From contig OZ255843.1 in assembly GCA_965277775.1 (NCBI GenBank), positions 160,306 through 224,305 on the forward strand: DNA of 64,000 bases. The letters are read 5' to 3'. The notes under the pieces were generated by a model, which was not told the origin of the DNA, did no database searches, and saw nothing but the letters and a program-made list of their open reading frames with translations. The translations under genes and the position numbers were made by a program. The stretch's first letter is position 1. Every line of letters starts with the position of its first letter. Positions 1-64,000 of this stretch are shown here, in pieces. The stretch comes from Gammaproteobacteria bacterium. Its GTDB lineage: Bacteria; Pseudomonadota; Gammaproteobacteria; CAKMZV01.

Positions 1-79
1 ATTTATCAAGTGAATTTGACTGTCATCCGTTGATCAAAGCAGCAAACTTATTACCACAAGCAAGCTGAGCGATCGTTAA

Positions 80-1042
80 TCAAGCACAAAGCACTCTGTA
101 TTGGTGGTTTTGGCATAGTTCAGTCAATGCTTCAGCGGGTAGATTCCAGACCAACACCATCCCCCCAGATACACCGCGAGAGGCACCAGCGCCGCTGATT
201 TTTGCAGCCCCCCCTTGTCGTTCAATAAGCTCAATAAATTGAGCCACAGGCTCTGGTACAACGCCCAATTGCACAAGGTGTTGGTGCAGTATTCTTATCA
301 AGCGGTGAAAAGCCACAATATCTTGTGCTTTAAGCGCAACCAACAAACGGGTCATACAGGATTGGAATAGAGGCAGCAATCGATGCAGGTTTGCTTGAAC
401 ATCAAGTATGCATTGTGCGGTTGAAACCATAGGCTTGCCCGTATGGACTACTTGAAATGGTGGAACAGGTAATCCTGCTGAAAATTGCATGACGCCATCT
501 ATTTGTTCAACCAATGTGGCTTGGTTAAACCAGCAAACCCAAGCATCCAGACCGCTGGAATGGCCATGCCTAATCGATTCGCTTTTGGCTATCAAACCAT
601 AACCTGAACTGGGTTGATTAAAATAGGACTCGCAAGCACGAATGATCGCGCAAGAAACTGCGGCAGAGGAGCCCATACCACATCCTTGAGGGATATCGCT
701 TTCAATCTTAAGCTTAAAATTTGGTTGAACAACAGGCTCGACTTCATCGAGATAGGATTGCACAACGGTTGCTATAAAATCTTCTGCTGAGGGACAGATT
801 TCAGCAACGGGCAGTTGCTTTGTTAGAAATTTTTGATGGTTTTTTTGAACGCGGCGACCGATTGAACTAAGTTCAGCAGAAGTTAGGTTTTTTTCTGCAA
901 TAACAATGCCCGCACCCACGTTATGTTCCATGGTGCAACAACATTGAAACTCAGTGTTCACAGCGAGAGCAGGCGCGCCTTCTAATACAACGTGCTCTCC
1001 GAAAATGATCAATTTTCCGTGTGCCAGACCTTTATGTTTCAT
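80..1042 (-). CDS. mvk: Mevalonate kinase (GHMP kinase family)
   Basis: GKLIIFGEHVV N-terminal motif, PQGCGMGSSAA ATP loop, HGHSSGLD and KISGAG motifs. Confidence 0.8.
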   Translation of the reverse strand: MKHKGLAHGKLIIFGEHVVLEGAPALAVNTEFQCCCTMEHNVGAGIVIAEKNLTSAELSSIGRRVQKNHQKFLTKQLPVAEICPSAEDFIATVVQSYLDEVEPVVQPNFKLKIESDIPQGCGMGSSAAVSCAIIRACESYFNQPSSGYGLIAKSESIRHGHSSGLDAWVCWFNQATLVEQIDGVMQFSAGLPVPPFQVVHTGKPMVSTAQCILDVQANLHRLLPLFQSCMTRLLVALKAQDIVAFHRLIRILHQHLVQLGVVPEPVAQFIELIERQGGAAKISGAGASRGVSGGMVLVWNLPAEALTELCQNHQYRVLCA

Positions 1043-1073
1043 GCCTTTGAGCCATTGATATGATTCTAATCCC

Positions 1074-2387
1074 TTAGGAAAATACTCGAATCAATAAGGC
1101 TGGGCTTGAGTGGTTAAAGTGCTGTGACATCTCTTCAAGCGCAGCCTTGATGTTTTCCTCCGCGACCACATTGGTCAGCAAAACAATGGTTGCCTCATGT
1201 TTGGAATGTTCAGGCTGTTCTTGGTGGACGACCTCGATGCTTACTGAGTGTTTGGCCATGGACTCGCTGATGGATTTGAGTACACCTGGCTCATCGGGCA
1301 CTTTTAGTCGAACATAGTAGCTGCTTTGTATTTCAGAAATGTCTTTGTATTCAACCTGATTGGTGCCATTTAGGCTGAAATTAGCTGGCTGAACGCCTTG
1401 GTTTAAGCAACGCCCTATTTCGCAAAGATCAGCCACCACCGCTGATGCGGTAGGGAGCCTGCCAGCACCAGCACCGTAATACATGCTTTCACCCAATGCA
1501 TTGCCTTCAACCCAAACGGCATTCATGACGCCATCGACACCCGATAATAATTTTGAATCAGCCACCAATGCTGGGTGCACGCGCATTTCAACCTGGCCCG
1601 AATTGATTTGTGCAATGCCCAGGTGTTTAATCTGATAGCCCATTTTATTGGCTTGAATGATGTCTTCAACGGTGATTTTTGTAATCCCTTCGGTGTAAAC
1701 GTTTTTAAACTGTGGTGCGCTGCCTGTTGCCAAAGCGCATAAGATTGTTAATTTATGAGCCGCATCAATACCTTCAATGTCAAAGGTTGGGTCCGCTTCT
1801 GCATAGCCTAACTGTTGCGCATCTGCCAACACAGCTTGGAAATCGATTTTTTCATCGCGCATCCGAGACAGTATGTAGTTGCAGGTACCATTTATAATAC
1901 CAGCAACCGTGGTGATTTGATTTGCATCCATTGCTTCACGAAGGACTTTGATAATCGGAATACCGCCCGCAACCGAGGCTTCGTATAGCAAAGAGACTTG
2001 CATGGAATCTGCCAATTCAAAAAGCGCTTGACCGTGCATGGCAATCAACTCTTTATTTGCCGTTATGACGGCTTTTTTCGCTTTCAATGCTTGGCTGACC
2101 GCTTGGTACGCTTCATCAACGCCGCCGATCAATTCAACAATAATGTCGATTTCAGGATGGTGGATAACAGAGGCAATATCATCGGTCAACACAGCTGGAT
2201 CGATGGCGCAATCTCGTTTTTTAGCCAAATTTTTGACAGCAATGCCTTTAATGCAAAAATCAGACTGTGCTTTGATTGCAATGTAATTTGCATGGTCGCC
2301 TGATAAAATATCGATCACACCTGAGCCTACAGTGCCTAATCCAAGTAGCCCAACCCCTAATTTTATTTTTTCTTTCTTTTTACGCAT
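1074..2387 (-). CDS. hom: Homoserine dehydrogenase with C-terminal ACT domain
   Basis: GLGTVGSG, TANK, EASVAGGIP, NGTCNYIL, LGYAEADPTFDIEGIDAAHK. Confidence 0.96.
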   Translation of the reverse strand: MRKKKEKIKLGVGLLGLGTVGSGVIDILSGDHANYIAIKAQSDFCIKGIAVKNLAKKRDCAIDPAVLTDDIASVIHHPEIDIIVELIGGVDEAYQAVSQALKAKKAVITANKELIAMHGQALFELADSMQVSLLYEASVAGGIPIIKVLREAMDANQITTVAGIINGTCNYILSRMRDEKIDFQAVLADAQQLGYAEADPTFDIEGIDAAHKLTILCALATGSAPQFKNVYTEGITKITVEDIIQANKMGYQIKHLGIAQINSGQVEMRVHPALVADSKLLSGVDGVMNAVWVEGNALGESMYYGAGAGRLPTASAVVADLCEIGRCLNQGVQPANFSLNGTNQVEYKDISEIQSSYYVRLKVPDEPGVLKSISESMAKHSVSIEVVHQEQPEHSKHEATIVLLTNVVAEENIKAALEEMSQHFNHSSPALLIRVFS

Positions 2388-2406
2388 TTTTAATTAAAAT
2401 ACCCTT

Positions 2407-2790
2407 ATGCAATTTCACGAGCAACAAAGTCCCAATACAAACCTCATCACGCGCATTGAAGATCAAACCATTTGGCTCGGACAGACCAAAATTGATAAAA
2501 GCAGTTGGATCACTGCGAAAAATATCACCCTATGGCACGAGTCCGAAACTGCTGATCAGATCACCTTCGACTTTTTACAACCGCTGATCGACGATAAACC
2601 CGAGTTGATCATTATCGGTTTATCAAACCCCAACCCTTTTGCTCTAATCAAAGAACAAGACTTGATCGCTGTACAACGACAAGGGATTGGCATTGAAATC
2701 ATGCAGCTACAATCTGCTTGTCACACCTATAATTTGTTGGTCAATGAAGGTCGTAAAACCATCTTAGCCGTGTTGTTGAAAGAAGATTAG
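2407..2790 (+). CDS. Mth938/DUF498-like protein
   Basis: PELIIIG, GIGIEIM...ACHTYNLLVNEGR motif; fills the gap between hom and asd. Confidence 0.85.
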   Translation: MQFHEQQSPNTNLITRIEDQTIWLGQTKIDKSSWITAKNITLWHESETADQITFDFLQPLIDDKPELIIIGLSNPNPFALIKEQDLIAVQRQGIGIEIMQLQSACHTYNLLVNEGRKTILAVLLKED

Positions 2791-3797
2791 AGGTAATTTT
2801 TAACAAATACTTCTGCAATTTGCACCGTATTCGTCGCTGCGCCTTTGCGCAAATTATCGCTAACCACCCACATATTCAAACCCAATGGATCTGCCAGGTC
2901 TTTGCGTATCCTGCCCACATAGACCAAGTCGTTGTCAATGCAATCATAGACAGTTGGATAATCATTTGGGTCGTCAAAGACAACCACACTTTCCATTTCA
3001 CGCAGTAGAGACAAGGCTGATTCAAGGCTGATCTCATCCCGGGTTTTTACATAAATAGATTCACTGTGACCGGAATACACTGGGATTCTGACGGTTGTTG
3101 GATTCACTTCGATGCTGTCGTCTGAAAATATTTTTCGAGTTTCGTTTACCATTTTCATTTCTTCTTTGGTATAGCCGTTATCAGTGAAGACATCGACCTG
3201 AGGGATGGCATTAAATGCAATCGCTTTTGGATAGACGCTGTACTCCAAAGTTTCGTTGGCTTGCCATTGTTTGATCTGATTGCTTAATTCCTCAATGGCT
3301 TTGTTGCCAGAGCCAGACACGGCTTGGTAGGTTGAAACGTCAATGCGACGAATGCCAACGGCATCGTAAATGGGTTTTAAGGCCACCAACATTTGAATGG
3401 TTGAGCAATTGGGATTGGCAATGATGCCATGGTTGACATAGTCGGCAACCGCTTCAGGATTAACTTCTGGCACGACCAATGGAATGTTTTGGTGCATTCT
3501 AAAATGCGATGAATTATCCACAACCACACAACCGCTCTTCCAAGCTTTTGGCGCATAAATTTCTGAGACAGCACCACCACAGGAAAACAAAGCCACATCC
3601 GCTTTTGAAAAATCAAAAGTTGCCATATCTAAGACTTCAATTTCGGCCCCTTTAAAAGGCAGTGTGGAGCCCGCAGATTTTTCTGAGGCTAATAAATAAA
3701 GTGTTTCAATGGGAAACTGTCGCTCTTCCAAAACTTTTAGAAAAGTTCTCCCGACCGCACCGGTTGCACCAGCAACACAAACTCGAACGTTTTTCAT
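2787..3797 (-). CDS. asd: Aspartate-semialdehyde dehydrogenase
   Basis: GATGAVG, DNSSHFRM, ANPNCST catalytic Cys, DNLRKGAA. Confidence 0.97.
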   Translation of the reverse strand: MKNVRVCVAGATGAVGRTFLKVLEERQFPIETLYLLASEKSAGSTLPFKGAEIEVLDMATFDFSKADVALFSCGGAVSEIYAPKAWKSGCVVVDNSSHFRMHQNIPLVVPEVNPEAVADYVNHGIIANPNCSTIQMLVALKPIYDAVGIRRIDVSTYQAVSGSGNKAIEELSNQIKQWQANETLEYSVYPKAIAFNAIPQVDVFTDNGYTKEEMKMVNETRKIFSDDSIEVNPTTVRIPVYSGHSESIYVKTRDEISLESALSLLREMESVVVFDDPNDYPTVYDCIDNDLVYVGRIRKDLADPLGLNMWVVSDNLRKGAATNTVQIAEVFVKNYL

Positions 3798-3889
3798 GAA
3801 TTGTATGACCTGTAGATTGAATGATTTACTTTATGGGGATTATTTACAAACTGTCAATGCATTGATTGATGTTTATTGTAGTGCACGGG

Positions 3890-4021
3890 CTAAGTCGTCG
3901 CTCTTTGAACATTCATGGTGATTATGAATCTTTTTTCTCGGAAGCAACCGATTTTTGTACCGTTGATGAAGGTTCTGCTATGTCGCGTCGAAACGCGCTC
4001 AATTCGACTAAAGAGTTCCAT
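3890..4021 (-). pseudogene. Possible vestigial bactofilin (ccmA-like) N-terminus overlapping the M23 gene end
   Basis: Alternative frame MELFSRIERVSTRHSRTFINGTKIG... begins within the M23 PWNSL codons and stops after 43 aa. Confidence 0.4.
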
Positions 4022-4929
4022 GGAACATATCGCACTTGGTTGAAAATTTGATCATAGTTGGTCAAACTCCATTTGACAAAATACTTAGGATCCAGGTGTT
4101 TTTGGACATAGATCACTTCATAGTGTAGATGAGGCCCAGTTGAGATGCCAGAATTCCCCGATTTGGCAATGGCTTGACCTTTCTTAACAACGGCGCCGTT
4201 TCGAACCAGATATGAACTCAGATGGGCATAAACTGTTTTAAATCCAGTCGCATGATTGAGCATCACCAATTTGCCATAGCCCCTCGAAACTGTGCCCGCG
4301 AATTCTACCACACCGTCCGCTGTAGCGTAAACCGGGGTGCCAATTTTTGCCCTAAAATCAATGCCCGTATGCCTATGTTTTTTATGGGTTTGAGGGTGTT
4401 TACGCCAACCATAATGGCTGGTGATTCTTTGATTGTCTTTCAATGGATAGCCATTTGGAATGGCGTTGAGCATCAACACCTTTTCTGTGGCCGTTTGTTC
4501 AGCAATCTGAACGCGTTGTTGCAGTGTGCTGTTGTCAGTGGATTCGCCTTCGATACCGATTAAATTTTCTATCCGATCTAATGCGGTGTCTAAGTAATCA
4601 ACCTTGTTTTTTTCTTGGCGTAAAATTTCATACAAAATTTGTTGCTCACTCAAGGTACCTTGGAACAGATTTTCCTGTTTTTTTAACTTTAAAGCGTGGG
4701 CTTGTTCCTGGTTTTGGATAAAGGTTTCGTATTTTGCAATGGCTTCGCCGGTCTGTTCTTCTATATCTTGTATTTCCGAATGCAACCAAAATATCAAACC
4801 CACGCTGCCAATGACCAAAACCGTCAAGGACACAAAACCATATCTGAGAAATTTCCGAAATAATTTACTCAGGGTATAGTTTTTGGAACCCTTATCGTTG
4901 GTGAGCGTCAGGATTAATTTGTCTTTCAT
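3922..4929 (-). CDS. M23 peptidoglycan metallopeptidase (Csd1-like; TM anchor plus coiled coil)
   Basis: HTGIDF and STGPHLHYEV motifs; N-terminal TM segment; ATG at 4929 preferred over TTG at 4935. Confidence 0.9.
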   Translation of the reverse strand: MKDKLILTLTNDKGSKNYTLSKLFRKFLRYGFVSLTVLVIGSVGLIFWLHSEIQDIEEQTGEAIAKYETFIQNQEQAHALKLKKQENLFQGTLSEQQILYEILRQEKNKVDYLDTALDRIENLIGIEGESTDNSTLQQRVQIAEQTATEKVLMLNAIPNGYPLKDNQRITSHYGWRKHPQTHKKHRHTGIDFRAKIGTPVYATADGVVEFAGTVSRGYGKLVMLNHATGFKTVYAHLSSYLVRNGAVVKKGQAIAKSGNSGISTGPHLHYEVIYVQKHLDPKYFVKWSLTNYDQIFNQVRYVPWNSLVELSAFRRDIAEPSSTVQKSVASEKKDS

Positions 4930-4931
4930 CG

Positions 4932-6008
4932 TCAATCAGATTGGTTCAACAAATTCTTTTGAACATAACTGCCCATGGCTTCTGTGCCAATAAGGTTGGT
5001 ATTATGGGCGGCAATGTCTGGCGTTCTGTATCCGTCATCCAACACCTTTTTCACCGCTTGCTCGATCTTATCTGCCCAAACAGGTTCATTAAATGAATAA
5101 CGTAACATCATGGCCAATGACAGAATGGTCGCCAAGGGATTGGCACTGTCCTGTCCTGCTATGTCAGGGGCAGAACCATGTACAGGCTCATACAAGCCAA
5201 ACTGTTTGCTATTTAAAGAAGCCGAAGGCAGCATACCTATTGAACCAGTTAGCATGGCTGCAGCGTCGGAGAGTATGTCGCCAAACATATTGCCTGTAAG
5301 TATGACATCAAAAGCTTTGGGCGCGCGAATCAACTGCATGCAGGCATTGTCCACATACATGTGTGACAGGGCGACATCTGGGTAGTTTTTAGATTCTTCT
5401 GTGACGATTTCGCGCCAAAATTCTGTTGCTTCCAATACATTGGCTTTGTCAACAGAACAAATTTTCTTGTTGCGCTTCATCGCCAACTCAAAAGCCACGC
5501 GGGCAATTCGACGAATTTCAGATTCTTTATAAATGTAGGTGTTGAAACCACATTTTTCACCATCACGTACCTCAATACCACGAGGTTGTCCAAAATAAAT
5601 CCCCCCCGTTAGCTCGCGGACGATGAGGATGTCTAAATCTTCAACAATCTCGGCTTTCAATGTGGACGCATCGGCCAATTGGGGATAAAGCAAAGCGGGT
5701 CTTAGGTTGGCAAACAGTTCAAAATGTTTGCGCAGTCCGAGCAAACCTTTTTCAGGTCGATTGGCAATGGGCAACGATTCCCATTTAGGTCCGCCCACTG
5801 CGCCTAATAACAGCGCATCAGACTTGTCTGCTTGATCGATGGTTTGTTGCGGTAAGGGTGACCCCAGTTTATCAATGGCTGATCCACCGATCAAACCGTA
5901 GTCAAACTCAATCGATACGTTCATCTGTTGCAGAGCGCTCAAAATTTTAACCGCTTGCTCAACGATCTCCTGTCCTATGCCATCACCGGGCAGTAATAAT
6001 ATTTTCAT
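4932..6008 (-). CDS. leuB: 3-isopropylmalate dehydrogenase
   Basis: [37 protein letters not shown]. Confidence 0.97.
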
Positions 6009-6038
6009 GCGCTCATCCTATCAATTCGTTTGTTCTGC

Positions 6039-6899
6039 TCATCTGTTTTTTTGTTTCATCCAAGCGTCGCGTGCCACCTTAGCCTCATTCATAAATTCAA
6101 ATAAGGCAACAGCATCCTCATTGTCAATGTTTGCCTGTAAGAGCTTAAGTCGCTCTATATATTCACTCAAAGCCTTGTTTATGGGTTCTTTATTGGCGAG
6201 CGCAATGTCACGCCACATGGCGGGACTGCTTGAAGCGGTGCGCGAAAAATCGCCAAAGCCTCCGGCTGCGAGGTCAAAACACTCCGTTTTATACTCAGAA
6301 TGAATAATAAAATCAACCATGGCAAAGGCAAGCATGTGCGGCATATGGCTGACTTGAGCCAATATTTTATCGTGGTCATTGATGTCGATGTGTTGGATCA
6401 AAGCGCCGCAGTCTTGCCATATTTGTACAGTGGTTTCATAAGCAGCAGCGGAATGATTGGTGTGTGGACACAGAACCACAGTTGCATCGTTAAATAAGGT
6501 GGCAACGGCTGAACCCACGCCAATTTGTTCTTTGCCAGCAATGGGGTGGGCAAAAATAAAATTTGACGGAATTTGACCAAATACCGAAATAAGGTCTTGT
6601 TCAACCGATTTTTTGGTGCTACCCACGTCCATGACAACCCAGTCATCTTGCCAAATGGGTTTTAAAGATAGCAAAATGGCTTTGAATGCCCCGACAGGTG
6701 TGGCTAAAACAATGATTTGACAATCACCAGCGACTTGTTCGAGATGATCACTGCCCTCATCGATGGCGCCCTTTTGTATGGCTTTTTCGAGCGTTGTTGG
6801 ACGACCATAACCTTTTACTTTATAGCGTTTGGTTGCTTTTAACGCCAAACCCAATGACCCTCCAATCAATCCAACTCCAAGTATGGCGACGTTTTGCAT
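6039..6899 (-). CDS. tyrA: Prephenate/arogenate dehydrogenase
   Basis: GVGLIGGS, DVGSTK, HPIAGKE, SHMPH; follows pheA-hisC. Confidence 0.93.
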   Translation of the reverse strand: MQNVAILGVGLIGGSLGLALKATKRYKVKGYGRPTTLEKAIQKGAIDEGSDHLEQVAGDCQIIVLATPVGAFKAILLSLKPIWQDDWVVMDVGSTKKSVEQDLISVFGQIPSNFIFAHPIAGKEQIGVGSAVATLFNDATVVLCPHTNHSAAAYETTVQIWQDCGALIQHIDINDHDKILAQVSHMPHMLAFAMVDFIIHSEYKTECFDLAAGGFGDFSRTASSSPAMWRDIALANKEPINKALSEYIERLKLLQANIDNEDAVALFEFMNEAKVARDAWMKQKNR

Positions 6900-6908
6900 A
6901 TCAGTGGC

Positions 6909-7997
6909 TTACAACAGCGATTTTAAGGTGCTGACAAAACTTTGATTTTCTTGTTCTGTCCCAATGGAGACGCGCAAGTGTTCAGGCAGTCCATAAGCTT
7001 CAAGCCCTCGAACAATGATCCCTCTTTTGAGCAATTGTTGCTCAAGTTCAAAGGCGTTTTCACCAAAATATATTGTTAGAAAATTGGCTTGTGAAGGCAT
7101 CCAATTCAGCTTCAAGTTTTTGAGGGCGTCTTCGAGATTGCGCTTGCACTGATGATGCTTACTCATGCATGATTGTATCCAAGCTTGATCAGCAAGGGCA
7201 ATTTCGGCACATTCCAAAGCCAAGGCGTTGACATTAAAAGGATGACGAATGCGGTTGAGCAGATCGGTTATAGCCGTAGAAGCCAAAGCATAGCCCACAC
7301 GTAATCCAGCCAAAGCATAAGCTTTTGAAAAGGTTCGAGAAATGATTAAATTTGGGAATTGGTCCAACCAAGGCACGCTGTCGTAAGCACGAGCTTGTTC
7401 AATATACTCGGAATAGGCCTCGTCCAAAACCACAAAGGTGGTTTTGGGGACTTGCTCGAGAAAACTGAATAAATCGTTCTGATCGATGAATGAACCCGTG
7501 GGGTTGTTTGGGTTGGCTATGAATATCACCCCAGTCTGTTCATTGATGGCATTCAGACTGGCCTTTAAATCAAAACCATAATTTTTTGAATCGATGACTT
7601 GCAAAGGCGCATTGACACTTTTGGCTGCGATGAAATAGACCACAAAGGCAAATTGTGAGAATAATGCACTTCTGCCCGTTTGTAAAAACACCCGAGCCAC
7701 CATATCAAGTATGTCATTGGAGCCATTGCCCAAAGTGATTTGATTGGTTTGAATGCCATGATGGCTGGCCAAAGCTTGTTTTAACTTAAAACCATTGCCA
7801 TCGGGGTAACGCAATACTTTTTCGGGCAAATCATTTAAGGCTTCGTTGAGCAAAGGCGTGGGACCAAAGGCATTCTCATTTGATGCTAGTTTGATCACGT
7901 TTTGTACGCCGTATAAGCGAACGACTTCTTCTATGGGTTTGCCTGGCTCATAAGGACTCAGAGACTGAATGCCTTTGTGCGTATGCGAGGAGATCAT
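6909..7997 (-). CDS. hisC: Histidinol-phosphate/aromatic aminotransferase
   Basis: KLASNEN, GNGSND, NPNNPTG, DEAY, RTFSKAYALAGLRVGY; start placed at ATG 7997 (ATGA overlap with pheA stop). Confidence 0.93.
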   Translation of the reverse strand: MISSHTHKGIQSLSPYEPGKPIEEVVRLYGVQNVIKLASNENAFGPTPLLNEALNDLPEKVLRYPDGNGFKLKQALASHHGIQTNQITLGNGSNDILDMVARVFLQTGRSALFSQFAFVVYFIAAKSVNAPLQVIDSKNYGFDLKASLNAINEQTGVIFIANPNNPTGSFIDQNDLFSFLEQVPKTTFVVLDEAYSEYIEQARAYDSVPWLDQFPNLIISRTFSKAYALAGLRVGYALASTAITDLLNRIRHPFNVNALALECAEIALADQAWIQSCMSKHHQCKRNLEDALKNLKLNWMPSQANFLTIYFGENAFELEQQLLKRGIIVRGLEAYGLPEHLRVSIGTEQENQSFVSTLKSLL

Positions 7998-9094
7998 GCG
8001 TCCTGACTTTGCGGGAAAGAACCCAACACACGCAACCAATTCGTATGTTTGAGCAAGGTTTTTAAGACATCTTTTAATGGGGGTTCATCATGGTGCCCCT
8101 CGACTTCAATATAAAAAATATAGTCCCACAAGGTTTTGTGAGAAGGCCTCGATTGGATAAGACTTAAGCTTAGTTGAGCTTCACTAAAGGTCGCCAGAAT
8201 TTTGTGTAAAGCCCCTGTTTCATTCTTGATCGCTAAGGCCAATAAGGTTTTGTCTTTGCCACTGGGTCGGGTTTTGTTCTTACTGATCACAATAAAGCGC
8301 GTCTGATTGTCAAAACTGTTTTGTGTGTTCGATTTAAGGATTTCCAAGCCATAAATTTGGGCCGCCGTTTTGGACGCGATGGCAGCATAGCCAATCCCAT
8401 TGTCTTTGGCCATTTGAGCGGCTTGCGCGTTCGAGGCCACAGGCACCAACTGGTCTGCTTTGAAACAGCTTAACCAATTGTGGCATTGTTTAAAGCTTTG
8501 CTGATGGGCATATATTTTCTCAATGTTTTTAAACGTTGTCCCTGCACCAGCAATCAAATTATGTTGCACCAAAAGTTTTATTTCCAAACAAGCGGAAAGT
8601 TCTGTGTCGGCAATCAATCCGTCAATGGACTCGCTGACCACACCGCCAAAAGAGTTTTCAAGCGGTATAACCCCGTATTGAGAATGCCCTTGACAAACAT
8701 CGTTGAAAACGGCTTGAGTGCTTGGTTGTGATGAAAAAACGGCCGCATGACCAAAATGACCAAGTGCTGCCTCATGACTGAAGGTGCCTTCAGGGCCTAA
8801 ATAGGAAATGGTTTGCACCTGCTCTTGTGCCAAGCAAGCAGACATTATTTCACGAAAAATACTTTGGACTGAGGCGTCTGAAAAAGTCGGATAAACCGTT
8901 TCTTTGAGTTTTAATAGACGGCGCATGATTTGCGCTTCTCTTTCAGGCCTAAAGAAAGTTGTTGTTTGTTTTTGCGGCGTCTGCGCCTTTAAATTGCCGA
9001 TTTTACGCGCCAACTGAGCCCTTTCGAGCAAGGTTTTTAACAGGGCATCGTCCGCCTTATCTATGGCACTGCGTAGGCGATTCAATTCATCCAT
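7994..9094 (-). CDS. pheA: Chorismate mutase/prephenate dehydratase (P-protein)
   Basis: LRSAID...RPERE mutase domain, YLGPEGTFS, PLENS, NQTRF, SRP ACT domain. Confidence 0.95.
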   Translation of the reverse strand: MDELNRLRSAIDKADDALLKTLLERAQLARKIGNLKAQTPQKQTTTFFRPEREAQIMRRLLKLKETVYPTFSDASVQSIFREIMSACLAQEQVQTISYLGPEGTFSHEAALGHFGHAAVFSSQPSTQAVFNDVCQGHSQYGVIPLENSFGGVVSESIDGLIADTELSACLEIKLLVQHNLIAGAGTTFKNIEKIYAHQQSFKQCHNWLSCFKADQLVPVASNAQAAQMAKDNGIGYAAIASKTAAQIYGLEILKSNTQNSFDNQTRFIVISKNKTRPSGKDKTLLALAIKNETGALHKILATFSEAQLSLSLIQSRPSHKTLWDYIFYIEVEGHHDEPPLKDVLKTLLKHTNWLRVLGSFPQSQDA

Positions 9095-9110
9095 GGAATT
9101 TACACTTGGC

Positions 9111-10289
9111 TCAACAACAAATTCTTGCTGACCGTATGCCTTCTATTTGTTTGAGTTGAGCCACGATGTCTTCTTCAACTGTGCCCCCGACTTCTATCAG
9201 AGTATGGGCGACGGCATCGCGTGATTTATTCAACATGTCTTTGATGTTTAAGTCATTTTTTGCCAAGACCCCACTGATTTTTTCAATCATGCCCGTAGAA
9301 TTATCATTGGTAATCGATAAACGGGTACCTGTGGATTCGCCCATGGTGGTTTCGGGGTAGTTGACGGAATTGATGATGTTACCATTTCTGATAAAATCGT
9401 TCACTTGATTGATCACCATAATGGCACAATTTTCTTCCGCTTCAGTGGTCGAGGCACCCAAATGTGGTAAGCTGATCACTTTGGGATGATTGAGCAACTC
9501 AACGTTTGGAAAATCTGTGATATACGTCGCCACCTTGCCATTAACAAAACCTTTTAACATGGCAGAATCATCGACAATTCCTTGTCTTGAAAAATTCAGC
9601 ACCACTGTATTGTCCCGCATTGAATTAAGGTTGTTGACGTTGAGCATGTGCTCAGTGGCAGGCAATAATGGCACGTGCATTGAAACCACATCCGCTTTGA
9701 GTAACAGATCATCCAAATTCAAAGCGCGTTCAATATCGGCTTCCAATTTCCAAGCGTTTTTAATGGTCACTTTGGGGTCAAATCCAATCACGTGCATGCC
9801 CAGAGAAGACGCCACATTGGCCACTTCAACGCCCACGGCGCCCAAACCAACAACGCCTAACACTCTGCTACTGAGTTCATATCCTGAGAATTGTTTTTTA
9901 CCCGCTTCAACGGCTTTGTTCAATGCATCACCAGATAAATCCAAATTGTTGGTGTAGTCGATGGCGTGATGGATGTTGCGCGCAGCGAGTAACATGCCTG
10001 CCACCACCAACTCTTTGACCGCATTGGCATTAGCGCCAGGCGCATTAAAGACTGGAATGCCCCATTTTGTCATGCGATCAAGCGGGATGTTATTGACCCC
10101 AGCCCCAGCACGCGCCACGGCTTTGAGATTGGCATTGATGGGAAAATCATGCATTGAAGCGGACCGAACGAGCACGATGTCTGGCTCAGACTCATCTTTA
10201 GAGAGTTTAAAACGGGCGCGATTGAATTGTTCAAGTCCCTTGTTAGAGATGTTATTCAATAACAAAACTTTGTACGTCAAATCGGTCAT
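9111..10289 (-). CDS. serA: D-3-phosphoglycerate dehydrogenase
   Basis: ARAGAGVNNI, PGANANAVKEL, GLGAVG, PHLGAST, C-terminal ACT domain; coupled to serC. Confidence 0.92.
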   Translation of the reverse strand: MTDLTYKVLLLNNISNKGLEQFNRARFKLSKDESEPDIVLVRSASMHDFPINANLKAVARAGAGVNNIPLDRMTKWGIPVFNAPGANANAVKELVVAGMLLAARNIHHAIDYTNNLDLSGDALNKAVEAGKKQFSGYELSSRVLGVVGLGAVGVEVANVASSLGMHVIGFDPKVTIKNAWKLEADIERALNLDDLLLKADVVSMHVPLLPATEHMLNVNNLNSMRDNTVVLNFSRQGIVDDSAMLKGFVNGKVATYITDFPNVELLNHPKVISLPHLGASTTEAEENCAIMVINQVNDFIRNGNIINSVNYPETTMGESTGTRLSITNDNSTGMIEKISGVLAKNDLNIKDMLNKSRDAVAHTLIEVGGTVEEDIVAQLKQIEGIRSARICC

Positions 10290-11359
10290 TGTTTGCGTTC
10301 AAACTCCGTCATAAATGCAATCAAAGCATCGATACCAGCCATAGGCATCGCATTATAAATACTGGCACGCATGCCACCAATCACGCGATGGCCTCTTAAA
10401 TTTGTCAAACCGTTTGCTTCGGCTTGCGTTAGAAATTGTTCGTCTAAGCTGTCATCAGCCAAGGTAAACGGCACATTCATCCATGAACGCGAGGCCGTTT
10501 CAACTGGATTGTTATAGAAACTGGATGAATCAATGTAGGCATATAATTTCTCAGATTTGGCTTGGTTAATTTGTTCCATGGCTTTAACGCCACCTTTGCC
10601 TTTCAACCATTTTAAACACAAATACGCCAAGTACCAAGTGTAAGTGATGGGGGTATTCAAGCACGACTGATTTTCCAATTGGCTTTTCCAATCAAAGACC
10701 ATTGGCACGCCGGCATCTCGGTCGCCCAACAAATCTTTTTGAACAATAACAACGGTCAAACCCGCGGCGCCTAAATTCTTCTGAGAACCAGCATAAACAA
10801 CGCCATATTTTGACACATCGAGGGGACGCGATAAAATAGAGGAGGTGAAGTCACCGACCAAAGGCACGCCGTTGGTGTCAGGAATGTCATGAAACTCTAC
10901 GCCGACAATGGTTTCATTCGGTGTGAAATGCACATAACTTGCATTTTTGTTTAAATTTAATTCGGACTGTTTGGGGATTCTAAAAATTTCTGAGGTGTCG
11001 GCAGGGATAGACACATCCATGAATCGTTTTGCTTCATGCATGGCCTTATCGCCCCACTGACCCGTCAAAATATAGTCAGCCTGTGGGCCCAAATGCCTCA
11101 AATTCATTGGGATGGCAGTAAATTGACAACAGGCGCCGCCAGGTAAAAAAAGCACATGATAATCATCGGGAATACTCAGCAATTCGCGAAGCAGCGCTTC
11201 GCTTTGGAGCACCACATTATTGAAGGACTCACCACGATGACTGACTTCCATAGCGGACATGCCAGTACCACACCAATCAAGCATTTCTTGTTGTGCTTGT
11301 TGTAAAACCTCCAAAGGCAACATTGAAGGACCGGGACTAAAATTAAATGCTCTTTTCAT
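10286..11359 (-). CDS. serC: Phosphoserine aminotransferase
   Basis: NFSPGP, EVSHR, NETIVG, QKNLG, GHRVIGGMRASIYNA. Confidence 0.97.
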   Translation of the reverse strand: MKRAFNFSPGPSMLPLEVLQQAQQEMLDWCGTGMSAMEVSHRGESFNNVVLQSEALLRELLSIPDDYHVLFLPGGACCQFTAIPMNLRHLGPQADYILTGQWGDKAMHEAKRFMDVSIPADTSEIFRIPKQSELNLNKNASYVHFTPNETIVGVEFHDIPDTNGVPLVGDFTSSILSRPLDVSKYGVVYAGSQKNLGAAGLTVVIVQKDLLGDRDAGVPMVFDWKSQLENQSCLNTPITYTWYLAYLCLKWLKGKGGVKAMEQINQAKSEKLYAYIDSSSFYNNPVETASRSWMNVPFTLADDSLDEQFLTQAEANGLTNLRGHRVIGGMRASIYNAMPMAGIDALIAFMTEFERKQ

Positions 11360-11508
11360 ATATACTCCATTTGCTTAAAAATTGTTAGCCATTGTGTTCA
11401 TTTAGACAGAATTTGTTCACAAAATGGCATCCTTGGTCAAAATCATAAGCCATGATTTTATAACACCTGTATCGAAAGCGGGCAAAGTTTATGAATCTAA
11501 GTTTCTGT

Positions 11509-14175
11509 TTATGCTTCGGGCTCTGTTTGATTTGAGTCATCTGATGTTGATTCTGATGTTGAATTTTGGTCCGCCGCATTGTCTTCTTCAAGCCCTTCAG
11601 TCTCATCTAAAGGCGATTCATCCGCTTCTTCGTCCTCATCTTTTTCAATTCGGGCCACACTCACCAATGATTCATTTTTGTTTAAGCGAATCAAGCGAAC
11701 GCCTTGTGTATTTCGGCTCGTGGAGGAGACTTGATTAATAGCGATGCGCACCATGGTTCCGCCATCAGAAATCAGCATCACTTCATCCTCATCTGACACC
11801 ATAATGGCCGCAGACACCAAACCGTTTCGTTCACTGGTCTTAATTGATATGACCCCTTTTCCGCCTCGGCCCTTAATCGGATATTGTTCAATTTCTGTTC
11901 GTTTGCCATAACCCAATTCAGTTGCAGTCAGCACTTGAGCACCACTTTCGCCTGTCATCATGGCAATGATGGCATCGTCATTGTCTGACATGCGCATGCC
12001 GATCACGCCTTTGGCTGTCCGTCCCACCGTTCGTATGCTGGTCTCTTTAAAATGCACAGATTTACCATGGCGCGAAAATAACAGAATGCTTTGATTACCA
12101 TCGGTCAACATCGCACCAATCATCCGATCATCTTCGTTTAAACCCAAAGCAATGATGCCATTAACCCGAGGTCTGGAATAGCTGGTTAAGCGCGTTTTTT
12201 TAACAATGCCCTTGCGTGTGACCATGAGTATGTACTGATCTTCATGGTATTCTTGTATGGGCAATATGGCGGTGATCTCTTCATTCTCTTGCAAAGATAA
12301 TAAATTGACGATGGGCTTGCCCCGTGCTTGGCGTGACGCAATGGGAATTTCATAAACTTTTTTCCAATACACCTTGCCCGTCGAAGAAAAGCACAGCAAA
12401 GTATCGTGCGAGTTTGCCACAAACATGCGATTAACCATGTCTTCTTGTTTGGTGGCGGCGGCCATTCGGCCTTTGCCTCCGCGTCCTTGGGTTTGATATT
12501 CGGTCAAAGGTTGGGTTTTAACATAACCCATGTACGACATGGTAACCACGCGTTGTTCTCTTGGAATTAAGTCCTCTATGCCTAAGTTTTGGAAATCCGC
12601 TGTGATGCGCGTCAAGCGTGGACTATTGTAACGCCCTTTGATGTCCTCCAATTCGGCTCGAATGACTTTTAATAATTTGTGCGAATTCCTTAAAATCTCC
12701 AACAATTCAGCAATGGAAGACAACAATACTTGGAATTCATCATGAATTTTGTCTTGTTCCAAACCCGTTAAGCGATGCAGTCTGAGATCTAAGATGGCTT
12801 GGGCTTGTAACTCACTCAATTGATAAACGCCTTTGTCAGTTAAGCCCACATTCTTGGGCAGATTCTGAGGCCGACTTTGCTCGAAACCCTCAGCACTGAT
12901 CATTTGTTTTACAATTTCAGCCGGCCAAGCCTTGGCCAATAACATGCTTTTGGCTTCTGTAGGTGAGGCTGAAGATCGGATGATTGAGATCATGTCATCA
13001 ATGTTGGCCAAAGCAATGGCTAAGCCTTCTAATATGTGTGTTCTTGAGCGCGCCTTCGCCAATTCAAATAATGACCGTCGCGTAACGACTTCACCACGAT
13101 GCGCCAAAAAGGCTTCTAAAATCTGTTTTAAATTGAGCAAACACGGTTTGCCGTCTGACAAGGCGACCATGTTGAAGCTGAATGTGCTTTGAATTGCCGT
13201 CATTTTATACAACTGATTCAAAACGATTTCAGGCACATCTCCACGTTTTAATTCAATGACAATGCGCATGCCTTGTTTGTCCGATTCGTCTCTTAAGGCA
13301 CTGATGGATTCGATTTTCTTTTCCTTAACCAGCTCAGCAATGCGCTCAATCAAACGCGCTTTATTTGTGGCGTATGGCAATTCAGTAATGATGATCGCTT
13401 TGCGATCACTGCTCACCTCTTCAAAATGCGATTTTGCACGCAAATGAAGGCGTCCTCGCCCTGTGTGATAAGCTTCTCTTACCCCTGCAACGCCGTTGAT
13501 TTCACCCGCTGTGGGAAAATCTGGGCCAGGCACGTGGGTGATCAATTCATCAATACTGATGTCTGGATTGTGCGACAACGCCAAAGTGGCATCAATGATC
13601 TCGCCCAAATTATGCGGTGGAATATTGGTTGCCATGCCTACGGCAATGCCGCTGGAACCGTTGATTAGTAAATTGGGGACACGGGTCGGTAAGACAAGCG
13701 GTTCTGATTCTGACTCGTCGTAGTTGGGCATGAAGTCAACGGTATTTTTGTCAATGTCTGCTAACATTTCATGTGAAATACGCGCCATGCGGATTTCTGT
13801 ATAACGCATGGCAGCCGCTGCATCGCCATCGACTGAACCAAAATTGCCCTGCCCATCTATGAGCACATTGCGCATAGAAAAGGTTTGTGCCATACGTACA
13901 ATGGCATCATAAACGGCCGTATCGCCATGAGGGTGATACTTACCAATGACATCACCGACAATTCTTGCCGATTTTTTGTGCGCGCCATTGTAACCATTGC
14001 CTAACTCATTCATGGCAAACAACACACGGCGGTGGACGGGCTTTAGACCATCACGAACATCGGGCAAAGCGCGCCCAACGATCACACTCATGGCATAGTC
14101 GAGATAGGAGGTTTTCATCTCATCTTCTAAGGAAGTAAGATGGATATTGTCAGAGATAATTGTTGGGTCTGTCAT
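11509..14175 (-). CDS. gyrA: DNA gyrase subunit A
   Basis: [34 protein letters not shown], GyrA-box QGRGGKG, acidic tail. Confidence 0.99.
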
Positions 14176-14207
14176 AAGCTGAATTTGGCGGCAAAATTGA
14201 AAAAGAA

Positions 14208-14213
14208 ATTATA
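14208..14213 (-). promoter_or_regulatory. Candidate sigma70 -10 box of the gyrA operon
   Basis: Perfect TATAAT about 33 nt upstream of the gyrA ATG; no canonical -35 at 17 bp. Confidence 0.35.
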
Positions 14214-14397
14214 CCTTAAAATGGTGTTTTAAACTGCTCAAACCGTGCATAAGCGGTGCGGTTTTTCACCCATACCGTGTTGGAAAAACGCATCATTTGC
14301 AAGATCGGGAGAGCCCGTGAATTTTTGAGGATTTCTGGTGCAAAAAAGCCTCACTCAGGCGGTAAAAACACCAGGCACGAAAGGCATTAGAAAAGGT

Positions 14398-15159
14398 TTA
14401 TGGTTTACGAGCGATGAAGCGTAAGCGCACATAATCCGCCGTCCAGCCTTGTTCAGCAGAATATCGTTTGGCCTTTAGTTGATCTGTGACTTGTTGGTAG
14501 AACGAAAGCTTTTGCGACGCGCTTAAGGATTGAGTGATCGCTGATGTGAATACTTTCAACCATTCGGTCATACCAGAATCCAAGGGTGTCATACGTTCAA
14601 TCAATTCAATTTTTTCCACCATAAACCCCCCATCTTTCAATGCTTGACTGTATAAGTTAACTGATGGAAAAAACCACGGATTATTGAATGACCCATATTC
14701 AGGATTGACTGAAAATACATGATCTATGGCTTGAACCAGGCTGGCAATGTTACCATCACCGCCCATCTCTGCGACAAAGCGCCCTTCTGGTTTGAGGGCT
14801 TTATAGACATTTGCAATGACTGCTTGATATGATTTCATCCAATGCAGTGCCGCATTTGAGAATACTGCATCAAAACGCGCCTCAAATGACAGGTTGGTCG
14901 CATCCATCACTTGTGATTCTAATCCTTTAGCCTGAGTGCTTGCAACCATGCTGTGGCTAGAATCAACCCCCAAAACCTGAGCGCCAGACTGCGCTATTTT
15001 TAAAGTTAAGCTGCCATCACCGCAGCCTATATCTAAAATGGATTCATTGGCAGTGGGTGCCAACCACGTGTATATAGCTGAACCTAATTCGGCAACAAAG
15101 GCGGTCTTATCAGAATATTTTTTGGCGTGCCAATGATCATCTCTATCAGATTGAGACAT
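14398..15159 (-). CDS. Class I SAM-dependent methyltransferase (Tam-like)
   Basis: ILDIGCGDG, FDAVFSNAALHW, LKPEGRF; start placed at ATG 15159 to avoid overlap with the PhzF gene. Confidence 0.88.
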   Translation of the reverse strand: MSQSDRDDHWHAKKYSDKTAFVAELGSAIYTWLAPTANESILDIGCGDGSLTLKIAQSGAQVLGVDSSHSMVASTQAKGLESQVMDATNLSFEARFDAVFSNAALHWMKSYQAVIANVYKALKPEGRFVAEMGGDGNIASLVQAIDHVFSVNPEYGSFNNPWFFPSVNLYSQALKDGGFMVEKIELIERMTPLDSGMTEWLKVFTSAITQSLSASQKLSFYQQVTDQLKAKRYSAEQGWTADYVRLRFIARKP

Positions 15160-15175
15160 AGCGTTTATAACGTGA

Positions 15176-15961
15176 TTAAATGAGGATGGTGCCACGCATA
15201 TAGAGCACAGCTTGACCAGCAATTTTAATGCGATCACCGTGGAGCGCACATTGAACAATGCCCCCGCGTTTTGACACTTGCTTTGCAACAAAGGTATTTT
15301 TGTTCAACACATCTGCCCAGTACGGCACCAATTTTGTAAATGCTGAACCAGTGACTGGGTCTTCGTCAATGCCAAAATTGGGCACAAAAAAACGATTAAC
15401 AAAATCAAAACTTTCTGAAGGCGCTGTAATGATCACCCCTCGTGCATCAATGCCCCGTAGTTTTAAAACATCTACCTCAGCTTTGATGACGTGTGCCTCG
15501 TGTTCAAAGACGACCAAATAATCCTCAGACTTTAAACAGGCAATGGGCTCTACGCTAAAAGCGGTTCTTATTGCTTCAGGCATTTCGCACGGTTGACACG
15601 GTTGTGCGGGGAAATCCAATTCCAACCAATCCTGCTGGCGTTCTACCGTCAACAGACCACTTTTGCTGTGGAAGCGAATCATCGCGTGCGGAAAATTTGA
15701 ATGTTCAAACAAAACAAAAGCACTGGCTAAGGTTGCATGGCCACATAAATCGATTTCTCGAGTGGGGGTAAACCAACGCAAATCAAAATCGGTGCCATTA
15801 TCATGCGCAACGAAGAATGCCGTTTCAGCCAAATTATTTTCAGAGGCAATGGCCTGCATGGTTGAATCCGGCAACCAGGCTTCTAATGGACAAATCGCTG
15901 CGGGATTGCCCGCAAACAATTGGTGAGTAAAAGCATCCACTTGATACAGTGTTAAAGACAT
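15176..15961 (-). CDS. PhzF-family isomerase
   Basis: QVDAF, GNPAA, NLAETAF, LRWFTP, LCGHATLA, EDPVTGSA. Confidence 0.93.
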   Translation of the reverse strand: MSLTLYQVDAFTHQLFAGNPAAICPLEAWLPDSTMQAIASENNLAETAFFVAHDNGTDFDLRWFTPTREIDLCGHATLASAFVLFEHSNFPHAMIRFHSKSGLLTVERQQDWLELDFPAQPCQPCEMPEAIRTAFSVEPIACLKSEDYLVVFEHEAHVIKAEVDVLKLRGIDARGVIITAPSESFDFVNRFFVPNFGIDEDPVTGSAFTKLVPYWADVLNKNTFVAKQVSKRGGIVQCALHGDRIKIAGQAVLYMRGTILI

Positions 15962-15985
15962 GATGTGTTAGAAATTAATGGTGTT

Positions 15986-16465
15986 TTATAAACCCAAGTC
16001 ACTCAAACCTGGATGATCATCTGGGCGTATGCCTGGCGTCCAAAAGAACTTTCGATCCGCTTCAGCGATGCGTAAGTCATTGATACTGGCATGGCGTCGT
16101 CTCATATAACCTTGCTCATCAAATTCCCAATTTTCATTGCCATACGACCTATACCACTGACCTTGATCATCGTGCCATTCATAGGCAAATCGCGCGGCAA
16201 TTCGATTGCCTTCAAAAGCCCATAACTCTTTGATCAAACGATAAGACAATTCTTTTGCCCATTTTCGTTGCAGAAAAGCCACGATTTCATCACGCCCTCG
16301 TAGAAATTCGGAGCGGTTGCGCCACACACTATCGGGCGTATAAGCCATGGAGACTTTTAAGGGGTCTTTTCCGTTCCAAGCGTTTTCTGCCAAGCGGGTT
16401 TTTTGCGTGGCCGTTTCAAAATCAAAAGGCGGTACTGGCGGGCGAGGTTGTTCAGAATGGGTCAT
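15986..16465 (-). CDS. DUF1348 NTF2/SnoaL-like protein
   Basis: [32 protein letters not shown]. Confidence 0.9.
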
Positions 16466-16507
16466 GAGGCGTCTCCTTGTTTAGGCTAAGAAATGATTGA
16501 TTGCCAC

Positions 16508-16930
16508 CTAAGATTTCCATTTTAGACCACAGAATCGACACTGGTGTAATTCTTTTCTCAATGGGAAAATCACCCCACAAATGCCTAAGGTCATAGCCAC
16601 CAGCAATAGTAGATGATTGGGAAAATGACTGTCAAAATCCTTACTTTGACATTGTGGGCACTGATTGTCTTCTATGGTCGGTTGTTCGACTTTAAGCGCC
16701 GTTTCATAAGCGCCGTCTTTGAGGGTTTGCAATATCCCTTGAGCACGCACGACATCGGTCTCAGCCACTTGGACTTGGACCCCACCAACGGCATTGGAGA
16801 AAGACCAATCGGCCCACACCACGTGTTCATTCGCCAATTGCACAGTAATGCCTTCTGATTCTAATAATCCTTTGGTGATGTGCGCCTCCCACGGACTAGT
16901 GTGGGAGGTAATTGTTATGTAATTTGTCAT
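16508..16930 (-). CDS. DUF2007-type protein with CxxC pairs and a TM segment
   Basis: EAHITKGLLESEGI...GGVQVQV, CPQC, CRFC; ATG at 16930. Confidence 0.75.
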   Translation of the reverse strand: MTNYITITSHTSPWEAHITKGLLESEGITVQLANEHVVWADWSFSNAVGGVQVQVAETDVVRAQGILQTLKDGAYETALKVEQPTIEDNQCPQCQSKDFDSHFPNHLLLLVAMTLGICGVIFPLRKELHQCRFCGLKWKS

Positions 16931-17044
16931 AATCTGTATTATAACACCAGCAAAAACGCGTTTTGAGTGCGCATCTGCTGTTAAATTTTTACGCACCGAA
17001 ATAGCCTGATGGGCTCTGCCTCAATACAATGACGATAAGGCCTG

Positions 17045-17338
17045 TTATTTTCTGCGGTTTTGTAGTTTTTCTTTGTGTTTGATGATTTGTGTATCAAGTT
17101 TTGTGATCATATGATCAATGGCCACATACATGTCCAAATCCGATGAATGCGCAAATAAATCATTACCTGAAACGTGGACCTTGCCCTCTGCTATTTGGCT
17201 GTCTTTTTCAATTTTGAGTATGACGTGGGCATTGGTGACGTGATCAAAATGTTTTTCAATTTTTTTGATTTTTTGTTGTACATGGGTTTTAAGCGCTGGT
17301 GAGACATCCATATGTTGTCCAGTAATATTTAATTGCAT
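17045..17338 (-). CDS. hpf: Ribosome hibernation promoting factor
   Basis: MQLNITGQHMDVSPAL, DMYVAID, QIIKHKEK. Confidence 0.93.
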   Translation of the reverse strand: MQLNITGQHMDVSPALKTHVQQKIKKIEKHFDHVTNAHVILKIEKDSQIAEGKVHVSGNDLFAHSSDLDMYVAIDHMITKLDTQIIKHKEKLQNRRK

Positions 17339-17538
17339 ATTAAGCTCCTTTTATGTGCCTGTCATTCTGATAAAAACGGCGAATTGTAAAGATAAAGACC
17401 AATCTATAAGAACGCTACGCAGTTTTTACCCTAGGGGTTTATTATAGAGACAGAAAGGTGATCTGCTTATGTTTTTATGTGGTTATTTTTTGTTGAGCGC
17501 GAAAACAAGCGACAAAACTCAGCCATAGTGCTTGATTG

Positions 17539-18189
17539 CTACAACCCAACTTCTTCGTACTGAATCATCTCTTGCTCATGCGTGGCTTCGGTCAGCCAAT
17601 GTTGCATTTGCGGTGAATTTATAAGTGTCTGCATATATTGTTTTGCACCGGTTTGCACGCCATAGGTGGCAAAGCGCATAACAATGGGTGCATACATGCA
17701 GTCAACCACTGAAAATTTGCCAAATAACCAATCGCCTTCGGCTTTGTTCTCGGCGCGGCATTGAGTCCAAATGGCATCAATGCGATCTATATCGGCTTTG
17801 AGCTCAGGCGTGATTTCAACCGAACGGTTTTTCGCTCGGCAGTTCATAGGCATCGCTTGACGCAAGGCGGTAAATCCTGAATGCATTTCAGCGGCAAAAG
17901 CCCGTGCTTGAGCACGTTTTGCCATAGCCTCAGGCCAACCCTTGCCGTCTAAATAACGTTCAGAAACATACTCACAAATGGCTAAAGAATCCCAAACAGT
18001 TAAATCCCCATCAATCAAAACAGGAACTTGTCTGGTCGGGCCGTATTGGTCAATTTGTGACTCAAAATCATCGGTGTCTAAAGCCAATGGGATTTCGGTA
18101 AATGCCAATCCATAATGGCTTAACATCAGCCATGCTCGCAACGACCAAGACGAATAATTCTTATTGCCAATAACCAGTTGTAGTGCCAT
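17539..18189 (-). CDS. Glutathione S-transferase family protein
   Basis: GNKNYSSWSLR, VPVL, WDSLAICEY, EMHSGF. Confidence 0.93.
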   Translation of the reverse strand: MALQLVIGNKNYSSWSLRAWLMLSHYGLAFTEIPLALDTDDFESQIDQYGPTRQVPVLIDGDLTVWDSLAICEYVSERYLDGKGWPEAMAKRAQARAFAAEMHSGFTALRQAMPMNCRAKNRSVEITPELKADIDRIDAIWTQCRAENKAEGDWLFGKFSVVDCMYAPIVMRFATYGVQTGAKQYMQTLINSPQMQHWLTEATHEQEMIQYEEVGL

Positions 18190-18200
18190 ATAAATCTGCT

Positions 18201-19472
18201 TTATGCTTTGCTCAGCGCTTGTTCAACATCGGCAATAATGTCGTCAATGTGCTCAATACCTACAGATATACGCACCAAGTCTTCAGAAACCCCCGAAAGA
18301 CTCAATTCTTCTGGGTTGAGTTGACGATGGGTGGTTGATGCAGGATGGCAAGCCAAAGATTTGGCATCGCCGATATTGACCAATCGTAAAATCATTTCCA
18401 ATGCATCAATGAATTTGCCACCTGATTCGCTGCCACCTTTAAGACCAAAGCTTAAAATGCCTGATGCCTTACCCTTGGTTATTTTGTGACACAAGTCATG
18501 GTACTTATCGTTGGACAGCCCAGCGTATTTAACCCAGGCAACTTTGGGATGTTTTTGCAAATAAGCCGATAATTTTTCAGCATTCTCACAATGACGATCG
18601 ATGCGCAACCCCAGTGTTTCCAAGCCTTGCAAAATCTGAAAAGCGTTAAATGGCGAAATCGCAGCCCCTGTATTGCGTAGTGGCACGACACGACAGCGTC
18701 CAATATAAGCGGCAGGTCCCAATGCTTCGGTATAAATCACACCATGATAGGAAGGGTCAGGTTCATTGAGCATGGGGAAACGCTTTTTGTGCTTGACCCA
18801 ATCAAATTGACCAGAATCAACGATGATGCCACCGATTGAAGTGCCATGCCCACCCATATACTTGGTCAATGAATGAATGACGATGCTGGCGCCCAACTCA
18901 AAAGGACGGCATAAATACGGCGTTGCAACGGTATTATCGACAATCAATGGAATGCCGTGATCGTCGGCTATCTTGCCCAATTGAACCAAATCAACCACAT
19001 TCCCCGCTGGGTTACCGATGGATTCACAGAAAATCAATTTTGTATTGGCATCGATGGCATTGGCAAATCCTTCAAAATCATCGGCATCAATCATGCGCGC
19101 TTCAATGCCGAGTTTGGGCAATGTATGAGCGAATAGATTGTAAGTGCCGCCGTATAACTGGCTGGTGCTGATGATGTTATCACCTGCTTCACAAATACAT
19201 TGAACCGCATAAGTGATGGCTGACATGCCTGAGGCAACGGCCAAACTGGCAATGCCACCTTCCATCTCAGCCACGCGTTGTTCAAGCACAGCCGCTGTGG
19301 GATTCATAATACGAGTGTAGATATTGCCTTCAACTTTTAAGTCAAACAAATCAGCGCCGTGCTGAGTGTTATCAAAAGTGTAGGAAGTCGTCTGATAAAT
19401 GGGTACAGCTGCCGCTTTGGTTGTTGCTTCTGACTCATAACCGTGATGTAGTGCAATGGATTCAAGTTTCAT
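18201..19472 (-). CDS. metY: O-acetylhomoserine sulfhydrylase
   Basis: PIYQTTSY, IYTRIMNPT, LYGGT, HSLTKY PLP lysine, NIGDAKSL. Confidence 0.92.
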   Translation of the reverse strand: MKLESIALHHGYESEATTKAAAVPIYQTTSYTFDNTQHGADLFDLKVEGNIYTRIMNPTAAVLEQRVAEMEGGIASLAVASGMSAITYAVQCICEAGDNIISTSQLYGGTYNLFAHTLPKLGIEARMIDADDFEGFANAIDANTKLIFCESIGNPAGNVVDLVQLGKIADDHGIPLIVDNTVATPYLCRPFELGASIVIHSLTKYMGGHGTSIGGIIVDSGQFDWVKHKKRFPMLNEPDPSYHGVIYTEALGPAAYIGRCRVVPLRNTGAAISPFNAFQILQGLETLGLRIDRHCENAEKLSAYLQKHPKVAWVKYAGLSNDKYHDLCHKITKGKASGILSFGLKGGSESGGKFIDALEMILRLVNIGDAKSLACHPASTTHRQLNPEELSLSGVSEDLVRISVGIEHIDDIIADVEQALSKA

Positions 19473-19505
19473 AGTTAGACCCTCTGTTCTATAGATTAGA
19501 TAAAA

Positions 19506-20501
19506 TTACTTGGCTTTCATCATCGCCACGGTGGTATCGACCATGCGACACGAATAGCCCCATTCGTTGTCATAATAAGCATTCACATTGACCAATGTGT
19601 CATTGACTTTGGTCAATGAAGGGTCAAATATGCAGCTTACTGGGTTGTGATTAAAATCGGTTGACACTAAGGGCGCATCAACCACACTGATGACGTGATC
19701 GTCGGCGGCCGCTTGCATCATCGCATTGACTTCAGCAACGGTGGTTGAACGACCTGCATCAAAAGTTAGATTGACCAATGAGACATTGATCGTGGGCACC
19801 CGAATGGAGAAGCCATCCAATTTACCCACCAATTGAGGCAAGACCAAGCCTAGGCCAACGGTTGCGCCAGTTTTGGTTGGGATCATCGAATTGACCGCTG
19901 AACGAGCGCGACGCAAATCGTTGTGATACACATCAATGAGGACTTGGTCGTTGGTGAAAGCATGAATGGTCATCATGTTGCCGCGTTCAATGCCTACGCC
20001 TTCGTCCATAACTTTGGCCAAGGGGGCCAAGCAATTTGTTGTACAAGAAGCGTTTGAAACGATTTTATCTGTTGCGGATAACAAGCCCTCATTCACGCCA
20101 TAGACAATGGTTTTTTCAACATCAGTTGCGGGCGCAGAGATCAATACTTTTTTGGCGCCGGCTTGAATGTGCGGCAGACAGGCTGGGCCTTTGGTGAACG
20201 CCCCAGTGCATTCGTGGACCACATCCACACCCAATTCACCCCAAGGTAGATTAGCGGGATTGCGATCAGAATACACTTTTATTCGATCGCCATTGATCAT
20301 CAAATCATCACCATCAACAGCCACCTTAGCGAAAAATTTTCCATGCGTTGAATCGTACTGCGTTAAATGGGCGTTTACATCCAAACTGCCCATGGCATTG
20401 ATGGCAACGACTTGAATGTCATTTTGCTCCATTTCATAAATGGCTCTCAAAGTATTACGACCGATGCGGCCGTATCCATTAATGGCTACTTTTATTGTCA
20501 C
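19506..20501 (-). CDS. gap: Type I glyceraldehyde-3-phosphate dehydrogenase
   Basis: [27 protein letters not shown]; GTG start with AAGGAG RBS. Confidence 0.93.
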
Positions 20502-20666
20502 GTGTATATACTCCTTTCAAAAATAATAACAAATAAATAATGAAGATGAATGCTTAGCTGAGTGGCGGTTTAGATTATCTTGCGCGCGATCATGCAGGGT
20601 TTAATTATAGTTAAAAATCCTTCTTTATTCCGCTGTTTTACCTGTGCCCTGTGCGCAATCGTTAAA

Positions 20667-22631
20667 TCACAACTTAGCTTTGATCTGATCAACCAAATGT
20701 TGTGCGGTCAGTCCATAATGCTCATAAAGCGCTTCAATTGAGCCTGAGGCGCCAAATTGATCGATGCCGACGGTCACTTGCGGTCTTTCTGCCAATGCTC
20801 GCCAAGATAGGGTTGAGCCTGCTTCAATCGAGGCCAACACACAATAATCACCGAGCACATCGGCTCGTTCAGAGGCACTCAATTGGCTAAAACGTGATAA
20901 ACACGGGGTTGAAATAACGCGACAGCCAAAGCCCTGTGCTTCTAAGGTTTGTTGTGCTGCGACTGCAATGGCAACTTCCGAGCCTGTGGCCATGATGCTC
21001 ACTTGTAAATCTTTGGATTCTAAAACCAAAGGATAAGCGCCCTGCTTTGACTTGTTTTCACTGCAATGGGTTTGGCGCAGCAAAGGCAAGCCTTGTCGAG
21101 ATAAAGCAATAACAGTCGGCTGGTTATTTTCTAAAGCCAACTGCCAACACTCAGCGGTCTCAACCGTATCACAAGGACGAAGCACCATCAAATTTGGAAT
21201 GGCGCGCAATGCATTGATGGTTTCAACGGGCTGATGGGTGGGGCCGTCTTCGCCCAATCCAATTGAGTCGTGGGTCATGATATAAATCACCTTGATGCCC
21301 ATCAAAGCGGCCAATCGAATCGATGGGCGACAATAATCGGTAAACACCAAAAATGTCCCACCGTAAGGAATCAAACCGCCGTGCAAAGCGATGCCGTTCA
21401 TGGCCCCCGCCATACCGTGTTCGCGAATGCCGTAATAAACATAGCGTCCTTGGCGATTGTCGGCATTGAAAATGGCTTGATCACTACCCTTGGTCAGATT
21501 AGAACCCGTCAAATCAGCCGATCCGCCGAGTAATTCTGGCACAGCTTCTAGGATATCGTTTAGCACAATTTGCGCCGATTGACGTGTGGCAAACGCTTTG
21601 TCATTTTGACTGTACTGCTGTTTCAGCGTTTCAAACATTTGGTCTAAATTATTAGGCAATGCGCCTTGCATACGGCGCTGAAATTCTATTTTATCTGGGT
21701 GTTGCGCCAAGCGCGATTGCCAGTTTTGATACGGTGCTTTTGAAGCTTCAGCGGATGCTTCCCAAGTCTGCTTGATTTTCGCTGGAATGACGAACGGCGC
21801 ATGGTGCCAGTTCAATTGTTCACGCACCAAAGCGACTTCTGCTTCGCCAAGTACAGCGCCATGGGATTTTTCACTGCCTTGTTTGTTGGGTGAGCCTTTG
21901 CCAATAATGGTTTTGCAAGATACCAGCACAGGCTTATCGCTGGATTTGCGCGCTTCAGCTATGGCCTGCTCAATGTCGGCAAAATCATGACCGTCGCAGC
22001 TCAGCGTGTGCCACCCAGCCGCTTGGAAGCGTTTGAGCTGATCTTCTGAGCTCGACATGCTCACCTTACCATCGATGGTGATGCCGTTGTCATCCCATAA
22101 AACAATCAACTTGTTCAGTTTTAAATGCCCCGCCAAAGCGGCGGCCTCGTAGCTGATGCCTTCCATTAAGCAACCATCGCCGGCAATCACATAGGTGTAG
22201 TGATCAACCAGGTCTTTGCCAAATTTGGCTTGCAAATGCATTTCAGCCAGCGCCATACCCACCCCATTGGAAAAGCCCTGTCCCAAAGGACCGGTTGTCG
22301 TCTCAATACCTTGACCGTGACCATATTCTGGATGACCCGCGGTACGTGCATGCAAAGTGCGGAATTTTTTTAATTCTTCAATGGGAAAATCTTCGTAGCC
22401 AGTCAAATGCAATAAGGAATAAAGGAGCATTGACCCGTGCCCTGCAGATAGAACAAAACGGTCTCTGTCAGCCCAAGCTGGATCACTGGGGCAATGCTTT
22501 AGAAACTTTGTGTAGAGCACGGTGGCGACATCGGCCATGCCCATAGGCATGCCTGGATGCCCGCAATTGGCTTGTTGTACCGCATCCATTGATAAGGCGC
22601 GAATGCTGTTGGCTAAAGGTTGAAGAGACAT
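20667..22631 (-). CDS. tkt: Transketolase
   Basis: GHPG, DRDRFVLSAGHGS, GDGCLMEG, SADL, GEDGPTHQP. Confidence 0.97.
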   Translation of the reverse strand: MSLQPLANSIRALSMDAVQQANCGHPGMPMGMADVATVLYTKFLKHCPSDPAWADRDRFVLSAGHGSMLLYSLLHLTGYEDFPIEELKKFRTLHARTAGHPEYGHGQGIETTTGPLGQGFSNGVGMALAEMHLQAKFGKDLVDHYTYVIAGDGCLMEGISYEAAALAGHLKLNKLIVLWDDNGITIDGKVSMSSSEDQLKRFQAAGWHTLSCDGHDFADIEQAIAEARKSSDKPVLVSCKTIIGKGSPNKQGSEKSHGAVLGEAEVALVREQLNWHHAPFVIPAKIKQTWEASAEASKAPYQNWQSRLAQHPDKIEFQRRMQGALPNNLDQMFETLKQQYSQNDKAFATRQSAQIVLNDILEAVPELLGGSADLTGSNLTKGSDQAIFNADNRQGRYVYYGIREHGMAGAMNGIALHGGLIPYGGTFLVFTDYCRPSIRLAALMGIKVIYIMTHDSIGLGEDGPTHQPVETINALRAIPNLMVLRPCDTVETAECWQLALENNQPTVIALSRQGLPLLRQTHCSENKSKQGAYPLVLESKDLQVSIMATGSEVAIAVAAQQTLEAQGFGCRVISTPCLSRFSQLSASERADVLGDYCVLASIEAGSTLSWRALAERPQVTVGIDQFGASGSIEALYEHYGLTAQHLVDQIKAKL

Positions 22632-22887
22632 GTATCTATTCCTATGGGTTTATCTGCTGATGTTAAGTTAGTGGTTTAAGACGAGACTTTCATCAATGCA
22701 CTCTGTCATCACTGCGTCGTCAAATGCCCTGTTTTTAATGAAAACAGAATGCATTTAAAGGGGCGCTTATTATCGGTCAAAATGCGTGGTAATTTTGGGG
22801 ATTTTTAACCCACTTCAGTCATCAGCGATGTCGTTCAACGGGGAATCACCGAGTTATTCAGCCGAATGCGCATTCAGCGCATTGTGC

Positions 22888-23997
22888 TCAAGCCAATTGC
22901 GCCGAGAGAATGCGGTATTTACTTTTGAATTCCGTGCGATCCACATAACAACCGCGCAAATGTCTGGCGCCCGTTTGCGGATCAAATTCGGCCCGACCGT
23001 GCAGTACGCGCCGATTATCAAAAACCACCATTTGATGGCTGTCCAACTTGAATTCAATGAGGAAACGCGGATCATTTAACAATCGAATCAGGGCGCGGTA
23101 GGCCAGGTAAAAATCTTGAACAATGTCTGGTGCAAGATTGAATGTATCGGCTATGTGTGCATTAAAAATGATTTCATTGACCTCACCATCAACGACTGAA
23201 ATGATCGGTTGCATGGCTCGAATGTCACAGGTGTCGTCATGAAACCTGAATGGGATTTTATGCGTACTCAACAGTTCAAAATAATAGGGATTGTCTTGTT
23301 TGAGTTGCCGTGTTGCCGAAAAACCGTCTACAAAAACCGATTCGCCTCCTTGGGATTCATTATTCAAACAATGCAAAAACTGATAACCAGGCGGTATTTC
23401 TTGATTGGGCAAGTCGGTGTGCAGCGGCAAACGTTCTGCCGTATAAGCTTGATTGATTGGGTTGGGTTTGGAGCGCACATTAAAAATGATGCCGAAATTG
23501 GTGCGTCTTAAATGGCCAAGCCGCTCTGCTACCTGCTCCATGGCATTGTCTTCATCAGACATATTATTCACCAAGCTCAATCCATAACGAGCCATAATGC
23601 CTAACCATTCATACAAGGCTTTGTCATCCTTAATCAAATCCTGATATTGCGCTGTCGGTACAGTAATACTGCTGTCCCATAGTTGAGGCTCAGGCATCAT
23701 TAAAAATGCATCAAATGAATCGGTGTAGTGGTGCTGCTCTAACCACGTTAAATCATAGACAGAGCGATGGTCGTGTTCGGACCAAACAATCTCTAATTGG
23801 TCATCGTTAAAAGTGCATTCGAACGGTCTTATGTTGTCGCTGACGCTCAGCAAATCGAAGGTGCGTTCCTTGGTGATGGGATGAAAAGCCGTTGAACAAT
23901 TATCACGCAACCACAAGTAGTTATATTCCAACGCTTTGCCATCAACGCAGTTTAAAATTAAACTGGTTTCATTTAACTGAATATTTTTAATTTTCAT
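22888..23997 (-). CDS. Gamma-butyrobetaine/trimethyllysine dioxygenase-like (TauD family with N-terminal GBBH domain)
   Basis: WLRDNC N-terminal domain, LPLHTD iron-binding motif, FDNRRVLHGR, RHLRGCY. Confidence 0.85.
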   Translation of the reverse strand: MKIKNIQLNETSLILNCVDGKALEYNYLWLRDNCSTAFHPITKERTFDLLSVSDNIRPFECTFNDDQLEIVWSEHDHRSVYDLTWLEQHHYTDSFDAFLMMPEPQLWDSSITVPTAQYQDLIKDDKALYEWLGIMARYGLSLVNNMSDEDNAMEQVAERLGHLRRTNFGIIFNVRSKPNPINQAYTAERLPLHTDLPNQEIPPGYQFLHCLNNESQGGESVFVDGFSATRQLKQDNPYYFELLSTHKIPFRFHDDTCDIRAMQPIISVVDGEVNEIIFNAHIADTFNLAPDIVQDFYLAYRALIRLLNDPRFLIEFKLDSHQMVVFDNRRVLHGRAEFDPQTGARHLRGCYVDRTEFKSKYRILSAQLA

Positions 23998-24047
23998 ACC
24001 GATATAATGACCCGCTTATTAGCAATTAATCATGCGGCAATAATACC

Positions 24048-25475
24048 ATGACAACAACGAAAAACAGCAATAAATTTTACCTAAATGGTGACTGGGTAAT
24101 ACCCCATGGCAAAACACAATTGGCCGTCATCAATCCAGCCACAGAACAGTGCATAGATCATATCACTTTGGGCGATGAAACCGATGTCAATCTTGCCGTT
24201 GAAGCGGCCAATCAAGCATTTGAATCCTATGCCAACTATTCGGTGGAACAACGCGTGCAATTATTGCAAGCAATCTTAGCTGGACTCAAAGCACGAAGCC
24301 AGGAACTGGCACAAGCCATGACCTTAGAAATGGGCGCACCGTGTACTTTCTCTATAGAGCAACAAGTGGCGTCTGGCATTGAACATTGTGAAGTCATGAT
24401 CGACTGTCTCCAATCTTTTGAATTTTCCGAACAACGCCAAAATGGATTGGTTCGTCTTGAACCGATCGGGGTTTGTGGATTGATCACCCCTTGGAACTGG
24501 CCACTCAACCAAATTGCCTGCAAGGTGTTTCCTGCGCTTGCCGCAGGTTGCACCATGGTTTTAAAACCCAGCGAAATCGCACCTTTGAGCGCCATTTGCT
24601 TTGCTGAAATATTACACCAAGCCAAGGTGCCAGCGGGTGTGTTTAACTTGGTCCATGGCACAGGCGAAGTTGTTGGCAATGCTTTATCAAGCCATCCAGA
24701 TGTTCAGATGATGTCTATCACCGGTTCGACCCGTGCAGGCATTGCGGTTGCCAAAGCCAGTGCTGATACGGTAAAACGTGTGCATCAAGAACTCGGCGGC
24801 AACTGCCCCAATCTCATCCTAAGCGATGCCCCTTTAGAAAAAGCAGTCACCGATGGACTGCTCAGTGTGTTCTCAAACAGCGGACAAACTTGTGACTCAC
24901 CGCAACGCATGCTTGTACCTGAAGATCAGTTAGAACAAGCCATAGACATTGCACAACGTGTGGCTGCTAGCATCCGCATTGGCTCGGTGGACGACCCCAC
25001 CACTGAATTGGGGCCATTGGTCAGCCAACAACATTGGCAAAAAGTTCAATCACTGATTCAACTGGCATTAGATGAAGGCGCAACGGCGGTCACTGGCGGG
25101 CTGGGTACGCCTGAGCACTGTCCTGTGGGTTATTATTGCAAACCCACCGTCATTGCGAACATTTCTGAACATGCGACCATTACCCAACAAGAAATATTTG
25201 GTCCTGTGGTGCTGTTGATTGGGTATAAAGATGAAGCCCACGGCATTGCCATGGCCAATGATACCGTCTATGGCTTAGGCGCCCACATTCAATCGAGCAA
25301 TCTGGCAAAAGCACAAACCATAGCGACAAAATTACGCGCAGGCACAGTTCAGATCAATTACCCCGAATACAATCTACGCGTGCCTTTTGGCGGTTTTAAA
25401 CAGTCTGGTAATGGTCGAGAGTACGCTGATTTTGGATTGCACGACTACTTGGAATACAAATCCATCATCAGCTAA
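24048..25475 (+). CDS. Aldehyde dehydrogenase
   Basis: ITPWNWP, KPSE, TGST, ELGG, NSGQTC catalytic Cys, EIFGP, PFGGFKQSG. Confidence 0.95.
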   Translation: MTTTKNSNKFYLNGDWVIPHGKTQLAVINPATEQCIDHITLGDETDVNLAVEAANQAFESYANYSVEQRVQLLQAILAGLKARSQELAQAMTLEMGAPCTFSIEQQVASGIEHCEVMIDCLQSFEFSEQRQNGLVRLEPIGVCGLITPWNWPLNQIACKVFPALAAGCTMVLKPSEIAPLSAICFAEILHQAKVPAGVFNLVHGTGEVVGNALSSHPDVQMMSITGSTRAGIAVAKASADTVKRVHQELGGNCPNLILSDAPLEKAVTDGLLSVFSNSGQTCDSPQRMLVPEDQLEQAIDIAQRVAASIRIGSVDDPTTELGPLVSQQHWQKVQSLIQLALDEGATAVTGGLGTPEHCPVGYYCKPTVIANISEHATITQQEIFGPVVLLIGYKDEAHGIAMANDTVYGLGAHIQSSNLAKAQTIATKLRAGTVQINYPEYNLRVPFGGFKQSGNGREYADFGLHDYLEYKSIIS

Positions 25476-25479
25476 GCAT

Positions 25480-26937
25480 TTATTGTTTGACGTAGTTGGC
25501 ATCGTCGTATTGAAAAATCCAACGATCTTGACCATCACGAGCGATCATTATGGTTGCCGTGGTTTCTCTTTGATGTCTATACAAATGCTCAGACACAGGG
25601 ATTAAGGCAAAGGTTCTGCCATTCTGGTTATAGAACAACTTTTTACCACGCGAAAACAACTCAATGCGCTCATTGCTCGGCCTAAACCGATAGGTTGCTG
25701 AAACATAAGTGCCTGATAGGGCTTGAATGGTGTTCTTATCTAAGGTCAGCTTATAAGGCGGTGGCGGTTGGCTTCTTGGCACCCCCTCAATCAAATAATC
25801 CTCCAACACCTGGCGCACGGCATTGAGCTTGTCCTTACGAAACACATTGATGACCACATAAAAACCGCGTTGACTTTCTGGCGAAAAGCCTAAAAATGAC
25901 AAATAACCATCGCCATCGCCCCCATGGCCATACAACAGTCGCCCTTTGTTATAAAAAGGATACAAACCCAGACCATAACCATAAGCCATACCATTACGTG
26001 CCGATAAAGTCGTTCTGGGTTGCGTTAAATCCGCCATCAACGCTTTGGGCAATACGCGTTTGCCATTGACCCTGCCCTCACTTACGAGCAACTCCAACAA
26101 AGCCGCCATATCGCTTAAACGTACATTCAACGCCCCAAAACTTTTAAACGACATTTGCCAATAGGGAATCACACTTTGACCATCGCTGTCATAACCGGTG
26201 GCCAGCCCCTTTAACACCACATCACTCGCCAATAAATCAGCCGATTGCATGCCAATAGGCTGCAATACCTGTTGTTTTAAAAACTGGTGAAATGGGGTTT
26301 TTGTTGCTTGTTCAATCGCATGTTCAACAAAGCCATAACCTGCATTGGAATAAGAATGGAATAGCCCGGGTTCCCATAAAACCTTGCGATGCGGAATGCC
26401 ATTTTTCAATGCTTGCTCTAATGAATAAGGTGCATTGTCAAACATCTCTTGTGACGACAAATCGGTCAAACCGGCACTGTGTTCAAGCAACATCCTCAGC
26501 GTTATCGCTGTTTTATAAGGATTGTCCCAATGGTTAGGTGAAAGGTATTTTGCTAAGGGATCGTTTAATGACAAAGTCGTTTGCTGCTCCGCCACCTTGG
26601 CCGCCAATCCCGTCATGAGTTTTGTTATAGAACCAATCCGAAAATAATGGTCTGACGTCAATGCCGTTTGATTGGCTATCTTTGCCAAGCCTAATGTGCC
26701 GCTGTCGATTATTTTCTCTGGCTGGGATGAATCCAAAAGCACAAAGCCCAGACCAGGGATATCCAAGCGTTTATGTATGGCCGATAATCGTTGAACCACT
26801 TGGTTATGGGATAGGGAACGCTTGCTGTTCATCGGTCCATCTGCTGCCTGTGCGACTGAGCCAGCTAAGGTGAAAATCGCGCCCATACAGAGGCAGATAA
26901 TCAAATAGCTTCTTAATAAGTAAGGGCAAAGTTTCAT
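25480..26937 (-). CDS. Secreted serine hydrolase (beta-lactamase class C / S12-like)
   Basis: Signal peptide ending AQA, SITK (SxxK), YSN, HGG motifs. Confidence 0.88.
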   Translation of the reverse strand: MKLCPYLLRSYLIICLCMGAIFTLAGSVAQAADGPMNSKRSLSHNQVVQRLSAIHKRLDIPGLGFVLLDSSQPEKIIDSGTLGLAKIANQTALTSDHYFRIGSITKLMTGLAAKVAEQQTTLSLNDPLAKYLSPNHWDNPYKTAITLRMLLEHSAGLTDLSSQEMFDNAPYSLEQALKNGIPHRKVLWEPGLFHSYSNAGYGFVEHAIEQATKTPFHQFLKQQVLQPIGMQSADLLASDVVLKGLATGYDSDGQSVIPYWQMSFKSFGALNVRLSDMAALLELLVSEGRVNGKRVLPKALMADLTQPRTTLSARNGMAYGYGLGLYPFYNKGRLLYGHGGDGDGYLSFLGFSPESQRGFYVVINVFRKDKLNAVRQVLEDYLIEGVPRSQPPPPYKLTLDKNTIQALSGTYVSATYRFRPSNERIELFSRGKKLFYNQNGRTFALIPVSEHLYRHQRETTATIMIARDGQDRWIFQYDDANYVKQ

Positions 26938-27059
26938 TGAGCAAATGACTGGTGAAGCGATTTAAACGTTGACTATTGATGGTCGAAACGTCTATCAACA
27001 CAAAACGACCAAAGAGACTGGTTCATACGCTCAAATCTGTTACTCTGAGCCCATAAAAA

Positions 27060-27722
27060 TTACGCTCTTTGATATAAAACAGTCTCACCTCGCCTGCCGT
27101 CTGCCAACAACACTTCTTCAAAATCCTCAATAACCGCTCGTTTGGTCATGGGCAACTCACAAAGCTTCTTTTGCCAAGCATCTATAAGGGGCAAACCTTC
27201 GTATAATCCGACGTTGAAATGTTTCTCAAAGAATTGCTGACGCCAAAATATGGTGGCAAAAGCAATGTCTGGCATACTGATTTTTTCACCACCAAAGTAC
27301 GGACCTTTGACAAAATCACTGGCAAACGTCAATCGCCCTTTCAAATAATCAAGGTTAGATTGATAGGTGTGCTTGGTTTTTGCCATTGAAAGGCCATATT
27401 GCGCAGACAATAAATCTGAGGCAAACTCATTCCACGCCCGTTGCGCCGCTTTTTCCAAAGGGTCCGTTGCATAAAGCGGCAAACTCAACTCATCAGACAA
27501 CCAATCTGCAATGATCTGCGATTCAAATAAAACCGTTTTGCCTGACTCGGTTTCAACCACCAACAAAGGCACCTTGCCCAAAGGCGATATATCCTTGAAC
27601 CATTGAGGCGGATCAGATAACTGGATAAATTCGATGTCATAAGGTTGCTCAGCCAACTCTAATACCATCGCGGCACGCTGAACAAATGGGCACAAATTAA
27701 AACTAATGAGGGTCAATTTCAT
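27060..27722 (-). CDS. Glutathione S-transferase family protein (omega-like)
   Basis: CPFVQR, SPLGKVP, LFESQII. Confidence 0.9.
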   Translation of the reverse strand: MKLTLISFNLCPFVQRAAMVLELAEQPYDIEFIQLSDPPQWFKDISPLGKVPLLVVETESGKTVLFESQIIADWLSDELSLPLYATDPLEKAAQRAWNEFASDLLSAQYGLSMAKTKHTYQSNLDYLKGRLTFASDFVKGPYFGGEKISMPDIAFATIFWRQQFFEKHFNVGLYEGLPLIDAWQKKLCELPMTKRAVIEDFEEVLLADGRRGETVLYQRA

Positions 27723-27872
27723 AAATACTCCGTGTATGTCATTGCTGTTGTATTAGCGATTATCATACCACGAATAACCTCAAGGGTTGTTTGTTCCTTC
27801 CCCAAAAATAATGCGTGGAAATGGTGAATCTAGAATGCATGCATACGATAAATTTGGAGGACAGATCACCAA

Positions 27873-27896
27873 TGCCTGTAAGAACATTTACAGGCA
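27873..27896. terminator. Hairpin downstream of the island operon
   Basis: TGCCTGTAA-gaacat-TTACAGGCA 9-bp stem; weak U-tract. Confidence 0.35.
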
Positions 27897-27898
27897 AC
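27889..27898 (+). repeat. Left copy of direct repeat TACAGGCAAC flanking the AT-rich island
   Basis: Identical 10-mer at 32444-32453 (12/13 match when extended). Confidence 0.45.
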
Positions 27899-27957
27899 CT
27901 ATTCAATAAAGAATGGTGTTTAGCTAGTAATTTAAATTAATAATGTAGATGCTTTAT

Positions 27958-30108
27958 TTAGGGGATATTACTTATTTTCCAACTGATTAATGCCCTTTCA
28001 GCAGCAGCTTTGGTTAACCATACAATTTCACTTATACGCTTTATATTTTCACTTTTTGTTGCTTCTTCAAAACACACCTCACAACAGACTTGCTGTAAGT
28101 TTTTATATTTTAATGGCCTATCAGAAAATAAATTCCTTGCCCTATGAAAATTGTATTTGCCAATATTTATTCCAATTAATGCCGAATAAAAATCTTTTGG
28201 GTAGCTTAGATTTAATCTAGTATTAATATGCTCCTTTATAATATCTGTTTCAATAATTTTATTTGTTGAATGCATCAATTTCATTATCAAGCCCATAATT
28301 TCAGAAACATTAACGTTTTCAAAAGCTTTTTCGGGAGTTGTGTACATTGTTCTATCAATATGGACAACCTTTTCTTCTTTTATCAATTCCTGTAAATAAT
28401 AATGTGCATGCTGCATGCTTTTACTTCGTATTACTTCAGCAATCTCATATATTGTCATTGCTCCTTTTGCACGGCTTAGCGCTTGAACAATAACTTTCCT
28501 CTGAGTTACCCGTTCACAATTTTCAAATATGCTGACATGGTCAACACCTGAACGACCATTAAAAATCACACCAACTGCACCACCGTACTCTTTAACAATA
28601 TGTCTTAATGTAAAGTATTCAATTTCTGGACGCTCATTCTTTGTTTGTTGGAAAAAGTCATGTAAATTAATAGCGGTAATTTTATTCAACTCAAAATATT
28701 CTAAAAGATGCAATAAAATTGAATCTAAATCAAATTCATTAATATCAAGAAATTTTTTATGTCTATAGTGTCCATGACTACACAAATAAATATATTCAGA
28801 ATCATTAAACCCATGAGTCGATCGTTCAGCATTTATATGTTTTGCAATTCCTAGCTTATTAGCAATTTTTGCTATATCTTTCCAGGGCAATCCTTCGGGG
28901 TGAGAAACAAGCACATGCGCAATAGCTTCTTTCTGTCTTAAATTTTGAGGGACTATGCCATCATGTTCAGATTTAATCACACCCAATTTAATCATTTTAT
29001 TTACCGTCATTTCAGCTAGAGCACTGGTGTATCCAAAATATGAAGTTAATTCTACAAGGACGGCATGTTTAGGCACAGGGGAAGGGGTTACACAAAAATA
29101 GGGATCTAGAATTCTTTTGTTTTTTAAAGGACTATTTGTTAAGGGAATAGAGCCTTCATTGATACTGCCCTTTTTTTTATGGCAACATAGTTCTAAAAAA
29201 TTTAAAAATGTTTTTTCTGATTCAAAGCATTTATATAAATGGGGTAAACATTGTGTTAAGTCGTCATTTAAACTTCCTTGTAAATTTGCCCATAACACTT
29301 CAGGATGGATTCTAATAGATAGCAACAATTTTTCATTATTTTGTTGTTCAAGTTGTCGTACTCTTTCCCTAGTACATCCGTATTCTTTAGCAATTCCTTC
29401 CAATGTCTTAGTCTTATGATTATATCCCCATCGTGATAATGCAATATATTGTTGTAAATCACTTAAAGACCATAAGTATTTTTCGATATCATCAAGTAAA
29501 TATTTTTCAATGACACTCATTGAATAAAATTTAATTTCACTAGAAACCAAAAGCTCTGAATCGAAGATCGAAAGGTTGGAATGATTACCTGCTATATTTA
29601 TTAATTCAGATGTAATTCTTGCTTGCAAAGAAATCAGCGAATTTGAATAGGATTTTCCAATGCCTTTTGTTCTATTTAAATCATTCTCTTCTAATTCAAT
29701 AATATCTTTTGCCGATATTGCACCAAAAAAGCGTTCTAATTTTTCAAGTGATTTTATTTCGCTGTCACTTAAAGATTGATAATTTAAATGAAGATTTGAA
29801 AGAGCTGATGGAATAATACAAAACCTTGGATGGATTTCAAATTTATTCTCTTTCAGTGACGTCAATGAATAATCCATTCTTTCGGTCAATTCTCTTTGTA
29901 ATTGAGCCAATAGGTGCACATATTTTTTCCCAACAGCTGGTAATGAATTAAAATATTTTAAGTCTAAATCTAATATCCCACCAACATTCTCAGGTATTTT
30001 GTTAGTACGCGAACTATTAAAATTGCAGATTCGTTTAAATAACTTTTTATATTTTGATGGCAATTTAGAAAAAGGAATTGCCCGGAAATCATCAAAAACA
30101 TTAGTCAT
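27958..30108 (-). CDS. 716-aa protein: two alpha-CTD-like HhH units, a sigma70 region-4 domain and multiple winged-helix domains
   Basis: NVGGILDLDLKYFNSLPAVGKK and AKDIIELEENDLNRTKGIGKS; LSDLQQYIALSRWG...TLEGIAKEYGCTRERVRQLE; ATG at 30108 overlaps the upstream stop (ATGACTAA). Confidence 0.8.
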   Translation of the reverse strand: MTNVFDDFRAIPFSKLPSKYKKLFKRICNFNSSRTNKIPENVGGILDLDLKYFNSLPAVGKKYVHLLAQLQRELTERMDYSLTSLKENKFEIHPRFCIIPSALSNLHLNYQSLSDSEIKSLEKLERFFGAISAKDIIELEENDLNRTKGIGKSYSNSLISLQARITSELINIAGNHSNLSIFDSELLVSSEIKFYSMSVIEKYLLDDIEKYLWSLSDLQQYIALSRWGYNHKTKTLEGIAKEYGCTRERVRQLEQQNNEKLLLSIRIHPEVLWANLQGSLNDDLTQCLPHLYKCFESEKTFLNFLELCCHKKKGSINEGSIPLTNSPLKNKRILDPYFCVTPSPVPKHAVLVELTSYFGYTSALAEMTVNKMIKLGVIKSEHDGIVPQNLRQKEAIAHVLVSHPEGLPWKDIAKIANKLGIAKHINAERSTHGFNDSEYIYLCSHGHYRHKKFLDINEFDLDSILLHLLEYFELNKITAINLHDFFQQTKNERPEIEYFTLRHIVKEYGGAVGVIFNGRSGVDHVSIFENCERVTQRKVIVQALSRAKGAMTIYEIAEVIRSKSMQHAHYYLQELIKEEKVVHIDRTMYTTPEKAFENVNVSEIMGLIMKLMHSTNKIIETDIIKEHINTRLNLSYPKDFYSALIGINIGKYNFHRARNLFSDRPLKYKNLQQVCCEVCFEEATKSENIKRISEIVWLTKAAAERALISWKISNIP

Positions 30109-32308
30109 TGTTAATTCTCTCACGATACAGCTTGAGCTGGTTTATGAAAAAAAACTCCGATTGGAATAAATCTTTGATTTGTTGCCGTTCTTTCGTTGAT
30201 AACTGTTTTAAATCCGATGGAATTAATATGAGTTTAGCATATTTATTTTTCATTTCTGTTTCACCATTTATATCTCTTTTGGGCTCAATGTTTTTTTTAG
30301 ATATTTCTGAACTAGTGTGGAACGAATTAGTGTTGTATTCATCAGGAGACTCTCGTAAATTGTCCACTTCTTGTTCTGTATAAAGCAATAAGTTGTTCTC
30401 TTTGGATGCAGAACTAATTGCTTGTGAAGAAGGCTGAATCGAATTGCGTAGCCAAAAGTTATTTAAATATTTTTGACATCTTTTTTTAAACTCGACAGGC
30501 ACAGACATTTGAGGAAAGGTTGCTTGTATATAGCCCCAATATGAATCAAAATGCGTTGCTATTTGATCACGAGTGATATCCTTTAATTGCTCATGAACAT
30601 TTTCAAAATTTGGGATTTTTTTATGCAAATTATAATATTTTTCTAATTTTTCAATAGCTTGTGATCTTGATTTGAGTCTATATTCTAAATCCTTAATGAG
30701 CTTTAAAACTTCAGCAGCAGATTGGTTGTAGATCACTTCAAGCGACGTATCAGAATACTTAGAGTGCTTATTATGCGGCGGTTTTTCCCAATTTTTATTA
30801 TCTATGGGCGTATTTTCGATAATTTTCTTTAATTGCTGCACTTCATTTAAACGATCAAATGACCCAACAAAATCTAACACATTAACATATTCCTTATTTG
30901 ATGTTTTCCTCAGCCCTCTTCCTAATTGTTGCAGCCAGACAGTACGCGACCCTGTATATCTCATAAAAACAAGTAAATTCGTTTCGGGGATATCGATGCC
31001 TTCATTAAATAAGTCGCAAACCAAAATATATCGAAATCCAGATTCTCTAAAATCCCTAATATTCTGGCGTCGTTGTTGATCTGACATTTTCGAATGAACA
31101 TATGTTGCGCTCCCCGACGGGAAAAACTGGATAAGATGATTGATATGAGAAATTCTCCGACAGAATATAATTCCTTTAGGATTCGCTATTTTCTTGTCTT
31201 GAATGGTTTGTTCTATGATCCTAACAACTTCTTCATCTTTCTTATGTAAAAACAAATGATTGTCCAAATCACTTATACTCAATCCCTGCTTAAGCTGGTC
31301 TATTTTTCGTTGATCGAGATCATCTAATAACACCAGGTATTTTGGAAAGGCCAATTTATTGTGTCGCAATGCCCATGCTAAATCATATTTGCCAATATGG
31401 CCATCGGTTCCTCCAAAAAAGGCTAAGACATCTTTGATATCTTCACGGAAAGGAGTTGCAGTTAAACCGATTAAATATTTCGGATTAAAGTGTTTTACAA
31501 CAGTTGAATAGGTCCTTGCTGGAACATGATGCGCTTCATCTACAATAACGATATCAAATTCATTTTTACTTAAATCGTTTATTTTTATATGAAGGGTATC
31601 AAAACTACCGAAAACAAAATCAGTATTTTCTGGATTTGAACCATCAAAACAAGCAGAAAAGGAATGGTTACCAATCCCAAAAACATTTTTAAATGCCGTG
31701 ACCGATTGCAATAATATTTCTATTTGATGTGCTAAAAATAATACGCGCTGTTTAGAACGATTCTGTAAAACACGTTTGACTAAATGCGCAACCGTATAAG
31801 TTTTTCCAAGCCCAGTTGCCATTTCAATCAACATTTTTTGTTTGCCCGAATTTATTATTCCAAAACATTCTTGAATTACTGACTCTTGATAAACTCTGGG
31901 TTTAATTTCACGTCCAATTTCTGAACGTTTTTCGACCCACAAATTTTGAAGTGCATCCCGATCGACCAATTCTACGCCCAATCGTAAGGCTCTGATTTTT
32001 ACCTCCGAAGTGAAGTAAGAGTTCGTTACCAAAATCATATGGGCAACTCTGGCTAATTTTGCCCCTGTAACTAATTGATTCAGAGCTTTAACGTCAACTG
32101 ACACTCCCCTTTGTCGTTGTTTGACTTCAATGGCAAAAGTTCTTTTATTTTTATAGGCAAAAATATCAACGCCCCCATCCCCATGTGAAAACTCTTTACC
32201 AACTTGGGTAATGGTTGCATCCGTCCAACCAGCCGCAACAAAAACGTCTCGAACAAATATTTCAAAGTCACTTGATGACAGCTTGTCAATTGACTTGAAG
32301 TCTATCAC
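30101..32308 (-). CDS. Mrr-like restriction endonuclease fused to SF2 (ResIII/DEAH) helicase
   Basis: FEIFVRDVF...GDGGVDI...IEVKQ...VTNSYFT; MATGLGKT, DEAHH, TATP, FNEGIDIP, QQLGRGLR; GTG start with AGGA RBS. Confidence 0.9.
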   Translation of the reverse strand: MIDFKSIDKLSSSDFEIFVRDVFVAAGWTDATITQVGKEFSHGDGGVDIFAYKNKRTFAIEVKQRQRGVSVDVKALNQLVTGAKLARVAHMILVTNSYFTSEVKIRALRLGVELVDRDALQNLWVEKRSEIGREIKPRVYQESVIQECFGIINSGKQKMLIEMATGLGKTYTVAHLVKRVLQNRSKQRVLFLAHQIEILLQSVTAFKNVFGIGNHSFSACFDGSNPENTDFVFGSFDTLHIKINDLSKNEFDIVIVDEAHHVPARTYSTVVKHFNPKYLIGLTATPFREDIKDVLAFFGGTDGHIGKYDLAWALRHNKLAFPKYLVLLDDLDQRKIDQLKQGLSISDLDNHLFLHKKDEEVVRIIEQTIQDKKIANPKGIIFCRRISHINHLIQFFPSGSATYVHSKMSDQQRRQNIRDFRESGFRYILVCDLFNEGIDIPETNLLVFMRYTGSRTVWLQQLGRGLRKTSNKEYVNVLDFVGSFDRLNEVQQLKKIIENTPIDNKNWEKPPHNKHSKYSDTSLEVIYNQSAAEVLKLIKDLEYRLKSRSQAIEKLEKYYNLHKKIPNFENVHEQLKDITRDQIATHFDSYWGYIQATFPQMSVPVEFKKRCQKYLNNFWLRNSIQPSSQAISSASKENNLLLYTEQEVDNLRESPDEYNTNSFHTSSEISKKNIEPKRDINGETEMKNKYAKLILIPSDLKQLSTKERQQIKDLFQSEFFFINQLKLYRERINND

Positions 32309-32443
32309 TTTTAATTCCTAATCCTTTGGATATATTATTCATTCTTATGTTTCTTGTAGAATTTTAAGATGTTTATTCTGTTTTTAGATGTGCAAGATAT
32401 TCATTGTAACAGACGAGTTTTGTTTTCTTTCACTCAAGCAGGA

Positions 32444-32453
32444 TACAGGCAAC
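32444..32453 (+). repeat. Right copy of direct repeat TACAGGCAAC
   Basis: Matches 27889-27898; lies near where AT-rich composition ends. Confidence 0.45.
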
Positions 32454-32458
32454 ATAGA

Positions 32459-32487
32459 CTTTGGTTATAACCAAAGGTGTTTATAAT
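32459..32487 (+). promoter_or_regulatory. Perfect 18-bp palindrome (candidate operator) plus -10 box of the amidohydrolase gene
   Basis: CTTTGGTTATAACCAAAG at 32459-32476; TATAAT at 32482-32487. Confidence 0.55.
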
Positions 32488-32527
32488 AGGACACATTGAA
32501 GCACCTAATCATTGAACAAAACCCCTT

Positions 32528-34198
32528 ATGCCATTCCATCGATTACACTTTCTTAGTCTTATGCTCAGTGTCGGCTTAATGTCAACAATGCCCGCTCAAG
32601 CAGAATCTTTATTGCTTCATAATGCGCGAATTTATCTGTCCCAACCCAATCAATTTGCTTCAGCCGTTTTTATTGATGAAGGCAAAATTGTGGCGCTTGG
32701 CAGTGATAAAGCCTTGCAAAAATTTCAAACCCAGGCCGATAAGATCATCGATTTGCAAGGCAAATTGGTATTACCAGGGTTTCATGATGTCCATACCCAC
32801 ATTCTTGAAGCCAATGCACCAATGAGTGGCACCTGCATCGTTCAATTTGATGCCACTCCGCGCGACTCATTGGCACACTTAAAAGCTTGCTCATCCAAAC
32901 AAATTGGCACCGATTGGGTGTTAGGCTGGGGCTGGGACATGGGAACCTTTGTCTCGTCGGGGCAAAACCCTCGAGTGGTACTCGATGAAGCCATCCCAAA
33001 CCGCCCTGCTGCCATCATGGAGCAAACCTCACACGCCGTCTGGGCCAACTCAAAAGCACTACAACTATTAGGCATTGATCGGCATTCGCCCCACCCTGTC
33101 GGCGGCATCATCGCTAAAACCAAAGATGGCACACCCAATGGATTGCTGATTGATAATGCTGGCGAACTGGCTTTTGAATTGGCTTTAAAGCCGAATAAAG
33201 GTTTGGATGAACTCCACTATCAAGGCCTGCTAAATGGTTTGGATCAATTGGCTGAAAATGGCATCACAGCATTTGTGGATGCACGCGCATACTGGACCCG
33301 AAATCATCACATCCTCTATGACCGTGCCAATGCTGAAAACTTGATTGATGCCCACGCCATTCTAAGTCTTTGGGCTTACCCACAAATGGACGATGATAAA
33401 CAACTCAAGCGTTTGAAACAACTCTATCGCTATGACCCAAATGCCTTAGTCAACCGCAATCAAATCAAGCTTTATGTGGATGGCATTACCCACAATACCA
33501 CCGCCATTCCCTCGCACCCCTACAAGGTGGAATCGCATTTTGAAACGCCCATGGGGCTAAATTACTTCACTGAACAGCGTTTGACGAGGTATTTGATTGA
33601 ATTAGAACGCACAGGCTATGATTTTCATATTCATGCCATTGGTTCAGGCGGTGTCCATCAAGCCCTAAATGCTATTGAGAAGGCGCGTGCGGCAAACCCA
33701 ACACTGAATCCACGCCACCGCATCACCCATGTTGAGCACGTTGAACGTAAGGACATCAAACGTTTTGCTGAACTGGGTGTGATTGCCGACTTCCAGTTTG
33801 CAGGCGCATTTACTGAACCAGAAATATTCAATGAATTCAGCCACCATTATCTGGGTGACAACGACCAAATTCTACCCTTGCCTGCACGTATATTATTAGA
33901 CGCCTCAGCAACCATCACCTTAAGCAGTGATTTTGATGTCAGCCCCTTAAATCTTTTTATTGGCATTCATCGCATCGTTAATCGCAGCGAAAGGTCACTC
34001 AGCCTGACCGAAGCCATTGATGCTTACACCATAAACGCCGCGTATTTGATGCGCCAAGAAAATCGTGTTGGTTCAATTGCTGTAGGCAAACAAGCCGATA
34101 TGATTGTCTTAAGTCAGGATATATTTACAATACCAAAACATAAGATTAACCAAACCAAAGTCTTAATGACCTTTTTTGCTGGGAAACAAATCTACTGA
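32528..34198 (+). CDS. Exported amidohydrolase (Amidohydro_3/YtcJ-like)
   Basis: Signal peptide ending AQA, LPGFHDVHTH, HIHAIG, RHRITH, SSD, GSIAVGKQAD. Confidence 0.9.
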   Translation: MPFHRLHFLSLMLSVGLMSTMPAQAESLLLHNARIYLSQPNQFASAVFIDEGKIVALGSDKALQKFQTQADKIIDLQGKLVLPGFHDVHTHILEANAPMSGTCIVQFDATPRDSLAHLKACSSKQIGTDWVLGWGWDMGTFVSSGQNPRVVLDEAIPNRPAAIMEQTSHAVWANSKALQLLGIDRHSPHPVGGIIAKTKDGTPNGLLIDNAGELAFELALKPNKGLDELHYQGLLNGLDQLAENGITAFVDARAYWTRNHHILYDRANAENLIDAHAILSLWAYPQMDDDKQLKRLKQLYRYDPNALVNRNQIKLYVDGITHNTTAIPSHPYKVESHFETPMGLNYFTEQRLTRYLIELERTGYDFHIHAIGSGGVHQALNAIEKARAANPTLNPRHRITHVEHVERKDIKRFAELGVIADFQFAGAFTEPEIFNEFSHHYLGDNDQILPLPARILLDASATITLSSDFDVSPLNLFIGIHRIVNRSERSLSLTEAIDAYTINAAYLMRQENRVGSIAVGKQADMIVLSQDIFTIPKHKINQTKVLMTFFAGKQIY

Positions 34199-34307
34199 TG
34201 GTATAGCACGCCCTAAGTATAATGAATAACGCGCACACAACGTTAGACAATCACCTCATATAAACGCAAGATAACTTACCTTTCGTTTACATTTCACAAG
34301 GAACACC

Positions 34308-35453
34308 ATGAATACAATGAAACCAACCATTGACCCATATCTATTTGAAAAACAGTTTGGTGCATTCAAGAAATTCGTTGAAGAACAATCCAAAGTTTCT
34401 TTTGTGTCTTTTGCATCCAACCCATACACAGAAGATGAAGAAGGTTACAAATCTGAAATCTATAGAGAGGCTAGGAGTAAACTGGTTTTTCAGGATTGGA
34501 AAGAATCAGACATTGGCAGGGGCGATATTATTGCATCAACCATCGAATCAATAGAAATTCAAAAAAATAATTTAATCCTGTGGCAAAGCCGCCGTGGGGA
34601 TGACAATCGCCCTCATCAAGCATTATACAAAGCAAGACAAGATCCTGAAAAAATAAAAGCAGTAGAACAACGCCTTTTCAATCTTTTCCACGAGACAGAT
34701 GTTGAAGCATCATTTGGCGGTTTGATTGAATTATTTGGGCAGAAATACACAATTATTGCTTATTTGTTATTCCTGAAAGATCGTTCTAAATATTTACCCA
34801 TTGCCACAACATATTTCGATAATTCATTTGAATTATTGGGCTCAAACTTCAAAACAACAAAGCAATGCTCCTGGGAAAACTATACCCAATATCTCGATTT
34901 AATCAGTCAGCTTAAAACAATGCTATCTGAGGCTTTATCAACTGAGGCGTCATCATTTGAAGTTTCAATGTTAGATGCTCACTCATTTGCTTGGATGCTC
35001 TCGTCTCAAATGAAGGAAGAAAATTTAGCAGATGTAAAGGAATATTTGAGCCTAACTGACACAGAGCGCGAGACAATAGTAAAAGCTCGTAAAGGTCAAG
35101 GGCCATTCAGAGAGCGCCTTATCAAATATTGGGCATCGTGTGCCGTTACTGGATGCCAAAAGCACACTCTACTGATAGCGTCACATATTAAACCTTGGGC
35201 AAAGTCGGATAACACAGCAGAGCGTTTGGATCTTTATAATGGCTTGTTACTGTCACCAAACTTAGATGCCTGTTTTGATTCAGGCTTTATAAGTTTTGAT
35301 GATTCGGGCAAGATTTTACTATCAAATGAATTGACTGAAAAAGACATACATGATTTGGGCATAAACAAGGACATGAAATTGTCCCATATCGACCCTAAAC
35401 ACCATAAATACCTTGCCTATCATCGAAAAAACATATTCAAAAAGAGCTTATAA
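34308..35453 (+). CDS. HNH endonuclease with uncharacterised N-terminal domain
   Basis: RKGQGPFR...CAVTG...ASHIKPW...NGLLLSPNLDACFDSG...YLAYHR. Confidence 0.88.
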   Translation: MNTMKPTIDPYLFEKQFGAFKKFVEEQSKVSFVSFASNPYTEDEEGYKSEIYREARSKLVFQDWKESDIGRGDIIASTIESIEIQKNNLILWQSRRGDDNRPHQALYKARQDPEKIKAVEQRLFNLFHETDVEASFGGLIELFGQKYTIIAYLLFLKDRSKYLPIATTYFDNSFELLGSNFKTTKQCSWENYTQYLDLISQLKTMLSEALSTEASSFEVSMLDAHSFAWMLSSQMKEENLADVKEYLSLTDTERETIVKARKGQGPFRERLIKYWASCAVTGCQKHTLLIASHIKPWAKSDNTAERLDLYNGLLLSPNLDACFDSGFISFDDSGKILLSNELTEKDIHDLGINKDMKLSHIDPKHHKYLAYHRKNIFKKSL

Positions 35454-35569
35454 TCACCCTTACTGACAGCAAAAAACTGTCACTTGTTCCTGACTAAGTC
35501 TTGTGCAGTCAGTTCCGCAAACAGTACTGTTGAAACCAGGAAGGAATTTTATAAAATAGGAAAATTACA

Positions 35570-36913
35570 ATGTTGAATTTAAAAGGCACACCATATCTAT
35601 TGGAGGCTGAGGCTGAAGAAGGAATAATAGCACAAATCAAAGCATTAGAAGAAAGAGTTGAGATGCTGAGAAATTCAGGCAAACTCACGCAAGAAACGCT
35701 TATTGATTATTATGGTGAAAAAAAATTTGAGCAAGTGGCTGAATCTAATGCAATAGAGGGTAGCACGCTTTCTGTTGGAGAAACAGAATTGGCCGTTCTG
35801 AAGGGAACGACAACCACGGGTCATGATCCCGCCTATGTTAAGGATGCGATTTCATTAGAAAAGGCCTTAGCTAGATTAGCTGATATGGCAAAAAACAAGG
35901 AACAAGCCACCGATTTCAATCAACTGCATGAACTACACGAGCTGATCATGGGAGACAGGCCAGGTGGTGGTATTTTCCGAAGGGAACCTGTCAGAATTAA
36001 GGGCGCGGAACATCACCCCCCCGAAACTTGGAATGAAGTAATCTCTGCTATGGAACATTGGCAAAGTTGGTCGGTTGACAATAAAAACCTTTCAGCACTT
36101 GTTAGATCGGTCATTCTGCATGCTTGGCTGACTCATGTTCATCCTTTTTTAGATGGTAATGGGCGTTGTGCTCGGGCAATTGCTAACTTAGAGTTGGTAA
36201 GAGCAGGCTATCCGCCAATCATAATTCGCAAAAAAGAACGGGATAGATACATTGATGCCTTAGCTGAGTCAGATTCAGGCGGGGATATACGCTCATTTTT
36301 TGAACTGGTTATTGAAAGAGCAGAAGGTGCACTAACTGGCTTGGAGCTCTCTGCTAAAAGTCAGCAAGATTATAATCCTGCCCTCGAAAAAATAAAAATA
36401 CTGCAGACTAAAAATCTTCGGATATGGGAAACAAGTGTTGCCTTACTGGTTAAGACAATGGATCACTATCTAACAAAATTGTTGGAACAAGTGAATGGCA
36501 GTGCATACATACGAGAGTTTGAATCGCCTCTGGACTTAGAGGATTACACAGGTTTAATGGAGCGAAAAAGTGCATCTCGAACATGGTGTTTTATTGTTAA
36601 TGTTTCTGTGCCAGGTTTTGAAAAATTAGAAAGACTAGCATACATCAGTTTCCGCCAACCTCATCTTTTTCACCATATGAACGACATTGGTGGCCCCACC
36701 ATATACTGGTCAAAGAAAAACCCTTCTGGTTACCCAAAGTGGATAACGGATGAGAAAAACGCACCCTTTTGCACTGAAATGACTATTGAAGAAGGCATTG
36801 GTGATGCGTGGTCTGCAAGACTAATCGATGGGTCAATAAAAAAATATTCAACGACGGCTCTTGCAAAGAAAATTGCAAATGCATTGGTCGAATTAACAGC
36901 AGAGAACAAGTAA
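35570..36913 (+). CDS. Fic-family protein with N-terminal inhibitory motif and unknown C-terminal domain
   Basis: HPFLDGNGRCAR active motif; SNAIEG motif. Confidence 0.92.
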   Translation: MLNLKGTPYLLEAEAEEGIIAQIKALEERVEMLRNSGKLTQETLIDYYGEKKFEQVAESNAIEGSTLSVGETELAVLKGTTTTGHDPAYVKDAISLEKALARLADMAKNKEQATDFNQLHELHELIMGDRPGGGIFRREPVRIKGAEHHPPETWNEVISAMEHWQSWSVDNKNLSALVRSVILHAWLTHVHPFLDGNGRCARAIANLELVRAGYPPIIIRKKERDRYIDALAESDSGGDIRSFFELVIERAEGALTGLELSAKSQQDYNPALEKIKILQTKNLRIWETSVALLVKTMDHYLTKLLEQVNGSAYIREFESPLDLEDYTGLMERKSASRTWCFIVNVSVPGFEKLERLAYISFRQPHLFHHMNDIGGPTIYWSKKNPSGYPKWITDEKNAPFCTEMTIEEGIGDAWSARLIDGSIKKYSTTALAKKIANALVELTAENK

Positions 36914-37069
36914 AAGCCTCGATCGGTTTGTAAGCGAAAGCTTGCCGATAGATTGCTCGTACAACCTATAACCTCCTCTCTCTTATTTGCGTCCAGCCCG
37001 CCTTGGTAAACGAGAGTGGAAAAAAACCATTCTCTAAAAGTTCGGGTGTTGGTTCTAACTCCTCTATTT

Positions 37070-37107
37070 GAAATTTAAGAGGGTTTTAAATTTCCACGTT
37101 ATATAAT
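37070..37107 (+). promoter_or_regulatory. Inverted repeat plus -10 box upstream of dctP
   Basis: GAAATTTAA-N7-TTAAATTTC at 37070-37094; TATAAT at 37102-37107. Confidence 0.35.
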
Positions 37108-37145
37108 GTGATTTTTCCCAATATTGTCTTTAGGAGATTTTTAAG

Positions 37146-38156
37146 ATGAAAGTATTAAATTATATGAAGCTGGTTGCGCTCAGCGCAATTGTTATGGTTG
37201 GCATGGGTTACGGGTCGGCTTACGCGTCTTGTGATGCTGGCGAGACTGTGATCAAATTTTCCCATGTAACCAATACCGATAAACATCCAAAAGGGATTGC
37301 TGCCACTTTGCTCGCTAAACGGGTTAATGCGGAAATGAACGGGGTTGCCTGTATGGAAGTGTATCCAAACTCCACACTTTACAACGATAATAAAGTATTG
37401 GAAGCTTTGTTAAATGGTGATGTGCACATGGCTGCGCCATCCTTATCAAAATTTGAAAAATTCACTAAGAAATTCCGCATCTTTGATTTGCCTTTTATGT
37501 TTGAAAACATAGAGGCTGTTGATCGTTTTCAAAACTCGGCTGCTGGAGAAAAGCTTAAAAAATCCATGCAAAGAAGAGGACTGTTAGGACTGGCTTTTTG
37601 GCACAATGGCATGAAACAAATGTCAGCCAATCGTCCACTTATCAACCCTTCAGATGCAAAAGGGCTTAAATTTCGTGTGCAAAGCTCAGAAGTTTTGGTT
37701 GACCAATTTAAGCAATTGGGAGCAAATCCACAGAAAATGTCTTTTAAAGAGGTTTATGGTGGATTACAAAACAAGGTGGTCGATGGACAAGAAAACACTT
37801 GGTCTAACATCTATGGTAAAAAATTCTTTGAAGTTCAAGATGGCATTACAGAAACCAATCACGGCATTTTAGATTACCTTGTTGTGACTTCTGATGAATG
37901 GTGGTCGGGTCTGCCCGCTAAAGTAAGAAATCAATTGTCTAAAATTTTAACTGAAGTGACTGAATCCAGAAACGCGGCTTCCGAATCAGTGAATCAGCAA
38001 AACAAGCAAAACATTATCAAAGCGGGTGCGACCGTACGTCAACTGACCGATGCGCAGCGTCAGGCGTGGGTCAAAGCGTTAAAACCCGTGTGGGATAAGT
38101 ATAAAGGTGACATTGGTGAGGACTTAATTAAAGCGGCTCAAGCAGCCAATAAATAA
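37146..38156 (+). CDS. dctP: TRAP transporter solute-binding protein (C4-dicarboxylate type)
   Basis: IKFSHV, PKG, YPNSTLY, FWHNGMKQ, KFRVQ, DGQENTWSN. Confidence 0.93.
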   Translation: MKVLNYMKLVALSAIVMVGMGYGSAYASCDAGETVIKFSHVTNTDKHPKGIAATLLAKRVNAEMNGVACMEVYPNSTLYNDNKVLEALLNGDVHMAAPSLSKFEKFTKKFRIFDLPFMFENIEAVDRFQNSAAGEKLKKSMQRRGLLGLAFWHNGMKQMSANRPLINPSDAKGLKFRVQSSEVLVDQFKQLGANPQKMSFKEVYGGLQNKVVDGQENTWSNIYGKKFFEVQDGITETNHGILDYLVVTSDEWWSGLPAKVRNQLSKILTEVTESRNAASESVNQQNKQNIIKAGATVRQLTDAQRQAWVKALKPVWDKYKGDIGEDLIKAAQAANK

Positions 38157-38229
38157 TTAAGAACGCCCTAATTAAGCAAAAGATATAAAAGTTGACTGGT
38201 TGATATGGTCGTAAGTAGGATTAGAAAAA

Positions 38230-38257
38230 CCCCATAAATGCCTAAGCATTCGTGGGG
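38230..38257. terminator. Intergenic hairpin after dctP
   Basis: CCCCATAAATGC-ctaa-GCATTCGTGGGG imperfect stem. Confidence 0.4.
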
Positions 38258-38474
38258 CATCTACAGCGTCATTTTGTGAACACAATACCTTTGCTCAATT
38301 AGGGGAATCCAGATATATGGCACTCAGATGATGATTGATGCGACCATAAAACCAACCATTAATCAATAATGTATGCCATTCAAATGATTAGAATATGAGG
38401 GTGCATCGAGCATCTTCATATTTGACAAGTCTGAACTAATTACTCTTTAAAAAACCATTAGAACAATCAGCCAA

Positions 38475-39089
38475 ATGCCATTATTTCAAAGAATAGAAGA
38501 AAACATCATGGCCGTAATACTGGGTTTAATGACCCTGATTACGTTTTCTAATGTCGTCGCCCGCTATTTATTCAATGATAATATTTTATGGGCACTTGAG
38601 GCGACTGTTTTTTTGTTTGCATGGCTGGTGTTATTAGGGGCGTCTTACGGTGTCAAGCATAATCTACACATAGGCGTTGATTTCATCGTTGCTAAATTCC
38701 CAGAAAACATCAAAAAAGCCATGGCGTTATTCGCAGTGGCCATCTGTCTGATCTTCACCTTGCTCTTATTAAAAGGCGCTTTCGATTATTGGTATCCATT
38801 TGTCACAAAGCGAGCATGGTTAGAAGTGCAAGACATTCCCATGCCACAAGCATTCAGTTTTATACAAGATATTTTTAATGAAGGCGAGGCCTATGAAAAA
38901 ATACCGCGATTTATCCCCTACTTCATTCTGCCCTTATCCATGTCATTATTGCTTTATCGTTTTGTAGAAGCCTTTATACAAATCGCCAAAGATCAAAGGC
39001 AGCACATTATTGCTTCTCATGAAGCGGAAATCGACAAGATCGAAGATACGACCACTCAGAATCACGAAACAAATGGTCAAAAATCGTGA
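38475..39089 (+). CDS. dctQ: TRAP small permease
   Basis: NVVARY, WALE, HIGVD; about four TM segments. Confidence 0.92.
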   Translation: MPLFQRIEENIMAVILGLMTLITFSNVVARYLFNDNILWALEATVFLFAWLVLLGASYGVKHNLHIGVDFIVAKFPENIKKAMALFAVAICLIFTLLLLKGAFDYWYPFVTKRAWLEVQDIPMPQAFSFIQDIFNEGEAYEKIPRFIPYFILPLSMSLLLYRFVEAFIQIAKDQRQHIIASHEAEIDKIEDTTTQNHETNGQKS

Positions 39090-39151
39090 AACGCAATGAT
39101 ACACAGCAATAGAAGCCTTAAAATCATGACTGCTCAGCGCAAATTTTAACA

Positions 39152-40537
39152 ATGGATATTGCATTACTATTCATAGTCATTATTGCGCTTATGCTGACAG
39201 GCGTACCCGTCGCCGTATGCCTTGGCATATCCAGCATTGGTTTTTTGCTGATCCATTCTGACACATCGCTGGCCTCAGTCGCTCAGACCCTTTTTAGTGC
39301 CTTTGAGGGGCATTACACCATGTTGGCCATTCCATTTTTCATCTTGGCTTCCAGCTTCATGTCAACCGGTGGTGTAGCCAAACGCATCATAAGATTCGCC
39401 ATCTCTATCGTTGGCTCATTTAGAGGCGGCTTAGCGCTTGCTTCAGTCTTTGCCTGCATGATGTTTGCAGCATTATCAGGCTCATCTCCAGCGACGGTCG
39501 TCGCCATCGGCTCGATTGTCATAGCAGGCATGCGCCAAATTGGCTACTCAAAAGAATTTTCAGCAGGGATTATTTGTAATGCAGGCACCCTCGGCATACT
39601 CATTCCGCCTTCTATCGTTATGGTGGTCTATGCGGCCGCGACGGATGTTTCAGTCGGTCGTATGTTTCTGGCTGGCGTTGTCCCAGGCTTAGTAGCCTGC
39701 TTGATGCTCATGTTCGCCATTTTCGTTTACGCTCAATACAAAGGACTGCCAAAACAACCATTTAAAGGCTTCAAAGAAATTTTCGACTCCTTCAGAGATG
39801 CCTTTTGGGGACTCATGTTGATTGTCATCGTTCTCGGAGGCATTTATGGCGGGCTGTTCACACCAACAGAAGCCGCAGCAGTTTCCGCTGTCTATGCTTT
39901 TATCGTCGCCAACTTCATCTATAGAGACATGGGGCCGTTGAAACGACAAGATGGCACAATTGAAGTAAGCAGAAACTCCTTTAGTCAAGTTGTGTTCAAA
40001 AGCCTCATGGTATTTACCCACTCAGATACAAAAAAAACCTTAGTTGACTCAGCCAAACTAACCATCATGCTGATGTTCATCATAGCCAATGCCTTAATCT
40101 TAAAACACGTATTAACCGAAGAACAGATCCCACAAGAAATAGCCAATGCACTGCTTAGTTTCGGCTTAGGACCCATTATGTTCCTGGTCATCGTCAATAT
40201 TATCTTATTGATTGGCGGTCAATTTATGGAACCCTCAGGATTGCTGATCATCGTTGCACCATTGGTATTCCCCATTGCCCTTAAACTAGGCATAGACCCC
40301 ATTCATCTGGGGATAATCATGGTCGTTAATATGGAAATAGGTATGATAACGCCACCAGTGGGGTTGAACTTATTTGTCACAGCAGGCATTGCCAAAATGT
40401 CCATGCTACAAATCATCAAAGCTGCCCTGCCCTGGGTTTCTGTAATGTTCATATTTCTCATAATGGTCACTTACATTCCTCAACTCTCAACCTGGTTGCC
40501 CACTTTAGTCATGGGACCTGAGTTGATCTTGCAATAA
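39152..40537 (+). CDS. dctM: TRAP large permease
   Basis: AIPFFILA, SGSSPAT, LGILIPPSI, FTPTEAAA, ITPPVGLNLFV. Confidence 0.95.
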   Translation: MDIALLFIVIIALMLTGVPVAVCLGISSIGFLLIHSDTSLASVAQTLFSAFEGHYTMLAIPFFILASSFMSTGGVAKRIIRFAISIVGSFRGGLALASVFACMMFAALSGSSPATVVAIGSIVIAGMRQIGYSKEFSAGIICNAGTLGILIPPSIVMVVYAAATDVSVGRMFLAGVVPGLVACLMLMFAIFVYAQYKGLPKQPFKGFKEIFDSFRDAFWGLMLIVIVLGGIYGGLFTPTEAAAVSAVYAFIVANFIYRDMGPLKRQDGTIEVSRNSFSQVVFKSLMVFTHSDTKKTLVDSAKLTIMLMFIIANALILKHVLTEEQIPQEIANALLSFGLGPIMFLVIVNIILLIGGQFMEPSGLLIIVAPLVFPIALKLGIDPIHLGIIMVVNMEIGMITPPVGLNLFVTAGIAKMSMLQIIKAALPWVSVMFIFLIMVTYIPQLSTWLPTLVMGPELILQ

Positions 40538-40544
40538 TCAGCTG

Positions 40545-40859
40545 ATGGATATGTTCGACCTAATCTGCCACACCGACTTTGACCAACCACCTCTCACACG
40601 CGCTGAACGGGCCAAAAACGTCAAAAAAAGCGATTACTTCAACCAATACGGCGAACAGGCGCGCATAGTATTGGAAGCCCTGTTAGACAAATACGCCGAC
40701 GAAGGCATTGAGAACATCAAAGATATGAAAACACTGCAAATCAACCCACTCAATCAATTTGGCTCCCCACTAGAAATCGCTGATCTATTTGGTGCTAAGG
40801 TAAAATATCAACAGATATTGGTAGAACTTAAAAATGAAATCTATAGAGGAGTAGCATAA
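40545..40859 (+). pseudogene. hsdR: 3' remnant of type I restriction subunit (EcoEI-R C-terminal domain only)
   Basis: DMFDLICHTDFDQPPLTRAERAKNVKK...YGEQARIVLEALLDKYADEGI; nuclease and helicase domains absent; starts 7 bp after dctM. Confidence 0.8.
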
Positions 40860-42076
40860 TGGCTGATTTTAAAATCAAAAGATTAAATATATCTGAAATC
40901 AACTTGGATGAAAAAAATCCTAGACTTGAGCCCACAAATTCACAAAGAGAAGCCATAAATATGCTCATGTCTGACCAAAAAGATAAGCTAATGAAATTGA
41001 TAAAACATATTTCGATAAACGGATTAAATCCAACAGCAAGAATTTTAGTTTTCAAAGAACATGGAAAAATAATAGATGGTGATGGCAATAGAAGAGTAGC
41101 CGCAATAAAAATTGCTCACACACCAGAACTATTAGATGATCAAGGATTGGTAAAGACTATAAAATCAATCAATATTCATAATTTTCCGTATGAAATAGAC
41201 TGTGTGATTTTTGAAAGTAGAAAGGATGCAGAGATTTGGATTAAACTTAACCATAATGGGCAAGGTGGTGGTGAGGGCACAATTCCATGGAGTTCTCAAG
41301 CAAAGGATAGATTCAACAACGTAAAAAGTATTGGAACACAGCTTATTGAACGGTACATAGAGCAAACTGACCAGTCGTCATATCAGAAAACAACTATGGA
41401 TAGGTTCTTTGGGAATAAATTTATAAGAGAGGAATTAAATCTTAAAAGAGATGATGGAATAATCGTTTTTGATGTAATTAACGATAAAAGAGCAAAAAAT
41501 TTAATTAAAAATCTAAAAAACGTTAAAGTATCTGAAGTTTATGATAATAAGAAAATTAAAATATTCTACCATGAAAATTTGAATAACCTTGATGAACAGG
41601 ACGAGGGTGAAAAAAATAATGCTAATGAACATCCGCCAGTTAAGTCAAGACCAACGACTACGTCGAGAAATGGAGTAGTAGCAACAGATTTTAATCTGAA
41701 GATTCATTGTGAGAAGACAAATAATATACTTAATGAGTTGAAAGAAATGGATGTTAGTAGTTTCCCTAACGCATCAGCTTGTCTCTTGAGGGTTTTTTTG
41801 GAACTATCGACTGACTATTATCTCTGCAAAGAAAAGGTAGATTTTAATAAAGAAATGAAGCTTTTGGGACGAATAAAAGTAGTCTTGGGTAAAATCAATC
41901 TAACAAAAAATGAAGAAAATGCATTAAACTCAATAATTTCTGATAAGAACAACCCCGTAAATACACATATTTTAAATTCTTATGTTCATAACAGACATCA
42001 TCATCCTGAAGCAAGTAGTTTAAAAACTGGCTTTGAGAACTTGAAACCTCTTTTTATAAAAATATACGGAAAATGA
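40859..42076 (+). CDS. ParB-like N-terminal plus HEPN-like C-terminal protein (PD-Lambda-5 A-like)
   Basis: LDEKNPR, DGNRR (ParB/Srx-like), NASACLLRVFLE...LNSYVHN (HEPN-like); AT-rich; TAATG coupling to the hsdR remnant. Confidence 0.7.
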   Translation: MADFKIKRLNISEINLDEKNPRLEPTNSQREAINMLMSDQKDKLMKLIKHISINGLNPTARILVFKEHGKIIDGDGNRRVAAIKIAHTPELLDDQGLVKTIKSINIHNFPYEIDCVIFESRKDAEIWIKLNHNGQGGGEGTIPWSSQAKDRFNNVKSIGTQLIERYIEQTDQSSYQKTTMDRFFGNKFIREELNLKRDDGIIVFDVINDKRAKNLIKNLKNVKVSEVYDNKKIKIFYHENLNNLDEQDEGEKNNANEHPPVKSRPTTTSRNGVVATDFNLKIHCEKTNNILNELKEMDVSSFPNASACLLRVFLELSTDYYLCKEKVDFNKEMKLLGRIKVVLGKINLTKNEENALNSIISDKNNPVNTHILNSYVHNRHHHPEASSLKTGFENLKPLFIKIYGK

Positions 42077-42915
42077 CCTTTTATTCTCCATTAAGATATC
42101 CTGGAGGTAAATCTCGATTGGCCCCTTTTATCAAACAAATCATCAAAAATAATGATTTGTTGGGGATTAGTTATATTGAACCTTATGCTGGCGGAGCTGG
42201 TGTTGCACTGCAACTCTTATTTGAAGAATATGTGTCTGAAATAACAATCAATGATTATGATCCGTCCATTTATTCATTTTGGTATAGCGTAGTTAATGAT
42301 ACAGAATCTTTTTGCAAAAAAATCAATGAAACTCCAATCAATATGGATTCTTGGTTTAAACAAAAGGAAATTCAAAAAATTGGTTTAAACAAAACTAATT
42401 TTTTTGAATTTGGTTTTTCAACATTTTTTCTTAACAGGACAAATATCTCTGGTGTCATTAAAGGTGGGGTGATTGGTGGTAAGAGCCAAGAAGGTAAATA
42501 CAAAATTGATGCTAGATTTAATAAAAAGAAACTGATTGAAAAAATAAAAAAAATAGGTAGGTATAGAAATAAAATTCATGTGATAAACGAGGATGCAAAA
42601 AATATTTTACAAAAGCAAATGGATGGTTTTTTTATTTATATTGATCCGCCATATGTATCGAAAGGGAGGGGTTTGTATATGAACTTTTACCAAGAAAATG
42701 ATCATAGAGAAGTATCAGAAGCCCTTTTAGAAAATGACTCAAATTGTTTTTGGGTTCTATCGTACGATACAAATGATTTAATTCAAGATTTATACGCCAA
42801 TTGTGAAAATAAAATTTCTTGGGATTTAAGTTATGGAACTTCAAATCGCAAGGGAAAAGAAAACATTTATCTGCATCCAAAATTAGAATTTAAGAAAGCT
42901 ATGATTGCACTATAA
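42073..42915 (+). CDS. DNA adenine methyltransferase (Dam/D12 class)
   Basis: SPLRYPGGKS, EPYAGG, LNRTN, DPPY; ATGA overlap with the upstream gene. Confidence 0.93.
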   Translation: MTFYSPLRYPGGKSRLAPFIKQIIKNNDLLGISYIEPYAGGAGVALQLLFEEYVSEITINDYDPSIYSFWYSVVNDTESFCKKINETPINMDSWFKQKEIQKIGLNKTNFFEFGFSTFFLNRTNISGVIKGGVIGGKSQEGKYKIDARFNKKKLIEKIKKIGRYRNKIHVINEDAKNILQKQMDGFFIYIDPPYVSKGRGLYMNFYQENDHREVSEALLENDSNCFWVLSYDTNDLIQDLYANCENKISWDLSYGTSNRKGKENIYLHPKLEFKKAMIAL

Positions 42916-42917
42916 CT

Positions 42918-43088
42918 ATGATCTTTTCCATTATTACGTAGGCGCAAAAGATCATGCATCAGGAAATTGGCATGGGCAGAGATGAATTGCGTTTTTTGCA
43001 GTTGAGTTGGATGCTGTTTCTAAAACTATTCAGTGACAAGAATAAAGAACTGGAATTCACAGACAAATTGGTGTTCGTTAAACTTTGA
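42918..43088 (+). pseudogene. hsdM: 5' remnant of type I methyltransferase subunit with in-frame stop
   Basis: MIFSIIT*AQKIMHQEIGMGRDELRFLQLSWMLFLKLFSDKNKELEFTD resembles the HsdM N-terminus (IMRxD...QLxWMLFLK); TAG at 42939-42941. Confidence 0.7.
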
Positions 43089-43223
43089 TAACCCCATCAA
43101 GTGTATCTATTTCTGAGGATCAATTCTTAAACAGAATCTCTCATTGACTGCGACATTTATACAATCATTTCGCTTCCTTGCGACTGGCACTCTTTATACA
43201 AATTAAAAGATTGGAGATTAGAA

Positions 43224-43607
43224 ATGAAACAAGACTTAGAGTTGAATAAAAAAAATGCAATCGCATTTTATCGTACTGCTTATATGGGCGATCCTGCTAG
43301 TGCAGTTGAGCAGTATGTTGGAGAGCAATATATACAACATAATCCAGCCGTTGCAGATAGTAAGCAAGGGTTTATCGACTATTTTGATAGAATGGCTCGA
43401 GAGTATCCTTATAAAAGTATCGAATTTGTAAGGGCCATTGCTGAAGGTAATTTAGTGGCACTACATACACACCAGATATGGCCAGATAATGATCAATACG
43501 TAACAATGGATTTTTTCCGTTTTGATGACAAGGGTAAAATTGTTGAACATTGGGATTCTATACAAGGTGTACCAAGTGAAACAGAAAATGGAAATCTAAT
43601 GTACTAG
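43224..43607 (+). CDS. SnoaL-like/NTF2-family protein
   Basis: YIQHNP, AEGNLVALH, MDFFRFD..GKIVEHWD; GGAG RBS. Confidence 0.88.
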   Translation: MKQDLELNKKNAIAFYRTAYMGDPASAVEQYVGEQYIQHNPAVADSKQGFIDYFDRMAREYPYKSIEFVRAIAEGNLVALHTHQIWPDNDQYVTMDFFRFDDKGKIVEHWDSIQGVPSETENGNLMY

Positions 43608-43801
43608 ACCCTTAGTTGTCTTGAGTTTTATACGTGTCACAGAGTAGCTAAAATTTTTACGGAATGACGTTTTTTTATTTTGGGCAGTCAATCCAATAAC
43701 AGATTCATTACCTGAAAATGAGTATGTATTAGGTACTCTCGTTAGTCATTTTAAACGAAGCTTTGTTTACTTTGATCCGAGCCATATCATAAAAATTGAG
43801 T

Positions 43802-43942
43802 TCAGCTATAGGGACCATCAGATTTTTTATGAGACACAATTTTTTCAGCAGTGCGATCTATTTTTACATAACGCCCCGATTTAGGGTTCTTAACTTGCAC
43901 AACATCTCTTTTGGCTGACCCAGATGGTTTGGTTGCTGACAT
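43802..43942 (-). CDS. Small basic protein, 46 aa (below ORF-track cutoff)
   Basis: MSATKPSGSAKRDVVQVKNPKSGRYVKIDRTAEKIVSHKKSDGPYS; AAGGT RBS 6 nt before the ATG. Confidence 0.5.
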   Translation of the reverse strand: MSATKPSGSAKRDVVQVKNPKSGRYVKIDRTAEKIVSHKKSDGPYS

Positions 43943-44240
43943 ATAATTACCTTTAATTTCTCTTGATACTCAACGGCTAAACTAACTGGTGCAAGACGCA
44001 TTAGCACAGTGCATCTGATTGGATGTCCGTTCGACTATGACTGATTATTATACTCGGTGAGGATGTTTTTTAAATATTGCATAAGTGTGTCAATTAAAGG
44101 ATTCTTCACTTTTAAAGGGACGCACCACCGAATGTAGGGAGGAGATAAATAATTAATACCCGTTGAGCAGAAATTCTCGATAAGCAGAGAACGCTTTTTT
44201 GATCGCATGTAAAAGAGACACTATTCGAGTTTTTCCAACG

Positions 44241-44266
44241 AAAAAACCATCACTCTCGCGAGTGAT
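44241..44266 (-). terminator. Rho-independent terminator of the ABC operon
   Basis: ATCACTC-gcga-GAGTGAT followed by GGTTTTTT on the minus strand. Confidence 0.55.
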
Positions 44267-44301
44267 CAAATTAAGGATATTTTAGAGTGTTGTGGTATTG
44301 A

Positions 44302-45153
44302 TTATTCAATGCCGCGCAATCGATTGTTGCGACGACGAATGAATTCTAAGAAGACTAAGAGGCTGACTGAGATGAGGAAGAACAAGGTGGCAACCGCAAG
44401 GATGACTGGGTTGATTTGTTCGCGCAAGCCAGACCACATTTGAACTGTGACGGTGGTTTGCTCGAATCCGCCTAAGAACAAAATTATGACCACTTCATCG
44501 AATGAGGCGATGAAGGCGAATAAGCCGCCAGAAATGATGCCCGGTGCAACAATGGGGGCAATCACACGGAAGAATATGGTTACGCCAGAGGCGCCTAAGT
44601 TTTGAGCGGCTCGAACCAAGTTATAGTCAAATCCGCTTAGGGTTGCTGTGACGGTGATCACCACAAATGGTGTACCAATAACAGCATGCGCCAGTATCAC
44701 ACCTATAAAGGTTTTTGCCAGACCCATTTTAACGAAGAAAAAGAACATGCCTACAGCAGAAATGATGATGGGTACGATCAATGGTGAAATGAGTATGGTC
44801 ATGATCAGCCCTTTATAAGGCATATAAGCCCTTGATAGACCCAAAGCGGCAACGGTGCCTAAAAAGGTAGCAATGATGGTGGCAAAAATGGCGATGACAA
44901 AGCTGTTGCGAATCGATCTCATCCAATCTTCGGAGGCAAACAGTTCTTGATACCAGCGAATGGAATAGCCTGCAGGATCGAGCGACAACATTTCAGGGGT
45001 AAAGGTGAAATAAGCCGTCGCATTAAACGACAGAGGGATGATCACCAAAATGGGGAAAATCAAAAATAGGAAGATGAGCCCGCAAACACCGTAAAAGATG
45101 TATTCAGCCATTAACTGCCAAAATGTTTTATAGGGGTGTTTTATTCTGATCAT
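44302..45153 (-). CDS. ABC transporter permease (PotC-like)
   Basis: IIPLSFN, RAAQNLGA EAA loop, SFDEVV. Confidence 0.92.
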   Translation of the reverse strand: MIRIKHPYKTFWQLMAEYIFYGVCGLIFLFLIFPILVIIPLSFNATAYFTFTPEMLSLDPAGYSIRWYQELFASEDWMRSIRNSFVIAIFATIIATFLGTVAALGLSRAYMPYKGLIMTILISPLIVPIIISAVGMFFFFVKMGLAKTFIGVILAHAVIGTPFVVITVTATLSGFDYNLVRAAQNLGASGVTIFFRVIAPIVAPGIISGGLFAFIASFDEVVIILFLGGFEQTTVTVQMWSGLREQINPVILAVATLFFLISVSLLVFLEFIRRRNNRLRGIE

Positions 45154-45164
45154 AGTCTTTGCTC

Positions 45165-46415
45165 TTAGAATCGAATCCTGTCAAGGCCAAATAATTTGTT
45201 GTATAACCAATATAAAATCAAAACAATGGCTAATAACATGCCACTGAGTGCCGCTGCCAGACCCCAGTTAAGTGAGTTCTGCATGTGATAGGCAATGAGA
45301 TTTGAGATCAGTTGTCCGGTGCTACCACCCACCAAGGCGGGGGTGATGTAATAGCCAATTGCGAGAATAAAGACCAACAGTCCCCCTGCCCCGATGCCCG
45401 GAACGGTCAATGGAATGTAAACACGACGGAATGCCAACCACCAATTTGCGCCCAATGAAATGGCGGCGCGCATGTACGTGGGTGGAATATTCTTCATAAC
45501 GCTGTAAACGGGCAGAATCATAAATGGCAATAAGATGTGGGTCATGGCAACCAGAGTGCCAGCCATGTTGTAAATCATTCGGACGCGCTCAGTGTCGCCG
45601 ACAATGCCGAGCAGCACCAGGAGATCATTTAAGGGTCCATGCGTTTGCAGTAACACAATCCATGAGGTGGTTCGCACCAATAAGGATGTCCAGAACGGCA
45701 GAAGCACCATAATCATCATCAAATTGGCAATTTTATCGGGTAAGGTGGAAAGCAGATAGGCCACAGGAAAGCCCAAAACCACACAGAACAGGGTGATTAA
45801 AACACCCACGACCAATGTTCGTACAAATAAGGAAACATAAATCGCTCTATGTTCTTCACGTGCTACGATGTCGCCTTCCTTGTCGTATTCTTTATCGAGC
45901 GCTGCGACGTAATAAGAAATGGTAAACGGCGATATTTCACGGCCAATGATGCGCCACACGTGTGGATCACCCCAGCGTTTGTCTATTTTTATGACCGCTT
46001 CTTTAAACGGTGCTTCAAGATTTTTGGCACGGCGTGATGTCTTTTTAATTAAGGTTCTTAGGCCGGCTTGTTCATAATTCAGTCTTGTCGCGATTTTGCC
46101 ATCATCTTTAACGGCTTTACTGGCGACTAAATCCAAAACCAGTGCTTCGTAAACGGCTTCTGGCGGGGTTTGAGTTGTGTCTTGCCACTGTTCAATCACA
46201 TTCGCTGTCTTGGGCATGTGTTCACTCAGTGTATCGTCATAGAATGAATTGACCAAAATCAATCCAATGGGAACGATGAAGGCGATCACAATGAACGATA
46301 ACAGGGGCGATACCAATAAAAATGCACGCCAACGCAATCTTCTTTGCGCTTTATCGTATTGTTGCCTTAAATGATTAGCAACGTCTTTGTCGAAGCCTGA
46401 CGAGGTTTGTTGCAT
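45165..46415 (-). CDS. ABC transporter permease (PotB-like, large periplasmic insert)
   Basis: LPFWTSLLVRT, RAAISLGA, GYYITPALVGG. Confidence 0.92.
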   Translation of the reverse strand: MQQTSSGFDKDVANHLRQQYDKAQRRLRWRAFLLVSPLLSFIVIAFIVPIGLILVNSFYDDTLSEHMPKTANVIEQWQDTTQTPPEAVYEALVLDLVASKAVKDDGKIATRLNYEQAGLRTLIKKTSRRAKNLEAPFKEAVIKIDKRWGDPHVWRIIGREISPFTISYYVAALDKEYDKEGDIVAREEHRAIYVSLFVRTLVVGVLITLFCVVLGFPVAYLLSTLPDKIANLMMIMVLLPFWTSLLVRTTSWIVLLQTHGPLNDLLVLLGIVGDTERVRMIYNMAGTLVAMTHILLPFMILPVYSVMKNIPPTYMRAAISLGANWWLAFRRVYIPLTVPGIGAGGLLVFILAIGYYITPALVGGSTGQLISNLIAYHMQNSLNWGLAAALSGMLLAIVLILYWLYNKLFGLDRIRF

Positions 46416-46429
46416 TGCAATATCCTATT

Positions 46430-46459
46430 AAAAGTATGGTGACCGAAGTCACCACACTT
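46430..46459 (-). terminator. Stem-loop with UUCG tetraloop between the binding-protein and permease genes
   Basis: AAGTGTGGTGAC-ttcg-GTCACCATACTT-TT on the minus strand. Confidence 0.65.
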
Positions 46460-46471
46460 AAAAACTTATGC

Positions 46472-47551
46472 TTATTTCGCCAACCAAGCGTTAAAACGCT
46501 CTGTTAGAGACTCTTTGTTGTCTGTCCAAAATTGAGCATTTTTGAAGTAAACATCAACCATGTTGCCAGGTGCTGTAGGCATATGAGGTGCCATATCAAC
46601 ACCATCCACTGATTTACCCACTAAAGCCGCTGATGATTTACGCATAGGACCATAAGAGATCCATTTTGCTTGATCAGCCAACCGTTGTGAATCAGTTGCG
46701 AAGTAGAGATACTTCTTAACAGTATCAGTCAATTTGCCTTGAGGGATAACCCAGCCGTCTAACTCAAGTGCTTGACCAGCCCATAGAATTTCAATGGGTT
46801 GTTTTTCATTCACTTGTGCGTCAAAGAAACGACCGTTAAAACCACTTGAAATAGAAACTTCTTTGTCCGCTAGAAGCTGAGGTCCTTGAGAACCCGCAGT
46901 CCACCAAACAACATGGTCTTTAATGGTGTCTAATTTTTTGAATGCACGGTCAACACCTTTTTTGGTGCTAAGAACGTCATAAAGATCATTAATGGCTACG
47001 CCGTCAGCAATCAATGCCCATTCAAGGTTCAAATACGCTGCTTTTTCAAGAGCACGTTTGCCTGGGAATTTTTCAAGATCAAAGACGTCTTTGATTGATT
47101 TAGGACCGTCTTTGAGCATTTCTGAATTATAAGCAAACAATGTTGAATAAACGATTGTTGGAATAAAACAACCATTTAAACCGCCGAGGAAGTCATCTGA
47201 GGGTAAAGAACCATCATTGCCTTTGGCCAAAATTTTATCGTAATCGATTTCTTCTACCAAACCTTCATCACAAAGCAATGCAGCATCTGATTCAATGACA
47301 TCGACAACGTCCCAAGTTACTTTTCCTGCTTGAACTTGAGCACGAATCCCTGCGGGTGCCGCACTGCCTTTATCAACGTTATTGACTTTAATGCCATATT
47401 TTTTGGTAAAAGGCTTATGATAAGCTTCGTTTTGACTTTTGGTATAAGCGCCGCCCCATGATACAGCGGTCAATGTTTCTTCTGCTGCGGCCATCACTGG
47501 CAAACACAAAGCAACGACACAAAGACCTCTACGTATGTTCTTACTATTCAT
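46472..47551 (-). CDS. ABC solute-binding protein (PotD/PotF family)
   Basis: Signal peptide, VSWGGAY, WDVV, FPGKR, LEWALIADGV, ERFNAWL. Confidence 0.9.
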   Translation of the reverse strand: MNSKNIRRGLCVVALCLPVMAAAEETLTAVSWGGAYTKSQNEAYHKPFTKKYGIKVNNVDKGSAAPAGIRAQVQAGKVTWDVVDVIESDAALLCDEGLVEEIDYDKILAKGNDGSLPSDDFLGGLNGCFIPTIVYSTLFAYNSEMLKDGPKSIKDVFDLEKFPGKRALEKAAYLNLEWALIADGVAINDLYDVLSTKKGVDRAFKKLDTIKDHVVWWTAGSQGPQLLADKEVSISSGFNGRFFDAQVNEKQPIEILWAGQALELDGWVIPQGKLTDTVKKYLYFATDSQRLADQAKWISYGPMRKSSAALVGKSVDGVDMAPHMPTAPGNMVDVYFKNAQFWTDNKESLTERFNAWLAK

Positions 47552-47616
47552 AAAAAACTCCAGAATTTACAAATGGTTAATTAAAATACAACCAGTGTCA
47601 TACCTGACATTGATTG

Positions 47617-48705
47617 CTATGCATCCAAAACACAGCAGTGCTGTGTATTCCAACTCAACTTCAACGTATCTCCTGCATGGTAATGCGTTTTCAACTGATT
47701 ATTGAGAATTTTGACAATGAATTCATCATTACCGAGTACGTTGATTCGTAATCTCGTATGATCGCCCATATAAATAGCTTCTTCGACCACGCCTTGTATG
47801 TTATTGTTATTGGCTTGGTCGTTTTCTGAATCAATCACCACTTTTTCAGGACGTATAGAGATGATAACAGATTTGCCTTCACCGACAGTGGATGTGCAAT
47901 TTCCCGTTAAAATCGTATCTTTGACGGCGACTGTGGCCATGTCGCCTTCTCTGCCTTTAAGTTCGCCCATGATGTTGTTGTTTTCACCAATGAAATTGGC
48001 AACGAAGATGTTTTCAGGTTTTTCGTACAGTACTTCTGGTGAGGAATGTTGTTGGATTTTGCCATCATTAAACACGGCAACGCGATCAGACATGGTTATG
48101 GCTTCGCTTTGATCGTGCGTTACATAAACGATGGTAATGCCTAAGCGTTCATGCAAATGTTTGATTTCAAATTGCATTTCTTCACGTAAGTTTTTATCCA
48201 AAGCCCCTAAAGGTTCGTCCATCAATACGATTTGTGGTTCAAAAGTGATGGCTCGAGCCACTGCTACACGCTGTTGTTGACCACCAGAGAGCTGAGAAAT
48301 GCGTCGAGAAGCAAAGGCTTCTAAGCGCACGATTGATAGAATTTTTTCAACTTGTTGTTTGATGGCATCTTTGGGCATTTTCCGAATTTCTAAGGGAAAA
48401 GCCAAGTTTTCAAACACCGTCATGTGTGGGAAGAGCGCATAGTTTTGAAAAACCATGCCGATGTTGCGTTTGTTTGGGGGAATATTTTGAACGGGGGTGT
48501 CGTCAATCAGGATATCACCACTGGTGACCGTTTCAAACCCAGCGAGCATCATCAAACAGGTGGTTTTACCTGAACCTGATGGACCGAGCAAAGATAAGAA
48601 TTCACCCTTTTTAACTTCCAAATTTAAGTCATCGACAATGATGGTTTTGCCATCATAGCTCTTTCGTACGTCTTTAAATACAATGTGAGAAATGTCTGAA
48701 ATCAT
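47617..48705 (-). CDS. ABC ATP-binding protein (PotA-like)
   Basis: GPSGSGKT, VFQNYALFPH, LSGGQQQR, DEPLGALD, TOBE-like C-terminus. Confidence 0.95.
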   Translation of the reverse strand: MISDISHIVFKDVRKSYDGKTIIVDDLNLEVKKGEFLSLLGPSGSGKTTCLMMLAGFETVTSGDILIDDTPVQNIPPNKRNIGMVFQNYALFPHMTVFENLAFPLEIRKMPKDAIKQQVEKILSIVRLEAFASRRISQLSGGQQQRVAVARAITFEPQIVLMDEPLGALDKNLREEMQFEIKHLHERLGITIVYVTHDQSEAITMSDRVAVFNDGKIQQHSSPEVLYEKPENIFVANFIGENNNIMGELKGREGDMATVAVKDTILTGNCTSTVGEGKSVIISIRPEKVVIDSENDQANNNNIQGVVEEAIYMGDHTRLRINVLGNDEFIVKILNNQLKTHYHAGDTLKLSWNTQHCCVLDA

Positions 48706-48973
48706 AATTGAGGCTCTTTTTGATAATCTTATATAATCTTATTGAAGCGTATTAAATAGACCTGTTAGTGGTTTAAATTCATGCCCTCTAAGTTCAATTT
48801 ATCGTTTTCTATGTCAAGTACGTCAGCTTCACGTAAATTTTTGAAGGTGCTATTAAACTAGAATTATTCTATTTTATCAAGTCCGAATTGCATAATTCAA
48901 TACAAAAACCCTGATGATAGCAGATTAAATTACGAATAAATAATATTTTATCCAAAAACACTTAATTTTATAT

Positions 48974-64000: not shown

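What the first reader, a model, noticed from the sequence alone, without database searches (positions are those of the whole stretch)
27958..32308. Candidate undescribed defence system: Mrr-nuclease/SF2-helicase coupled to an RNA-polymerase-mimic protein (2x alpha-CTD plus sigma4 plus wHTH array)
Seen: an AT-rich two-gene operon with an 8-bp stop/start overlap and no methyltransferase. Gene 1 has an Mrr-type D...ExK nuclease, a complete DEAH helicase and an unknown tail. Gene 2 has two alpha-CTD-like HhH units, a near-consensus sigma70 region 4 (TRERVRQLE versus TRERIRQIE), no recognisable sigma region 2 (so not a true sigma factor), and several winged helices. Known: alpha-CTD binds UP elements and sigma4 binds -35; both surfaces are targeted by phage (T4 AsiA/MotA act on sigma4, Alt/ModA ADP-ribosylate alpha-CTD). 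Inference: gene 2 is either a decoy sensing phage RNAP-hijacking proteins or a reader of strong UP/-35 phage promoters, and it licenses the nuclease-helicase. I do not recognise this pair as a named system.
Basis: partly seen in the sequence, partly recalled or inferred. Interest (0 to 1): 0.85.

Follow-up and report, generated by a model that had tools for sequence, protein, structure and literature searches.

The report
Nuclease-helicase with RNA-polymerase-like DNA reader
A mobile two-gene cassette pairs a DNA-cutting motor enzyme with a large DNA-binding protein built from borrowed RNA-polymerase parts; it looks like an uncharacterised restriction-type phage defence rather than a transcription factor.

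Summary
Window 27958-32308 (- strand) carries two genes that overlap by 8 bp. They sit in a 4.6-kb low-GC insertion (31-34% against about 44%) that a sister genome lacks.

- **Gene 1** is an Mrr-type nuclease joined to a complete DEAH SF2 motor and a helical tail.
- **Gene 2** has two HhH units, a sigma-70 region 4, and five winged helices. HhH unit 1 folds like the RNA polymerase alpha C-terminal domain (alpha-CTD). The region 4 is 35% identical to the host's RpoD. One winged helix is HARE-HTH-like. There is no sigma region 2.

The pair is tightly conserved: gene 1 lies upstream of gene 2 in 47 of 48 loci with enough upstream DNA. No third gene or methyltransferase is conserved. Four of 10 large neighbours tested are known defence proteins.

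The sigma4/winged-helix module also occurs fused to GmrSD, MmeI-type methylase and HerA-type or AAA ATPases, and next to SIR2.

Best reading (0.55): a methylase-less, HsdR/SauUSI-like restriction system in which gene 2 is the DNA-reading subunit. The decoy idea is not excluded, but the evidence leans against it.

No PADLOC model or paper in the searched library describes the pair. By recall, the gene 2 architecture was noted in 2012. I rate it a new variant of a known kind, interest 0.6.

The parts
27805..32442 (.). 4.6-kb low-GC insertion (the cassette), lying between a GST gene and an amidohydrolase gene
   Evidence: In same-genus genome G031 the flanks (92-93% identical) abut with an 8-bp gap. 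Bases 1-1805 and 6444-8301 of window:26000-34300 match; the middle is absent. GC is 0.31-0.34.
30101..32308 (-). Gene 1: 735-aa nuclease-helicase (Mrr-type PD-(D/E)xK + SF2 DEAH motor + tail)
31940..32290 (-). Gene 1 residues 7-123: Mrr_cat nuclease domain, with D48, E61 and K63 invariant
   Evidence: Pfam PF04471 at 2.5e-17; invariant columns in A2
30854..31906 (-). Gene 1 residues 135-485: SF2 helicase/translocase core (GKT, DEAH, TAT, QxxGRGxR)
   Evidence: ResIII 1.1e-35 and Helicase_C 2.7e-14. PADLOC mREase_IV 1.1e-52 over the helicase region only. NCBIfam EcoAI-type HsdR 7.5e-40, far below its cut-off.
30104..30853 (-). Gene 1 residues 486-735: helical tail, variable linker and conserved C-terminal motif; candidate docking region for gene 2
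   Evidence: No Pfam hit. The EcoAI HsdR alignment runs on to residue 590. Identity to homologues is 43%, 21% and 35% in the tail against 74-80% in the enzyme core. Complex prediction gives weak support: 0.51 against best control 0.00.
27958..30108 (-). Gene 2: 716-aa HhH x2 + sigma-70 region 4 + five winged helices
29869..30096 (-). Gene 2 residues 5-80: HhH unit 1, alpha-CTD-like fold
   Evidence: VIA-align: 1z3e_B (RNAP alpha CTD) Z 6.8, rmsd 2.1 A, 64 aligned; 4mex_A Z 6.6, rmsd 2.0 A, 66 aligned. It is not a Pfam PF03118 hit itself.
29584..29811 (-). Gene 2 residues 100-175: HhH unit 2
   Evidence: Same helix pattern as unit 1 in the models. hhalign against an RpoA-CTD profile gives E 0.0014, in register on the second hairpin. 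Relatives hit HHH_5 in 10 of 30.
29314..29523 (-). Gene 2 residues 196-265: sigma-70 region 4 HTH
   Evidence: Pfam 1.6e-5; family profile against SigA 5.8e-8; 35% identical to host RpoD region 4; Z 8.6 to 4xln_F; Foldseek 8cyf_B rmsd 1.8 A over 64 columns, 34% identity.
28114..29088 (-). Gene 2 residues 341-665: array of five winged helices; residues 391-455 are HARE-HTH-like
   Evidence: DSSP of the model. Foldseek top hits are tandem winged-helix arrays (UFL1/DDRGK1, SelB 1lva, TFIIIC). Residues 534-598 give Z 10.6. HARE-HTH scores 19.2 bits here (cut-off 25.9) and hits 6 of 30 relatives, best 1.1e-5.
27889..27901 (+). Left copy of an imperfect 13-nt direct repeat flanking the cassette
   Evidence: the repeat finder D19: 12 of 13 identical to 32444-32456. 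D12 extends the likeness. The right copy overlaps the empty-site sequence of G031.
32444..32456 (+). Right copy of the 13-nt direct repeat

Best explanation
The cassette is a mobile, methyltransferase-less, ATP-dependent restriction-type defence module made of two subunits.

Gene 1 is the effector. It is an HsdR/SauUSI-like motor nuclease: an Mrr-type PD-(D/E)xK nuclease, an SF2 dsDNA translocase and a helical tail.

Gene 2 is the DNA-reading, specificity or licensing subunit. It is built from alpha-CTD-derived HhH units (minor-groove and backbone binders), a sigma-70 region-4 HTH and five winged helices, one of them HARE-HTH-like.

Inferred steps:
- Gene 2 docks on the fast-evolving tail of gene 1, taking the place that the HsdM2S complex has in type I enzymes.
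- It binds long stretches of DNA and recognises a feature of foreign DNA. Because no methylase accompanies it, that feature is most likely a modified or otherwise non-host DNA state (type IV logic).
- It then releases ATP-driven translocation and cleavage by gene 1.

Shown here: the domain content, the intact catalytic motifs, the strict gene pairing, the mobility, and the reuse of the module with other DNA enzymes. Inferred: physical binding, what is read, and protection against phage.
For: (1) Enzyme. The Mrr_cat, ResIII and Helicase_C domains are present with all catalytic motifs invariant in 19 homologues. The helicase core is closest to type IV mREase_IV models (1.1e-52) and to EcoAI-type HsdR (7.5e-40, with the alignment running into the tail). 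tblastn of gene 1 against plasmids finds DUF3427 (SauUSI-type) proteins through the helicase core.

(2) Pairing.
- Genome set: gene 1 lies upstream of gene 2 in 22 of 23 loci with >=1.7 kb of upstream DNA. In 21 it is adjacent; in one a two-gene insertion separates them; the Kofleriaceae locus has none.
- Metagenome set: 25 of 25 loci for a clade only 27-33% identical in gene 2.
- The genes overlap or lie <=22 nt apart, and no third conserved gene exists.

(3) Mobility and defence context. A sister genome has the empty site. The cassette GC is 31-34%. Of 10 large neighbours from 10 loci, 4 hit PADLOC: PtuA 4e-158, an AriA/PtuA-like ATPase, MkoA and RT_UG24.

(4) Gene 2 as a DNA reader.
- The sigma4 recognition helix T-R-E-R-x-R-Q-x-E is >=90% conserved in A1, and E, R, R, Q remain so in the distant set A4.
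- The winged-helix folds match DNA- and RNA-binding winged helices at Z up to 10.6.
- In the subclade with a canonical alpha-CTD (54% identical to that host's RpoA), the R-x-x-N-C-L-K and N-L-G-x-K-S-L-x-E-I stretches are kept. By recall these carry the DNA-binding '265 determinant'. The adjacent D-D-L-E and T-E-N-D-L-L stretches are changed.

(5) The module recurs with DNA-acting partners. It is fused to GmrSD_N/C, Eco57I/MmeI methylase, HerA/TrwB ATPases and an AAA ATPase. MzaA carries a related HhH+sigma4 end.

(6) Docking. The gene 1 tail diverges like gene 2 (21-43% identity against 74-80% for the core). The complex prediction gives weak support only: ipSAE 0.51, best of 3 controls 0.00. 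That mark was reached by 58 of 80 solved complexes and 2 of 110 mismatched pairs, but scores of 0.60 or under were reached by only 7 of those 80 and by both mismatches that passed. The runs agree in >=73% of contacts and the partner's pLDDT is >=68.
Against: - There is no experimental evidence of defence, binding or cleavage.
- The modification-dependent part rests on three indirect points: the absence of a methylase, a sub-threshold HARE-HTH match in the window protein (19.2 against 25.9 bits), and analogy.
- A sigma4 that keeps the -35-contact residues might bind host promoters too, which a simple restriction model does not explain.
- One distant homologue sits in an operon with FHA and SIR2_2 proteins. 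That is an abortive-infection-type effector and fits a sensor role better than a pure DNA-targeting role.
- The neighbour sample for defence context was small, was chosen by size, and had no background control.
- No homologue of gene 2 was found in 50,697 phage records, which says nothing either way about targets.
- The full-length model has pTM 0.46, so the arrangement of its domains is not reliable.
Confidence: 0.55

Rival explanations
1. Promoter reader. Gene 2 recognises promoter-like architecture (an A/T-rich UP-like tract through the HhH units plus a -35-like hexamer through sigma4) on incoming DNA. It loads the motor nuclease there, so strong phage early promoters are the trigger.
For: The sigma4 helix reads TRERVRQLE, against TRERIRQIE in the host's RpoD. 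The residues that by recall contact the -35 bases are >=90% conserved even in members 19-34% identical. The HhH units are alpha-CTD-like in fold, and a bona fide alpha-CTD in one subclade keeps its DNA-contact stretches.
Against: Host promoters would be bound too, and no self-protection is evident. The number of HhH units varies from about 1 to 3-4, and they are the least conserved part (25-29% identity). The most conserved part is the winged-helix array (50-58%), which this model leaves unexplained.
Confidence: 0.17
2. RNAP-surface mimic or decoy. Gene 2 displays sigma4 and alpha-CTD surfaces as bait for phage proteins that hijack RNA polymerase, or it rides on RNAP through the beta-flap. Capture of such a factor licenses the nuclease-helicase.
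For: Sigma4 is 35% identical to the host's RpoD region 4. One subclade carries an alpha-CTD 54% identical to its host's RpoA, and the arginine that by recall is ADP-ribosylated by T4 Alt/ModA is kept. A distant homologue is paired with FHA + SIR2_2, an abortive-infection-type effector. The same module serves many different effectors, as sensors do.
Against: The window protein's own HhH units are too diverged to hit PF03118. After the recognition helix the basic activator and anti-sigma contact stretch of RpoD (AKALKKLR) reads QQNNEKLL. In the canonical alpha-CTD subclade the protein-contact stretches are the ones that changed. Most fused partners are DNA enzymes that need a DNA-targeting domain. 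The five conserved winged helices have no role in a decoy model.
Confidence: 0.13
3. Not a defence system. The cassette is a mobile-element or housekeeping DNA-transaction module (repair, recombination or transcription-coupled processing) in which gene 2 is a regulator or an RNAP-associated factor.
For: NCBI's automatic GO terms call relatives transcription-initiation proteins. The nuclease-helicase architecture also occurs in repair enzymes: NCBIfam gives weak RadD, Hef and XPB matches.
Against: The cassette is present in one and absent in another genome of the same genus. Its distribution across unrelated hosts is sporadic and its flanks vary. Defence genes lie next to it. No sigma region 2 is present. 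All repair-family scores lie far below their cut-offs.
Confidence: 0.1

Closest known systems
Type I restriction subunit HsdR (EcoAI/FtnUII family)
   Same: An N-terminal PD-(D/E)xK nuclease, an SF2 DEAD/DEAH translocase and a helical C-terminal region that docks the DNA-recognition partner. NCBIfam NF046051 aligns to residues 127-590 at 7.5e-40.
   Different: The score is 137 bits against a cut-off of 550. No HsdM or HsdS lies in the cassette or in related loci. The partner is the HhH/sigma4/winged-helix protein instead.
SauUSI-type type IV restriction enzymes (PADLOC mREase_IV; DUF3427 proteins)
   Same: No methylase, ATP-dependent, and the closest helicase core (PDLC03659 at 1.1e-52). tblastn hits to DUF3427 proteins come through the helicase core.
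   Different: The nuclease is Mrr-type rather than the nuclease of those models, whose N-terminal ~200 positions are unmatched. There is no DUF3427 target-recognition domain. Recognition would be supplied in trans by gene 2.
Alpha-subunit/sigma/HARE-HTH proteins of Aravind & Iyer 2012 (Cell Cycle 11:119)
   Same: By my recall of the abstract, this is the same architecture: features of the RNAP alpha subunit and of sigma factors combined with HARE-HTH, set in the context of restriction systems and modified DNA.
   Different: That was a computational note only. I could not read the paper (not held), so I cannot say whether the Mrr-helicase partner, the five-winged-helix array or the fusions found here were described. 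Papers citing it that I did read mention only HARE-HTH fused to REases.
MzaA of the Mza system, and the sigma-related HTH insert in a DndH variant
   Same: MzaA's C-terminal end (model positions 571-702 of 726) matches gene 2 residues 136-267, that is HhH + sigma4. A Dnd paper reports a sigma-factor-related HTH between the REase and HerA/FtsK domains of a gammaproteobacterial DndH variant (passage read). HerA/TrwB fusions of this module were found here.
   Different: The NF041931 score is 28.5 bits against a cut-off of 800, and PADLOC MzaA gives E 0.025. No MzaB-E or Dnd genes are present. The winged-helix array is not part of the MzaA match.

Membership tests
Sigma-70 family sigma factor | Region 4 (-35-binding HTH) | tested here: met
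   Pfam 24.8 bits against cut-off 24.1; family profile against SigA 5.8e-8; Z 8.6.
Sigma-70 family sigma factor | Region 2 (core binding and -10 recognition) | tested here: not met
   No Sigma70_r2 hit at E<=1. All NCBIfam sigma alignments cover only the last ~100 model positions and lie far below their cut-offs.
RNA polymerase alpha C-terminal domain (PF03118) | Sequence match to the family model in the window protein | tested here: not met
   A six-frame scan of the own genome finds only RpoA. hhalign gives E 0.016 and 0.0014, probability 3-18%.
RNA polymerase alpha C-terminal domain (PF03118) | Alpha-CTD fold, and homology through relatives | tested here: inconclusive
   Unit 1 against 1z3e_B: Z 6.8, rmsd 2.1 A, 64 of 67 aligned. 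This is the best hit for that region but a middling Z. 8 of 30 relatives hit PF03118, best 2.4e-22, but in a separate first unit.
HARE-HTH (PF05066) | Match above the gathering score | tested here: inconclusive
   The window protein scores 19.2 bits against 25.9. 6 of 30 relatives match at E<=0.01 at the homologous position, best 26.2 bits.
Type I R-M (HsdR) | Nuclease plus SF2 motor | tested here: met
Type I R-M (HsdR) | HsdM/HsdS partners; equivalog score | tested here: not met
   No methylase or S subunit is conserved in 28 + 30 loci. The score is 137 bits against cut-off 550.
SauUSI-type type IV enzyme | Full-length match including the nuclease and the DUF3427 recognition domain | tested here: not met
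   The PADLOC match covers only model positions 238-569 of 945. Pfam finds no DUF3427.
Type IV (modification-dependent) restriction in the broad sense | Cleaves only modified DNA; no cognate methylase | not testable with these tools
   The absence of a methylase is shown. Dependence on modification needs biochemistry.
Mza system (MzaA) | Equivalog score and MzaB-E neighbours | tested here: not met
   28.5 bits against cut-off 800. The neighbours are a GST and an amidohydrolase.
Any PADLOC-DB v2 system | A model hit for both genes | tested here: not met
   Gene 2's best hit is E 0.025. Gene 1 has helicase-region or Mrr-domain hits only. DefenseFinder was not available.

The most novel reading that the evidence does not exclude
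The sigma4/alpha-CTD/winged-helix protein is a portable sensor that presents RNA-polymerase surfaces. It either baits phage transcription-takeover factors or rides on RNAP to inspect DNA as it is first transcribed. It then licenses whichever effector it is wired to: Mrr-helicase here; GmrSD, MmeI-type enzymes, HerA or AAA ATPases and SIR2 elsewhere. That would be a new sensing principle shared by a whole set of defence systems.
Probability: 0.12. Interest if true: 0.9.

Novelty: new variant of a known kind. Interest (0 to 1): 0.6.

Why it matters
Motor-driven restriction enzymes are known with methylase-based (type I/III) or built-in (SauUSI, McrBC) recognition. Here the recognition subunit is assembled from RNA polymerase's own promoter-binding parts plus a winged-helix array.

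The same module is reused with at least five other effector types. The family is not tiny: 238 clusters at 50% identity score E<=1e-30. It also reaches conjugative IncHI1-type plasmids of E. coli and Salmonella.

Working out what this module reads would explain self/non-self discrimination for several uncharacterised systems at once. It would also test a 2012 prediction that HARE-HTH proteins discriminate modified DNA.

Tried and rejected
Other candidate systems. A true alternative sigma factor is rejected because region 2 is absent. Membership of SauUSI, HsdR, MzaA, PbeA, Dpd or Cas3 is rejected because only helicase- or Mrr-domain-level matches appear.

Fold searches that said little about alpha-CTD. 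Foldseek with the full-length model listed no alpha-CTD among the top 50 rows. Neither did Foldseek with the N-terminal model. Only the VIA-align wide search showed it.

Transposon or integrase ends. I looked for them and found no long terminal repeats, only a 13-nt imperfect direct repeat. The promoter-like scan gave 13 sites against 22.5 expected, so it is uninformative.

Scans for distant relatives. The scan with alignment A4 failed because no stretch was conserved enough. With A5 the only pattern used was the sigma motif: 593 stretches matched and 0 were confirmed.

Phage records hold no gene 2 homologue. Plasmids hold no close gene 1 homologue: 26 records matched, none covered >=80% of the query, and all were below 60% identity, about 28-35% in the 20 listed rows.

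Protein atlas. All scores were below 0.9, so they are leads only: small Sigma70_r4 + HARE-HTH proteins.

Expression. No RNA holder was listed for the cassette.

Literature. The searches found no description of this gene pair. One search ('MzaA') returned only unrelated papers. PMC13069673 holds none of the terms sigma, Mrr, HTH or ResIII. Supplements were closed, so candidate-system tables in supplementary files of defence-discovery papers may list this pair without my seeing it.

Full report
**What is there.** On the - strand lie a 735-aa ORF (30101-32308, GTG start) and a 716-aa ORF (27958-30108, ATG start). The ATG of gene 2 sits 8 bp inside the end of gene 1. Both starts agree with the N-termini of homologues. 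The two 2-kb bins that cover the genes have GC 0.313 and 0.339, against 0.43-0.47 on either side.

In a same-genus genome (G031) the flanking GST and amidohydrolase regions, 92-93% identical, abut with only an 8-bp gap. Window ~27805-32442 is therefore a 4.6-kb insertion. An imperfect 13-nt direct repeat (12 of 13) lies at 27889 and 32444. The cassette holds no integrase or transposase ORF.

**Gene 1.** Pfam finds Mrr_cat (residues 7-123, 2.5e-17), ResIII (135-288, 1.1e-35) and Helicase_C (364-467, 2.7e-14). In an alignment of 19 homologues the nuclease D48/E61/K63, the GKT motif, DEAH, TAT and the QxxGRGxR motif are invariant.

- PADLOC matches cover only the helicase region of type IV mREase_IV (1.1e-52), PbeA and type I REase models, or only the Mrr domain (PDC-S02).
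- NCBIfam's best match is EcoAI-type HsdR (7.5e-40, residues 127-590), but at 137 bits against a cut-off of 550.
- The tail has no Pfam family. It carries a conserved helical part, a variable linker and a conserved C-terminal motif.

**Gene 2.** Pfam gives Sigma70_r4 (24.8 bits against cut-off 24.1) and a sub-threshold HARE-HTH (19.2 against 25.9).

A model built on 30 relatives has mean pLDDT 80.2 and pTM 0.46. It shows two five-helix HhH units (5-80 and 100-175), a sigma4 HTH (196-265), a helical connector, five winged helices (341-665) and a helical end.

- Winged helices. Foldseek's best hits are tandem winged-helix arrays and sigma-A region 4. VIA-align gives Z 10.6 for residues 534-598 against the SelB winged helix.
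- Sigma4. A separate N-terminal model (pLDDT 78.7) gives Z 8.6 for sigma4.
- HhH unit 1. In the same model its best matches are RNAP alpha-CTD: 1z3e_B at Z 6.8, rmsd 2.1 A, 64 of 67 residues, and 4mex_A at Z 6.6.
- Host comparison. The host's RpoD region 4 is 35% identical over 65 residues (E 1e-8). The recognition helix reads TRERVRQLE, against TRERIRQIE in RpoD.
- No sigma region 2 is detectable.
- Alpha-CTD by sequence. The window protein's own HhH units do not reach PF03118. Among 30 relatives, 8 hit RNA_pol_A_CTD (best 2.4e-22), 10 hit HHH_5, 24 hit Sigma70_r4 and 6 hit HARE-HTH.
- Canonical alpha-CTD subclade. There it is an extra first unit. In one complete genome that unit is 54% identical to the host's own RpoA CTD.

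**Is the pair real?** A pattern scan of 185,579 species genomes gave 28 loci.

- Of the 23 loci with at least 1.7 kb upstream, 22 carry a gene 1 homologue (55-79% identity).
- In 21 of them it is directly adjacent. One of these is split, one is truncated and one is cut by the contig end.
- In one locus a two-gene element, present twice in that locus, separates the pair.
- The most distant locus (Kofleriaceae, 28% identity) instead has FHA and SIR2_2 genes downstream in the same orientation.

A metagenome scan with a second clade (27-33% identical to the window's gene 2) gave 30 loci. All 25 with enough upstream DNA have gene 1 directly upstream, at 53-61% identity. No other gene is conserved around the pair, and there is no methyltransferase.

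The gene 1 enzyme core is 74-80% identical across these hosts. Its tail (43%, 21% and 35%) and gene 2 (25-58% by domain) diverge much faster.

A complex prediction of gene 2 with the gene 1 tail gave weak support only. The ipSAE was 0.51 and the best of three controls 0.00. That mark was reached by 58 of 80 solved complexes and 2 of 110 mismatches, but scores of 0.60 or under were reached by only 7 of those 80 and by both mismatches that passed. The runs agree in at least 73% of contacts and the partner's pLDDT is at least 68.

**Context.** I tested ten large neighbours from ten loci. Four match PADLOC defence proteins: PtuA at 4e-158, an AriA/PtuA-like ATPase, MkoA and RT_UG24. The sample is small, was chosen by size, and has no background control.

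The family has 238 clusters at 50% identity with E<=1e-30. It reaches three conjugative plasmids, typed IncHI1A where I looked, of E. coli and Salmonella. There an IS1 lies directly upstream of the gene 2 homologue, and no close gene 1 homologue is found on plasmids. None was found in phage records.

**The module elsewhere.** Long members of the family carry the sigma4/winged-helix module fused to other enzymes:

- GmrSD_N and GmrSD_C (P0233)
- Eco57I/MmeI-type methylase (P0182, P0198)
- HerA/TrwB-type ATPases (P0195, P0197)
- an AAA ATPase (P0183)

MzaA's C-terminal end matches the HhH+sigma4 part weakly. A 2024 Dnd paper reports a sigma-related HTH inside a DndH variant (passage read).

**Mechanism.** The best-supported reading is a restriction-type system. 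An HsdR/SauUSI-like motor nuclease is directed or licensed by a separate multi-domain DNA reader that docks on its tail. Because no methylase accompanies it, the discrimination most likely relies on a property of foreign DNA, such as base modification.

This fits the HARE-HTH-like winged helix, the GmrSD fusions and the SauUSI-like helicase core. The near-invariance of the sigma4 recognition helix also argues that these parts are used to bind DNA. So does the retention of DNA-contact stretches, with loss of the neighbouring protein-contact stretches, in the canonical alpha-CTD subclade (determinant names recalled). I give this 0.55.

Three rivals remain:

- Reading of -35/UP-like promoter architecture (0.17).
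The SIR2 pairing and the many different effectors keep this alive.
- A non-defence role (0.10).

**Novelty.** No PADLOC v2 model fits gene 2. Six literature searches found no paper on this pair. One candidate paper read by term search held none of the terms.

By recall of its abstract, Aravind & Iyer 2012 noted proteins that combine alpha-subunit and sigma features with HARE-HTH. The paper is not held, so the extent of the overlap is unknown.

I rate it a new variant of a known kind (motor-driven restriction with an unusual trans-acting reader), uncharacterised experimentally, interest 0.6.

Noticed in passing
window 34308-36913: Directly after the amidohydrolase lie a 381-aa HNH_2 endonuclease-domain protein (34308-35453, 2.2e-12) and a 447-aa Fic/DOC protein (35570-36913, 8.6e-14). 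They sit in a lower-GC bin (0.385). This may be a second small accessory islet.
   Followed up: partly
window 40859-42915: A 405-aa protein with no Pfam hit (40859-42076) overlaps by 4 bp a 280-aa D12-class N6-adenine DNA methyltransferase (42073-42915, 5.3e-23). The two bins that hold the pair have GC 0.36 and 0.33. It is a candidate orphan-methylase or restriction-like pair, unrelated to the cassette studied.
   Followed up: partly
L027 6674-12152: The most distant genomic homologue of gene 2 (Kofleriaceae MAG, 28% identity) has no Mrr-helicase. It is followed in the same orientation, with gaps of 56 and 43 nt, by an FHA-domain protein and a 710-aa SIR2_2 protein. This is a different effector wiring.
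   Followed up: partly
L005 2846-6971: In Methylobacter luteus a ~4-kb insert lies between a 3'-truncated gene 1 and gene 2. It carries two ORFs (507 and 249 aa) that recur inverted elsewhere in the locus, so it is probably an insertion sequence. In L011 gene 1 is split into two ORFs, and in L015 it is truncated. The system decays in some hosts.
   Followed up: no
L067 (E. coli plasmid NZ_CP070915.1) 7872-15117: On an IncHI1A conjugative plasmid an IS1B transposase lies directly upstream of the 816-aa gene 2 homologue, where gene 1 would be expected. An AAA family ATPase and a DUF4145 protein follow downstream. Salmonella plasmids give identical match statistics.
   Followed up: partly
G021:C8:3803-3919: A weak RNA_pol_A_CTD match (3.6e-4) lies inside a 694-aa open frame in another genome of the same class. 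It may be a further member of the gene 2 family.
   Followed up: no
gene 2 residues 294-679 (window ~28072-29229): Several cysteines are invariant or nearly so across 30 relatives: C294 and C679 are invariant, and C308, C309, C339 and C443 are >=90% conserved. A metal site or redox role is possible. I did not examine it in the model.
   Followed up: no
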